64,000 nt of DNA from Scenedesmus sp. PABB004 (Eukaryota). The stretch is from positions 4,588,001 through 4,652,000 of the forward strand of contig CM026547.1 of assembly GCA_014905635.1 (NCBI GenBank), given 5' to 3'. This document shows, piece after piece, positions 1 to 64,000 of the stretch (the stretch's first letter is position 1; each line of letters begins with the position of its first letter). The position numbers were made by a program, and so were the translations under genes. The notes beneath the pieces were generated by a model. That model was not told the origin of the DNA. It saw nothing but the letters and a program-made list of their open reading frames with translations, and made no database searches.

Positions 1-1352
1 CGCAGCCGCGGCGGCCCCACAGCCCGCTCACCCGTCGCCGGGCGCGCGCGGCGCGCCGGCCGCCGCGCCGGCCGCGGCGCTCGCGGCAGCGGCGCCCGCC
101 GCCGCGGCCGCGGCCGCGGCGGCCTCCGCGTGGGCCAGCTCCTCCTCGTCCACCTGCCCGGGCGGCGCGGCGCGGCGCCGCACGCGTGGGCGTCGAGCGC
201 CGCGCGCGCCGGCGCCGGCGCGCGGCGGCGCGCCCAAGGGCGCGGGCGCGGCGCCGCACCTGGCCCGCCAGGATCGCGTCGATCTCGGCGTTGCTCAGCG
301 TCTGCGGCACGTCGCAGCTCGCGGCGGCGCCGTCCCAGGCGTTGTCCTTGCAGGACCAGTCGTCGGTGAACGTGTCGTCCCCGAGCGCGTACGGCACCTT
401 GCGCCACTTGCTGCACGCCGCGCACTGCACCCACTTTTGCAGCTCGCGCCGCGGCGCGGCGCCGAGGGCGGCGGCCTCCGGCCCGCCGGGGCCGGCCGCG
501 CCGGCCGGCGCGGCGTGCGCGCCGCCGGGCGCGGGCGCGGCCTCCGGCGCCGCTGCCTCGGGCGCCACCGCCGGGGGCCGGCGGGCGCCGCCTCGTGCTG
601 CGCCGGCGGCGCCGGCGCGGGCGCCGCCTCGGCGGCAGCTGCGCCGCCAGCGTCGGCCTCGGCCGCCGGCGCCGGCGCCTCCCCCACTGCCGGCGGCGCC
701 TCGGGGGGCAGCGCCTCTGTGGGCGGCGCCTCCGCTGCCTGCTGGTCAGCGCCGCCGCTGGCAGGCGCCGCCGCCGGCTCTGCCGCGGCCGCCGCCGGCT
801 CCGCTGCGGCCGCCGCCGGCTCGCCGAGCGGCGCGGGCGCCACTGCCGGCGCCTCCTCCTTGTCTGGCGCCGCCTTGGTGTCGCTGAGCGCCGCGGGGTG
901 CTGCTGCTGCTGCTGCTGCTGCTCCTGCTTCACCGCGGCGAGCGCCTCCTCCCTGCGTGGCGCCGGGCGGCGGCGGCGGCGGCGGCGCCCGGTGAGCGAG
1001 GAGGTGGGGCCTTGGCAGGCGCCGGCGCGGCGCTGCGGTCACACTGCCGCAGCGGCGCGCACCGCTCGGGCCCGGGCGCGGCGTCCGCCGGCCCAGGCTC
1101 GACGTCCATCGGCACGTCGCCGGCGCCGCTCGGCAGCGGCGCTGCCGCCGGCGCCGGCGGCGCGGCCGCTGCGTCGGTCATGGTTGCATCCTGCGCGTCA
1201 GCCGGCGTCCGCGGCGGCCGTGGGCGCGGCGCTGGGCGGGAGGCCAGGCCGCCCGGCAGCTGCGCAGCTCCCGCTTGAACTGGGGCCGCCTCCCGGGGCG
1301 CGAGCGCTGCCGGCGGCGGCGCGTGCGGGCGCACCTCCTCGAGCGCACTCAT
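1..1352 (-). CDS. CW-type zinc finger (zf-CW) chromatin protein, N-terminal part; runs off the window start
   Basis: Minus-strand exon ~261-460 encodes KWVQCAACSKWRKVPYALGDDTFTDDWSCKDNAWDGAAASCDVPQ, matching the zf-CW pattern. Upstream are low-complexity A/P/E exons with GT-AG introns; putative start MSALEE at 1352 (alternative 1181). One apparent frameshift at the G5 run 573-577. Confidence 0.8.
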
Positions 1353-1731
1353 CGGGCGCCGCACCACATCCAGGGGCGCCCCGTCCTGCGCGCGGGCGCG
1401 GGCCATCGCAGCAGGCTCAGCCCCCGGGCGCGGGCGGCACTGCGGGCGCGCCAGGGCACGCCCACTGGCCGGTGCATGCGCCCACGGGGCATGCGGGCGC
1501 CCAGGGCGCGGCGCAGGCGCGGGGGCCGGGCCATGTTGTGGGGCCACCGCGCGCACCGCCAGGCGCGCCCGCGCGCCGGCAGCGACCCGATCCATCGCCG
1601 GCCGTGCCCCCGGCGCGGCGCCGGCGCGCAGGGGCTCACCAGCGCGTGCGTTCGAAGCCGCTCTGCTGCTGGCACGCCCGGGAGCGCGCGCCGCTTGTTC
1701 ACGGGGTTCCTAGCTCTCCCCACAGCGTCAC

Positions 1732-2506
1732 TGGACGGCCATGGGGCGGCAGGGGCGCGTGGCGGGGGCGCAGAAGGCACGCAATCGATCAGGCTCGAAC
1801 GGCCGCGCTGCGGCGCCTGCACGCGCTGCCACGACGCCGGGGGCAGCTCGCCGATCTGCGGCGCTCCACTCTCAGCGGCGGGAGGCGCTGGATCGTCCGG
1901 CCACGGCGGGCCGCTTGTTATGCCACACTCGGGCGCGGGGCGCACTGCCGGCCGTCCCGCCCGCGCCGCGCTGGCCGCCCCCACCACGGCGCAGGGCCGG
2001 TCCTCCCCCATGCCGCCCGGGGGGGCCCACTCCCTCCACCCCTCGCCCCCGCCGCTGGTGGCCGCGTCAGGCGCCGGGCGCTGGTGGCCGCAGCCCGGCA
2101 GGCGCTGGGCCTCGCGCCGCACGCTGCCGGCAGTGGGCGCGCCGCACGGGCTGGCGGCGGCGGGCGCGTGGCGCCGACCGCTGCTGCCGGCCGCCGGCCG
2201 CTGCGCGCACCGGCGGCGCGCGTGGGGCTGCCGGCAGCGCCGCGCGGCCTGGCGGGCTGGCTCTGCGATGGTGGTGGCGGTCCGGGGAGCCGCCGGCGCT
2301 GGCAGCTGGCCGCTGCTCGAGCTCCCCCTGGCGCTGCCGTGGGTGCGCAGCGCTGGCGCGCGGCGCCGCCGCCGCGGGCGCGCGCAGCGCAGCCGGGCGC
2401 GGCCGCAGCGGTTACAGCTGCTGCCCGCGACTGCACACACCACACGCGCACCCCTCGCCCCCTTCCTGCCACCCGCCGACGGCCGGCCCTGCACACGCAG
2501 CGCGGG
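1732..2506 (+). repeat. Left arm of a long near-perfect inverted repeat
   Basis: 1732-2482 is the reverse complement of 3841-4592 apart from about 3 substitutions and 2 small indels; looser similarity extends to ~2506/3805. Confidence 0.97.
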
Positions 2507-2818
2507 CGGCCTCGGGCGGGCGGCGCGACCACTGCTGGCGCCGACAGCTGCGCGCCGGCGGTGCCCACGCGCTGCCGGAGTGCGAGCCGGAACCAGCGCA
2601 CACGCGCGTCCAAGTCGAATTGCGACGATGACAGCGCTGCGCCCTGACCTGACCGGGCCCGCCCAGCTGCCGCCGCCGCGACCCCCCCCCCCCCGCAGCG
2701 CGCCGACAGCTCCCCAAGACGCCCCGCCGCAGTCCCCGCCATCTCACGCCGCGCCAGCCAGCAGCGACCGCGAGCCCGCGCGCCAGCCACCCTCCGCGCG
2801 CGTAGGGAGCACGACGCC

Positions 2819-3487
2819 ATGGCGCCCGCGGCCAAGCTCGATCCCGCGAGTGCGGCATACAGGAAACTGATGCATCGGGCGCTCAGCAAGGCCGAAATCA
2901 AAGTGAGTGGCGCCAGGGCGCCGAGCTGCCGCGCCGCGGGGCAACGATGCGCGGCGCCGAGCAGCTCACGGCAGCAGTTTGCGCGCTGGGACGCCCTGAC
3001 GCGGGCTGCCAGGCGCAAGGCGGCCGCGGCGCGCGCGTGGGGGTGCAGCACGCCTGCGTCAAGGGCGGTCGCAGCTGGCTGCGCGGCCTCGCCAGCGCCC
3101 TGCGCGGCGCACAGGCTTCACCGCCAGCGGCCGCCGGCGGCGCCAGCGGCGGCGGCGGGCGCGGCGGAGGCAGCACGCGCGCGCGGCGCCCAGCAGCGCA
3201 CGGCGCGCTCGGCCGAGCGCGGGTGCCAGCTGCACCCCCCCCCCGCCCCCTGCCCACCACCACGCCCTCGCTGCCGCGTCACACACTCCTCAGCGCCGCG
3301 CGCCGCCGCCGACGCCGGCGCCCACGCCACTGCCGCCGCCCCGTCGCGCGGCGCCGGCGCGCAGGACGACCTGGCCGCCATCCACCGCGAGCTCATGGCC
3401 CAGCAGTGCCACACGCCGCCAGGCAGCAGCGACGGCTCCGGGATGTCGGCGCAGCGCGGCCGGCGCGGGAGCCCGCCGGGGCGGTGA
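2819..3487 (+). CDS. Small two-exon orphan protein (~68 aa) in the inverted-repeat spacer
   Basis: gccATG at 2819; exon 1 MAPAAKLDPASAAYRKLMHRALSKAEIK; donor AAA|GTGAGT at 2903; acceptor CAG at 3364; in-frame exon 2 DDLAAIHRELMAQQCHTPPGSSDGSG...GR, TGA 3485-3487. Codon usage is coding-like. Confidence 0.55.
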   Translation: MAPAAKLDPASAAYRKLMHRALSKAEIKVSGARAPSCRAAGQRCAAPSSSRQQFARWDALTRAARRKAAAARAWGCSTPASRAVAAGCAASPAPCAAHRLHRQRPPAAPAAAAGAAEAARARGAQQRTARSAERGCQLHPPPAPCPPPRPRCRVTHSSAPRAAADAGAHATAAAPSRGAGAQDDLAAIHRELMAQQCHTPPGSSDGSGMSAQRGRRGSPPGR

Positions 3488-3804
3488 GCGTCGTCCGGGG
3501 TCGCAGCCGCGCGCGCCGGCAGGCCCCGGCGGAGCCAGGAGCGGCAGCAGGTTGAGGGGCGGCGGGTCGCAGGAGGAGTGCACTTTTTTTGGCGACGCGG
3601 GGCCAGGCGGCTGCTGGCGCACGCCCTGGGGGGGGGGGGGGGGGGCGGCCTTTGCTTGCGCGCGGCGCGCGCCGAACGGCAGGCGCGTGGGGCCGCCGCC
3701 GGGGCGCGCACCGGCGGGATTGCCGCTCGCGCGCAGGCGGGATTGCGAGGCAGCGAGGAGGCAGCGAGGACGCGGCATGCGCCGCCAGACGTCTGACGTC
3801 GACT

Positions 3805-4592
3805 CCCGCGCTGCGTGTGTGCGCACGGCCGGGCGCCAGCCCGTCGGCGGGTGGCAGGAAGGGCGAGGGGTGCGCGTGTGGTGTGTGCAGTCGCGGGCAG
3901 CAGCTGCAACCGCTGCGGCCGCGCCCGGCTGCGCTGCGCGCGCCCGCGGCGGCGGCGCCGCGCGCCAGCGCTGCGCACCCACGGCAGCGCCAGGGGGAGC
4001 TCGAGCAGCGGCCAGCTGCCAGCGCCGGCGGCTCCCCGGACCGCCACCACCATCGCAGAGCCAGCCCGCCAGGCCGCGCGGCGCTGCCGGCAGCCCCACG
4101 CGCGCCGCCGGTGCGCGCAGCGGCCGGCGGCCGGCAGCAGCGGTCGGCGCCACGCGCCCGCCGCCGCCAGCCCGTGCGGCGCGCCCACTGCCGGCAGCGT
4201 GCGGCGCGAGGCCCAGCGCCTGCCGGGCTGCGGCCACCAGCGCCCGGCGCCTGACGCGGCCACCAGCGGCGGGGGCGAGGGGTGGAGGGAGTGGGCCCCC
4301 CCGGGCGGCATGGGGGAGGACCGGCCCTGCGCCGTGGTGGTGGGGGCGGCCAGCGCGGCGCGGGCGGGACGGACGGCAGTGCGCCCCGCGCCCGAGTGTG
4401 GCATAACAAGCGGCCCGCCGTGGCCGGACGATCCAGCGCCTCCCGCTGCTGAGAGTGGAGCGCCGCAGATCGGCGAGCTGCCCCCGGCGTCGTGGCAGCG
4501 CGTGCAGGCGCCGCAGCGCGGCCGTTCGAGCCTGATCGATTGCGTGCCTTCTGCGCCCCCGCCACGCGCCCCTGCCGCCCCATGGCCGTCCA
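3805..4592 (-). repeat. Right arm of the long inverted repeat
   Basis: Reverse complement of 1732-2506; matching translations appear in ORFs 1275..2870(+) and 3118..4848(-). Confidence 0.97.
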
Positions 4593-4892
4593 CGGCGCCG
4601 GCGGCGGCGTCGGCGGCTGGTCCGGAGTTTTTCGCCCTGACCGCCGACGCGGCGCCCGGCTGTGGCGTGTGCGCCGGAGCCGTCGTCTCTGCCCCAGGGC
4701 TGGCGGTCTGTCGAGCTGTCCATGAATTCAAGCAGCCCCGGGGTTCCGCGCCCGGCCGGGCGTTTGCGCCGCCGCCGGCCTTCCGGCGCCGCGCCCGGGC
4801 GCCGCCGCACTCGCGCCGGCCCCCTGCTGCGCTCCCCGACACCGACATGACTGCTGTAGACCTAGCCTAGCCCACACAGAGACGCGAGCGCC

Positions 4893-7608
4893 ATGCTGCT
4901 CTTCGCGGGCCGAGGCCTCGCCCCCGGCGCGCTGGCGCCAGGGTGCGTGGCGGCCCTGCGCCACCTGGCCCGGGCGGCCATCCACGGCGCCGCGGCGCCG
5001 CTGCCCGGCGCGCCGGCGGCGCCCGGGCCGGCCGGCCCCCTCGGCGCGCCCAAGGGCGCCGCGGCCCAGCCGGGCCGTGCCGGGGCCTCGCCGGCGGCGG
5101 AGCCGATTGCCGAAAGCAGCCGCACCATCAAGGGCCTGCTGGACGGCCTGCTCCAGCAGCAGGAGGGCCGCCCCGGGCCCATGCCAACCGCGCAGGTGCG
5201 CCCGGCTCGCCAGGGGCCCGCCGCGGCGCCGCGCCCCCTCCCCCCGCCTCGGCGCCTCACCGCCGCGCCGTCGACACAGGGCGTTGACCGGCCGGCGGCC
5301 GGCGGCGGCCAACAACACCTCGACGCCGCCGCCGCGCCGGGCGCGGCCGACGCGGGCTGCCAGCCGTACGGCGCGCGGGCCAGCGGCGCCCAGGTGCGGA
5401 TGGACAGCCAGCTCATCTTTGACTCCTGCTGGCGGCGCTTCCGCGACAAGCACGGCATGGTGCGCAGCAGCGCGCTGCGCGTGCGGCGCCGCGCCGCCGC
5501 GCCCCCCTTTCTCTGGCGCGCGCGCTCACCGCGGCCGCGCCTCCGCCGCAGAACTTCTCGGCGCCGCGCGAGGTCATCTGGCTCAACGGCGCGCCCGGCT
5601 CGGGCAAGGTGTGTGCGCGCGCGCGCCCGGCGCCGGCAGCAGCAGCCCTCCCCGCTACCGCGCGCGGCCGCCCGCCCCTGCCGCCGCCGCCGCTTCACCC
5701 CTGCCGCCGCCGCCCGGGGCGCAGGGCGTGTCGACGCCGCACATCATGAAGGCGCGCGGCATGGCGCGCTCGGTGTGCGTGTCGTCGCTGCTGTCGGGCG
5801 CGCCCGAGGCGCGCGGGTTCATCGAGGCGGGCGAGATGATCGGCGACCACGTCGTCGGCGACCTGCTGCTTGAGGCGCTGCTCCTCCCCGCGTCGGCGGG
5901 GCTCACCACGGCGGAGCTGAACGTCGTCATCGACGGCTTCCCGCGCACCGCGGTGCAGGTGCGCCCCGCAGCAGCGGCGCGGCGCTGCGGCGGCGGCGCG
6001 CGCCCCGCAGCGGCGGGCGCAGCCCCGTCCGCGTGCAGCAGCAGGCGCGGCGGCCGGTCGGGGCGCCGCCCGAGCGCGCCGCGCCGCGCCGCGCCGGGCG
6101 GCAGGTCGACTTTGTGAAGCTGCTGGAGGACAAGCTGCGCTACCTGCACACCAAGTTCATGGACACGCCGCTCGGGCCGCGCTTCCCGCGGCCGGCGTTC
6201 AAGGTGGTCATGCTGTACGTCGACGAGGCCACCTCCATCGGCCGCCAGCTCGCGCGCGCAGCCGCGGCGCAGGCGCACAACGCGCGCGCCAAGGACGCCG
6301 GCGGGCGGGAGGCGGGACTGCGCCTCGCCGAGGAGCGGGTGACGGACGCGCTGCCGGATCGAGCTCACAAGCGGTATTCCATTTTCCGACAGCACTACCC
6401 GGCCATCCTGCGCCTCAAGCAGGCACGCGGCCGCCGGGAGGCAGCGCGCGGCGCGCCGCAGCGTCCCGCGGCGCCCGGCGGCGGCGGCGGCGTGCGCCAG
6501 GCGGCGCGCGCTCACCCGCGCGCCCGCCCCCATGCCCCGCGCCCGCCGCCTGCGCCCGCGCAGTTCTTTGCGTTCCACCTCATCGACGCGTGCGGCAGCC
6601 CCAGCGACACGCAGGAGCAGATCCTGCAGGAGCTGCGCTACCAGTCGAGCCTGGACCTCAGCGAGGAGGCGTACGCGGCCATCAGGTGCGCATGCGTGCG
6701 CACGCGCGCACGTGGCAGGGACGGGAGGGGGGGGGGGGCACCGCGGGCGGCGGCGGACGGCGCACGCGGGGCGGCGGCGCCCGACGCGGCCCGCACACGC
6801 CGCGCCGCGCAGGCACCTGCCGCTCGCCAAGGACCTGCAGCACACCGCGCGGCAGCAGCTGGTCAGCCGGCTGGAGGCCTACGCGCGGCAGCAGCGCCCG
6901 CTCTTTGCGCGCGTGCTCGCGCTGCTGCAGGGTGAGGTGCTGCCGCTGCTGGAGCAGGGCGCGCTGTGCGGCGCGGCCGAGTGGGTCACGCAGGAGGAGC
7001 TCTTTGCCGCGCACCCCGCGGCGATCGGGATGCTGCTCGACGTCGTGACCGACCGCGGCTTCTCGGCGCACTACGTGCGCGAGGCGCTGCCGGTGCCGTT
7101 CCGCTTTGACGCGGCGAGCGGCGCGATCGAGACGCGCGTGTCGCCGCTGCACCGCTTCCGCTTCGCCTTTGCCGCGCCCGGCCTGCGCGACGGCGGCGCG
7201 CTCAAGGCGCTCGAGATCGCGGCGCGCATCACCGAGGCGAGCCGCGGCGGCGCCGGCGGCGCGGGCGGCGCCGACGCGGGCGCGCCCGGCGCCGCCGCCG
7301 GCGGCGGCGCGTCGCCGATCACCGAGTCGTTCATCCCGGCGCACCTCGACGTGGAGGCGCGCATGCGCGCGCAGGAGGCGGCGCGCGGCCGCGCGCGCGT
7401 CGCGCTCGCGGGCGCCGGCGGCGGCGCCGCCGCGGCGACGGCGGCGCGCGCGCCGTGCGGCGGCGACGCGTCGGCGTGCGGCGGCGGCGCCGCCACGGGC
7501 GCCGTGGCCGAGGGCGAGGGCGACGTGCTGGTCATCCACCGCTGCACGCGGCCCGACATCGGCTGCGGCCACGCGCACGAGCTGGAGGTCGTGTCGGCCA
7601 GCGGCTGA
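4893..7608 (+). CDS. Adenylate/nucleoside-monophosphate kinase family protein with N-terminal targeting peptide and long C-terminal extension
   Basis: Spliced product contains the P-loop VIWLNGAPGSGKG, VVIDGFPRTAVQV and FHLIDACGS...ELRYQSSLDL; about 5 introns, one with a GC donor at 6423. Confidence 0.85.
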
Positions 7609-9095
7609 GCGCCGGCCGGGCGCCGCGTGCGCGCGCACAGGCCTCTGACGACCGACCCGTCCCGCGGCCGCCGCCACCGCGCGCGGCCGCATCCCCTGGC
7701 GCGGGGCGCCCCCCTGTTCTTTGCCGGCGTGTGCGCGTGTTTGTTTCGCAGTTGAGACCGCCCTTGCGTGCGTGCGCCCTTGCGCTCCCCAGCAGGCACA
7801 CTTGTCTTGTCTTGACGCGCCGCGACCCCGCGCGCGCGGCGCCACCGCGCCGTGGCAGCGGCGCGCGCAGCGACCAGCGCCGCAGCGGCAGCCCGCTGCG
7901 CGCCCCGGCGCCGGCGCGTGGATGCGGCGCGGCGCACGGCGGCGGCGGCGCGCCGCGTGACGCGCAGCGCGCGTGCAGCCCTCTGCTGTGCCACGCTCGC
8001 GGGCGCGGCCGCTGCTGCCGCCGCCGCCGCCGCTGCTGCTGCGGCGGCGCTCGGCGCCGCCTTGACTTGAGCTCCCCGGCTTGATTGGCGGCGCGGCGCA
8101 CTCGCGCGCTCGCGCACACACGCACTGCCTTCAACGCAAACCAGCACCCCGACACACGGGCGCGCGCTCGCGGCGCGATCGGCACCATCGCCGGCGGCCG
8201 GCCGGGCCCACGGGGGCCGCGGCCGCCGCCGCGCGCAGCCGACGCGCCGCCGCGCGCGCCGCGCCATGCCGCGCCAGGCATGCGCCCCCTGCTGCTGCAG
8301 CTCTCTCTCTCCCGAACACTGCTGTTGTTTCCCCGGGCCCACGTGTGCGTGCGTGCGGCTGCTTGGCACCGACCGACAAGAAGCACGAGCTCGCGCGCAG
8401 CGATGTGTGCCGAGCGTGCGGGCGCGCTCCAGATTGGGCGCGCGCGCGGGGCGGGGCGGGCGGGGCGTGCCCGCCATCATTCTGGCGGGCGCCGCGCCCG
8501 CGCGGTCTGCTCGGCTCGGCTGCTGGGCTGTCGCTGGGCTCTGGGCGGGGCGCACGCGTCGCGCGCGGCGCGGCGCGCCGCCATCGTGGCGCGCCGCCGC
8601 GGCGCGGCGCGCGGCGGCCCCGCAGGCTCGGCACCTGTACTCTGATGCTGCTGCGCTGCTCGACGAGGCTGCTGGAGCTGCTGCTGTGCGACGAGGCACC
8701 GTTTAACCGTCGCGCTCGCTGAGCCGCCGCCGCCGAGGTCCGGGCCCCTCCGCTCGCTCGCCAGCTGATCCTCCCTCCCTCCAGCGCGGCAGGAGGCAGC
8801 AGAGGGGCCCAGGAGAAGGTTTGGTTGCAGCTTCCGCCCATCCCGACATCCCGGCCCTTGCCTGACGGCGCCCAGGTGCGAGAGATTTCGTCGCGAGGCA
8901 GGCCGGGGGCGCCGGCGGCAGGCACGGGCGCGGGCGGGCATCCCTGCGCCCGGCCCCGCCCCGGTCTCGCCGCGGGGCGAGCGCCCCCCAGCGGCCGCCC
9001 GTCGCGTCGGGGCGTGACACCGCCGCTGTTTCGTGCCCCGGCGCGCCGCTCCGGCCCGCAGGCGCGCCGCTGGGGGCAACTTTGTGGGGGAAGCC

Positions 9096-12000
9096 ATGAA
9101 TTCTGCCCCGGGCGCCCCGCCTGGGCGACTATCCGACTGCTCCCCGGCCTCCCCGGCGGCCGGCGGCGTGCGGAGTCGGGCCTGGTGGCCCGCGACGGCG
9201 CTCGCCCGCAGCAACGACCCGCGGCGCCGCGAAGACACGCCCGTCCTGTCCCCGGTGTCTTCGCTGTTCGCCTACGCGCCGCTGGGGCGCGCGCCCGGCG
9301 GCGCGGCCGACGGCAGCGACGGCGGCGACGGCGGCGGCGTCGCGCAGCACGCTGCGCGCGACGCGGCCGACGGGGCGCGCGCCGCCGTCGGGCCCGACGA
9401 GGCGGCCGACGACGACGACTTGGACGACCTGCTGAGCGGCCTCCTGGGCGGCGGCGGCGGCGGGCAGCTCTCCACGACCGCGGCGAGCTCCGCGACGCCC
9501 TCCGCGCCCGCCTCGCTGGACCTCGCGCGCTCCTCCGACGCGTCGGAGAGCGGCGCGCCCGCCCCCGCGTCGCCGCCGGCGGCGGCCGCCCGCGGGCCCC
9601 CGGCTGCTACTCCCCCCCGCTGGGCGCGTTGGCGGCCGAGGACTCGGCGGGCGACGACCCGCCCCTGCTCAGCCGGCGGCGCGGCGCGCCGGCGAGCCCC
9701 CCGAACGGCGTCGTGCCCGGCAGCCCCGCGGCGCCCGCGCGCGGCCTGCCCGCGTGCCCGGCCCGCCCGAACGACGGGCAGGGGCCGCCGGCGGCGCAGC
9801 AGGCCGCGGCGGCAGGTTGCGCCGGCGGCGGCGGCGGCGACGCGCCCAGCGGCGGCGCGCCTGGCGCCGCGCTGTTCACGCCGCACCCGGCGTGGGCGGC
9901 GCAGGGCGCGTGCGTGCGCCGCGTGGCCGTGTTCCTGACCCCCGCCTCGCGCGAGCTGCTGCTGTCGCTCGCGCCGCCGCTGCACGAGCTCGTGAGCGCC
10001 GACCACATGCCCCTCGCGACGGCGCCGCCGATCGAGCACGTGCTGCTGTCGTGGCCGCTCGGCGCCGAGGTGCCGCTCGCGGTCATCGGCGGCGCGGCCG
10101 ACGCGCGCGTGCAGGCGGTCGCGGCCGACCCGCCGCCCTGGCTGCCGCCGACGACGTGCGCCGCGACGTACATCACGCTGTCGTGCGCGCTCGGCGCGCG
10201 GCCCGAGGAGGGCGGGCTGCTCGTCCGCGACGCGCTCGCGCGCGTCGCGCTCGGCGGCGGCGGCGCCGCGCCGCCGGGCGCGGTCGGCGCGTACCGCGCC
10301 TGGGACGAGCCGCTGCCGCTCGTCGGCCGCGTCGGCGTCCTGCTCGGGCCGCCGCCGGGCGCCGCGCCGGGCGGCGGCGGCGGGCGCGAGGTCGTCGCGT
10401 TCAGCCCCGAGGAGATGGAGGCGAGCGGGCTGGTCACGGTCGGGCGGGACAACCTCGAGCGCTTCTACCGCCGCCACGGCGACCGCCTGGGCAAGACCAA
10501 GGTGCGCGGCGCGGCGCGCGGGCGGGCGCGCGGCAGCGGGCGGCAGCAGCGGCCGGCAGCAGCGGGCGGCGGCAGCGGCCGGCTGCAGCGGGCGGCGCGT
10601 GCGCGGTCCCCGCTGACGCCGCCCCGCCCGCAAGCGCGCGCGCGCAGCCCGACACCCTGCCCCGGCAGCCCAGCCCGCCCGAGCCCTACTCGCCGATGGC
10701 GCAGCCCTCGGCGCGCATGCCGTTTGCCCCCGCGGCCGGCGGCGACTGCTGGAGCCCGCTGCTGGCGGCGGCGCCGGGCGGTGCGCCGCCGCCGTACCAG
10801 CCGCCGCTGCTGCAGCTCGGCCCGCCCGCGACGCCCGTCGGCGGCGACGGCGACGACGACGACAGCGCGAGCACGCGCAGCGGCAGCAGCGGCAGCGCCG
10901 ACGCGGTGCAGTTCAAGAGCGCGGTGCGCGCGGGCGACGCCGTGGCGCTGCGCCCGTTTGTGCCCGTCGCGGGGCGCGCGCGCCTGGTGACGGGCCGCGT
11001 GCGCGAGTTTGCGTGCGACGAGGCGTTCCAGGGCAACGGCGTGATGGTGGTGCTGGACGACAACACGATCGGCTTTGTCACGGCGGTGCTGGTGGATGGC
11101 GCGGCCGCGTCGTCCCCGCCGCCGCCCGGCAAACGCGCCAGGGCGGGCGGCAGGGCGAGGCGCGGGCACCGCGCCAGCGGCGGCAGCGGCGGCGGCCTGC
11201 AGCCGGGCGCCTCGGCCGACGCGGCGGAGCTGAGCGAGTGGGCGCTGCGCGCGCACGACGGCGCGGGCCTCGGCCTGCGCCTGCGCAGCGAGGCCGACGC
11301 GGCGCATGACATGGAGCTGTGGGACCAGTTTGACGCGCTGCAGCGCGAGCACGGCGAGGCGCTGTGCAGCGCCATCCTCGCCGAGTGCGGGCAGGACTTT
11401 GTGGAGGCGATCGCGCTCATCAGGGCGCAGCACGCGCGCCTCAGCGCCGGCTCGCCGAGCTCGCCGGCCGCGCCGCCGGCGCCGCCGACCGCGGGCGAAG
11501 AGCTCGCGCAGCAGCTGGCGCTGTCGGTCGGGCTCGCGCCCGGCGGCGTGCTGCAGCTGTGCCGGCTGGCGCCCGAGGCGTCGCCGGAGTGCGTGGTGGA
11601 GCTGCTGCAGGCGGCGGGCGGCGACGTGGCCAAGGCGGCCGACGCGCTCATGACCGCGCAGGCCGCCGCGGAGCACGACCGCGACGGCGGCGTGCGGGCG
11701 GCTGCGGCTGAGGCCGCGGAGGAGGCGCAGGCGCGCGCGGCCGCGCTCAAGGCGGCGGCAGCTGCTGAGGCCGCCGAGGAGGCGCGCGCGCACGCGGCCG
11801 CGATCGCGGCGGCGGCAGCGGCTGAGGCCGCCGAGGAGGCACGCGAGCACGCGGCCGCGCTAAAGGCGGCGGCGGCGGCTGAGGCCGCCGAGGAGGCGCG
11901 CGCGCACGCGGCGGCGATCGCGGCGGCCGCGGCGGCCGAGGCCGCCGAGGAGGCGCAGGCGCGCGCGGCCGCGCTCAGGGCGGCGGCAGACGCCGAGGCT

Positions 12001-13485
12001 GCAGAGGAGGCGCAGGCGCACGCTGCCGCGATCGCGGCGGCGGCGGCGGCTGAGGCCGCCGAGGTGGCGCAGGCGGCGCAGCGCGACTCGGCCGCGGCCA
12101 GCGCCGCCGCAGCCCACAGCCCCGCGCACGACCCCGAGCTCGCTGCCGCGGTGGGCACGCTGTGTGCCATGTTCCCGGAGCTGCAGCCGGGCGTGGCGGA
12201 GATGATGCTGCAGGACCACGGCGGCCACCTGGAGGAGGTGCGGGCGCGGCGGCCGCGCGCACGCCGCCGCAGCCGCGAGCGCGGCGCCATGCTCTACCGC
12301 GCCCGCCCGACGACGCCGCGCGCCCCGACCGACGCGCCTACCCCGCCGCCGCCGCCGCCCTGCGCGCAGGCCGCGCGCTCCGTGCAGGCGGCGCAGCAGC
12401 GGGAGCATGCGGCGGCGCCCGCCAGCGGCGGCGGCAGCGCCCGCGCGAGCCCGCTGCTCGCCGCGCACGCGGGGCTCAGCGAGGCCGACCAGCTGGCCAT
12501 GCTGGAGGCTATGGGGGAGCTGGACCTGGACGACCGCCGCCGGTCCGGCCGCGCGCCCGCGCAGGCCAGGGCGCAGCAGCAGGCGTGCGCCGGCGGCCGC
12601 CCCGGCAGCACGGCGCGCGCGCCCCCGCGCCCTGCGTTGCCGGCGCGGGCAGCAGCGCCGCCGCGGCGGCGGGCTCGCGCCGCGCGGGCGGCTACTGCCC
12701 GCCGGGCTCGCCGCCCCGCCCGCCGACCGCGCGCGTGGGCACGCCGCTCATGGCCCAGCAGCAGGGCGCGGCGGGAGGCCACCAGGACGACGCCAAGCGC
12801 GCCGCCAAGTGCGCGGCCAGCCCCGCCCGCGCGCTCCGCTCTCTGCATCGCCGCGCCGCGCCGTGCCGCGCACGCCCTTGACCGCCGCCGCCGCCGCGTT
12901 CGCAGGGAGGCGGCCGACAAGCTGTACGAGCGCTCCAGGACGCTCTCCAACGCGGCGCAGGTCTACATGACCGCCGCGCAGGCGCTGCTCGCGGCGGGCG
13001 ACGCCGCGGGGTTCAGGGCCAAGAAGGACGCCGCCGACGCGGCGCGCGCGGGGAGCAAGGCCGCGTGGGACGAGGCGCAGCGCCTCTCCTGGTCGGCCAA
13101 CAACGCCGCGGAGCAGGAGTGGACGGTCGACCTGCACGGCCTCGGCACGAGCGTCGCGCTGCGCAAGTTTGCGGTGCAGTTTGACGGTCTGTCCGCCATG
13201 GACAGCCCCGGCGGCATCAGGTACAAGGTCGTCACGGGCAAGGGCAAGCACAGCGAAGGCAACGTCCCGCGCATCAAGCTCGGCGTGCTGCAGTTCCTCG
13301 AGGAGCGCCGCGCCGCCGAGGTGGCGGCGGCCGGCGGGCGCCCCTGGGCCGTGACGTGGGAGGTCGACCCCAGCAACGAGGGGGTCGTCTACGTCTACTT
13401 CCCCGCCGCCGGGGAGGAGGAGGAGGAGGAGGAGGCGCAGGGGGAGCAGCAGCACGACCGGGGGCGGGGCGGCGGCAGCGACTAG
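9096..13485 (+). CDS. Multidomain Smr endonuclease (2H-phosphoesterase-like, YwbE-like, CUE-like, Ala/Glu repeat, DUF1771, Smr); Cue2/N4BP2/NONU-1-like
   Basis: C-terminal TVDLHGL...YKVVTGKGKHS...NEGVVYV (Smr) preceded by a DUF1771-like helix; CUE-like LCAMFPELQPGVAEMMLQDHGGHLEE; N-terminal VAVFLTPASRELLL...ADHMPL...D.RVQAV...YITLS. Apparent 1-nt frameshift at the C7 run 9612-9618. Confidence 0.8.
11707..12072 (+). repeat. Coding tandem repeat, 57-bp (19-aa) unit, about 6.4 copies
   Basis: AEAAEEAQARAAALKAAAA / AEAAEEARAHAAAIAAAAA units alternate within the Smr gene. Confidence 0.9.
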
Positions 13486-13822
13486 ACGACGCAGCCGGCC
13501 GCAGGCCGCGAAAATCCTCCTTTAGCTCGGCGGCGGGAGCGCCGAGCCCACCTGGTTGACTAGTAACATTGACGACGCCTGCCGCCGCGTCGCGCCACCG
13601 GCGCGCGCGAGCAGCGTTCGCGGCGGCGCACCGCGGCGCGGCCGCCCGCCGAGCTGCCCGCCGCGGTTTGGCGGCGGCGCCCGCGGTGTGCCTCCGCCGC
13701 CATCGCCTCGGCACGCGGCGTTCCCCCGCTCGCTGCGTCCCCCGCGCCTGGCGCCTGCGCGCCAGACCAACGCCTGCAGGCCCCTCCGTCCGCTCCAGCC
13801 GTGCGCGGCGCGCGGCGCCGGC

Positions 13823-15938
13823 ATGGTGGGCGTGACGCTGGAGATCCCGGCACGGGGCCTGGCGGAGCACGAGGACGACCGGCAGAGCGTGGACCGGCAG
13901 AGCGTGGCATCGATTCAGAGCGTCGCGACGAGCACCTCGCTCGCGCAACGGCTCCGTGACCTCAATCTCGATTTTGACGAGGGTGTCAAGTCGCTGGACG
14001 CCGCCGACGCGGAGGACAAGGAGCACGGCAGCGAGCGCAGCGGCGGCGCGCCGCTGTCGCCGACAGCAGCGGACGCGCTCGCCGCGCGCCCGCCGGCCCC
14101 CGGCGCGGGGGCGGCGCTGTGCGAGGAGGACCTGGTGCCGCCGCCCTACTCCCTGCACCTGCTGCACCGCGAGCCGCCGCTGCAGGTGCGCGCGGGCGCA
14201 GCGGCGCGGGCGTGGGCGCCGCCAACGCGTGCCGCTGACCCGCGCGCCGCCGCGCGCCCAGGTCTGCTGCCGCCTGTTTGAGCGCCGGGGGCACCCGCCG
14301 CTGCCGCTGAAGCGCATGAGCATGGTGCAGGTCGAGGACTTTCGCACGCACGGCTACGTCGTCGTCGACGGCCTGCTCAGCCGGGACGCCGCGGCGCGCA
14401 TCAAGGCCGAGACGCTGCGCATGGCCGCGCGCGGCCTGCTGCAGCCCGTGAGCGCCGCCAACCTGGGCGTGCTCTCGCCCGCGGCCGCCACGCCGCACGC
14501 GGCGCGGCCGGGGCTGCTGCTGAGCAGCAGCCCCGCCAGCCCCGGCGGCCACGCGCTGCTGCACCCGCGTGGCAGCGGCGCCGGCGGCGGCGCGCACCAC
14601 CCGGCGGCGGCGCAGCAGCAGCAGCAGCAGCCGGCGCCGCGCGGCGTGGCGCCGCGCTGGGGCGAGCTGCGTGTGCCGCTCGTGCTCGGCCAGCCGCCGG
14701 CGGACACCGCCGCGCTGGCCCCGGTCATGGCGGCCCTGCAGGAGCTGCAGGTGCAGCTGGGGGCTGCGCACGTGGCGCCCCGGCGACCGCCCGCCCGCCC
14801 GCGCGCCGGCACCGCCGCTCACGCCGCGCCGCGCCACGCCGCGCGCACGCAGGACGACCTGGGCGAGTTTGTGCGGCTGCGCAGCAAGGGCGCGGCCGAG
14901 TACGCGCTGTGCCAGCTGCCGCCGGGCGCGGCGCACGTGCCGCGCCACCGCGACGCGCTGCCGGACGACGGCCGGGGCAGCGGCATCGCGGCGGCCGCCG
15001 CGCTACCGCCGCCGCAGCAGTCGCACGTCAAGTGGGCGGCGCCGCCGCCGCCGCCGGCTGGCGCGGAGCCGCACGTGGCGGGCAGCACCAGCAGCAGCTG
15101 CAGCGAGCTCAGCGCCACCGGGGGCCCGCAGCAGGCGGCGCCGCCGGCGCCGGGCGCGAGGCAGCAGCAGCCGCAGTTGCAGCCGCAGCAGGCGCAGCCG
15201 CAGCAGCAGCAGCAGGCGCAGCAGCCGCAGCAGGCGCAGGCGGCGCCGGCGCTGGCGGCGCAGCAGCTCGCGCTGTCTGGGCCGGCTGCGCGGCGCGTGA
15301 GCATCTTTGTGTTTGTCAACCACGACTGGGACCGCGAGCACGGCGGCGGGCTGCGGCTGTGGCCGCCGCAGCGCCCCGTGGGCCCGCCCTCGGCGACGGC
15401 CGCGTCGGCGACCGCGCGGCGCAGCCCGACGAGCAGCGACGCGGGGACGACGTTCAGCGAGATCAGCGACTGCGGCTCCTCGCTGCGGTGCGGCGCGCTC
15501 GACGCGCGCGCGCTGCTCCCGCGCTGCCGCGCCGCCGCTCACGCCACCGCGCCGCCCGGCGCGCGCAGCGTGCCCGTGCTCGGCAGCACGACGAGCAGCG
15601 TCGTCGCCGAGGCGTCCGCGGCCGACCACGACACGTACAGCCTCGACGGCCTGAGCGTCGCGGAGAGCGAGGTCGAGCGGCAGGGCTTTGAGTGGTGCGC
15701 GCGGCGCCGCAGGCGGACGGCGCCCCGCGCGGCACCGCCGCCGCGCGCTTGGGTGGGACGCCCGCCCGCTCGCCCCCGCAGGGTGGAGTGCGAGGGCGGA
15801 GAGATGGCGTTGGACATTGCTCCGCTCGCGGGCCGCGTCGTCGTGCTGCTCAGCGGCGCGGTGGAGCACGCGCTGCTGCCCGGCGGCGGCGCGGGGCCGG
15901 GGAGCGACATGGCCTTCGTGCGCGCGTGGTGCGGGTGA
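13823..15938 (+). CDS. 2OG-Fe(II) oxygenase, EGLN/PHD prolyl-hydroxylase-like
   Basis: GYVVVDGLL, PRHRD (HxD), RRVSIFVFVNHDWDREHGGGLRLWP, DIAPLAGRVVVLLS..VEH; 4 GT-AG introns. Confidence 0.8.
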
Positions 15939-16274
15939 CGCGCGGCGCTGAACCGCAAAGGGTTGCAACCGGCAAAGCCCCGCCGCCGTCTCCACCGCCT
16001 GCCGGCGCCGCCAAGGGCATGGGGCGCACACCTCGCGATCGGCGGCTCGTGCGCGAGGGCGGCGCTGCGGCAGCGGCGCAGCGGCGGCACGCCGCCACGG
16101 CGCCCCGGCCGCGCAGCCTCCTTCCGCCGATTGCCGCACGCGGCAAGCCCGAAGTCGTCCGCAGGCAACGCGCAGCAGCTGCCCGTGCGAGCCGGCTCCC
16201 GCGCGACAGGGCCCGCGTGAGCAGCGGCGGCAGCGCCGTTCGGCAGAGGGCCCGCGTGCAGCAGCGGCGCCGCC

Positions 16275-19200
16275 ATGCCGCGCCCGGTCGTGGTCGGCGC
16301 GCTGATCGTCGCCGCGTGGGCGCTGGAGCTTGGCGTGGTCACTTGGTGCGCGGCGCGGCGCGCGTCGCTGCTGCCGCGGCAGCCCCCGCCGCTCGCCGTT
16401 GGCTGTTTGTCATCGCGCCGCGCCGCCCGCAGGTGCACGCTGTGGCCCATTGCCGGCCACATACACGACCTGCGGCGGTGCGCGCCACGCGCTGCTGGCG
16501 CTGCGCGCGCGGCGGCGGCCGGCCGGCACGCGCCGCCGCCGACCACCACGCGCGTGCCCGCCCCGCAGGTTTGCGGGCTGGGCGCAGCTGTACCAACCGG
16601 GCACGTCCACGCTGGACGTGTGGGTGCTCGCGCTCGCACGCGTGGCGGTGCTGGCGGCGCTGTGGGCGGCCACCGTGCCCGGCGCGGCGCGGCGGCAGCG
16701 CAGCCTCGGCGGCAGCCTCGGCCCGCCGCGGCCGCCCAACTGCGAGCAGGTGCGGCCGCGGCGCGGGGCCGGGGGGCTCTCTCTCTCTCGGGCGCCCGTC
16801 ACGGCGCCCGCCGACGCCCGGCCCGCAGACGGCGTTTGGCGCGGCGCTCGCGAGCGGCGTGTGCGAGCTGCTGCTGCTCGCGAAGGCGGTCGCGGTCGCG
16901 GTGTGGGCGCCCGACGCGCTGCTGCCGCCGCGGGGCCAGCCGGGCGTGGCGGGGCTGCTGCCGAGCTACGGCGCCATCGTCGCGAGCCTGCTGTGCAGCC
17001 TGGGCTCGGGGCTGGCGCTGCGCGGCGCGATCGCGGCGCGCGGCGCGCCGCCGCGCTGCGGCAAGGGCGACGAGGAGGCGGGCGACGCCGCGGCGCCGCT
17101 GCTCGCGCGCAGCCGCGGCGCCGCGAGCTGGGAGGTCCCGCAGAACAACAAGGCCCTGCGCGGCGACGGCGGCGACGGCGACGACGGCGACGACGCGTCG
17201 CCCCCCGTGCAGCCGGCGACGGTGCTCGAGCTCGTGCGGCTGTCGCTGCCGGACGCGCCACTGCTCGTTGTCGCGTTCCTCGCGGGCACTGCCGCCGCGC
17301 TCGCGGCCGCGTGCGTGCCGTACTACACGGGGCAGATCATCGACTACGCCTCCATCGACCCAGACAGGCGCGCGGCGGCGCCGCCGCTGCCACGGCGGCG
17401 CAAACGCACGCGCGCGCGCCACGCGCCGCCCGCGCCGCGCCGCGCCGCGCCGTCTCCACACGGCCCCTCCGCGTGCCGCGCCCTCTCACCCGCCAGGCGG
17501 CGCTTTGCGGCGACGACGGGCAAGCTCGTGGGCGTCGCGGGCCTGTGTGGTGTGTTCACGGGCCTGCGCGGCGGCGTGTTTAGCGTCGCGATGTGGCGCC
17601 TCAACGTGCGCCTGCGCCGCGCGCTCTTCGGCGCGCTGCTCGCGCAGGAGGTGGGCTTCTATGACAAGGTCCAGACCGGTGCGGCGGCGCGGCGCGCCCG
17701 GGGGGCCGCGCGCGCGGTCAGGGGCGGGGGCACCGCCGCCGCCGGCCCCGCGGCGGCGCGCAGCGCGGCCGCGCGGCGCGCGTCCCCGAGCCGCGCGTGC
17801 ACACGCGTGTCTCGCCCTCGGCGCGGCGCGCGCAGGCGAGATCAGCAGCCGGCTGAGCGCCGACACGACGACGGTGAGCGACTCGGTGTCGCTCAACCTC
17901 AACGTCCTCGTCCGCAGCGCGACGAGCGCGGCGATGGTGCTGGGTTTCATGTTTGCCGCGAGCTGGCGCCTCACCGTCGTCACGTTTGTGCTCGTGCCCT
18001 GCGTGCTGCTCATCTCAAAGGCGCGCGGCCGCGGCCGCGGGCCGCCCCGCGCCGGCGCTGGCAGTGGCTCGTGCGCACCCGAGGCGCGCCCGCCGCCGCT
18101 CACCCACCCCTTGGCTCGCCCCGCGCCGCCCGCTCTGCCGCCGCGCCCCCGTGCAGGTGTATGGCGCCTTTTACCGCCGCCTCTCCAAGAAGGCCCAGGC
18201 CGCGCTCGCCGAGGCCAACGCGGTCGCGGAGGAGGTGCTCTCTGCGCAGGCCACGGTGCGCTGCGCTCGGCCCTTGGCCGCGTGCCCCCGCCCCGAGCCG
18301 GCCTGCACGCGCGCGCGCGCCCGCCGCGCCGCACACGCCCCGCACACACGCGCACGCCCCGCACAAGCGCCGCAGGTGCGCGCGCACGCGGCGCAGGGCT
18401 CCGCCGCGGCGTCATACGCCGACCGCCTGGCCGTCTTCTACGCCCTCATGGCCCGCCAGGCGGGCGTGTACGCGGTGAGTGCTGGTCGCAATGGCTGAGT
18501 GAACTGAACTCATAACACAACACGAGCCGCGGCGCCAGGGGCGGCGGCGACAGCGGTGCTCACGCCCGCCCGCCGCTCGGCGCGCGCAGGTGTACGCCGC
18601 GACCACAACCTTCCTGCCCAGCCTCGTCGTCGCGACCGTCCTCTACTACGGCGGCTGCCTCGTGCTCGGCGGCGAGGTGCGCCGCCCTGCGCGCCGCCGC
18701 GCCCCGCGCGCGCGCCGCCGCGCCCCACCCCGCGCCGCCGCGCCCCACCCCGCCGCCGCGTCCGGCGCGTCCGCCGCGTCGCCGCGTCCCCGCCGCGCCA
18801 GATGTCTGCTGGCGCGCTGGTGTCGTTCATGCTGTACCAGCAGAGCCTCAGCGCCGCGTTCAGCTCCATGGGCGACGTCTTCAGCGCGCTCACCGCCGCG
18901 GTCGGCGCGGCGGACAAGGTCGGCGCCGCCCCGCGCGGCACACACCCCACGCCACGCGCCCCCGCGCCCGCCCGCGGCGCTGCGCCGCGCCCGCGCCGAC
19001 GCCGCCCCGGGGCGTCCTCGCCCGCCGCCACCGCTGCGTGCGCGCGTCCAGGTGGTGGAGCTGATCAAGCGCGTGCCGCGCGAGCCGCCGCCGGGGGCGT
19101 TTGTGCCGCCGAGCGGGCGCCTCGTCGGCAGCCTCGCGCTGCAGAGCGTCGTGTTTGCATACCCCATCCGCCCGAGCACGCGCGTGCTCAACTGCCTCAG

Positions 19201-20476
19201 CCTCGCGGTCAACCCGGGTGCGCCCGGCTGCCCGCCGGCGCGGCACGGGCCCGCTGCCCTGCCCGCCCTCTGCACGACCGCGGCGGCCCCCGCCGCCGCC
19301 CACGCTCGCCGCCGCCGCCGCGTCCGCCGCCGCCGCGCCGCGCCGGGGCGCGCAGGCGAGGTCGTCGCGCTGGTGGGCCCGAGCGGCGGCGGCAAGAGCA
19401 CGATCATCAAGCTCCTCCAGCGCTTCTACGTCCCCCTGTCCGGCGCGGTGCTGGTGGACGGACTCGACGTCGGCGCGTACGAGCCGCGCTGGCTGCGCCG
19501 CCACGTCGCGCTCGTGGCGCAGGAGCCGGTGCTGTTCGCGCGCAGCGTGCGCCGCAACATCATCTACGGCCTGGAGCCCGAGGACGGCGCGGCGCCGCCG
19601 AGCCAGGCGCGCGGGCCGCGGCGCGGCGAGACCCGGGGGTGACCCCGCGGGGCGGGCGGGCCCGCGCCGGCGCCGCGCCGCCGCCGCGCGACCGACCACG
19701 CGCGGCTGAGCCCTTGCCCGCCCCGCCGCGCCGCGCCGCAGGAGGCGATCGAGGAGGCGGCGCGGCAGGCCAACGCGCACGACTTTGTGTCGGCGTTCCC
19801 TGAGCGCTACGAGACGGGCTGCGGCGAGAAGGGCGTCGTGCTGAGCGGCGGGCAGAAGCAGCGCATCGCCATCGCGCGCGCACTCGTGCGGGCGCCGCAG
19901 GTCCTGCTGCTAGACGAGGCGACCTCCGCGCTCGACACCGAGTCGGAGGTGCGGCGGCGCGAGGGCCGCGGTGCTCTCACCGGCGGCGCAGGCCATGCTG
20001 ACGGGCAGCGCGCGGCACGCGGCACGCTCTCGCCGGCGCCGCGCCGACCCGGCCCCGCCGCGCCGCGCCGCGCCGCGGCGCTGCAGGCGGTCGTGCAGGA
20101 GGCGCTGTCGCGGCTGATGGCGGGGCGCACGGTCGTGGTCGTGGCGCACCGGCTGAGCACGGTGCGCGACGCGACGCGCATCTGCGTCGTCGCGGGCGGC
20201 GTGGTCGCGGAGCAGGGCAGCCACGATGAGCTCATCGGGCGGGGCGGGCTGTACAGCCAGCTCGTCGCGCGGCAGCTCACCGCCAGCCCCAGCGGCGCCG
20301 CGCTGAGCGCGCTGAGCCGCGGCCTCAGCGCGAGCAGCCTGGGCGGCCTCAGCGCCGGCGACGAGCTCAGCGAGGGCAGCCGCGGCGGCAGCGTCGACGC
20401 GCCGGCGCTGAGTGGTGGCGCGGCGCTGACGCCGCGGGGCGCGCGCGCGTCGCCGCCGCCGCGGCGGCCCGAGTAA
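16275..20476 (+). CDS. ABC transporter B family half-transporter (TAP-like)
   Basis: TMD motifs ([21 protein letters not shown]), Walker [10 protein letters not shown], signature [15 protein letters not shown], Walker [13 protein letters not shown]-loop VAHRLST; about 13 introns. Confidence 0.95.
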
Positions 20477-20850
20477 GCGAGGCGAGCGGCAGTCGCGATA
20501 TCACGTGCGCGCCGCCGCCGGAACGCAACGAATGGTCGTTGCCTCGCTGCCGCCGCGCGCACGAGCGCGCGCGCACCGCACCGCGCCCCAAAAGTGCAGG
20601 CCCGCCGCCCCCGGCGGCCGCCACGTGGTGGGCGCACCCGGCGCCCGTCGCCTCGGCCGCGCCTCTCAGCACCACGCCCCGCGTCCCGCAGCGCGGTACG
20701 CCCCGCCGGCCCCTCACGCGCGGCCGCGCGCGCCGCCACCAGTGTGCGCCGTCGCATCTGCGCCAGCGCCCCGCAGAGAGGCCAGCTGGCCTCGGCTGAG
20801 GCCTCAGTCGAAGTTCTCAGGCCTCGGCCGAGGTTTTAGGTTTTTATGCC

Positions 20851-21895
20851 TCAGTCGAGGGCGTAGCCGAGGAGGAAGAGCATGAAGAACACCGCGAGCG
20901 CGCCGTAGATGAGCAGGCTCTTCTGCGACTCGGTCATGCTGTTGGTCCCCAGCCCGTACTGCTGGTTCTCCGCAAAGCCCGCGACCACCTTGACGCGCGA
21001 CTCAAAGCGCTCCTTGGGCGCGCCGCAGATGGGGCAGGTGTAGTCGTCGGGCAGGTCCTGCGCGCCGGCGCGGCGAGCGCGCATGGGCTCGCGCGCGCCG
21101 CGCCCGCTGCCGCGCGCCCTGCCGCCGCGTGCTGCGCGCGCCGCGTGCCGCGTGCCGCGTGCCGCGCCGCGCTGCGCGCCTGGAAGCGCACGCCCCGCGG
21201 CACGGGGAAGTCTGGGTCGCCCTTGTCTGCGCTGTACTCGTAGCCGCAGCCCTTGCACTCGGCGGTGCCGCTGCCGATGACCATGAACTTCTCCGCCGCG
21301 CGCAGCCGGTCCGCCTCGGCCTTCTTGCGCGCCGACTCGCTCTCGTACTCCTGCGGCGGCGCGGCGGAGGGGCGCGCGTCGGCGGGTGGCGAAGCTGGCG
21401 GCGCCGCTGGTGCTGCTGCGGGCCCTGCCGCTGCTGGCGCAGCGGTCAGAGCTTCAGCTGCAACAGTCAGAGCTCCAGCTGCTGCTCGGTTCCGCAGCCG
21501 CCGCCGCGGCCAGCGCGGGCGCCGCGCTGCTCGCGCGCGCCGCCGCACCTCGTCGCTGCTCGCGGCGGGCTCCGTCTCCGGCTCTGCGGCCCTCATTGGC
21601 ACGTGCAGCAGCAGCTGCGCGGCGGACGGGCGCGCGCGTGGGCGGGGGCGGGCGGGGCGGGCGCGGCCAGGCGCGCGCGATGGCAGCAGCGCACCTTTGC
21701 GATGCCGCGGCCGGGCGCGCGGCCGACGGCAGGCTTGAACGCGACGGTGCGCGTCACCTGCGAGCGTCCGGGCGGGCAATGAGGGCGCCCGACTGGCTGG
21801 CGCGCCCGCGCGGGCGCCCGGCCGCTGCGTGGCGAGCGCTGGCGCACCCGCGAGCCGGCGCAGGCGCGGGCCGTGCGGGGCGCGAGCAGCGCCAT
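20851..21895 (-). CDS. RBD1: Chloroplast rubredoxin with C-terminal transmembrane anchor (PSII assembly factor)
   Basis: CKGCGYEY...DLPDDYTCPICGAPK, GFAENQQYGLGTNSMTESQKSLLIYG followed by a hydrophobic tail; transit-peptide-like N-terminus. Confidence 0.92.
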
Positions 21896-22341
21896 GGCGG
21901 CCGGCAGGACGGTGGCTCCCGCGACGCGCGGCGCGCTGATTGGCGGCGGCGGCTGGAGCGAGCAGCGGCAGCGGGCAGCGGCAGCGGGCAGCGCCGCGTG
22001 TGGTGCGCGGCGGCGGTCGGCGGTCAGGCGGTGGGGGAGCGCGGTGTGCGTGGAAAGCGGACACTGAACGACTGCTGCCTGCGGCAACACGCGCGCGCAG
22101 AACCGCCAGCGAACACCCCAGTGTTCACACCGCCCGACCGCCGCGCGTGTCGCAGCACGGCCCGCCCCCCGGGGGTCACGAGCGTTGATCAAAGCCCATC
22201 AAAGTCACGCTGCCGGCGGCTCGGGCGCGCCCGGCCCGTTCGCAAGCCCTCGCCCGCCGCCGCCGCTGCCCGCACGCTGCGCCCGCCGCGCGCGCCGGCG
22301 TCGCCGCCGCGCGCCCCGCCGCCGCACGCCCGCGGGCGGCC

Positions 22342-24183
22342 TCACTTTTCAAACTCCGGGTTGAGCGCCGTCCAGCACTCGCTCCACGCGAGCATGCCGT
22401 CGGCGAGCTTGCCAAAGTAGGGGTCGATGTGCCCCAGCCCGGCCCGCACCTTCTCGGCGAGCTCCACATAGCACGCGAGCACCGTCGTGCTGTCCTTGCT
22501 GCGACAGCGCGCGCGCGGGCGCGGCGTCGGCGCCGCGCCACGCCACGCCACGCCGCGCCGGCGGCTGACCCCCGCGCGCCGCGGCCGACCCTGCCGCGCG
22601 CGCGCATTGGCGGCGCCGCAGCCGCAGCCCATCGCGCGTCGTCACTCACCTGAGCGTGACCTGCTGGAAGAAGGGGATCATCTCCTCCTGCCAGAAGATG
22701 CCCTTGTACTCCTTGCGCAGGTTGGTGAACGGGTTGCTCGCCTTGCTGTGGTGGATGTACGGCAGCCCGCTTTTCACGCCCAGCCCGAGGTGGTCGCAGA
22801 TCACCTGCGCGCCGCGCCCCCGCCGCGCGTCGGCCGCGCCGCGCCGCGCCACCGTCCGGCCACCACGCGCCAACGCGCCGCGCCGCAACGCGCGCGTGCC
22901 GCCGCGCACCTTGCTGCACCAGCCCGCCCACATGTCGTCGTAGCGCCCGATCGGCTGGCCCTCGCCCATGAGCCCGAAGTACATCGCGGGGCCAATGAGC
23001 GCGCGGTCAAAGGCCAGGTTCATGCCACACATGGGGTACAGCACGCCCTTGGGCACCGTCAGCACCGCGTCGACGTACCGCGTGTTGCGCTCGAGCGGCT
23101 TGACCATCTGCTGGCGCCGCGGCGCGCGCGCGGCGCGCGCGGGGCGGGCGCGGGCGGCGGGCGCGGGCGGCGGCAGCGTCGCCGGCGCCGCCGCCGCTGC
23201 TCGCGCCGCCGCGGCCGCCGCCCAGCCGCGGGCACCGCGGCCGCTGCCACCGCCCAGCCGCGGTCCCCGCTGCCGCGGTCGCCGCTGCCGCGCCGCCGTC
23301 GCCGCGCCTGCGTGGGGGCGTCGTAGTCTGGGATGTTGAGCCAGAGGCCGTGGCTGATCGCGGTCGGCACGCCCTCGCGAAGGCTGAAGGGATAGCCGCG
23401 CACAAAGTCGGCGCCCTCGCGGAAAGGGTCGTACAGCGTGTTGAAGATGTACGGCGTCGCGGGGGACAGCAGGTTGCGCACGTGCTGCTCCAGGGCGTTG
23501 ATGTCCTGCGAGCGCGCGCGCGCGGCGCGGCGGCGCGGCGGCGTCGCGGCGGCGGCGCGCGGCGGCGGCGCGCGGCGGCGGCGGCGGCGGCGGAGGCGTC
23601 GCGGCGGCGGAGGCGTCGCGGCGGCGGTGCGCGGGCGTGCGCGCGGGGACAGCGGCCCGCGCAGCGACGCGCCTCGCCGCTGGGGTTTTTGGCGACGAAA
23701 CAGTCGTCGTCGATGGTGTAGATGTAGCGCTTCTTGCTCACAAGGAAGCCGAAGCAGCGGCACGCGCTGTCCTTGTAGCTGATGCACCACGCGCGCTCGC
23801 CCGCGATGCGCTCGATGTCGGTGCTGGCCGCGGCAGGGTGCGCCGCCGGCGGGGGCGGTGTGCGCGGGGGGCGCCAGCGGCGCCAGGGCGGCAGCGGCGG
23901 CGCCGGCCGCTGCTGCCGCTGCTGCGCCTGCGCGCCGCGGGCCGCCGCGGGCGCCGCGCCGCGCGATCGCGGGCGCTGCCTGCCGGAGACGGCGCTGCGG
24001 CTCCCGGGCTCACCGGTTGTAGAGCTCATAGTCGAAGCCGGGCGGCACCCTGATCGCTTTGGTGGGGTCGCCGTCCTGGATGATGATGAGGTGGTAGGGC
24101 TCGAAAAAGGGCCGCCACTGCTCCAGAAAGTCGAGGTTGCGAATGGTTGGGATCACGATGTCCAGCTGGTCCGCCAGCGACAT
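22342..24183 (-). CDS. UDP-arabinopyranose mutase / reversibly glycosylated polypeptide (GT75)
   Basis: [66 protein letters not shown]; 5 introns. Confidence 0.97.
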
Positions 24184-24561
24184 CGCGGCGGGCGCCGGGC
24201 GCGGCGGGCGCGAACGCAGCAGCGGCACCGCGGCGTCGGTGCGGGCGTGCTGCTGGTAGCGGGGCGAGCGGGCGATGCGCGAGGAGCGGCGCGATCAGTG
24301 CGGCCGGAGCGGCGGCGCGGAGCGGTGCGCTCGGCTCCGGGCGGCGGCGGTTCGCCGGCGCGACGACCCGCCGGGCTTCCCGGCGGCGCCGCGCGCCCCA
24401 GCCCCCGCCCCCGCCAGCCGCACACACCGCACCGCCGCTCCAATTTTGTGAGGCCCGACGCTGCGCACGCGCAGCGCGCACGACTGCGGCGCAGGTGGCG
24501 GCAGCTGCGCGCCCGCTGCCCCGATTACCGACGCCCGCCCGCGACCGCCCGCCACGCCCGC

Positions 24562-25163
24562 ATGGCGCGCCCCGGGGCCACCGCGCTGGCGCTGGCGGCG
24601 GCGCTCGCGCTGCTGCTGATCGCCGCACCCGCAGCGCGCGCCGCGAGCGCGCGCGCGTCTGCGTCCGCCTCAGCGACCACCGCGCCGGGCCGGCGCCTCC
24701 GCGACGATGCCACTGCGACCGCCGAGGCGGTGGCGCGGCAGGGCGCGAGCGTGAACGCGGTCAGCGAGGCGGGGTCGCGCGGCGGCGCGCCCGCGAGGTC
24801 CGACGTTCGCGCGTCGGGCTCCGGCCCGGGCACGGCCGTCGACTGCCGCCAGGCGGCCAGCCCCGGCCAGCAGCTCTCCAAGGACTGCGTCAGCGGCGAC
24901 GGCGCGGGCGGCGGCGTGGGCCCCGCGTGGGCGGCCGCGCGCGCTTGCCGGCGTGGCGCGATCGCATACCGCGTCGTGCGTGATGCCCAGGGCCGGCCGT
25001 GGGGCTGGGAGGACGGAGCCAGCTGCGCGCTGAGGTGGGCGCCGGTCGGCCGCGCGCGCGGCGCCGCGCCGCCGCGCCGCTGGCGCAGCAACCTGCGCGG
25101 CGCCAACGCCCCGCCGCTCCGGCCGCGCTCTGCAGGGACGCGCAGGGCAAGCCGACAGCGTGA
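24562..25163 (+). CDS. Small secreted protein with a C-terminal CBM10/dockerin-like motif
   Basis: Signal peptide [30 protein letters not shown] motif; W..A.AC...DAQGRPWGWEDGASCA; intron 25035-25135 gives the C-terminus RDAQGKPTA*. Confidence 0.65.
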
Positions 25164-25659
25164 GGCAGCTGCCTCTCTGAGGCGTTTTGAGCAGGAGCGA
25201 CGGCGACACGGCGGTGGCGGGAGCGTGCCGGCGGCGGCTGCGTGTGCGCCACGGGCAGGCCCGCGCGGGGTGGCTGCTGCGCGCCGGGGCGGTTCGTCAC
25301 AGTTGAGCGGCGCGGCGAGTTGGCGGCCACGAGCGCGAGCTGCGCGCGCGCTCGCAACGTTGACCTCAGGCTTGGGCCACGCCCGCGCCCGCGACCGCGT
25401 CGGACCGCCCGCATCGCCGGCAAGCCGCAGCTGCGCAGCCGCCGACGCGCGTGCGCTCGCCGCTGCCAGCGGCTGGGCTGGCTGCGACGGGCTGCGGCGC
25501 TGGCCGTGGACGGGCCGGACGCAGGCGGCGTTGCAACGCGCCAGCCGCGCGCCCCGCCCCAAGATCCCCCCGGCTGCCTCTCCAGCGAGCTCTCCCTGCC
25601 CCCCCCGCCCCGCCCGTCGCGCCGTGCGGCCGCGCGGTGCGCCGAGCGCATGCGAGCGC

Positions 25660-27408
25660 TCAGGGGCCCCAGTTCTCATCCATGCGCTCCTTGGGCGACT
25701 TGCGCGGCGGCGGCGGCGCCTCGCCCTCGGCGAGCTCGCCCGCGGGCGCCGCGGGGCGCGCGGGCGGCGGCGGCAGCTCCGCGCGGCGGCGCTCAATCAT
25801 CTCCTTGTACTGCTCCTTGGTCACCTGTGTGTGTGTGGGCGCAGCGCACGGCGCGGGGCAGAGGGCGCGTGTGAGCCGCGGCGCCGCGGCGCCGCAGCAG
25901 CAGGGGGCGGCACGCAGCACACAGCGCACAGCGCGTGCACGGCGCGCAGCGCGCGGCGCCGCGCCTTGCTGACTGCGAACCAGGGCAGGCCCTTGCCCTG
26001 GCTCGCGGTGTAGGGCTCGACCTCGGCGCTGCGGAAGCGCCAGCTGCCCGCGCTCGCAGCCATGAAGGCGTCGCCGTCGAGCACGCTGCGCTTGGCCATG
26101 TCCTCGCTGTCCGTCACGTACGCGTCCTTGACCACGGGGAAGCGCTTGTTGCTGCCAGACACCTGGAACACCGCCTGCGCGCGGTCGCGCGCAGTCGTGC
26201 GGTCGTGCGTGAGCGCGCGCACGAACGCTGCAGCCGGGCCCAGGCGTGCGTGCGTGCGCCCGCCTGCGCCGCCCGGCCAAGGCAGGGCGCCCGCACCTCG
26301 TCGCCGCCGATGATGTGGTCGATGATGCCATACTCGCGCGCCTCCAGCGGCGACATGTACCTGCGGCCGCACGCGCCGCACGGGACATGCGGGCTGAGGC
26401 CACCGCCGCGCGCGGCGCGGCGAGCGTGCTCCGCGTGCTGCGTGCGCTGCGTGCGCTGTGCGCCGCGCGCCTGTCGCGGTCGGTGTCCTCCTCAATCTTG
26501 GCGAGCGGCTGGCCGGTGTAGTCGGCCATGATGCGGTTGAGGTTGGCCTGCGCGCGCCGGGACACACACACGCGCGCGACGGGGCGAAGGTCGCACGTCA
26601 GCCGGCGCTGAGCAGGGGGGCGGCGCCGCCGCTCGCGCAGCCGCCGCAGCCGCCGCAGCCCGCGCGGCGCGCGCCGCGTGCTGCGCGCCTTGTGGTACAT
26701 GATCTCCTTGGCCTGGATCTCAATGTCCACCGCCTGCCCCGACGCGCCGCCGAGGGGCTGGTGAATCATGATGCGGCTGTTGGGCATGCTGTGCCGCTTG
26801 CCGCGCCGCCCCGCGCCGAGCAGGAACGCGCCCATCGACGCCGCGAGGCCGAAGCAGTACGTCTGCACGTCCGCGCGGCAGAGCATCATCGCGTCATAGA
26901 TGCCCATGCCGGCGGTCACGCTGCCGCCTGCGGCGCGACGCGGCGGCGGCGGCGCCGCGGCGCGGTTGAGCGCGGCGGCGCGGTTGAGCGCGGCGGCGGG
27001 CGGCGGGGTGGGCGGCGGCGGGGTGGGCGCCCCCGGCGGCCGCCTGCGGCGCCGCCGCCCCGACGGCGCACCGGGGGAGTTGATGAAGAGCTTGATGTCC
27101 TTGCTCGCGTCCTGGTTGTCCAGCAGCAGCAGCTGGCTGACCAGGGCGTCGGCGCCAAAGTCCTCGACCTCGCCGCCGAGGAAGATGATGCGCTGGCGCA
27201 GCAGCAGGCCAAACGGATCGCCCGCCATGTCGGCGGTGCGGGGCGCGAGAATGGGCTGGCCGTTGGCCTGGATCCAGGGCCGGTCGCGCCCGCGCTCGCT
27301 GGCCTCGGTCTGCGTCCAGGCCGCGCGCACGCGCAGCGGGGCCCGGCTGCTGCGGCATGCCCGCCCGCAGCCGGCGCCCGCGGGCGCGCGGCTCGCCAGC
27401 AGCGACAT
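25660..27408 (-). CDS. Nuclear-encoded plastid ClpP protease subunit (ClpP3/4-type) with C-terminal extension
   Basis: [31 protein letters not shown] (catalytic Ser), RIMIHQP (His), [20 protein letters not shown]; 5 introns, 3 with GC donors. Confidence 0.95.
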
Positions 27409-28025
27409 CTGCGGCCGGAGGCGGGCGGAGCGCCCGCGTTGGGAGGCGGGGAGCCAGCCAGCAATCGCGGCCGCTCGCGGCGCGTGGGGCCCTCCCATCA
27501 CCGCGGGTGGCCTCAGGCGCCCGGGGCGCTCGCGCCGGCGCCCGGGCGCGGCTGCGGCTGTTCCACGGCCCCGACCCCCGCTCCGGCCGCCCGCATGCAC
27601 TGCCGTAGAGCCGCAGGCGCCACGGGCCTGCTGCGCCGGGGCCGCTGCCGCCGCTGCGCCCGCCGCTGCTGCCGCCGCCGCTGCTGCTGCTGCTGCCCCC
27701 GCCCGCATGGCGAAGCGCGGACGCCCATGTCCGCCGCACCTTGACGGGGGCCTGCCTAGGGCCGCTGCTGGCGGCCTGAGCGCGGGGCGCGGGCCTCGGT
27801 CGGCGATGGATCGCCTGGGCCTGCGTGCGCTGGAGCTACCCGGCCGCTGCTGCGTCGCCTGGTCGGCGCGTGTGACGGCGGGAGGCCAGCCGGTGCGGAG
27901 CGGGCGGCACGACCGCGGGGAGCCGCGCGGCCGCGAGACTCGGCCGGGGCGCAAGCCCGCTTCCCAACGCAACGCGCTGCCCCCTCGGCTCCCGTTGAGT
28001 GTTGCCCTGCCGCTCTCCCAACCGG

Positions 28026-30237
28026 TCACACGCCCTCGCCGACGCCGAGGTGCACGACGACCTGCCCCTGCACCGCGCCGCGGCACACGGGGCAGCGGAG
28101 CACGCCGTCCGGCCCGCGGTGCGCGGCGCACGGGGCACAGGCATTGAAGTGCATGCACGGCAGCAGCACGGTGTCGCGGGGGCGGTCAAAGCAGATCTGG
28201 CACGCGCGCGCCTCCGCCGCGGCGGCCAGCCCCGCCTGCGCCGTCGCCGCGGCCTCCTCGGCGATCGCGAGCCGCGCGCGCAGGTCGTCGGCGAGGGTCT
28301 GCGCCGACGCGAGCTGCGCCGCGTGCGCCGCCGCCGCCGCGTCGCGCGCCGCCGCGCCGGCCTGGTGCAGGTCGAGCGCGAGCGTGAGGCTCGACAGCAG
28401 CTGCGCCGCGCTCGCGGTGCTGCTCGCAACGCGCAGCACGTCCAGCGCCGCGGCGACGCCGGGCGGCGTGCCGCGCCCGCCGCCGCCGCCGCCGCCGCCC
28501 GGCGGCGGCGCCTCGGCCCCCTCCGCGCCCAGGCCCAGCGCCGCCGCGAGCAGCGGTTCGTCGTGGGCCAGCTCCGCAAAGGCCATGAGCAGCTGCTCGC
28601 CAGCCGGGCGCGCCGCGACCGCCGCGACCGCGCCGCCAAACGGCCCCGCCAGCACGGCCGCCAGCCCGCCGCCGCGCACGGCCGCCAGGACCGCCGCGAG
28701 CGAGGGGTAGCGCTGCTGCAGCGCGGACAGCACGCCGCCGTCGCCGCCCGCGCCGGGGTGCTGCGGCGCCAGGCTGCCGCCGCCGGCGGCGCTGCCACCG
28801 CCGGCGCCCTCTTCCCCGGCGGGCTCGCCCGTGCGCGGCTGCTTGTGGGCGGGCGGGCTGCCCCGCGCCGCCTGCTCCGCCTCACCGCGCGAGGGCTGAA
28901 CTTGACGCAGTCCAGGCACAGGCTCTCCGTCCTCGGGCTGCTGCCGCTTGTGCGTGACAAAGGCCGCCTGCGGCATGTCCTCGTCCCCGTCGGGCGCTGC
29001 CGTCGAGCTGGAGGCGCGCCGCCGCTTGCTGTCGCCGCTGCCGCCACCCGCGTCGCCGGCTGCTGCGTGCTGCTTGGACGAGCAGCCAGCGCCCACCGGC
29101 GCTGGCGCTGCTTTGTCATTTGAGCTGGGCCAGTGCCACGCTTTCCCCGCCGCGCTGGCGTCCGTGGGTTCTCGCCGCCGGCGTTTTGCGCCTGTGCCGC
29201 CGCTGGCTGGCTGCTGCGCCTGCTGCTGCACCTGCGCCTGCTGCTGCTGCGGCTGCTGCTGTCCCTGCCCGCCTGCAGGCGGCTGGGGGGCGCCGTCCAA
29301 GCCGCCGCCCGCGCCTGGCTGCTGCTGCTCCGCCGCCTGCTCGCTAGGCTCCAGCGGCGGCGTGGCAGGCGGCGCGGCAGAGGGCGGCCACGCTGGCACC
29401 TCTTGCTGTCGCCGCTGCTGCTCGGCCAGCAGGCACGTCAGCGGCGGCGCCGAGGGCTGGTCGCCCTCGGCTTCGACGTCCTGAGCGCCAGCAGCAGCTG
29501 CGCTGGCCGCCTCTGCCGCCGCTGCTGGCACGCCGCCGCCAGGGCTGGCGCGCCCAAACCGCACCGCCCCGACGGCCGTGGCGAGCTTGGCGGCCGCGCT
29601 GTCGGCGGCCTGGCCACCCCCGGGCCAGCCGCGCTTCGCCCCCGCCGCGGCGGCCGCCCACTGCCGCAGGCTCCGCAGCACCGAGGCGTCGGGGCCGCAG
29701 CCCGGGGCCTCGGCGCTCGCGGGCGGGGCGGCGCGCTCGTCGGCGCACGGCGGCTGCTCTGCAAAGCCGGCCCCGCTGCCGTCGAGGCTGGCGCCGCCGC
29801 TGCCACTGGCGCCGTCAGCAGCGGCGCTGCTGCGGCGCGCCAGGATGCGCTTGGCGGCATTGGTCGGGGACACGCCCAGGCCGCCAGCGCCGCCGCCGCC
29901 CGGCTGCAGGCCGCCCGGCTGCAGGTGGCCGCCGAGGCGCGTGCCGCCGCCGCCGCTGCTGCTGCGTGCCGTGCCCACCAGGAAAGGGCTGCACGGTGAA
30001 TGCTGCCGCGGCGCCGCGCCGGCCTGCGCGCGGCGGCGGGCGCGCGGCGGCGGTTGGCGCGGCGTCGCGTGCGCGGTCCCAGCCGTTCATCGATCGCGCC
30101 GCCCGGGCTGGCTAGGCCGCTGCGCGGGGCCGGCTCACCACGTGCTGGCGCAGCCAGGGCGCGCTTCCCCGGGCCGGCTCCTCCTCGGCGCCGCTGCTGT
30201 CGGCGTCGCTGTCTGGCTCCGTTGGCGCGCGATACAT
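28026..30237 (-). CDS. C-terminal RING finger (C3HC4, IAP/MGRN-like) protein, putative E3 ubiquitin ligase
   Basis: [26 protein letters not shown]...CPVCR preceded by a coiled coil; first exon [11 protein letters not shown]...QHV splices in phase to [10 protein letters not shown]. Confidence 0.85.
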
Positions 30238-30531
30238 CGCGCCGTCGCTCCCTGATCGCGACGGGCAGATCGCACCGGCGCGGGGACCGGCTCGCAGGCG
30301 GCGCGGCGCAGGGGCGGCGCGCAACGCCGGCGGTGGGCGGCGGTTGCGCTGCGCTGCGCAGCACGCGCTCGCGCGGGTTGCCGCGAGGCCGACCTGCCGC
30401 GCCGCGTTGCAAGCATGAGAGCAGCGCCGCCGCGCCAACTTGAGAACCGCGGCGCGCGCCGCTCAACCCTGCGCTCGTGCTGACGTGACGCTCGCGAGCT
30501 CAGCAGCCGAACCCTGCGAGCTCGTCCGAAC

Positions 30532-30938
30532 CTAACGCTCGCTCAGCATCTCGACCAGCTCCTGGTCGACGCCGTAGCCGCCCGGCCCGTCGTCGCTGAG
30601 CCGCGGCCCCGGGTACACGGGCAGCGCCGCCGACGTGGCCGTCGCGAACTGGTGCTGCTGCAGCTGCTGCAGCCGCAGCAGCGCCTGCTGCTGCTGCAGC
30701 TGGAACACCTGCTGCGCCTGAAGCTGCTGCGCCTGCAGCCCGTACGGGCCCGGCAGCGTTGCCCCTCCGCCGCCGCCGCCGCCGCCGCCGGCCGCCGGGC
30801 GCGGCGCGTAGTGGTAAGCCAGCGGCTGCTGCTGCCCCACCACGTACATGCTCGCGCTGGGCGCGCCGGCGGGCAGGACCTGCGGCAAGCGCAGGCCTTG
30901 CTGTGCCCGCTGCTGGGCGTAAAGTGCCTGCAGCAGCG

Positions 30939-31000
<62 letters not shown>

Positions 31001-31688
31001 AGCTGCTGCAGCTGGGGCTGGGGCTGCTGCTGCTGCACGCGCGCGCCGTTCGCCACGCCGCCGCACGACGACAGCGTAACGAAACCCTGCGCCGGCCGGC
31101 CGCCGGCGCCAGCCGTCACGTGCACGGGCGGCCCGACCGCGGCCGCCGCGACGCGCGCCGTTGACCCGTGCGCCTGCTGGTGCTGCGGCGCCGCGCCGCG
31201 CGGGCTGCCCAGCCCTGCCGCCAGCTGCTGTTGCTGCTGGTGGTGGTGCTGCTGCTGCTGCTGGTGCTGCTGCGCCTGCTGCCGTGCCGCCTGCTGCAGC
31301 TGCTGCTGGTGCAGCAGCTGCGCCTGCTGCTGCTGCGCGGCCTGCTGCTGCGCCACCTGCGGCCCGCGGCCGAGGTGGATCACCAGCCGCGGCGGCTGCG
31401 GCGGCGGCTGCGGCGGCGCCGCGGGGCGACTGGGCTCATCGTCGTCGTCGTCGTCGTCGTCCGAGACCAGGTCGATCACCTCAGGCCCGGCCCTGGCCGC
31501 CCGGGGCGCGAGCGCCTGCGCCTCGGCGCACGCGCGCCTGCGGCGCCGCGCCGGGCGGCGTGAGGCAATGCTGCCGCGCCGCCGGCGCCGCCCCGCACCC
31601 GCCAGCGCGCGTGCCCGCGCAGGCCCGCCGGCCCGGCCGGCCCCGCACCGCAGCTCCTCGGTCTCGTCCACGTCGTCGCTGTCGGTGT

Positions 31689-31720
<32 letters not shown>

Positions 31721-34067
31721 GCGCCAGGCTCCGCCCGGGGCGCGCGCGCCGCCGCGAGCGCCGCCGCGAGGCGCGCGGCCGCCGCGGGCACGTCCCGCGC
31801 CTGCTCCAGCGGGGGCATGAACGGAACGTCGGCGCGCGCGGGCCGCCAGGCGCCGTGCTCGTCCACCTCAATCTCCAGCACCTCTGGCAGCCCCGCCAGC
31901 ACGGCCAGCACGTGCGCGATGTAGGCGTCAACCTGCAGGAGCCGCACCGTGCGCGTGAGCAGGGCGCGGCGGCGCGGCGCGGCGTCGCGCGGCGCGGCGC
32001 GGTGCAGGCGGCAGCGCGCGCACGCGCACGCGCACCTGCAGCTCCTGCACGCAGCTCGCCTCGCCGCTGTGCGGGTCGATCCACTTGCGCGTGTGCGCCG
32101 CGACGTCCAGGAAGGCCGCCAGGTCAAACGCCCAGGCCGCGCCGCTGCGCGGCGCGTCGGCAAAGCGCACCGGCACGGCCATGCGCGCGTGCGTCAGCGG
32201 GTCGCGCAGCGGGAGCGTGGAGTTGGAGACCACCACCACGTCGTCGTCGTCGTCGCCGGCACCAGGGTCGGCGCTCGGCGCGCGGCTGCTGCGGCCGTGC
32301 AGGGCCTGCCGCACGCGTCGCACCGCCGCGTCGAGCGGCTCCGGCGCCCGCATCAGCGCCTGCCCGCGGCGGCGGCGGCGGCGGCGGTGGGCAGGCGGCC
32401 GAGGGGGCCTGGCAGCGGCAGCAGCGCGCGGCGCGCGGGGCGCACCTTGACCTGCTCTTGGTCGCGGCGGCGCATGATGTACACGCCCAGCAGCCAGCTG
32501 CGCGCCGGGTCGGCGAGCTCGAGCTGCACCGCGCGCCGCAGCCCGCCCGCCGCCGTGGCGCTCAGCGACGCTGTGACGAGCGGCGAGAGGTTGGCCGGCG
32601 CGTCGCGCTGCTTGGGGCCGAGCTTGGTGCTCGCGCCGCGCTGCTGCACTGGCTTGAGCATCACAAACGTGCCGGCGGCGCTCTCGATCGACAGCTCCGC
32701 GTGCACCGGCCAGTGCAGCCGGAACGGCACGGGGTCGTCCAGCTGCAGGCAGACGGCCTGTGGGCGGCGCGGCGGCGTGGCGGCGCGGCGGCGCGGCGGC
32801 GCGCGCGGCGCGGCGGCGCGGCGGCGCGGCACGGGTGTGTGCGCAGTGCCGGCGGCTTCGCTGGCGCCCGGCAGCAAGCGGGTGCGGCGGCAGTGCAGCG
32901 GCGCCGGCGCTCCCGCGTCTCCCCCGCCTCCCGGCGCACCTGCAGCTGGTACTCGGCCGGCCTGGACTGCAGCAGCGCGAGCTGCTGCCGGCCGAGCACC
33001 AGCAGGCGCTCGCCCGTGGTGCTCTTGTGCACGGCGACCGGCGGGCCCACGCCCGCCGCGACCATCGCCGCGCGGTAGGGCTGGCACAGCGCCGGCACGA
33101 CCGGGGGCATGACCGTGGGGTCATAGAGCTCCCAGAAGGGGTCGGCGCGCGCCACGCGGCAGCGCTCGCAGTAAAAGTGCGGCCGCACCGCCCAGCCCGC
33201 GCCCGGCGGCGGCGGCGGCCCGCCCGCGAGCGCCTGGCGCACGCACGCCGCGTGCTGCCACACGCCGCAGAGCGGTCCCTCGCACTGCAGCATCGGCTCG
33301 CGCGGCACGTGGCTCGCGCAGATGCAGCGCACCGCCGTGTTGGCGAGGCCGCGGCCCTCGCTCGAGAGGAACGCACGGATGACGCGGTCCAGCGGCACCT
33401 CGCCCGCGCGCGGCGCCTCGGCCTCCGCCAGCCGCGGCCGCTTCGGCGCGCCGCCGCCGGCCGGCGGCGGCGCGCCGCCCGCGGCGGCCGCCGCGCCGCC
33501 GGGCGGCGCGGCGGCGCCTCCGCCGCGCGCGGCGACGGGCGCCAGGCCCGCCGCGGTCTGCGCGAGGCGCACGCGGTGCACGGCGTCGGCGCTCGCCGCG
33601 CCGCGGGCGACCATGTCGGCAAACACGGCGTTGATGATGTGCGCCGCCGCCTCGAGGCGGCCCTGGTTGCGCGGCACAAAGTCGGCCGCCGTGCCGGCGC
33701 TGGCGCGGCGGCGGCGGCGCGGCGGCGGCGGAGTGAGCGCGGGCGCGCGCTGCTGCCGGGCGGCCGCCGCGGCTGCTGCTGCGGGCGGCGCGCGCACAGG
33801 TTGGCGGCGTCGACAAACACGGCCCAGATGCGCGCGTGGAGCTCGTCCTTGCGCCCCGTGCGCGAGAGGCTCAGCTGCTTGAGCACCTCCTTGGCCTCGT
33901 TCACGCGCAGCGCCGCCACCTGGGCCTGGTGTGCCCGCGGCGGCGCGGCGGCGGCGGCGCGCGGGCGGTGTGCGCCTGCACGCGGCGCCGGGCGGCTGCC
34001 GCTGCATCGGCCCGCGCCGCCCGCGGCCCGGGCGCACCTTCACCACCTCAAAGTGGACCTTGCCCAT
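30532..34067 (-). CDS. SIZ1: SUMO E3 ligase SIZ1-like (SAP, PHD, degenerate SP-RING, poly-Q tail)
   Basis: SAP-like LRVNEAKEVLKQLSLSRTGRKDEL; PHD VRCIC...MLQCEGPLCGVWQHAAC...FYCERCRVARADPFW; LDDPVPFRLHWP; MIZ-like region FDL...RKW. Confidence 0.88.
30941..31035 (-). repeat. CAG (poly-Gln) microsatellite in the SIZ1 last exon
   Basis: Long (CTG)n run on the + strand encoding poly-Q on the - strand. Confidence 0.9.
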
Positions 34068-34656
34068 CGCGCTCCGCGCCCCGCGGGCGGCGGGCGGCGC
34101 TCAGCAGCGGTCCGCGGCGTCGCGCCCCCGGCCGGCGCGGCTCGGCGGCGCGCCGCGGCGCCGCCGCTGCATGGCACGGCGGCGCCTGGCTGGCGTGCCG
34201 GGGACGCCGCCTCAGGCAGCCCCCGGCAGCGGCATGCGCCTGGAGCGCCGGGTCTGCTGCTGCCGATGCTGCTCTTGGCGCCGGGGGCCGCGCCCGCCCG
34301 GCGCGGTGGCCCCCCGACGGCGGAAGGCGAGGGTGCGGTTCAGGCAACCGCAGCTGGGGCGCAAGGCCTGCTGTGCATGTGGCTGCGGGCGGGACTCTAG
34401 GCGAGAGAGCGCGAGGCCGGCCCGACAGGCGGCTGGGTGCGGCGAGTGGAGGGTCTGCAGCTGCGGTCAGCCGACTGGCGCCGGCCTGGCAGCGGCGGCG
34501 GCGGTTGTACTCGCGTGCGCCCTGGCTCGGACCGCCGCACCGGCCGTCGGAGGCGCCGGGCCGCACCGCGTGCAATTGCAACTCCCCACCAGCACTTGCA
34601 GCAGCAACTCCAACCCGTCCTAGGCCCCCTGGACTGCGCCGCCCCCCGCCGGCGCC

Positions 34657-36808
34657 TCACGCGTCCCACTCCTGGCGCGCGCTGGGGAAGCGCGCCGCGC
34701 GCTCGCGCGCGCCCGTCGCGTCTTCCCACCACGGCTCGCCGCCCACGGGCACGACCGCGTAGGCGTTGAGCGTGGGGTGGGAGCTGAAGTAGTGGGTCTT
34801 GATGTGCGCCATGTTCACGCTCGCCGCCACGCCGGGCGTCGCATACATGTCCTGCAAGCGGCGCAGCGGCGCCGGCGCCGGCGGCGGCGGTCGCGGCCCG
34901 GCCCTCCACGGCCTACGGCGCGCGTCGGCGCTGCGCCCCCGCGGCGCGCACGCGCGCCGGCGCGCGCCGCCCGCCGCCGGCGCGAGGCGGGCGCGCGCGC
35001 CTGGACGTATGCGCGCAGGTTTGGGTACTCGCGAATGAAGCGGCGGTTGGTCTTGAAGTAGACGACGTACACCTCGTCAAAGCGCACGAGCGTCATGAAC
35101 AGGCGCACTGACCGCAGGGAGTGGAGGCGTGAGCGGCGGCGGGCGCCAGCCAACCGCGCGTGGCGCGGCGCCCGCCGGGCCACCCAGCAGCGTGGATGGA
35201 CGCTGCGGCGCTGCACCTCCACCCCCGCCGCGCTGGCCCCTGCAGCCCCCGCGCCGCGTGCGCGCGGGCCGCCCTCCCCTGCCGCACCGTCGGCCTCGGT
35301 CAGCGCGTCGCCCAGCAGGTAGCGCCCGCGGCCGAGCAGCTCCTCGCAGCGGTCCAGCGCGGCAAAGAGCTCGCTGCGGCGCGGCGACGTGTGCCGCGGC
35401 GGGGCAGAGCGCAGCGGGGCGTCGGCGCGCGCGCCGCGTCGTGCGCTGCGCTGCGCTGCGACGTGCGCTGCGCCGCGCCGCCACACCCAAAGGCCTCCTC
35501 GTACGCCGCCTGGCTCTGCGCGAAGCCGCAGCGGTACACCTGCGGCCCACGCGGCATCGGCGCGCGCGCGGCGTCGGCCCGCGCGCAGCGCTGCGCGGCG
35601 CGCACGCTCCTCCCTGCGCCCGCGCGCCAGCCCGGCCCAGGGCGGTCCGGACCGCGCCCGCCGCTGCGCCCGCCGCGCGCAGGCCCCCGCCGCGCCGCGC
35701 ACGCCGTTGTTGATGGCGGGATAGACCCAGTCGTTCACGGCGTCGATCGCGCCCGCGAGCGCGGCGGGGCGGAGGTCGAGCCCGGGGCGCGCCGCGAGGC
35801 CGGGGGCGTTGAACGCGCTGTTGAAGAGGCGCAGGATGTCGGAGGACTCGTTGTTGACGATGCGGCGCGCCACGCGGTCAAAGAGCACCGGCACGCTGTA
35901 CTTGCCTGCCAGCAGCGAGTGCGGCGCCGGCGGCGGCGGCGGGCGGTGACAGCCGTGAGCTGAGCGCGGCGGCGTGGCGGTCGCGGAGCGGGCCGCGGCG
36001 CGGCGCGGCTGCGCGCGGCGGCTGCGCGCACCGGTGGTGTCGTTTGAGAGCTCGTACAGGTCTCGAATGAACTTGGCGCCGCACACGGGGTCGGGCACGC
36101 AGCCGGTGCAGGGGAACGAGCCGTGGCCTGGCGACGGAGCGGCGGGGCGGTGCTGGGTGCGCCGGGCGCGCTGGGCGCGCTGGGCGCGGGGGCCCAGCGC
36201 TCCCGCCCGCCTGTGTGCCCCCCCCCCCCCACACACACACCACCACACACCCGTGCTGCTGGAGAGCGGCGGGTCGTCGGGGGACACGAAGGCCCAGCCC
36301 GTGTGCGCGTCGGCGGGGTCGGCGGGGCGCGTGCGCTGCCAGGTCGGGTGCGTGACCGCGACGTCAATCACGTGACCCAGGCCCTGCGCGGCGCGGGGGC
36401 GCGGGCCGTGTGACATCGGGCTCGGCCGAGGCGAGTGAGCGGTCGCTGGCCGGCACCGCGCCGCCGCCGCGCCTCGCCGCTGGCCCGCCCGCCCGCCCGC
36501 CGCACGCAGCCTGGCGCGCTTGTGCGCGGCGCGGCCCCGCCCGCGGCAGCGGCGCGCGCCTTCATGTGCAGCACTGCGAGCGCGCGGCAGGCCCAGGGGC
36601 AGGCGTAGGAGACGTACAAGACGTAGCGCCCCGCCTCGGGCGGGAACGCGGTGCCGGGCGCGATCGTCTCGCGAAACCCGGCCGCCGTGCGCACGAACGC
36701 GCCGCCCGCCGACACCCTGCGTTGAGGGGAGCAGGGCGGCGTGGGTGTGCTGCGCGCGCCTCGCCGGCCACGCCTCGGCTCGCGGGCGCCGCTGGCCGCG
36801 CGTCGCAG

Positions 36809-36843
<35 letters not shown>

Positions 36844-36974
36844 GCTCCCCGCACGGCTCACTCGTCGACGGCCGTGCGCGGCGCGCTGGCCATGGCGCGC
36901 AGCTGGGCCGGGGATTGGCGGGCGCAGACGGCGGCGGCGACGCGCGGAGCAGCGGCGCGCGTGCAGAGCAGCAT
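34657..36974 (-). CDS. Glutathionyl-hydroquinone reductase (YqjG/ECM4, omega/Xi-class GST) with transit peptide
   Basis: GRYVLYVSYACPWA, KYSVPVLFD...IVNNESSDILR, VYPAINNGVYRCGFA, RFDEVYVVYFK, VNMAHIKTHYFSSH; 8 introns. Alternative ATGs at 37058, 36974 and 36893. Confidence 0.95.
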
Positions 36975-37598
36975 GCGTGGGGCGGCTGGAGGGGGCGCGT
37001 CAGTGCGTCGGCGCGCGAGCGGTCTGGGTGCGACGGGCGGCGCGGCCGGAAGCAGCATGTGGAGGTGTGTGCGGGTGCGGGGCTTTGAGCGTCCGCTGGC
37101 GCACTGCTAATCTTGGAGGGGCAGCGCAAATGCGCTCCTGCGCGGCGCATCGGGCCCCAAGAACGCCTCCAGGCAAGTGCGACCGCGGGACCGCGCCAGG
37201 GGTGCTTCCTCCGGCTGCGGGCGGCGCCGCGCGCTCCGCCGTGCGGGCGGAGCGGCGACCGAACGGCGCGTGCCGCCTGCGCGCGTGCTCGCGTGAGACC
37301 GCGCCGTCGTCCTGCACCTCCCCCACGACCCGCGCCGCTCGTGCGCCGCCGCCGCGGGCGCGTGGCCCGCCGCCCGCCGCGCGCGCGAGCCGCCGCCGGC
37401 CCTGCACGCCCCGCGCGCCTCGCCGGGTGCCGGCTCAGTTCGGGGGCTTCACGGGCGCGGCGTGGCGGGCTCGCGCAGTGGCGCACTAATACCTGACCCG
37501 CGCTGCTGCCCTCGCCCGCGCCCGCGCGGCGACGGCCCGCCGGCCCGCCACCTCGCGCGCACCTTTGCCACGGTCACCCGGCGCCGCGCAACCGCACA

Positions 37599-38837
37599 AT
37601 GGCGGCCCTCGCTCAGCAGAACATGCGCGCTGCCCGCTGCCCCGCGGCGCGGCCCTTTGGCGGCCGGGCCGTCGCTGCCGCGCCCCGTGGCGCGCGCGTG
37701 GTTGCCATGGTGCGCCCTGGGTGCCGCGAGGGGCCGGCGGGGGCGCAGGGGGGCAGCAATTGGGGCGGGCTGATGGCCTGCGAGGGCGCGCCGCGCCGGC
37801 GGGGGCGGCGGGGCGCGCCGATCCGCCGCGCCCGGCGGTCTGAGCCGCTCACCTCGGCGCAGGCGGGCAAGCGCAACGACGTGAGCGACAGCTACGCGAA
37901 GGCGCTGGTCGAGCTCGCCGAGGAGAAGAACACGCTGGAGGCGGTGCACGCAGACGTCGACGCCGTGGCCGGTCTGATCAAGGAGAACACCAAGGTGCGC
38001 GGCGGCGCTGCGCCGGCGGCGGCGCCCGGCGGCGGCAGCGCCCGCGCGCAGCGGCGCTGCTGCGGCGGCGCGCGGAGCGCAGCTGCGGCGCGGCCCCGCG
38101 GGGGGCGCAGTTGCCGGGAGCGCGGTGCAAGCCGCGCCCGTCGCGGAGGACGCCCTCGCCGGGCGGCCGCCACGGCACGGCGGCGGCGGCGGCCGACGCC
38201 CCGCGCGCCGCCCGCGCCGCCTGCGCGGCGCAGCTCTCGGAGCTCATGTTCAACCCCGTGGTCGAGGCGGCCAAGAAGAAGGCGGTCATCGCCAAGATCA
38301 GCAAGGAGGCGGGCTTCCAGAAGTACACGACCAACTTCCTCAACCTCCTGGTCGAGAAGGACCGCGTCAACCTGCTGAACGAGATCTGCGAGTCCTTCGA
38401 GGAGCAGTACTGCACCCTCACCGACACGCAGGCGCGCGGTGGCGCGGGGCGGGCCGGGCGCGGCGGCGGCGCGGCGGGCGGCGCGGCGGCGGCGGCGGCG
38501 GGGGCGGGCTTCACACGCGGGAGCAGCAGCGCGGGCGCGCCGGCGCGCCGGCGCGCGCGCCGACGGCGCCCCTGCGCGCCCGCCCGCCCGCCCGCGCGCG
38601 CAGGTCGCGACCCTGCGCAGCGCGGTGAAGCTGGAGCAGGAGCAGCAGTTCCTGATCGCCAAGAAGCTGCAGGAGCTCACGGGCAGCAAGAACATCAAGC
38701 TCAAGCCCGTGATCGACCAGAGCCTCATCGCCGGCTTTGTCGTCGAGTACGGCAGCAGCCAGATCGACCTCAGCATCCGCGGCCAGATCGAGAAGGTCGC
38801 GGAGGAGCTCACGCGCTCCATGGCGACCGCCGTGTAG
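37599..38837 (+). CDS. ATPD: Chloroplast ATP synthase CF1 delta subunit
   Basis: Transit peptide, SYAKALVELA, NFLNLLVEKDR, LKPVIDQSLIAGFVVEYGSSQIDLSIRGQ; 3 introns. Confidence 0.97.
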
Positions 38838-39570
38838 GGCGGCGCCCGGCGCGCGGGGGCGAGGAGGGACGAGCGAGTCGAGGGCGGGGCGGCGGCCGCG
38901 CTGCAGCGGCGGCGCAGCAGCAGCAGCCGGGGCGCGCGCGCCTGCAGCGCGACAGGCGGCGCGCCTCCCTGGCGGCATTCTCTGCTTGCTTTCTTCTGGC
39001 CAGGCGGCGCGGGCGGGCGGCGGCGGCGGCGGCGCCCAGCGCAGGCGCGCGGGGCGGCGCCGCCGCGGCCGCGCCCGCCCGCCCGGCGTGCGGCTCCAGA
39101 GGCCGTGCGCGCCGCTCAACAGGGTGGCGCGGCGGCGCGTGTGTGTGTGTGTGCGTGTGCGCGTGCGTGCGTGCGCCCCAGCCGGCGCGGGCCGCGTGTG
39201 CGGGCGCGTGACGGGTAACGGCGGCGCGACGGTTGAACCTCGGCTCCGCGACGCAACAACAGCTGCTTCTGCAGCGAGCCCCCGTGTCGTGTGGCAGCAG
39301 CAGCAGCAGCAGCGTCGCAAGCCCCGTGTGCGTGCGCGTGCGGCGGCGTCGAGCAGCGGCGGCAGCGATCGATCGCGGTGCCGCCTGTGGCAGCAGCCGC
39401 GCCCGACCGCGTGGCGGCCAGGGATCCGCCGTTCAATCTGCCTGCCGCTCGCCCGAGCAGCCCCGCGCCCGCCTGCGCCCGCGGCGGGCGGCGGCAGCAG
39501 CGGCACCGCCGGCGATGGCCGCGGCGCGGCGCGGCGGCGCCGCCTGATCCCGGCCGCCCGTCCCCGGGCC

Positions 39571-41951
39571 ATGGCTCCGTCCGGCCTGTCCCTGCGCCGG
39601 CTGCTGGCCGTGGCGGCGGCGGTGCGGGGCGCCTACCTGGCCGCCGTGCTGCTCGGCGCGGCGGCGCTGCGCGACTACGACACCTCGGCCGCGCTGCTCT
39701 CCGAGGACTGCCGGGACGGCTGGCCCGCCGCCGTCGCGGCGGCCGCGGCGCAGGCGCGCGCGGCCGGCCGCGCGCCCGCCGCGCACCCCTGGGTGGTCTG
39801 GGACTCTGTCTTTTTCGCGCGCATCGCGGCGTGCGGCTATGAGTACGAACAGTACCACGCCTTCTTCCCCGGCCTCCCCGGTGAGACAGGCCGCGCCGTG
39901 GGCTGCCAGCTGGGCCGCGCTCGGCTGGCGCTGGGCCGGCACGGCGGCCGCGCCGCTGGGCTGACGCGCCGCCGCCGCCGGGCTGACGCGCCGCCGCCGC
40001 CGCCGCCGCCGCCGCGCCGCAGGCGTCGTGCGGCTGCTGCGCGCCGCGGGTGGGCCGCGCGCCGCGCGCTGCCGCCGCCGGCGGCCGCCCGGGGCTGGTC
40101 GCCCCGCGCCGCCCGCCGCTGACCGCCCGCCGCGCGCCGCACGCCCTGCGCCGCGCCACGCCCCCGCCAGGCGTCGCGCGGGGGCCGGCGGCGTTTAGTC
40201 TGATCACGCTTGCCCTGAACAATGCCCTCTTCCTGCTCTCAGTCGCGCTGCTGGCCCGGTGCGCGCGTGCACGCCGCCGCCGCCGCGCTGCCGCGCGCGG
40301 GCGCCACGCGCCGCGCCGCGCCGCCCCACCCCTGCGTCGCCCCGCCCGCCTGGCCGCGCGCGCGCGCGCGGCGCGGGGCCAGGCTGAGCCAGCACGTGCT
40401 GCGCGACGACCGGCTCGCGTGCGGCGCGGCGCTGCTGTTTGTGCTCAGCCCCGCCTCGGTGCACCACGCGCTGCTCTACACCGAGGCCCTCTTCACCGCG
40501 GCCAGCTGGGCGGGCCTGTACGCCCTGTACTGCCGCCGCTGCAGCGGCGCCGCGGCGCTCGCATTTGCCGCGTCGGCCGCGACGCGCAGCAACGGTGCGG
40601 CGCCCCGCGCGCGGCTGGCTGCCCCCGGCGCGCCCCGCGCGGCGGCCTGCGTGCGCGCCGCCCGGCCCATGTCGCCCCGGCCTGCGCAGGCCTGCTGAAC
40701 GCGGGGTTCCTGCTGCACGAGCACGGCCGCCGCGCGCTCGCTGCGTGGCCCGCCAGCCGCGCGGCCGCGGCGCGCGAGGCGCTGTCCGGCGGGCTCGCGT
40801 GCGCCGTCGTCGCCGCGCCGTGGGCGGCGTACACGGCCTACGGCCACGCCCAGTTCTGCACCGGTGCGGCCCCCCGCCGCCGCCGGGCGCCCCAGCCCCC
40901 CTCGCGGGCAGCCCCCACCCGCGCCGCGCGCCGCACGCCGACGACGCTGCGCGCCGCGCGCAGGCGTGTACGGCGGCGCCGCCGCGCGGCCGTGGTGCGG
41001 CGGCGCGCTGCCGAGCGCGTACGGCTACGTGCAGCGGGCGTACTGGGACGTCGGCTGGCTGCGCTACTACCGGCCCTCGCAGGCACGGCCCTCGCCCGCC
41101 CGTTTCCATGCCCCTGCGCGCCGCCCACACCCGCCGCCCGCCGCGCGCTGCCGCCGCCGAGTGCCGGCCGCCGCGCACCGCCCGCCGCGCGCCGCCGCGG
41201 TGCTGCACCGCGCAGATTCCAAACTTCCTCATCGCGGCGCCCGTGCTGCTGCTGAGCGTGTGGGGCGCGGCGGCGTACGCGGCGGCGTGCCCGCACGTGC
41301 TCGCCACGGGCGGGCTGCTGCCGCGGCGCACGCTCGCGCGCTGGTTCGGCGGCCGCGCGCGGCGGCGGCGGCGGCTGCGCGCGCCTGCCGGCGCTCACGC
41401 TCGGGCACGGCTGCAGCTGCTGCTGCGGCGGGCCCAACAAAACGGACGGCAGCGGCGGCCTGAGCGCCGCGGCCAGCAGCGGCAGCCTCGCGGACGCCGG
41501 CGCCGCGCCGGGCGGCGCCCGCCCGCCCGCCATCCCGGGCGTCGCCTTCCAGCCGCTGCGGCAGCGCCAGCACGCGGTCGGCGCCGCGGCGCGGTCCCCC
41601 GGCGCCAGCCCCGCGGGCTCGGCGGCCGACCTGCGCAGCCTCGGCGCCGGCGCCGCCGCTGCCGGCGCCGGCGGCGGCGGCGGGTGCAGCTGCGCGCGCG
41701 GGCGTGGCTTCTACGCCCCCGCCGCGGCGGTGTTTGTGCTCCACTGGGCCGCGCTCACGGGCGTGTGCCTGGCGGTGATGCACATCCAGGTCGCCACGCG
41801 CTTCCTGTCGAGCTGCGCGCCGCTCTACTGGTTTGGCGCGACCGCGCTCGCGCACGGCCCGCCCCGCCTGCGCGCCGCGCTCTGGTGGCACGCCGCCGCG
41901 TTCATGGGCCTCGGGGGCGTCTACTTCTCAAACTTCTACCCCTGGACCTGA
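39571..41951 (+). CDS. PIGV: GPI mannosyltransferase II (PIG-V/Gpi18)
   Basis: DYDTS, WDSVFFARIAACGYEYEQYHAFFPGLP, YTEALF, TRSNG, YVQRAYWDVG.LRYY..SQIPNFL, HIQVATRFL, NFYPWT*; apparent frameshift near 41355. Confidence 0.92.
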
Positions 41952-42240
41952 GGAGGCGGCCTGGGGCACCGGCGAGGGGAGCCGGGCGGCCGCGGGCGCA
42001 GACTGAACCCGCCGCGACCAGGGCTCAAGCACCAGACCGCCGCGACGCGTCCGGCCGTGGCTGTCCTTGCATCCCGCCACTCGTGGCGTGCCCCACAAGC
42101 GCTTTCCACGCGCCCGCGCGCGAACGCCCTCACTCCAACGCGCCGCTGCCGCGCCGCTGCAACCGTTGCCGCCGCGACCGGCGCGGCGCTCAATTGCGTC
42201 CGCGCCGTCGATCTCTTGCCGGACACGCCAGCAGGCAGCC

Positions 42241-45071
42241 ATGGCGATGATCAGCGCGGCCCGGGTGCCCGCGGCATCGCGCGCGCGGCCCCAGCGGCCG
42301 AGCCAGGCGCGCGCCGCCCTGGTGCACACCCTCTCCTCGCCGCTGCTGGGGAGGCGCTCCACCAGGCTGGTGCCGCGCCGCCGCGCCACGCGCACGGCGG
42401 CGACGGAGGGTGAGAGGCTCCGCCGCTGCTGCGTGGTGCACGCAGCGCCGCCGCCGCGCGCCGCCCGGCGGGCCGCCGCTCGCCTGGCCGGGCCGGCTGG
42501 CGCCGTGGGACGCCCCTGAGCCCGCTCCCGCGCCGCGGCGCCCGCAGTGGTCGAGGCGCCGGAGGCACTCGCTGCGGCCGAGGCCGACGCGGCGGTCGCG
42601 GCGGGCGCGGCGCCGGCGGCCGCGCCCGCGCCCGCCGGCGCGCAGCCCATCAACTGGTACCAGCAGTGGTACCCGCTGGCGATCATCCAGGACCTCGACC
42701 CCCGCCGCCCCACCGCCGCGCACCTGCTCGGCGAGCCGGTCGTGCTCTGGCGCGACGGCGGCGGCGCGTGGCGCTGCCTCGCCGACCGCTGCCCGCACCG
42801 CCTCGCGCCGCTGAGCGAGGGGCGCATCGACGCCAACGGCACCCTCATGTGCTCGTGAGTCAGGACCCCGCGGCGGTCGTCCGGGCCCGCGCCGCTGACG
42901 ACCGCCTGCCGCGCCGCTGACGCCCGCCCGCCGTGCCCTGACCACCGCCCGCCGTGCCCTGACCACCGCCCCCCGCCACAGCTACCACGGGTGGGAGTTC
43001 AACGGCGCCGGCGCGTGCACGCGCATCCCGCAGGTCGGCACCCGCACCGCGCCACGCTGCGCCTGCGCCTGCCGCGCGCGCGCCACGCCGCCGCCGGGCC
43101 GCGCGCGACACAGCGGCCGCGCCGCCGCCGCCGCCGCCGCCGGCCGGCGCGCAGATCGGCGACCCCAAGGCCGCGGCCACGGCGTGCAGCAGCGGCCGGT
43201 CCTGCGTGGCCAGCTACCCCGTCAAGGTGTGGGGGCGGCGGCGGTCCTGGTGCTGCCCCCCCCCCCCCCTGCCTGGCGCTGCGCGCGCTGTGCCGCCGCT
43301 CGCGCGCGGCCGCGGCGCCCACGCGGCCCGCCGCGCCGCGCGCAGGAGCTGCACGGCCTGCTGTGGGTCTGGGGGGACGCGAGCGCGGCGGGCGCGGCGG
43401 CGTCGCTCGAGAAGGCGCCCGCGACCATCCCGGAGCTCGACGACCCTGCCGACTGGGAGCCGCGCACCGGCTGGTTCATGCGTGACATCCCGATCAGCAT
43501 GGAGACGGTCGTGGAGAACGTGAGCGGAGAGGCCGAGGCAGGGCAGGGCAGGGGGGACGGGGAGGCCCTCGCCGCCGCGCCGCGTGTGTTCCGCACCGAC
43601 GCCGCGCATGCTGACGCCTCGCTCGCGCCGCGCCGCGTCTCGGGCGCAGGTCGTCGACCCCTGCCACGCGCCGTGGACGCACCACAAGGTCCAGGGCGTG
43701 CGCGGGCAGGAGAAGGGCACCGAGATCCGCCCCCTCAGCCCGCCGCTGCCGGGAGGGTTCAAGATGGAGCAGGACAGTGGCCGCTTCAAGGCGACCTTTG
43801 AGTTTGTCGCGCCCTGCTTCATCAAGTGCGCGCGCCGCGCCGCGCCGCGCCGGCGGCGCCCGGCCGGCCGGCGGCCCCGCAGCAGTCGCCGCACTGCGAG
43901 GCCCAGGCGCCGCCCCGCCCACGCGGCGGCACCGCCCACGCGGTGGCGCCCGCCCGCGTGCCCACCACCGCGCAGGTACACCTTCCCAGTCTTCGGCCGC
44001 GTCATGGCGGTCTACGTCGTGCCCACGCGCCCCGGGTGGTGCCGCATGGTCACGCGCTTTGTCAAGAGCAGGCACAGCTACGCGCGCCGCCCGGGGCTCA
44101 TGGGTCTCGTGCTCAAGGCGCGGGCCGGACCCGCGCGCGCGCGCGGCGCGGCGGCAGCCACGCCGGCAGGCGGCGCGGAGCGGGCCGGCGCGCGGGGCCG
44201 CCTGCGGCGGCGGCGGCGGCGCCGGGGCTGGCGCGCGTGGGGCCGCGCCGCGCCGCCGGCTGACGCGCGGGGCCGCCGCGCCGCGCCGCCGCCGCCGCGG
44301 CGCAGGCGATGGAGTTTGTGGAGGGCAACCGCGTGCTGGAGCACGCGCTGATGCGGAACAAGGTGCTCGACGGCGACAACCACATCCTGCACGTGCAGGC
44401 GCGTGCATGCGTGCGTGTGTGCGTGTGTGTGTGCGCGCTGCGTGTGGCCAGCCGGGGCGTGCGCGCGCCGCGGCCGCGGCGCGGCGCTGGGCGCTGAGCG
44501 CTGAGCGCGCGTCGCGTCGCGCCGCAGGAGCGCGAGCTGCTGGCGGAGGGCGCCGCGGGGTGGCAGCGCGCTTATTACATGCCCGGCACCAGCGACACGG
44601 GTGCGACGCCGAGCGCGCCGCCCGCCGCGCAGCCGGCGGCGCCCGCCGCGCGCACCGCGCGCGCCGACGCTCCCCCCCCCCTCCCCCGCTGCCGCAGGCG
44701 TCGCGGCGTGGCGCAGCTGGCTGTCGCGGTACGGCTCCGCGATGCCGCTGCTGCCCCGCAAGCTGTCCGACCTGCCGCCGCTCATGAGCCGGCGCGAGAG
44801 CCTCGACCGCTTCGGCCAGCACACCGCGCACTGCCCCGACTGCCACAAGGCACTCAAGCGCATCGACCTGGCGCTGCCGCTCACGTGGGCGGCCGCGGCC
44901 GCGGCGCTGCTCGTCGCGGGCGTCGCGGCGGCGAGCGGCGCGCCGCTGCTGTCGGGCCGCGTCGCGGGCGGCGCGGCGGCCGCGGCGCTGCTCGCCCTGC
45001 TGCACCGCTCGCTCGCGGGCTTCAGGGAGCTCTTTGTGTTCCGGGACTACGTCCACGCCGATGTGCCGTGA
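42241..45071 (+). CDS. Chloroplast Rieske non-heme iron oxygenase (PAO/TIC55/PTC52 family)
   Basis: Rieske DRCPHRLAPLSEG...CSYHGWEF, mononuclear Fe site ENVVDPCHAPWTHH, C-terminal HTAHCPDC and TM helices; about 9 introns. Confidence 0.93.
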
Positions 45072-45631
45072 GCAATTGCAATTGCGATTGAGCGAGCGAG
45101 GAGCAAGGAGTGAGGCCGGGCTGGCGCGAGCGGGAAACACTGGACACTGTTGCACGTGGCGCCGGCGGCGCTCCGCGCGCGCCCCGCCTGAGCACCCAGG
45201 CGCGTCCCAGCCCGCGGGCCGCCGCGCCGCACACACACGCTGCTGGCCGCCGTGCCGCGCGTGCCGCGCGTGCCCGCTGTCCGTCCGGGGGTGGTGGGGC
45301 CGCGGCGCGCCGCCGCCGCCCCTGCCCCGCCGCAGCAGCCTGCACGGCCCCACACCCGTGCCTGCTCAGCACGCAACCCCAAACAGACTTGAATACAGGC
45401 GGCGCGCGCGCGCCGGCGCACCGAACAATCGCTGACTGATGTACAGCCGCACTGCCTGCGCACCCATTCCGCCGCCGCCAACCACGCCGCTCTCCTGCAC
45501 GCGTTCCGGCGCCGCTGCTCGCGGGCGCGCAACAGGCGTTGCGCCGCCGCGCGCGGCCGCGCGCTCGCTGGGGTGGGCCGGCCGCGCTGCCAGCCCGCCC
45601 GCCTGCGCTCGCGTCGCTGCCGCCGCCGCCG

Positions 45632-48600
45632 CTACTGCGATTGCTGCTGCTGCTGCTGCTGCTGCTGCCGCTGCAGCCACTGCTCCAGCCGCGACGCCGG
45701 CAGCGCCGCCTCGAGGCTGCCCACCGCGGCGGGCGCGGGCTCCGCCGCCGGCGGCGCGCCGCCGGCGCCCACGAGCTCGGCCGCCGCCGCGGCCGCGGCG
45801 TCGCGCAGCTGCTGCAGCGCGGCCCCCATCTGCAGCGCGGGCACCGCGGCCGCCTCCTGCAGCTCGTTGGGCGTGGGCAGCGCGCCACGCACCACGTACT
45901 CTCGGAGCATGTCAGGCACCTGCGGGCGCGGGGAGGGGGGGGGGGGGCAGGCGGGGCGCGATGAGAGGCGGCAGCGGCGGCACGCGAGAGGCGGCGGCGG
46001 CGCGCGGCACGCAGGCGCGCGCTGGGCGCCGCGCCGGGCGCCGCGCTGGGCGGCGCGCCTGCACGTGCTCCAGCCATTCTGCGAGCGCCTCGCCCTCCAC
46101 GCGCTCGTGCTTGGTGAGCAGCGCGCTGAGGCCGTCGTGGATGGAGCGGTTGGCGCTGATCACCGCCACCGCCACGCCCAGCGCGCCCGCCAGCAGCGCC
46201 TTGACCTGCGCGGCGGCGGCGGCGGCGGCGGCGTGTCGGCGGCGGCGCGTCGGCGGCCGGCGCGGCGCATGCTGCGAGCGCGCCGCGCCGCGGGCGCGGC
46301 GCGCGCGCGGACACGCGCCTCTGCCTCCACCAGGCGCGCCATGTCGCCGTTGTCGCGCATCAGCCACGCGCCGTCGTCGGCGGCGCCCGCGGCGAGCACG
46401 CCGACGTTGAGCGGGCCGACCGCCGCCGACAGCCCAAACTCGCTCACGCAGCGCAGCGCGAGGCCGGTGGCGCGGCGGATGTCGTCGACCGCGCCGGTCG
46501 ACACGGACGCGCAGGTGAGCTGCTCCGCCGCGCGGCCGCCCATGAGCATCGCGAGCTGGCCCCGGATCTCGCCGTCAAACATCAGCGCACGGTCCTCTGG
46601 CGGCGCGCGCGGCGGCGGCGCGGCGGCGCGGCGGCGGCGTGGGCGCGCGCCGCGGCGCGCGGGCACGAGCCGTTCACCCGAGCGCCCCGCGCGTCCGCGG
46701 GCGCCCCGCCCGCAAGCAATCAAACAGGCCGCGCACCGGTGTTTGGTGGGATGTAGGTGAACCCGAGGGCGCCGCCGGTGCGGGGGATGATGGACAGCTT
46801 GGCCACGGGCGCGGAGCCGGGCAGCAGCTTGGCCACCGCGGTGCTCACCAGCGCGTGCCCGACCTGCGCGGGCGCGGCGGACGTGGCGGCGACGCGTGAG
46901 TCTGGGCGGCCGCGGCCGCGCGCACAATCCAGCAGGCACACAAGCAGGCGCGCGCGTGCACACGCGCGCGCGCGCACAGGCGCGGTGCCCGCGCCCCACC
47001 TCGTGCCGCGCGACCACCTCCTTCTCAAGGCCCTGCAGGATGCTGCGCTTCTTCTCGATCCCCGCGACGCTGCGCAGCACGGCGGCGTCAAACTCCTCCC
47101 GCCCCACGAGCGCCTTGTTGCCGCGCCCCGCCAGCAGCGCCGCCTGGCGGGCGGCGGGGCGGTGGCGGCGCGGGCGCAGAGTCGGTGGCGGCGGCGGGGC
47201 CGGGCACGCACGGGCGGGTGCAGCGCCGAGAGGGGGGGGGGGTGACGGCCGGCGGTCAACGACTCCGGTCGAGCGCCCCGCGCCGCACCTCGTTGACCAG
47301 GTTTGCGAGGTCTGCGCCGGTGAAACCCATCGTCATCGTCGCGATCTCCTCCACGCTCACGTCGGGCGCGAGCGGCAGCCCGCGGCGCCCGAGGTGCACG
47401 CCCAGGATCTGTGGCGGGAGGGGCGAGGCCGCGGGCGGGCCGCGTGAGCGCTGCGCCGCGGCGGCGCGCGCGCCCCAGCGCTGGCGGCCCCCGCGCCGCC
47501 GCCGGCCGCCGCGCCTGCTGGCGGCCGAGCTTGTCGGGCCGCTCCACGGACACGCGGCGGTCGAAGCGCCCCGGGCGCAGCAGCGCGGCGTCGAGCACGT
47601 CGGGCCGGTTCGTCGCGGCGACGCAGATGACCACGTTGTCCTTGTCGCTGTCAAAGCCGTCGAGCTCGGTGAGCAGCTGGTTGAGCGTCTGCTCGCGCTC
47701 GTCGTTGCCCACGCTCCGCAGGCGCATGTCGCGCCCTTTCGCCACCGCGTCAATCTCATCGATGAACACGATCGCCGGCGCCTCCTTGCGCGCGTTGGCA
47801 AAGAGCTCGCGCACGCGCATGGCGCCCATGCCGACGTACAGCTCCACAAACTGGCGTTGGTTTGGTTGGTTCAGAGTGAGGTCGGGCGGGCGGCGTGGCG
47901 TGGGGGGCGGGCGGGCGCGCGGCGCGGGGCAGGCGGCGGCGGCGGCGCGCGGCGCGGCGAGTGCGCGGCTGGTACACCCGCGAGCGCCAGATGGCGCGCA
48001 CCTCTGACGCGCTGATGGAGTAGAATGGCACCCCCGCCTCGCCCGCGACCGCGCGCGCGAGCAGCGTCTTGCCTGCGGCGCGCAGGCGGGCAGCGCGGCG
48101 CCGCGCGGGTCGGCCGCCGCCGCGGTGGCGCCCGGGCGGGCACTGCCGCAGCGCTGCACGCGCCGCACGCGGCGCCCGCGCACCCGTGCCGGGCGGCCCC
48201 ACCAGCAGCACGCCGCTGGGCGGCCGCGCGCCGAGCTTGCTGAACTTCTCGGGCGCGCGCAGGTATTCCTGCGGGCGGGCGGGCGGGCGCGCGCGCGCGA
48301 GCGCGCGTGAGGCCGTCGCCGCCGCCGCCGCCGCCGCCGGCCGTGCAGCCGCCGCGCATGCGCGCGCCGGGGGCGCCCCGCGCGGCGGGCGGCGCACCAC
48401 AATCTCCTGCAGCTCCTCCTTGGCCTCGTCCACGCCGGCGACGTCGGCAAACGTCACGCGCGCGCCGCCGCCTGCCTCGCCGCCCTTGTGCTTCCGCCCC
48501 GCGAGCGCGCGGCTGGGCAGGCGCAGCGGCAGGCGGTTGAATGCGGAGAGCAGCAGGAACGCATACAGCGCGTACACCTGCGTGTCACCGCCAGGCGCAC

Positions 48601-48764
48601 GGCAGCAAGGGGGGCGGGGCGGGCCAGGTTGAGAGGCGCGGAGGGTCGGCCGGTCGCGCGCGGTGGGCAGCCGCCGTTGCGGCTGCCCGCCGCCCGCCGC
48701 CGCCTGCAGCAGCGGGTGCAGCAGGCGGCGCAGGGCCCCTGCCGCCCCCTCTGCCGCGCGCAAC

Positions 48765-48809
<45 letters not shown>

Positions 48810-49686
48810 GGTGCAGCAGGCGGCGCAGCCCCTCCTGCAGCGGGGCGCACCATGATGGTCATGACCTTGCCGCCGCGCTTGTCGGCCGCGCTGAACGCGA
48901 CGCCGTTCTTCTCCAGCGTCGCGTAGGGCAGGCTGTAGTCGGCGGGGCGCGTCGTGCTGAACACGACCTTCGCGGCCGACACGCCCGCCTCGGGCACGCC
49001 CTCGGGCGGCTCTGCGGGGGCGCGGGCGGTGCGCGTGGGCGGCCCCCGGCCCCGCGCCGCTGCGCGCCACCGCCGCCGCGGCCGCGGCCGCCGCGCGCGC
49101 GCGCACCTGGCAGCGCCAGCGACGCGGGCTTGAGGCCGAAGCTCACGTGCAGGCCGTCGACGGCGACGCTGGAGACGTCGTCGTGGCGCACGCGCTTAAT
49201 GAACTCGCTAAACGGCACGCTCACCACGAGCGTCTCGCCCTCGCCGCCGCCGAGGCGGCCGCCGAGCGGCCACAAGCGCATGAGGCAGAAGAGCATCAGC
49301 AGGTTGACCACCAGCCGCACCGGCGCCGCGGGCTTCCAGCGCGCCGCGACGCGCGCGAGCCACGCGAGCGGGCCGCGGCTGCCGCCGGGCGGCGTGCCGG
49401 GGCGGCGCGCGGGGTCGCCGCCGGCGCCGGCGCCGCCGCTTCTGCTACCGCTGCTGCTGCTCGCCGGCGCGCTCGGGCCGCCGCCGGTCGGCTTGGCCGC
49501 GGCGCGCGGCGCCACGGCCGCCCAGCGCGGCCGCGGCGGCGTGGGCCGGGCGCGCGCGGCGGCGGCGCCGGCGCACCGCGGCCGCGCCAGGTGCGGCGCC
49601 GCCGCCGCCAGAACGCGCAGCTGACCGCCGCCGCAGGCGCCCAGGGGCCTCTGGGCGGCGGCGCACGGCCGCCATGCGCCCGCCAT
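45632..49686 (-). CDS. Plastid ATP-dependent zinc metalloprotease FtsH (FtsH7/9-like)
   Basis: [61 protein letters not shown] (split by an intron), [14 protein letters not shown]; about 11 introns. Confidence 0.95.
48766..48808. repeat. (CAG)n microsatellite in an FtsH intron
   Basis: About 14 uninterrupted CAG units between FtsH exons. Confidence 0.9.
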
Positions 49687-50616
49687 GGCCGCAGGCGCGC
49701 CCGCCAGCGGCGCCGCTGCTCTGTGCTGCGGCGGGCGCCGAGCGCCGTGTGCGGCGCCGCGAGCGCGGGCGGCCTGCAGCGCAGTCGGGGGAGCGACGCC
49801 GGCCGGGGAGCGGCAGCCGGCCGGGGAGGGGAGCGCCGCTGCGCTGCGAGGGCTCGGCGTGCGTGGATGGATGCCAGAGCAGCAGCAGCAGCAGCCTGCG
49901 CGGTGCTGTGGCTGCCTGTGGGTGCGCGCGCTGCGAGTGTGCGGTGGTCGAAGAGTGCGTGGGCAGGCTGGGGGAGGGCGCCGGGAGCTGGCGTCTGCGG
50001 TTGGTGCCACAGGGGGTTAGGGCGTCCGCCACGCGCACCCACGCCCACTCGTCTGGCCACCCACTCGCGCACACACGCAGCGTCGGCAGCCAGCGCTCGC
50101 CCCAGCTCAGCAGCAGCCCGCCCCGACTCGCTGCACTCCCGGCGCTCTCGCGCCTCCTCCTCCGAGCTCCTCCACACTCAGGTGAGACCGTGCGCCATCG
50201 AGCGCGCCCGGCAGGCCGCGCCCGGCGGGGGAGCCGTTCGCCATCGGGCTCGCGTGCCCCCCTCTGCACGCCTGGGCGCCGTGCGGGGCCTGTGGCGAGG
50301 CCCAGGCTGAGGCAGCGCCACCACGCGCACCGTCGTCGCCGCGGACCGCCGGCCGGGCGCCTGGGCGCGCGGGGAGGCGGCCTGCTGCTGCCCGCGGGCA
50401 GCTCCGAGCAACCGCAGCCTGGCGCGCGCCCGGGGGCCCCCCGCGCCACCGGGGCGCTGCCCAGAGACCGTGATTGCCAGCACAGACGCAGCCGGCGCAG
50501 CCGCAGTCGCGGCGCGGGGTCCCGACGCCGCCGCTCCGCTGCTCGCCTGCGCCGCGCGGCGCCGCCGACCGGCCCTGCCTCGCAGGACCCGCGCGCGCGC
50601 GCAGGACCGCGGCAGG

Positions 50617-53513
50617 ATGCTGGACTACTTTGCCATCTTCACCAAGGGCGGCGCGCTGCTGTGGACGCTGCAGTTCACGACCGCGCTGAAGCACCACCCG
50701 CTCGACGCGCTCAACGCGCTCATCCGCACCTGCCTGCTCGAGGAGCGCTCCGGCGACGCCGCGTTCACGTACACGCCCAAGGCCGGCGCCGCGCAGGCGC
50801 TCAAGTGGACGTTCCACAACGTGCGCGCGCGCCGCGCCGCGCGCGGTGGCGGTTGGCGGCGGTTGCGGGGGCCCCACGGCAGCAGCAGGGCGCGGCGCCG
50901 CCCCCGACGCCGGCCCCGCCCCGACGCCGCCGCCCCTGCTCCCGCCGCCGCGCTGGCGCCGCGGCTGGCCCTGTGGGCGCAGGGCCTGGGGCTCGTGTTT
51001 GTCGCGGTGTACCAGAAGAGCCTGAGCCTGCTGTACGTCGACGAGCTGCTCGCGCGCGCGCGCGACGCGTTCGTTGAGACCTACGCCCCCGGGGCCTACG
51101 ACTTCCCCGGCTACGCCGACCGCTTTGCGCGCCTGCTGCGAGACTGCGAGGCGCGCGCCGATGCGGCGCGGCGCGCCGCCGCGCTGCCCAAGGCCGCGCC
51201 GCCGCCGGCGGCGGCGGGCAAGGCCGGCAGAGCCGGCGGCGGCGCGCCCGGCGCCGCGGGGAGCGGCGCGGCGACGCCGGCGGGCGGCGGCAGCGACGGC
51301 AGCGGCGGCAGCGACGGCGACGACGGCGGCGCGGGCAGCAGCAACGGCGCCGCCGGCGGCGCCAGCGGCGGCAGCGGCAGCGGCAGCGGCAGCAGCAGCG
51401 AGGACGAGCCCGCCCCGGCCGCCAACGGCGGCGCCGCCGCGGGCAGCCCCGACGGCGGGGGCTTTGACCTCGCCAAGCTGCGCAGCGTGCGCCGCAAGGC
51501 CGCCGCCGGCCCGCCGGGGCGCCGCGCCGCGCGGCGCGGGCCGGGCGAGCTGGAGAAGCCCAAGGAGGCGGCGACGGCGCCCTCGCCGGCCAAGAAGAAG
51601 CGGGTGCGGCCCCGGTCGGGGGAGGGGGGCGACAGCGGCAGCAGCGCCAGCAGTGGCCCCGCGCGGCAGCAGCGGCGGCAGGAGCGGCAGCGGCGCGCAC
51701 AGGCGCGGCTCACGCGCCGGCGGCGCGCCAACGCCGCCGCGCCGCGCAGGACCGCGTGTGGGGCGGCCTGGGGCGCAAGGACAGCGTGGAGGGGCGCATC
51801 GACTACAGCGAGGGCGCGCCCGGCGCCAACGGGCACGGCCTGCCGCACAGCGTGAGCGCCGAGGCGCTCGGCACGAGCCGCATGGACGACGACGACGAGG
51901 GCTACAGCGACAGCGAGCTCGACATCGACGAGGACGAGCTCGTCGCGGCGGCAAAGGCGCGGCGGCGGCGCGGGGCGCGGGCCGGCAGCGGCAGCGCGCC
52001 GGCGCGGGGCGCGGGCCGGCAGCGGCAGCGCGCCGGCGCGGGGCGGGCCGTGGCGGCGGCGCGCCGACGCGCGGCGCGCGCGCCGCTCCGCGCCCGCCGC
52101 CGCAGGGCGCGGCGCCGGCCAAGCGCGGCGTGCTGGGCGCGTTTGTGGGCAAGCTCGCGCTGAGCGTGGTGGGCTCGTCGGCGCTGACCGCGGAGGAGCT
52201 CGCGCCGGCGCTGTCCGAGATGAAGGCGAAGCTGATGGAGCGCAACGTGGCGGAGGAGATTGCGGGCCAGGTCGTCGACAGCGTCGCGCGCAGCCTCGAG
52301 GGCAAGAAGCTCGCCAGCTTCACGGGTGCGCGCGGCGCGGCGCGGGGCGGGGCGGGGCGGGGCGGGGCGTGCATGTGTGTGCGCGTGCTGGCCAGGGGCC
52401 GGCGGCGCGCCGACGCCCCCCGCCGCGCCGCGCCGCGCCGCGCCGCCGTGCCGCGCGCAGGCGTGGGCCACTTTGTGCGGCGCGCGTTTGAGGACGCGCT
52501 GTCGGCGATCCTCAACAAGCGCCAGGTGGACGTGCTGGGCGGCATCGCGCGCGCGCGCGCGCGCGGCAAGCCCTACGTCATCGTCTTTTGCGGCGTCAAC
52601 GGCGTCGGCAAGAGCACCAACCTCGCTAAGATCGCGTACTGGCTCGGCCAGCACGGCGCCAAGGTGCAGCTCGCGGCGTGCGACACCTTCCGCGCGGGCG
52701 CGGTGGAGCAGCTCAAGACGCACGCGGCGCGCCTCGGGGTGCGTGCGCGCGCTCCGCCGCGCCGCGCGCCCCGCTCTCACGCGCCCTGCTCTCACGCGCC
52801 CCGCCGTGTGCCGCGCACCCCGCGCACTCACGCACCCGCCCCGCCACGTGCGCCACGCCCCGCCGCTGGCTGCGCCGCCACACGCCCAGGTGCCGCTGTA
52901 TGAGCGCGGCTACGAGAAGGACCCCGCCAAGATCGCGGCCGAGGCGGTGCGCGTCGCGGCGCGCGACGGCCGCGACGTCGTGCTCGTCGACACGGCGGGG
53001 CGCATGCAGGACAACGAGCCCCTCATGCGCGCGCTGAGCGGGCTGATCGCGCTGAATGAGCCCGAGCTCGTGCTCTTTGTCGGCGAGGCGCTCGTCGGCA
53101 ACGACGCGGTCGACCAGCTCGTCAAGTTCAACCGCTCCCTCGCCGACCTCGCGCCCGGCGCGGCGTCGGGCGGCCCCCGGACCCGCCAGGTCATCGACGG
53201 CATCGTGCTCACCAAGTTTGACACCATCGACGACAAGGCGCGACCGCGCGGGCCGCGCGCCGCGCCGCGCCGGGCGGGGGGACGCGGGGCTTGGCGCTCT
53301 GGGCGGCCGACGGCGGCCCCGGGCCGGGCCGGGCGCCGCGCGCTCAGGGCTCGACCGAGACAGCCGCCCCGCCGCGTTGCCGCGCAGGTCGGCGCGGCGC
53401 TGAGCATGGTGTACGCGAGCGGCGCGCCGGTGATGTTTGTGGGGTGCGGGCAGACGTACGTGGACCTCAAGAAGCTCAACGTGCGCGCCGTGGTCAACAG
53501 CCTGCTCAAGTAG
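50617..53513 (+). CDS. SRPRA: Signal recognition particle receptor alpha subunit
   Basis: [16 protein letters not shown] longin start, [53 protein letters not shown]; 6 introns. Confidence 0.97.
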
Positions 53514-54057
53514 GGGCGCCGGCGGCGGGGGCTGGCGGCGGCTGCGTCGGGGCCTGCGTCGGGTGCAGCAGCGGACGTTTCATTGATTGGTTCATGGCTT
53601 GCCAGCGCGGCCTGCTAGCAGCAGCAGCCCAAGAACGCGGGGCTCGTCCGGGGCGAGGGGGCGTACGCACTGCCGCGACGGCAGCAAAACGGCCTTGGCG
53701 CGCGGCACGAGGCGCGGTAACCGTCGCGCTCGGTCGCGAGGTCGCGAGGTGCCCAGGGGCTTGCTCGAGCGCCGACGCGACGGCGCTCAAAACAACGGCG
53801 GCCAGAACGGCGCGGCAACCGCGGGTCGTGGATCGCTGCGCCCGCTCCCGGCACTCCGCCGTCGGGCCAACCACCACGACGCGCAGCTGCCCGCGCCGCC
53901 AGCCGCCGCGGGGGCAGCGCAATCGCCGCCGCTGCTGCTGCTGCCGCTGCCGCTGCTGCCGCCAGCTGCTGTTGCCGCCGCTGCCGCCGCTGCCGCCAGC
54001 TGCTTGCCGCCGCTGCCGCCAGCTGCTTGCCGCCGCTGCTGCCGCTGCACCCCGGCG

Positions 54058-55743
54058 ATGCCGCCGCTCTTCACGCCGGCGACGATGCCGGGCGGCGGTG
54101 CCGGTGGTGCCGGGGGCGCGCTGCGCGTGGTGTCGTGGAATCTGTTGGCAGACAAATATAGCGCTTGCCACGCTCACTACTGTCCGGCGGCCGCGCTCGC
54201 GCTGCCGGCGCGCCTGCCCAAGATCCTGGCGCGCCTGGAGGCGCTCGCGCCCGACCTGCTGATGCTGCAGGAGGTGGAGGAGATGACCTTCCGGGATGGC
54301 CTGCAGCCCTGGCTGGCGGGCCGCGGCTGGAGCAGCATGTGGCACCCGCGCGCGCCGCCGCTGGGCGTGGCGGGCCCGCCCGAGGGCGTGAGCCTGCACT
54401 GGCGGGACGCCGCGTTCAGCGTGCTCGCCAGCCGCGGCGTGACCTTTGCGGACGCGCTCGCGGCGCCCGGCGGCGGCGGCCTGCCGGGCACGTGCTGCGG
54501 CCGGCACGCGGCGCGCGGCGCGGGCGGCGCGCGCTTCCACGCCGCGCTCGCGCAGCGCGGCGAGGGCGCCGCGCTCGCGCTGCTGCGCCACGAGCAGAGC
54601 GGCGCCGCGCTGCTGGCGTGCTCGACGCACCTCTTCTGTGAGCGGCGGCGTGGCACGCGGCGCTGGGCCGGGCGGGCCGCGGCGCGCAGCGCGCGGCGCC
54701 CGCGCTCACGCGCCGCGGCGCGCGCAGGGAACCCGCTGCACCCTGACATCAAGGTCGCGCAGGCGGCGCTGCTGTGCAGCAGCATCGCGGGCTTCCTGGC
54801 GGAGCAGGGCCTCGCCGCTGGGGACGTGCCGCTCGCGATCGGCGGCGACCTCAACAGCCTGCCCAGCAAGTGGGCGAGCGACCAGTGGGACGAGGTGAGC
54901 GGCGGGCACTCGCGGCGCCGGCGCCGGCGCCGGCGCTTGCGCCGCGCCGGGCGGCGGGCGACGGGCGCGCCGTGCCCGCTGGCCGCAGGTGCCGCCCGGC
55001 GAGACGCTGGTCAGCGGCGTGTTCGAGCTGCTGTCGACGGGCGAGCTGGGCCCTGCGCACCAGGACCACCCGTCCAACCGCAGCTGCGCGCACTGCGGCA
55101 GCCGCGGCCGCGCGAGGCGCGCGCGCGAGCGCCAGCCCGCGCTCGCGGCGCGGGGCGGCGCGCAGCAGCCGCCGCAGCACGCGGGGCTTGTGGCGGAGCC
55201 GTGGGGCGGCGAGGGCTCCTCGTCCTCGTCCTCCTCGGACGACGAGCAGCCGCAGCAGGAGCAGCAGCAGCCGCAGCCGCAGCGGCGGCCCGGCCAGCGC
55301 AGCGGCAATGGCAGCGGCGGCAGCAGCAGGGGCGGCAGCCCGGGCGGCGGGCGGCACCTGGTGCACCACACCTTTGACACCGCCGGCCTGCGGCTCGCGT
55401 CGAGCCACACGATGGCGCACGGCAGGCGCGCGCGGGGCGTGCGGGGGGCGTGGGGCGCCGCACACGGCGGGCCGCGCCGCCGCCGACGCCCGCCTCCGCC
55501 CGCCGCCGCCGCAGGGAGCCGGCGCTGACAACGCGCACGAGCAGCTTCAGCGGCACGCTCGACTACGTGTGGCTGTCCTCGCCGCACTGGCGCGTGGCCG
55601 CCACGGTCCAGCTGCCGCCCGAGGCTGTGCCAATCGCGGAGCTGCCGCCATGCCCTAACGAGTCCGAGCCGTCCGACCACCTGCCGGTGGGCTGCGAGGC
55701 GGTGCTGCTCGTCGACCCGCCGGGGCGGCGGCGGAGCGCGTGA
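54058..55743 (+). CDS. CCR4/nocturnin/Angel-family EEP phosphoesterase
   Basis: VSWNLLA, LMLQEVE, THLFWNP (W split by an intron), GGDLNS, FSGTLDYVW, PSDHLP. Confidence 0.9.
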
Positions 55744-55941
55744 CCAGGCTTTTGCCAGCGCCGCCGCCGCCGTGCAACGCCGCCGTTCGCCCTCCCCACC
55801 ACTCCCCGCCGACCAGAGCAGCATTCGGCCGCGCCCAGCCGATCCGGGGGTCGCGCCAGCACCCGCCGCGGAGCGAGCAGCAGCTGGGCGGCGCGCCCGC
55901 TCAGCAGCCGCCGCCGTGCGCCCGCAGCAGCTCGCGGCGCC

Positions 55942-57974
55942 ATGCTGCCAGCGGCCGCGCACCCTCCTCCCTCGCTGCTCGCTGGCATCGCTCGCAGCGC
56001 CGGCGCCGCGGCGGCGCGGCGCTGGAGCAGCGCGCGCGGCGCCCGCTGCGCGAGCTCGGCGAGCTTCGCCGCCGCCGACCTGGAGGTGGTGCAGCAGGCG
56101 GCACGCAGCGGGCCAATCGAGCTTCCGCATGACCTGCCCTTCGGCCGCGTGTTCACCGACCACATGCTGCTGGCCGAGCACACGGCGTTCGCCGGCTGGG
56201 GCCGCCCGCGCATCGTGCCGTTCGGGGCGCTGCCGCTGCACCCGGCCGCGCAGGTCCTGCACTACGGGCTGTCCTGCTTTGAAGGCGCGGCCGCTGGCGC
56301 TGCGCGCCGCCGCCGCAGCTGCACAGCGCACAGCGGCGGCTGACCGCGTCGCGCACCTCTGTCTCTCGTTCTCTCTCTGTGCCCCCGTTGCGTGTCTCTC
56401 GGCTGGTCGGTTGTCTCGCTCTCTCTCTCTCTCTCGTGCACGCGCGCGCTTTGAAGGCATGAAGGCGTTCCCCGGCCCGGACGGCCGCGGCCGGCTCTTC
56501 AGGCCAGACATGAACATGGCGCGCCTGCGGCGCTCCGCGCAGCGCCTCATGCTGGCAGACTTCGACCCCCAGGCGAGGCCGCGGCGGCGCCGCCGCCCGC
56601 CTGGCCGCCACACGGCCCGGGCGTCGGCGGCGGCGCGCCGAGCCGCCGCGCCGCCGCGCCCGCGCGCAGGAGCTGCAGGCCTGCATCGCCGCGCTGCTAC
56701 GCGTCGACCGCGGCTGGATGCCGGCGCGGCCTGGGCACGCGATGTACATGTGCGGGCAGCAGCCGCGCGCAGCGCGCCCAGCCGGCCGGCAGCGCGCCGC
56801 GGGACACGCCGCCGCCGCGCGCCCCCCGTGTCGCGCCGCGCCGCGCAGCCGGCCGTTCCTCTTTGGCAGCGACGGCGCGCTCGGCGTGCACGCGAGCTCC
56901 CGCACCACACTGGCGGTCATCCTGAGCCCCGTGGGGCCCTACTTCCCGTCGGGTGAGACCCGCGGGCTGCGAACCCCTGCCGCGGGGCGCCGGCGGCGCC
57001 GGCGCTCGGCCGGCCAGCGGCGCCCCGCCCGCTCACGCGCGCCCGCGCGCCCGGCAGGCGCCGCGCCGGTGCGACTGCTGCTGGACACGGCCAACGTGCG
57101 CGCCTGGCCTGGCGGCGCGGGGGCGCACAAGGTGAGCCGCAGCGCGGCCCGGGCGGCGCGCCCCGCCGCAGCCGTGCTCGAGGTGACCCGCCTCGCCGCC
57201 GTCGCTCACACGCGCCCGCTCGCGCGCGCCCCGCCCCGCCCGCGCCCAGGTCGCCGGCAACTACGCGCCCACGGTCGCGCCGCAGGTCGCGGCCATGCAG
57301 CAGCACCGCTGCAGCCAGGCACGTGCGCGGCCATGCACTGCCGCCGCGTGGCGCGCGCACGCGCGTCCCGCCGCCGGCGGCGCGCGCGCGCGCCGCCGCC
57401 CGCTCACGCGCCCGCGCCGGCGCTCCCCGCTGCCCGCCAGGTGCTCTACACGCTGCCGCGGGGCGCCGACTCGCGCGACGCGCTGCTGAGCGAGTGCGGG
57501 GCGATGAACATGATGTTTGTTCTGGACCGTCGTGGCGCCAGCGACGGGGCGAGCGGGGCCGCCGGCGGTGGCGGCGGCGGCGCTCCGTCCCTGGAGGTCG
57601 TGACGCCGCCGCTGGACGGGACCATCCTGCCGGGTGTGACGCGCGACAGCATACTCTCCCTGCTGCGCGCGGGCCGGCCCGACGTGGCCGTGAGCGAGCG
57701 GGCGCTGACCGTGGGCGAGCTGCTCGACGCGCACGCGGGCGGGCGGCTGCGCGAGGCGTTTGGCTGCGGCACGGCGTGCGTGGTGCAGCCGGTCGGCACG
57801 CTCGTCACGCCGGACGGCGTCGAGCTGTGCCTGCCCTCGGCCGCGGGCGGCGCTGAGCGCGGCGGCGGCGGCGACGACGGCGGCGACGGCAGCGTCGCCG
57901 AGTGGGCGCGGGCGCGGCTGGCCGACATCCAGTACGGCCGCGTGGAGTCGCCCTGGAGCGTGCCGTACGAGTGA
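55942..57974 (+). CDS. Branched-chain amino acid aminotransferase (class IV PLP enzyme), organelle-targeted
   Basis: FGRVFTDHML, LHYGLSCFEGMKAF, LFRPDMN, HKVAGNYAP (PLP Lys), ECGAMN, ILPGVTRDS, EAFGCGTA; 6 introns. Confidence 0.97.
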
Positions 57975-58260
57975 CGGTGTCGTGCGGGGCGCGGCAGGCA
58001 GGCAGGCAGGCAGGCGCTGGCAGGCAGGCAGCGGGTTGTTGCGAGGGGGCGCCATCTGTGCCCAGCGGCGCAGCACACGCGCCCTGCGGCGCGACGGCTG
58101 GCGACCGAGTTGAGCGGCGAGCGGCGGCGAGGCGGGGTTGCGGTTGTGACGTAACCGTTGCAGGCTCCGGCGACAGATTGGTGCCTCGGCCCGGCTGCGC
58201 ACACGCAGCGCGCGCCGCCAGGCTGCGTCCCCGCCCTCTCTCCCCTGGGCGCGCGCGCGC

Positions 58261-59846
58261 TCATCTGAGGCCGAGCTCGACGCTGCTGAACATGCCGCCC
58301 GCGCCCGCGCCCGCGCCCGCCGGCGACGGCAGCCCCGCCAGCCCGCCCACGCCCAGCCCCAGCCCCAGCTGCTGCTGCTGCCCCGCCGGCGCGGGCGCGG
58401 CGCCGCCGGCGCTGCCGCCCGCGCCGCCGCTGCCGCTCGGGCCGGCGCCGCCGGGGCGGCCGCCGGCCTGCTCTGTGAGGCGCTTGAAGGTGAGGTGGCG
58501 CATGTGCTGCATGTGGTGCTGCACGTCCGGCATGTTGAGGCCCTTGAGGTGCGGCGAGGCCTGGTACTCGTTCAGCAGGTCGCCTGGCGGGGTGAAGGCA
58601 GGGTTCAGGCGGGGTTTAGGCGGGGGGCGGGGCAGGGCGGGAGAGGGCAGGAGGGAGAGGGAGCGTGATTGTGCGTGGGTGCCAGGACCGGCAGCGCGTG
58701 CGGCGCGGCACAGCCAGCGCGCGCACCCGTGCTGCAGGTCGTCGCGTCAAACTGGCCAAAGTCGAGGCCCAGCTTGCCGCCGCGCATCTCGAGGTGCAGG
58801 TCCAGGAACTGCCCGGGGCGCGCGCGCGGCGCGGCCAGCGGTCAGCGGTCAGCGGTCAGCGGCTTCCGCCGCCCAGCACACGCACGGCCGGCCAGCCGGG
58901 GCGCCGGCTGCCAGGTGCCGGGCGTCCGCGTTGGGCCCCAGGTGCCCCCCCCCCCCACCCAGACACACCCACCTGCTCGTTCATGCGCATCTCTGCCGGC
59001 TCGTAGCTCCGCCGCGCCTGCATCGCCTTGCTCGTCATCGCGTCGATGCCGTCGACAAAGACCAGCACCTCCATCATGCGCGCGTCCATCTCCTGCGCCG
59101 CGTGGGCGGCGCCGGCCGGCGGCCGCGCGCGTCAACGGGCTGCTGCGCCGCGCCGCGCCGCCGCGGCGCGACCCCGCCCCGGCGGCAACGCGCGCGGGCG
59201 CGCGCGTGCCCGGTGTGCGCGCCTGGAGCGAGAGGTTGTAGAGCGGGCTGGAGGGCTTGATGAGGTGAACCACGTGCGCGGGGAAGCCGAGCTGCAGGTT
59301 CATCTGCTGCGCCGCGACCGCCTCGACGTCGAGGTACTCAAACACATAGTTGCTCGGCGTGATCGAGTCGATCGCGGTCACGAGGACGCGGATCTCGGGC
59401 TTGAGCAGCTGGTGCTTGCGGATGTTGGCCACCCTGGGCGCGCGCGGGCGGCGCGGGGCGGCGGGCGTGGCGGCGTGGAGCGGGCGTGGGCGCGTGTGGG
59501 CGTGGGTGTGGTGGTGAGCGGCAGCGGGCAGCGCTGGGAGAGGGAAGGAGGGAGGGCCGCGCCGGCGCCGGCGGCGCGCGGGCGGCGGCGCGTGAGGCCG
59601 CGCGCGCGCGGGCGCGCGTGTCACCTAAACGTGAGCGCCCAGACGCCGCTCGCGTGGCGCGTGATGGTGCAGAGCGAGCTGAACTGGATGCTGTTGGCGC
59701 GCTTGAAGGGCGCGCTGAAGCGCGCAAAGACGAGGCCGAGCATGATGAAGTTGATCAGGCTCGACGCGATGACCTGCGCGTGCCAGAGGGCGTGCCGAGG
59801 CGGCGTGCGTGAGCGGGCGCGCGTTGAAGAGGAGGCGCGCGCGCGC

Positions 59847-59913
<67 letters not shown>

Positions 59914-60494
59914 GCGCCGCCAGCCGCCGGCGCGCCGCGCAGCCGAGCGCACAGCTGCCCGCCCGCGCGGGGGCGCGCGCCTGGAGCATGACCACGATGT
60001 TTGGCCCCACGCAGGTGATCTCGGGGTAGATCTGGTTGAACCCCAGCGTCGACGCGGTGCGGCTCGACATCCAGAGCGCGTGCGCGAAGCTGCCGTTGAT
60101 GCCGACGACGCAGGTCGGCGGGAACGCGAGGTAGATGAGCGCAAAGGTGATGAACTGAAGCACGTACGTGGCGAAGAAGATGATGATGAACTTCCACCTG
60201 GGCGCAGGTGGCGGCGAGGCGCGCGCGCGTGCGCGAGGCGTGCGTGTGCGGGCGCCGCTGCTGCCGCCGGGGCGGGGGCGGCTGCGGCCGCTCGCTGCGA
60301 GCCACCTGGCCGCCGGCGCACCAGGGCAGGTTGAGGAGGGTGTGGAAGGGGTCGCCCAGGTAGGTGGCCCACTTGTTGATACCGAAGCGGTCGACGCCGG
60401 TGAAAAAGGGCCGGCGCCGGTCGAGCAGGCTCGGGCGCTCGCCGCCGGCGCGTGCGCGCGGCTTATTGCGCAGCGAGGTCAGGCTGGGCGGCAT
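58261..60494 (-). CDS. Inward-rectifier potassium channel family (Kir/IRK) protein with atypical filter
   Basis: DPFHTLLNLPW, TM1, pore SSRTASTLGFN, C...TM2 GLVFARFSAPFKRANSIQFS, FRVANIRKHQL, HLIKPSSPLY, ARRSY; 6 introns. Confidence 0.9.
59848..59911. repeat. (AG)32 microsatellite in a Kir intron
   Basis: Perfect AG dinucleotide run. Confidence 0.95.
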
Positions 60495-60951
60495 GGCGGA
60501 CGACGCGCCGCGGGGGCGCCGGGGGGCTGCGCGGGGCGCCGGCGCTGCCGCCGCCGGCGGTTGGCGCTGCGGCGGGGCCTTCACGCCGCCTGCTCCTGCT
60601 CCCGCGCTGTGGCGAACGGTGTGGGCTCGCCTCGACGGGGGGGTGAGGCGGGCGCGGGCGGGTGGCGAGGGAATGCCGCAGCAGCAGCGGCGGCGGCCGC
60701 GGCGCGCGCGTGTGCGGCGGCGGCCTGGCTGTGTGCTTGACGGGAGGCCGGTCTGGCTGCGGAAGCGGCGCGGGAGCAGGGCTCGACCGCAGCGCGGCGG
60801 GGCGTGGGTTAACACACGCCGGGGCCGCCGCCGCGGGCCGCCGGGCGGCCCTGCGCCGAATACCCTAGTATTCAAATGATGCACGACACGACAAACGCAC
60901 GACGACGACAACGCAGGACAACGCGGTGCAGCACCGCAATGCAGAGGGTCA

Positions 60952-63764
<2,813 letters not shown>

Positions 63765-64000
63765 CGCGCCGGGCTGTGGATCGGCAGCGGCGGGGTGAGG
63801 GACGGCGGTCGGGCGGGGGCGGGCGGGGGGCACGCGGACGACGTGTGGGGCGGGCAAGCGGGCGGCGGGCGGCCCAGCGCCGGCCGCGGCGGTGCGGCGA
63901 GCAGTTGGCAGGGTTTTCTTGACCTGCTGTGACCGCGAAGAACCTCGCAGCCGCGCGCATGGCGCCGTCCCGCGGCGCCCGATCGGCTGGCGGCGGGGCG

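Follow-up and report, generated by a model that had tools for sequence, protein, structure and literature searches.

A green-algal Smr nuclease fused to a CNPase-type 2H domain, predicted to be a pseudoenzyme in Scenedesmus sp. PABB004

Introduction

Cleavage of RNA by Smr-type nucleases is expected to leave a 5'-OH and a cyclic phosphate, and a gene of the green alga Scenedesmus sp. PABB004 raises the question of whether a single protein could both make such a cut and process the end that it leaves. The gene lies at positions 9096..13485 (+) of a window of 64,000 nt (GCA_014905635.1, CM026547.1, positions 4,588,001-4,652,000, forward strand), in whose numbering all coordinates and splice sites are given below. 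The initial annotation had read it as a CUE and Smr nuclease of the NONU-1/N4BP2/Cue2 kind joined to a 2H-like domain and a YwbE-like module, and hence as a cut-and-process enzyme. The nuclease of that kind, fused to a true 2H domain and to a YwbE-like module, is supported by the analysis described here; the enzymatic claim has a different fate in this strain.

Gene model and domain architecture

All the modules of the initial annotation were recovered, each close to where it had been placed, in the order RxWWP motif, 2H domain, YwbE-like barrel, three CUE-like units, 19-residue repeat and N-extended Smr domain. The first coding stretch, translated from the ATG at 9096 (9096..9607), is a low-complexity N-terminus that contains a RAWWP motif (9177-9191), an acidic DDLDDLL patch (9414-9446) and a Ser/Asp patch (9522-9554); RxWW is present in 25 of 42 algal-type relatives. 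Over 9599-13485, the exons of the gene model join into a single open frame through four GT-AG introns. Intron 1 (10502..10647; 146 nt, GTGCG...GCAG, phase 0) links the 2H exon in frame to the downstream part, and several relatives stop near its position, as intron read-through would predict. Intron 2 (12238-12369) is followed by an exon (12370-12584), intron 3 (12585-12652), a small and uncertain exon (12653-12808), which can be skipped without loss of frame and is left out by a codon-model gene finder, and intron 4 (12809-12905). An acidic tail and the stop codon close the gene (13405..13485).

The 2H and Smr domains are predicted to lie in one PABB004 chain because the gene model joins them and relatives carry both. 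Fourteen proteins from separate clusters, together with Raphidocelis Rsub_01805, have the two domains in one chain, which makes 15 besides PABB004; their sources include Tetradesmus, Raphidocelis, Symbiochloris, Auxenochlorella, Chlorella desiccata and Ostreobium, and span chlorophycean, trebouxiophyte and ulvophyte algae. The 2H-Smr architecture is thus real and fused across green algae. A separate 2H gene, the outcome that the initial annotation had named as fatal to its reading, is rejected in view of these 15 proteins and of the stop-free stretch from the 2H domain to the donor at 10502. No kinase family match was obtained in a scan of the PABB004 exons and of the full-length relatives P0004 and P0180, so that by this family scan all three lack the P-loop polynucleotide kinase of the animal N4BP2/NONU-1 proteins proper. 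A metagenome scan gave two loci, one of 3.2 kb that stops near the barrel exon, before any Smr exon could lie, and one of 1.8 kb.

The Smr domain and the CUE-like units

The C-terminal nuclease region (12906..13404) consists of a DUF1771-like helical N-extension and an Smr domain, in which DLHG (13129-13140) and TGKGKHS (13234-13254) are intact. Although the Pfam Smr match is below cut-off (E 0.0036), the region is 69% identical to that of Tetradesmus P0004, and a profile built from 12 family members and searched against 177,635 solved sequences matched N4BP2 entries only (3 matches; best E 9.7e-23, human N4BP2). DLH, GxG and S are invariant across the same 12 members; of 14 Smr domains aligned, only 5 have K as the basic residue of the TG-x-G loop. 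The DxH motif and the small-x-G loop of NONU-1/N4BP2/Cue2-type Smr domains are therefore both present. Pfam DUF1771 does not match the PABB004 segment directly, so that this part of the DUF1771-Smr assignment stands by alignment: the extension aligns with the relatives that do match (5 of 51 scanned, E 1.4e-4 to 2.9e-3), and the N4BP2 profile match starts in the same helix.

Upstream, as in nucleases of this type, lie CUE-like units, of which the initial annotation had proposed up to three and of which three are supported. The third (12130..12237), which carries the MFP motif and whose last helix resumes after intron 2, narrowly misses the cut-off of Pfam CUE (E 3.4e-4), which relative P0032 matches at E 8e-15. 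Unit 1 (11311..11436) is divergent, lacks the MFP motif and gives no Pfam match on its own; it is recognised by its profile match to unit 3 (92.8%), as is unit 2 (11500..11655; 96.9%), which Pfam CUE detects in relatives P0004 (E 0.014) and P0010 (E 3.5e-4). The repeat of the initial annotation is an Ala/Glu-rich tandem repeat (11697..12075) with a period of 57 nt, or 19 residues, and 6.6 copies; it is without counterpart in the relatives compared and appears as a gap in the alignments with P0004 and P0010. By similarity, the protein would belong to the NONU-1/N4BP2/Cue2 group.

The YwbE-like barrel

Between the 2H domain and the CUE-like units lies a small beta-barrel of the SH3/Tudor/KOW-like kind (10897..11106), for which profile-profile comparison bears out the proposed resemblance to YwbE/DUF2196 over the whole domain. 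Against 19 YwbE proteins the match reached 96.6% over 60 columns with a score of 48.7, the best of 60 column shuffles reaching 17.2, and a profile of the barrel module recovered 19/19 YwbE proteins. However, Pfam DUF2196 scores below cut-off (E 0.03, 14.7 bits, gathering score 25), the HP[HR]G motif of YwbE is replaced by [FY]Q-x-x-G, and the reverse search with the profile of the 19 YwbE proteins finds the PABB004 barrel exon at E 8 only. For these reasons the barrel is classed from its sequence as YwbE-like and not as a member of YwbE/DUF2196. Because fold searches returned only generic Tudor, SH3 and Sm barrels (Z 4.5 or less), and Foldseek gave no match at E 0.001, it is given no specific fold family. 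The Atlas suggests DUF3104 at 0.77, which is a lead only, and a comparison by eye of the ORFs at 21 YwbE loci showed no common gene neighbourhood. The barrel would be an optional accessory module, which possibly binds the ribosome or RNA.

Fold and catalytic state of the 2H domain

The 2H-like segment, first placed at about 9914-10345, is confirmed as a 2H fold by structure prediction and not by family search, since neither Pfam nor NCBIfam matches the 2H exon. The model of 9872..10348 (pLDDT 92) has mouse CNPase as its best structural match (Z 16.6, rmsd 2.5, 151 aligned residues; the next row has 6.8), at 16% identity. TEG12 and one other PDB match from a single-sequence search were discarded as low-complexity only. 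Distant kin of the domain match PF08302 weakly and include multi-domain RNA-repair proteins. Scanned against prokaryotes, one stand-alone 2H protein yielded a single locus; a phage search yielded none.

In PABB004, the first HxT motif is replaced by H-M-P (10004-10012) and the second by Y-I-T (10169-10177), so that the Thr of the first and the His of the second are missing, and the aromatic residue at His+5 has become Thr. Equivalent changes in CNPase abolish activity or nearly so; since both motifs are altered in this way, the domain looks catalytically dead, and the PABB004 copy is not taken as the cut-and-process enzyme that had been proposed. It departs from 12 of 56 conserved columns, compared with 0-8 in 21 close relatives, and in spite of these departures its frame is open. 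Of the 15 full-length relatives, 14 have the two motifs intact, as do 42/48 algal-type rows; as the remaining 6/48 depart from them, activity looks dispensable in some lineages. In a quick tree, the alterations fall at separate places (PABB004, P0005, P0024, P0026, P0042 and Ostreobium P0064).

A frame break ahead of the 2H domain

The initial annotation had mentioned neither the altered catalytic motifs nor a change of frame near 9608, where the sequence would need one more base to keep the frame continuous (9597..9618). The best switch in the codon model is at 9607-9610, and conserved motifs on either side fall in different frames. No canonical frame-restoring intron is found among the listed splice sites, and an intron spanning the break is rejected, candidate pairs having the wrong phase or removing conserved motifs. 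The break is probably an assembly error rather than a real frameshift, and we infer that translation runs through it. Were it real, the N-terminal part would be untranslated and the 2H domain decaying, and the gene would be a pseudogene or, read from an ATG further downstream, would encode a shortened YwbE-CUE-Smr protein. This is unlikely, although the break and the catalytic loss share one region of the gene, the PABB004 2H domain has the longest end branch among its nearest rows in a quick tree (0.36 against 0.017-0.22), and the gene finder calls only three frame changes in 64 kb, so that such errors are not common in the window. Against it, the break is placed between two C runs (C5, 9597-9601; C7, 9612-9618), the upstream RAWWP motif is retained, and 301 codons follow one another with neither a stop nor a second frame change. 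Several 2H replacements require at least two base changes, while 44/56 conserved columns are intact. Four-fold codons ending in A or T number 0/125, in contrast to 10-21% A+T in introns and flanks, which is a weak test if the event is recent.

Proposed function and alternatives

The reading preferred here, with a probability of roughly 60%, is that the PABB004 protein represents a chlorophyte nuclease of the NONU-1/N4BP2/Cue2 group that is predicted to heal its own cut, and which in this strain would be a nuclease with a pseudo-phosphodiesterase. In the proposed model, the CUE units would bind ubiquitinated collided ribosomes and the Smr domain would make a metal-independent cut in the mRNA, with a 5'-OH and a 2',3'-cyclic phosphate as its ends. 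The cyclic phosphate would next be opened, in most green algae, by the CNPase-type 2H domain of the same protein, giving the upstream fragment a 3'-OH/2'-phosphate end ready for 3'-5' decay, tailing or handling by a ligase. In PABB004, where the Smr motifs are intact, the 2H pseudoenzyme may be retained either for its fold or for binding ends. All these activities, and the ribosome as target, are predictions. The cyclic phosphatase Angel1 is required for human non-stop decay, but because its study detected no build-up of cyclic phosphate on its reporter, the need for a healing step is unproven.

It could also be argued that the family has no part in mRNA surveillance and instead cleaves and repairs rRNA or tRNA, or destroys RNA as an antiviral measure, with the 2H domain healing tRNA or rRNA ends or degrading cyclic nucleotides. 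The 2H domain has as its relatives "Swiss army knife" proteins of RNA repair and stand-alone proteins, many of them viral (Atlas clusters), the Angel1 study points to the P-site tRNA as another cyclic-phosphate substrate in the same pathway, and the NONU-1 preprint (10.1101/674358) suggests that some Smr proteins serve in defence. That idea applies to expanded families, whereas the PABB004 gene has one copy only in the 64-kb window, and the layout of CUE units, N-extension and Smr domain and the N4BP2 match fit collided-ribosome cleavage, which leaves this alternative a small chance. Least probable is that the 2H domain never acts on the Smr product and is a binding or scaffold domain family-wide, as the scattered motif alterations might suggest, given the intact motifs in most rows and full-length relatives and in three algal classes.

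Comparison with known systems

Human N4BP2 and C. elegans NONU-1 share with the algal protein the CUE units, the helical N-extension, the Smr domain with DxH and a fused RNA end-processing domain. This last is in them a P-loop polynucleotide kinase serving the 5' end and in the algal protein a 2H phosphodiesterase fold that would serve the 3' end; the algal protein also has the YwbE-like barrel and the RxWWP motif. The substrate of the kinase is the downstream fragment with its 5'-OH, and that of the 2H domain would be the upstream fragment with its cyclic phosphate. Therefore, a CNPase-type 2H domain would complement the N4BP2 kinase and not replace it, and the earlier claim that it takes the kinase's position is not supported on chemical grounds. 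Yeast Cue2 likewise has several CUE or CUE-like units ahead of a C-terminal Smr domain with D-x-H, but in the accessible text no end-processing domain is described, and in yeast it is Trl1, acting in trans, that takes care of the 5'-OH. By structure, the vertebrate CNPase catalytic domain and the fungal Trl1 CPD (PF08302) are of the same 2H sub-type. CNPase differs in pairing its 2H domain with a PNK-like domain and no nuclease, and the PABB004 copy in missing one catalytic His and one Thr. The bacterial and archaeal YwbE proteins (DUF2196, PF09962), for which we know of no function, match the barrel over their full length, but are small and mostly stand-alone, whereas the algal barrel is embedded in a eukaryotic nuclease.

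The architecture had been presented as one unrecognised in model organisms, but 2H fusions of NONU-1 homologues are already in print, in one sentence of 10.1101/674358 (Fig. S3C). These fusions have 2H and Smr in one protein and may well be the algal family described here; the accessible text gives no organism, 2H sub-type, mechanism, YwbE module or catalytic loss.

Significance

Models of no-go decay leave open how the upstream cyclic-phosphate end is processed, and a nuclease and a phosphodiesterase in one algal chain make this question testable by two point mutants in one gene, with lineages of dead 2H domains such as PABB004 as natural controls. The CNPase-type fold and YwbE, a family still uncharacterised, are also offered a context in RNA surveillance. 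A broader reading, tentative and on balance doubtful, is that green algae keep the cut and the opening of the cyclic phosphate in one protein, and that N4BP2 (kinase and Smr), the algal protein (2H and Smr) and vertebrate CNPase (kinase-like and 2H) pair the parts of a single cut-and-heal toolkit in three ways. CNPase-type enzymes would then have as their natural substrate mRNA broken at stalled ribosomes, and YwbE would be a barrel that binds ribosomes or RNA next to an Smr nuclease, likened to the KOW domain of MutS2. If true, this would supply the long-sought natural substrate for CNPase-type enzymes and the first functional context for YwbE.

Gene structure and reading frame

The nuclease gene (9096-13485, forward strand) lies in a window of about 79% G+C with short introns of the GTGCG...GCAG type, and its closest proteins come from Scenedesmaceae-type green algae, the Smr region sharing 69% identity with that of Tetradesmus. 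Once four GT-AG introns are removed (10502-10647, 12238-12369, 12585-12652 and 12809-12905, all on the forward strand), a single open frame of 1148 codons runs from 9599 to 13485. A codon-model gene finder arrived at the same exons but left out the small one at 12653-12808, an omission that preserves the reading frame; this agreement is not independent, because the finder was trained on the nuclease gene itself. The ATG at 9096 starts a different frame, in which RAWWP and two further patches are shared with relatives until about 9554; a conserved DxPLxSxR patch, starting at 9656, lies in the downstream frame. The optimal frame switch under the codon model falls at 9607-9610, flanked by two C runs, with one base missing for continuity. 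The simplest reading of this break is an assembly error, although the finder called just three frame changes over the whole 64 kb. The further changes called, at 20410 (+) and 573 (-), may be model artefacts. Directly 5' of ATG 9096, a GTGCG...GCAG pair (8876-9061) resembles a 5' UTR intron. The upstream gene (5364-7608, +) shows by eye the adenylate-kinase-like words GAPGSGK and DGFPR, and gave no Pfam match in the three unspliced frames scanned. Downstream lie a gene that weakly matches 2OG-Fe(II) oxygenase (13823-15938, +; E 3.2e-4) and an ABC transporter membrane region (16238-18512, +).

A conserved 2H-Smr fusion

The initial annotation proposed an Smr nuclease joined to a 2H-like domain in one protein, and this is borne out by the single open frame and by 15 relatives with both domains. 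A profile scan of 182 sequences found both in one chain in 14 proteins, each from a separate cluster; 13 of these seeded the Smr profile, and 11 of the 13 match Pfam Smr independently (E <=0.0033). Raphidocelis Rsub_01805 is the fifteenth. Named sources are Tetradesmus obliquus, Raphidocelis subcapitata, Symbiochloris irregularis, Auxenochlorella protothecoides, Chlorella desiccata and Ostreobium quekettii; several of the fusion proteins, of 410-610 residues and from metagenome or run assemblies, are probably unspliced frames. In a quick tree of the 134 2H domains that remained after short or gappy ones were removed, a single 54-row branch (SH-aLRT 92) takes in every one of the 16 Smr-fused domains, that of the window among them, and contains none of the 14 RNA-repair proteins. 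The architecture is real and kept across at least three green-algal classes.

Pfam and NCBIfam scans of the 2H exon gave no match. Searching 1.84 billion proteins with a four-sequence profile gave 665 matches at E <=0.001, and the best 150 were taken. The assignment to a true 2H fold is upheld by a structure model (pLDDT 92, 72-sequence alignment) whose top match among 48,161 solved chains is mouse CNPase (Z 16.6, rmsd 2.5, 151 residues), the runner-up reaching Z 6.8 and the rows above Z 5 being mostly 2H enzymes; Foldseek and profile search concur. Pfam was run on 51 of the matches, the long ones together with a handful of short; many of the distant relatives among them are RNA-repair proteins of several domains that weakly match tRNA_lig_CPD. 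One relative, P0106 (2207 residues), combines RNA ligase, 3'-5' exonuclease, 2H of the same family, R3H, kinase and prim-pol domains; in two others, P0070 and P0149, a 2H of this family is joined to DUF4258, possibly a second pairing with a nuclease-like domain.

Loss of the 2H catalytic motifs

Of the aligned 2H domains, 141 of 150 retain HxT motif 1 and 137 of 144 retain motif 2. The window's copy reads H-M-P and Y-I-T at these sites, and has Thr in place of the family's Tyr or Phe at the first His +5. In excerpts of PMC4643303, changes at His309, Thr232 and Phe235 of CNPase abolish or nearly abolish catalysis; the His +5 position was equated with Phe235 from spacing, not superposition. Across 56 columns that 21 close relatives conserve, the domain deviates at 12 and the relatives themselves at 0-8. 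Judged by its sequence, the window's 2H looks catalytically dead, and with both motifs altered the proposal of a cut-and-process enzyme is not supported for this copy. Its open frame, with none of 125 four-fold codons ending in A or T, would fit a still-translated pseudoenzyme, although this is a weak test. Altered motifs occur in five further rows, Ostreobium included, of 48 marked algal-type (among them P0045, a relative later placed outside the algal branch), and these rows are scattered at separate places in the quick tree.

Accessory modules and the Smr domain

The 70-residue module is modelled as a small beta-barrel (pLDDT 89), for which structure searches gave only generic Tudor/SH3/Sm matches. 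Its six-sequence profile matched 19 YwbE proteins (out of 21 loci, one not recovered and one truncated left out) at 96.6% over 60 columns, with a score of 48.7 against a maximum of 17.2 in 60 shuffles, and recovered 19/19 of them in a search; the reverse search was weak (Raphidocelis E 1.9e-4, window exon E 8). The module is, on these profile comparisons, YwbE-like, as initially annotated, and is found in only 4 of 15 full-length fusion relatives. At loci L011 (876-1346, -, 157 aa) and L015 (766-1692, -, 309 aa), YwbE stands N-terminal in longer frames, possible fusions.

Three CUE-like units are supported, the upper number suggested earlier; for the 19-residue repeat, no counterpart was found in aligned relatives. 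The RxWWP motif (RAWWP, 9177-9191, +) is conserved among chlorophyte relatives within otherwise unalignable N-termini. N-terminal to the 2H domain, RxWW occurs in 25 and RxWWP in 22 of 42 algal-type proteins, picked partly after the motif had been seen, and RxWW in only 1 of 29 others. We know of no described partner for it.

A 12-sequence Smr profile gave only three PDB matches, all N4BP2 entries. The window's Smr has K at the loop position held by R in the TGRG of N4BP2, and K occupies it in only 5 of 14 aligned Smr rows; this position is presumably Cue2 R402. R402K is tolerated in yeast (PMC6598757).

Proposed mechanism and relation to known systems

The kinase domains of N4BP2 and CNPase are probably close kin. 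By analogy with characterized systems, CUE-ubiquitin contacts would recruit the protein, the Smr domain would cut without metal, leaving 5'-OH and cyclic phosphate ends, as expected for Smr-type cleavage (PMC6949252, PMC6598757), and the cyclic phosphate would then be opened by an active 2H. The 2H domain had been placed in the position of the N4BP2 kinase; the two would act on opposite RNA ends, and the 2H would therefore complement the kinase rather than replace it. Human Angel1 is a cyclic phosphatase required for non-stop decay, but the study did not see cyclic phosphate accumulation (10.1101/2022.04.28.489582), and a yeast Trl1 CPD mutant can be rescued by CNPase (PMC5434554). MutS2 uses KOW and Smr domains at collisions (PMC10897456), a loose parallel for the YwbE-like barrel beside Smr.

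A literature search, mostly of titles and abstracts, found no description of the algal protein or of a eukaryotic YwbE-like domain; the accessible part of PMC13069868 has no bearing on the protein. The architecture had been considered unfamiliar from model organisms, but a 2H fusion is already mentioned in the NONU-1 preprint, whose text counts fusions with a 2'-3' cyclic phosphoesterase (2H) among the homologues and refers to its Fig. S3C for them (10.1101/674358). Its journal version may describe the algal family, as may the 2016 survey of RNA repair by Burroughs and Aravind. The algal architecture represents a variant within a nuclease family already known, briefly anticipated in print; what it adds is a CNPase-type fold, a YwbE-like barrel, RxWWP and the apparent repeated loss of catalysis, the window's copy included.
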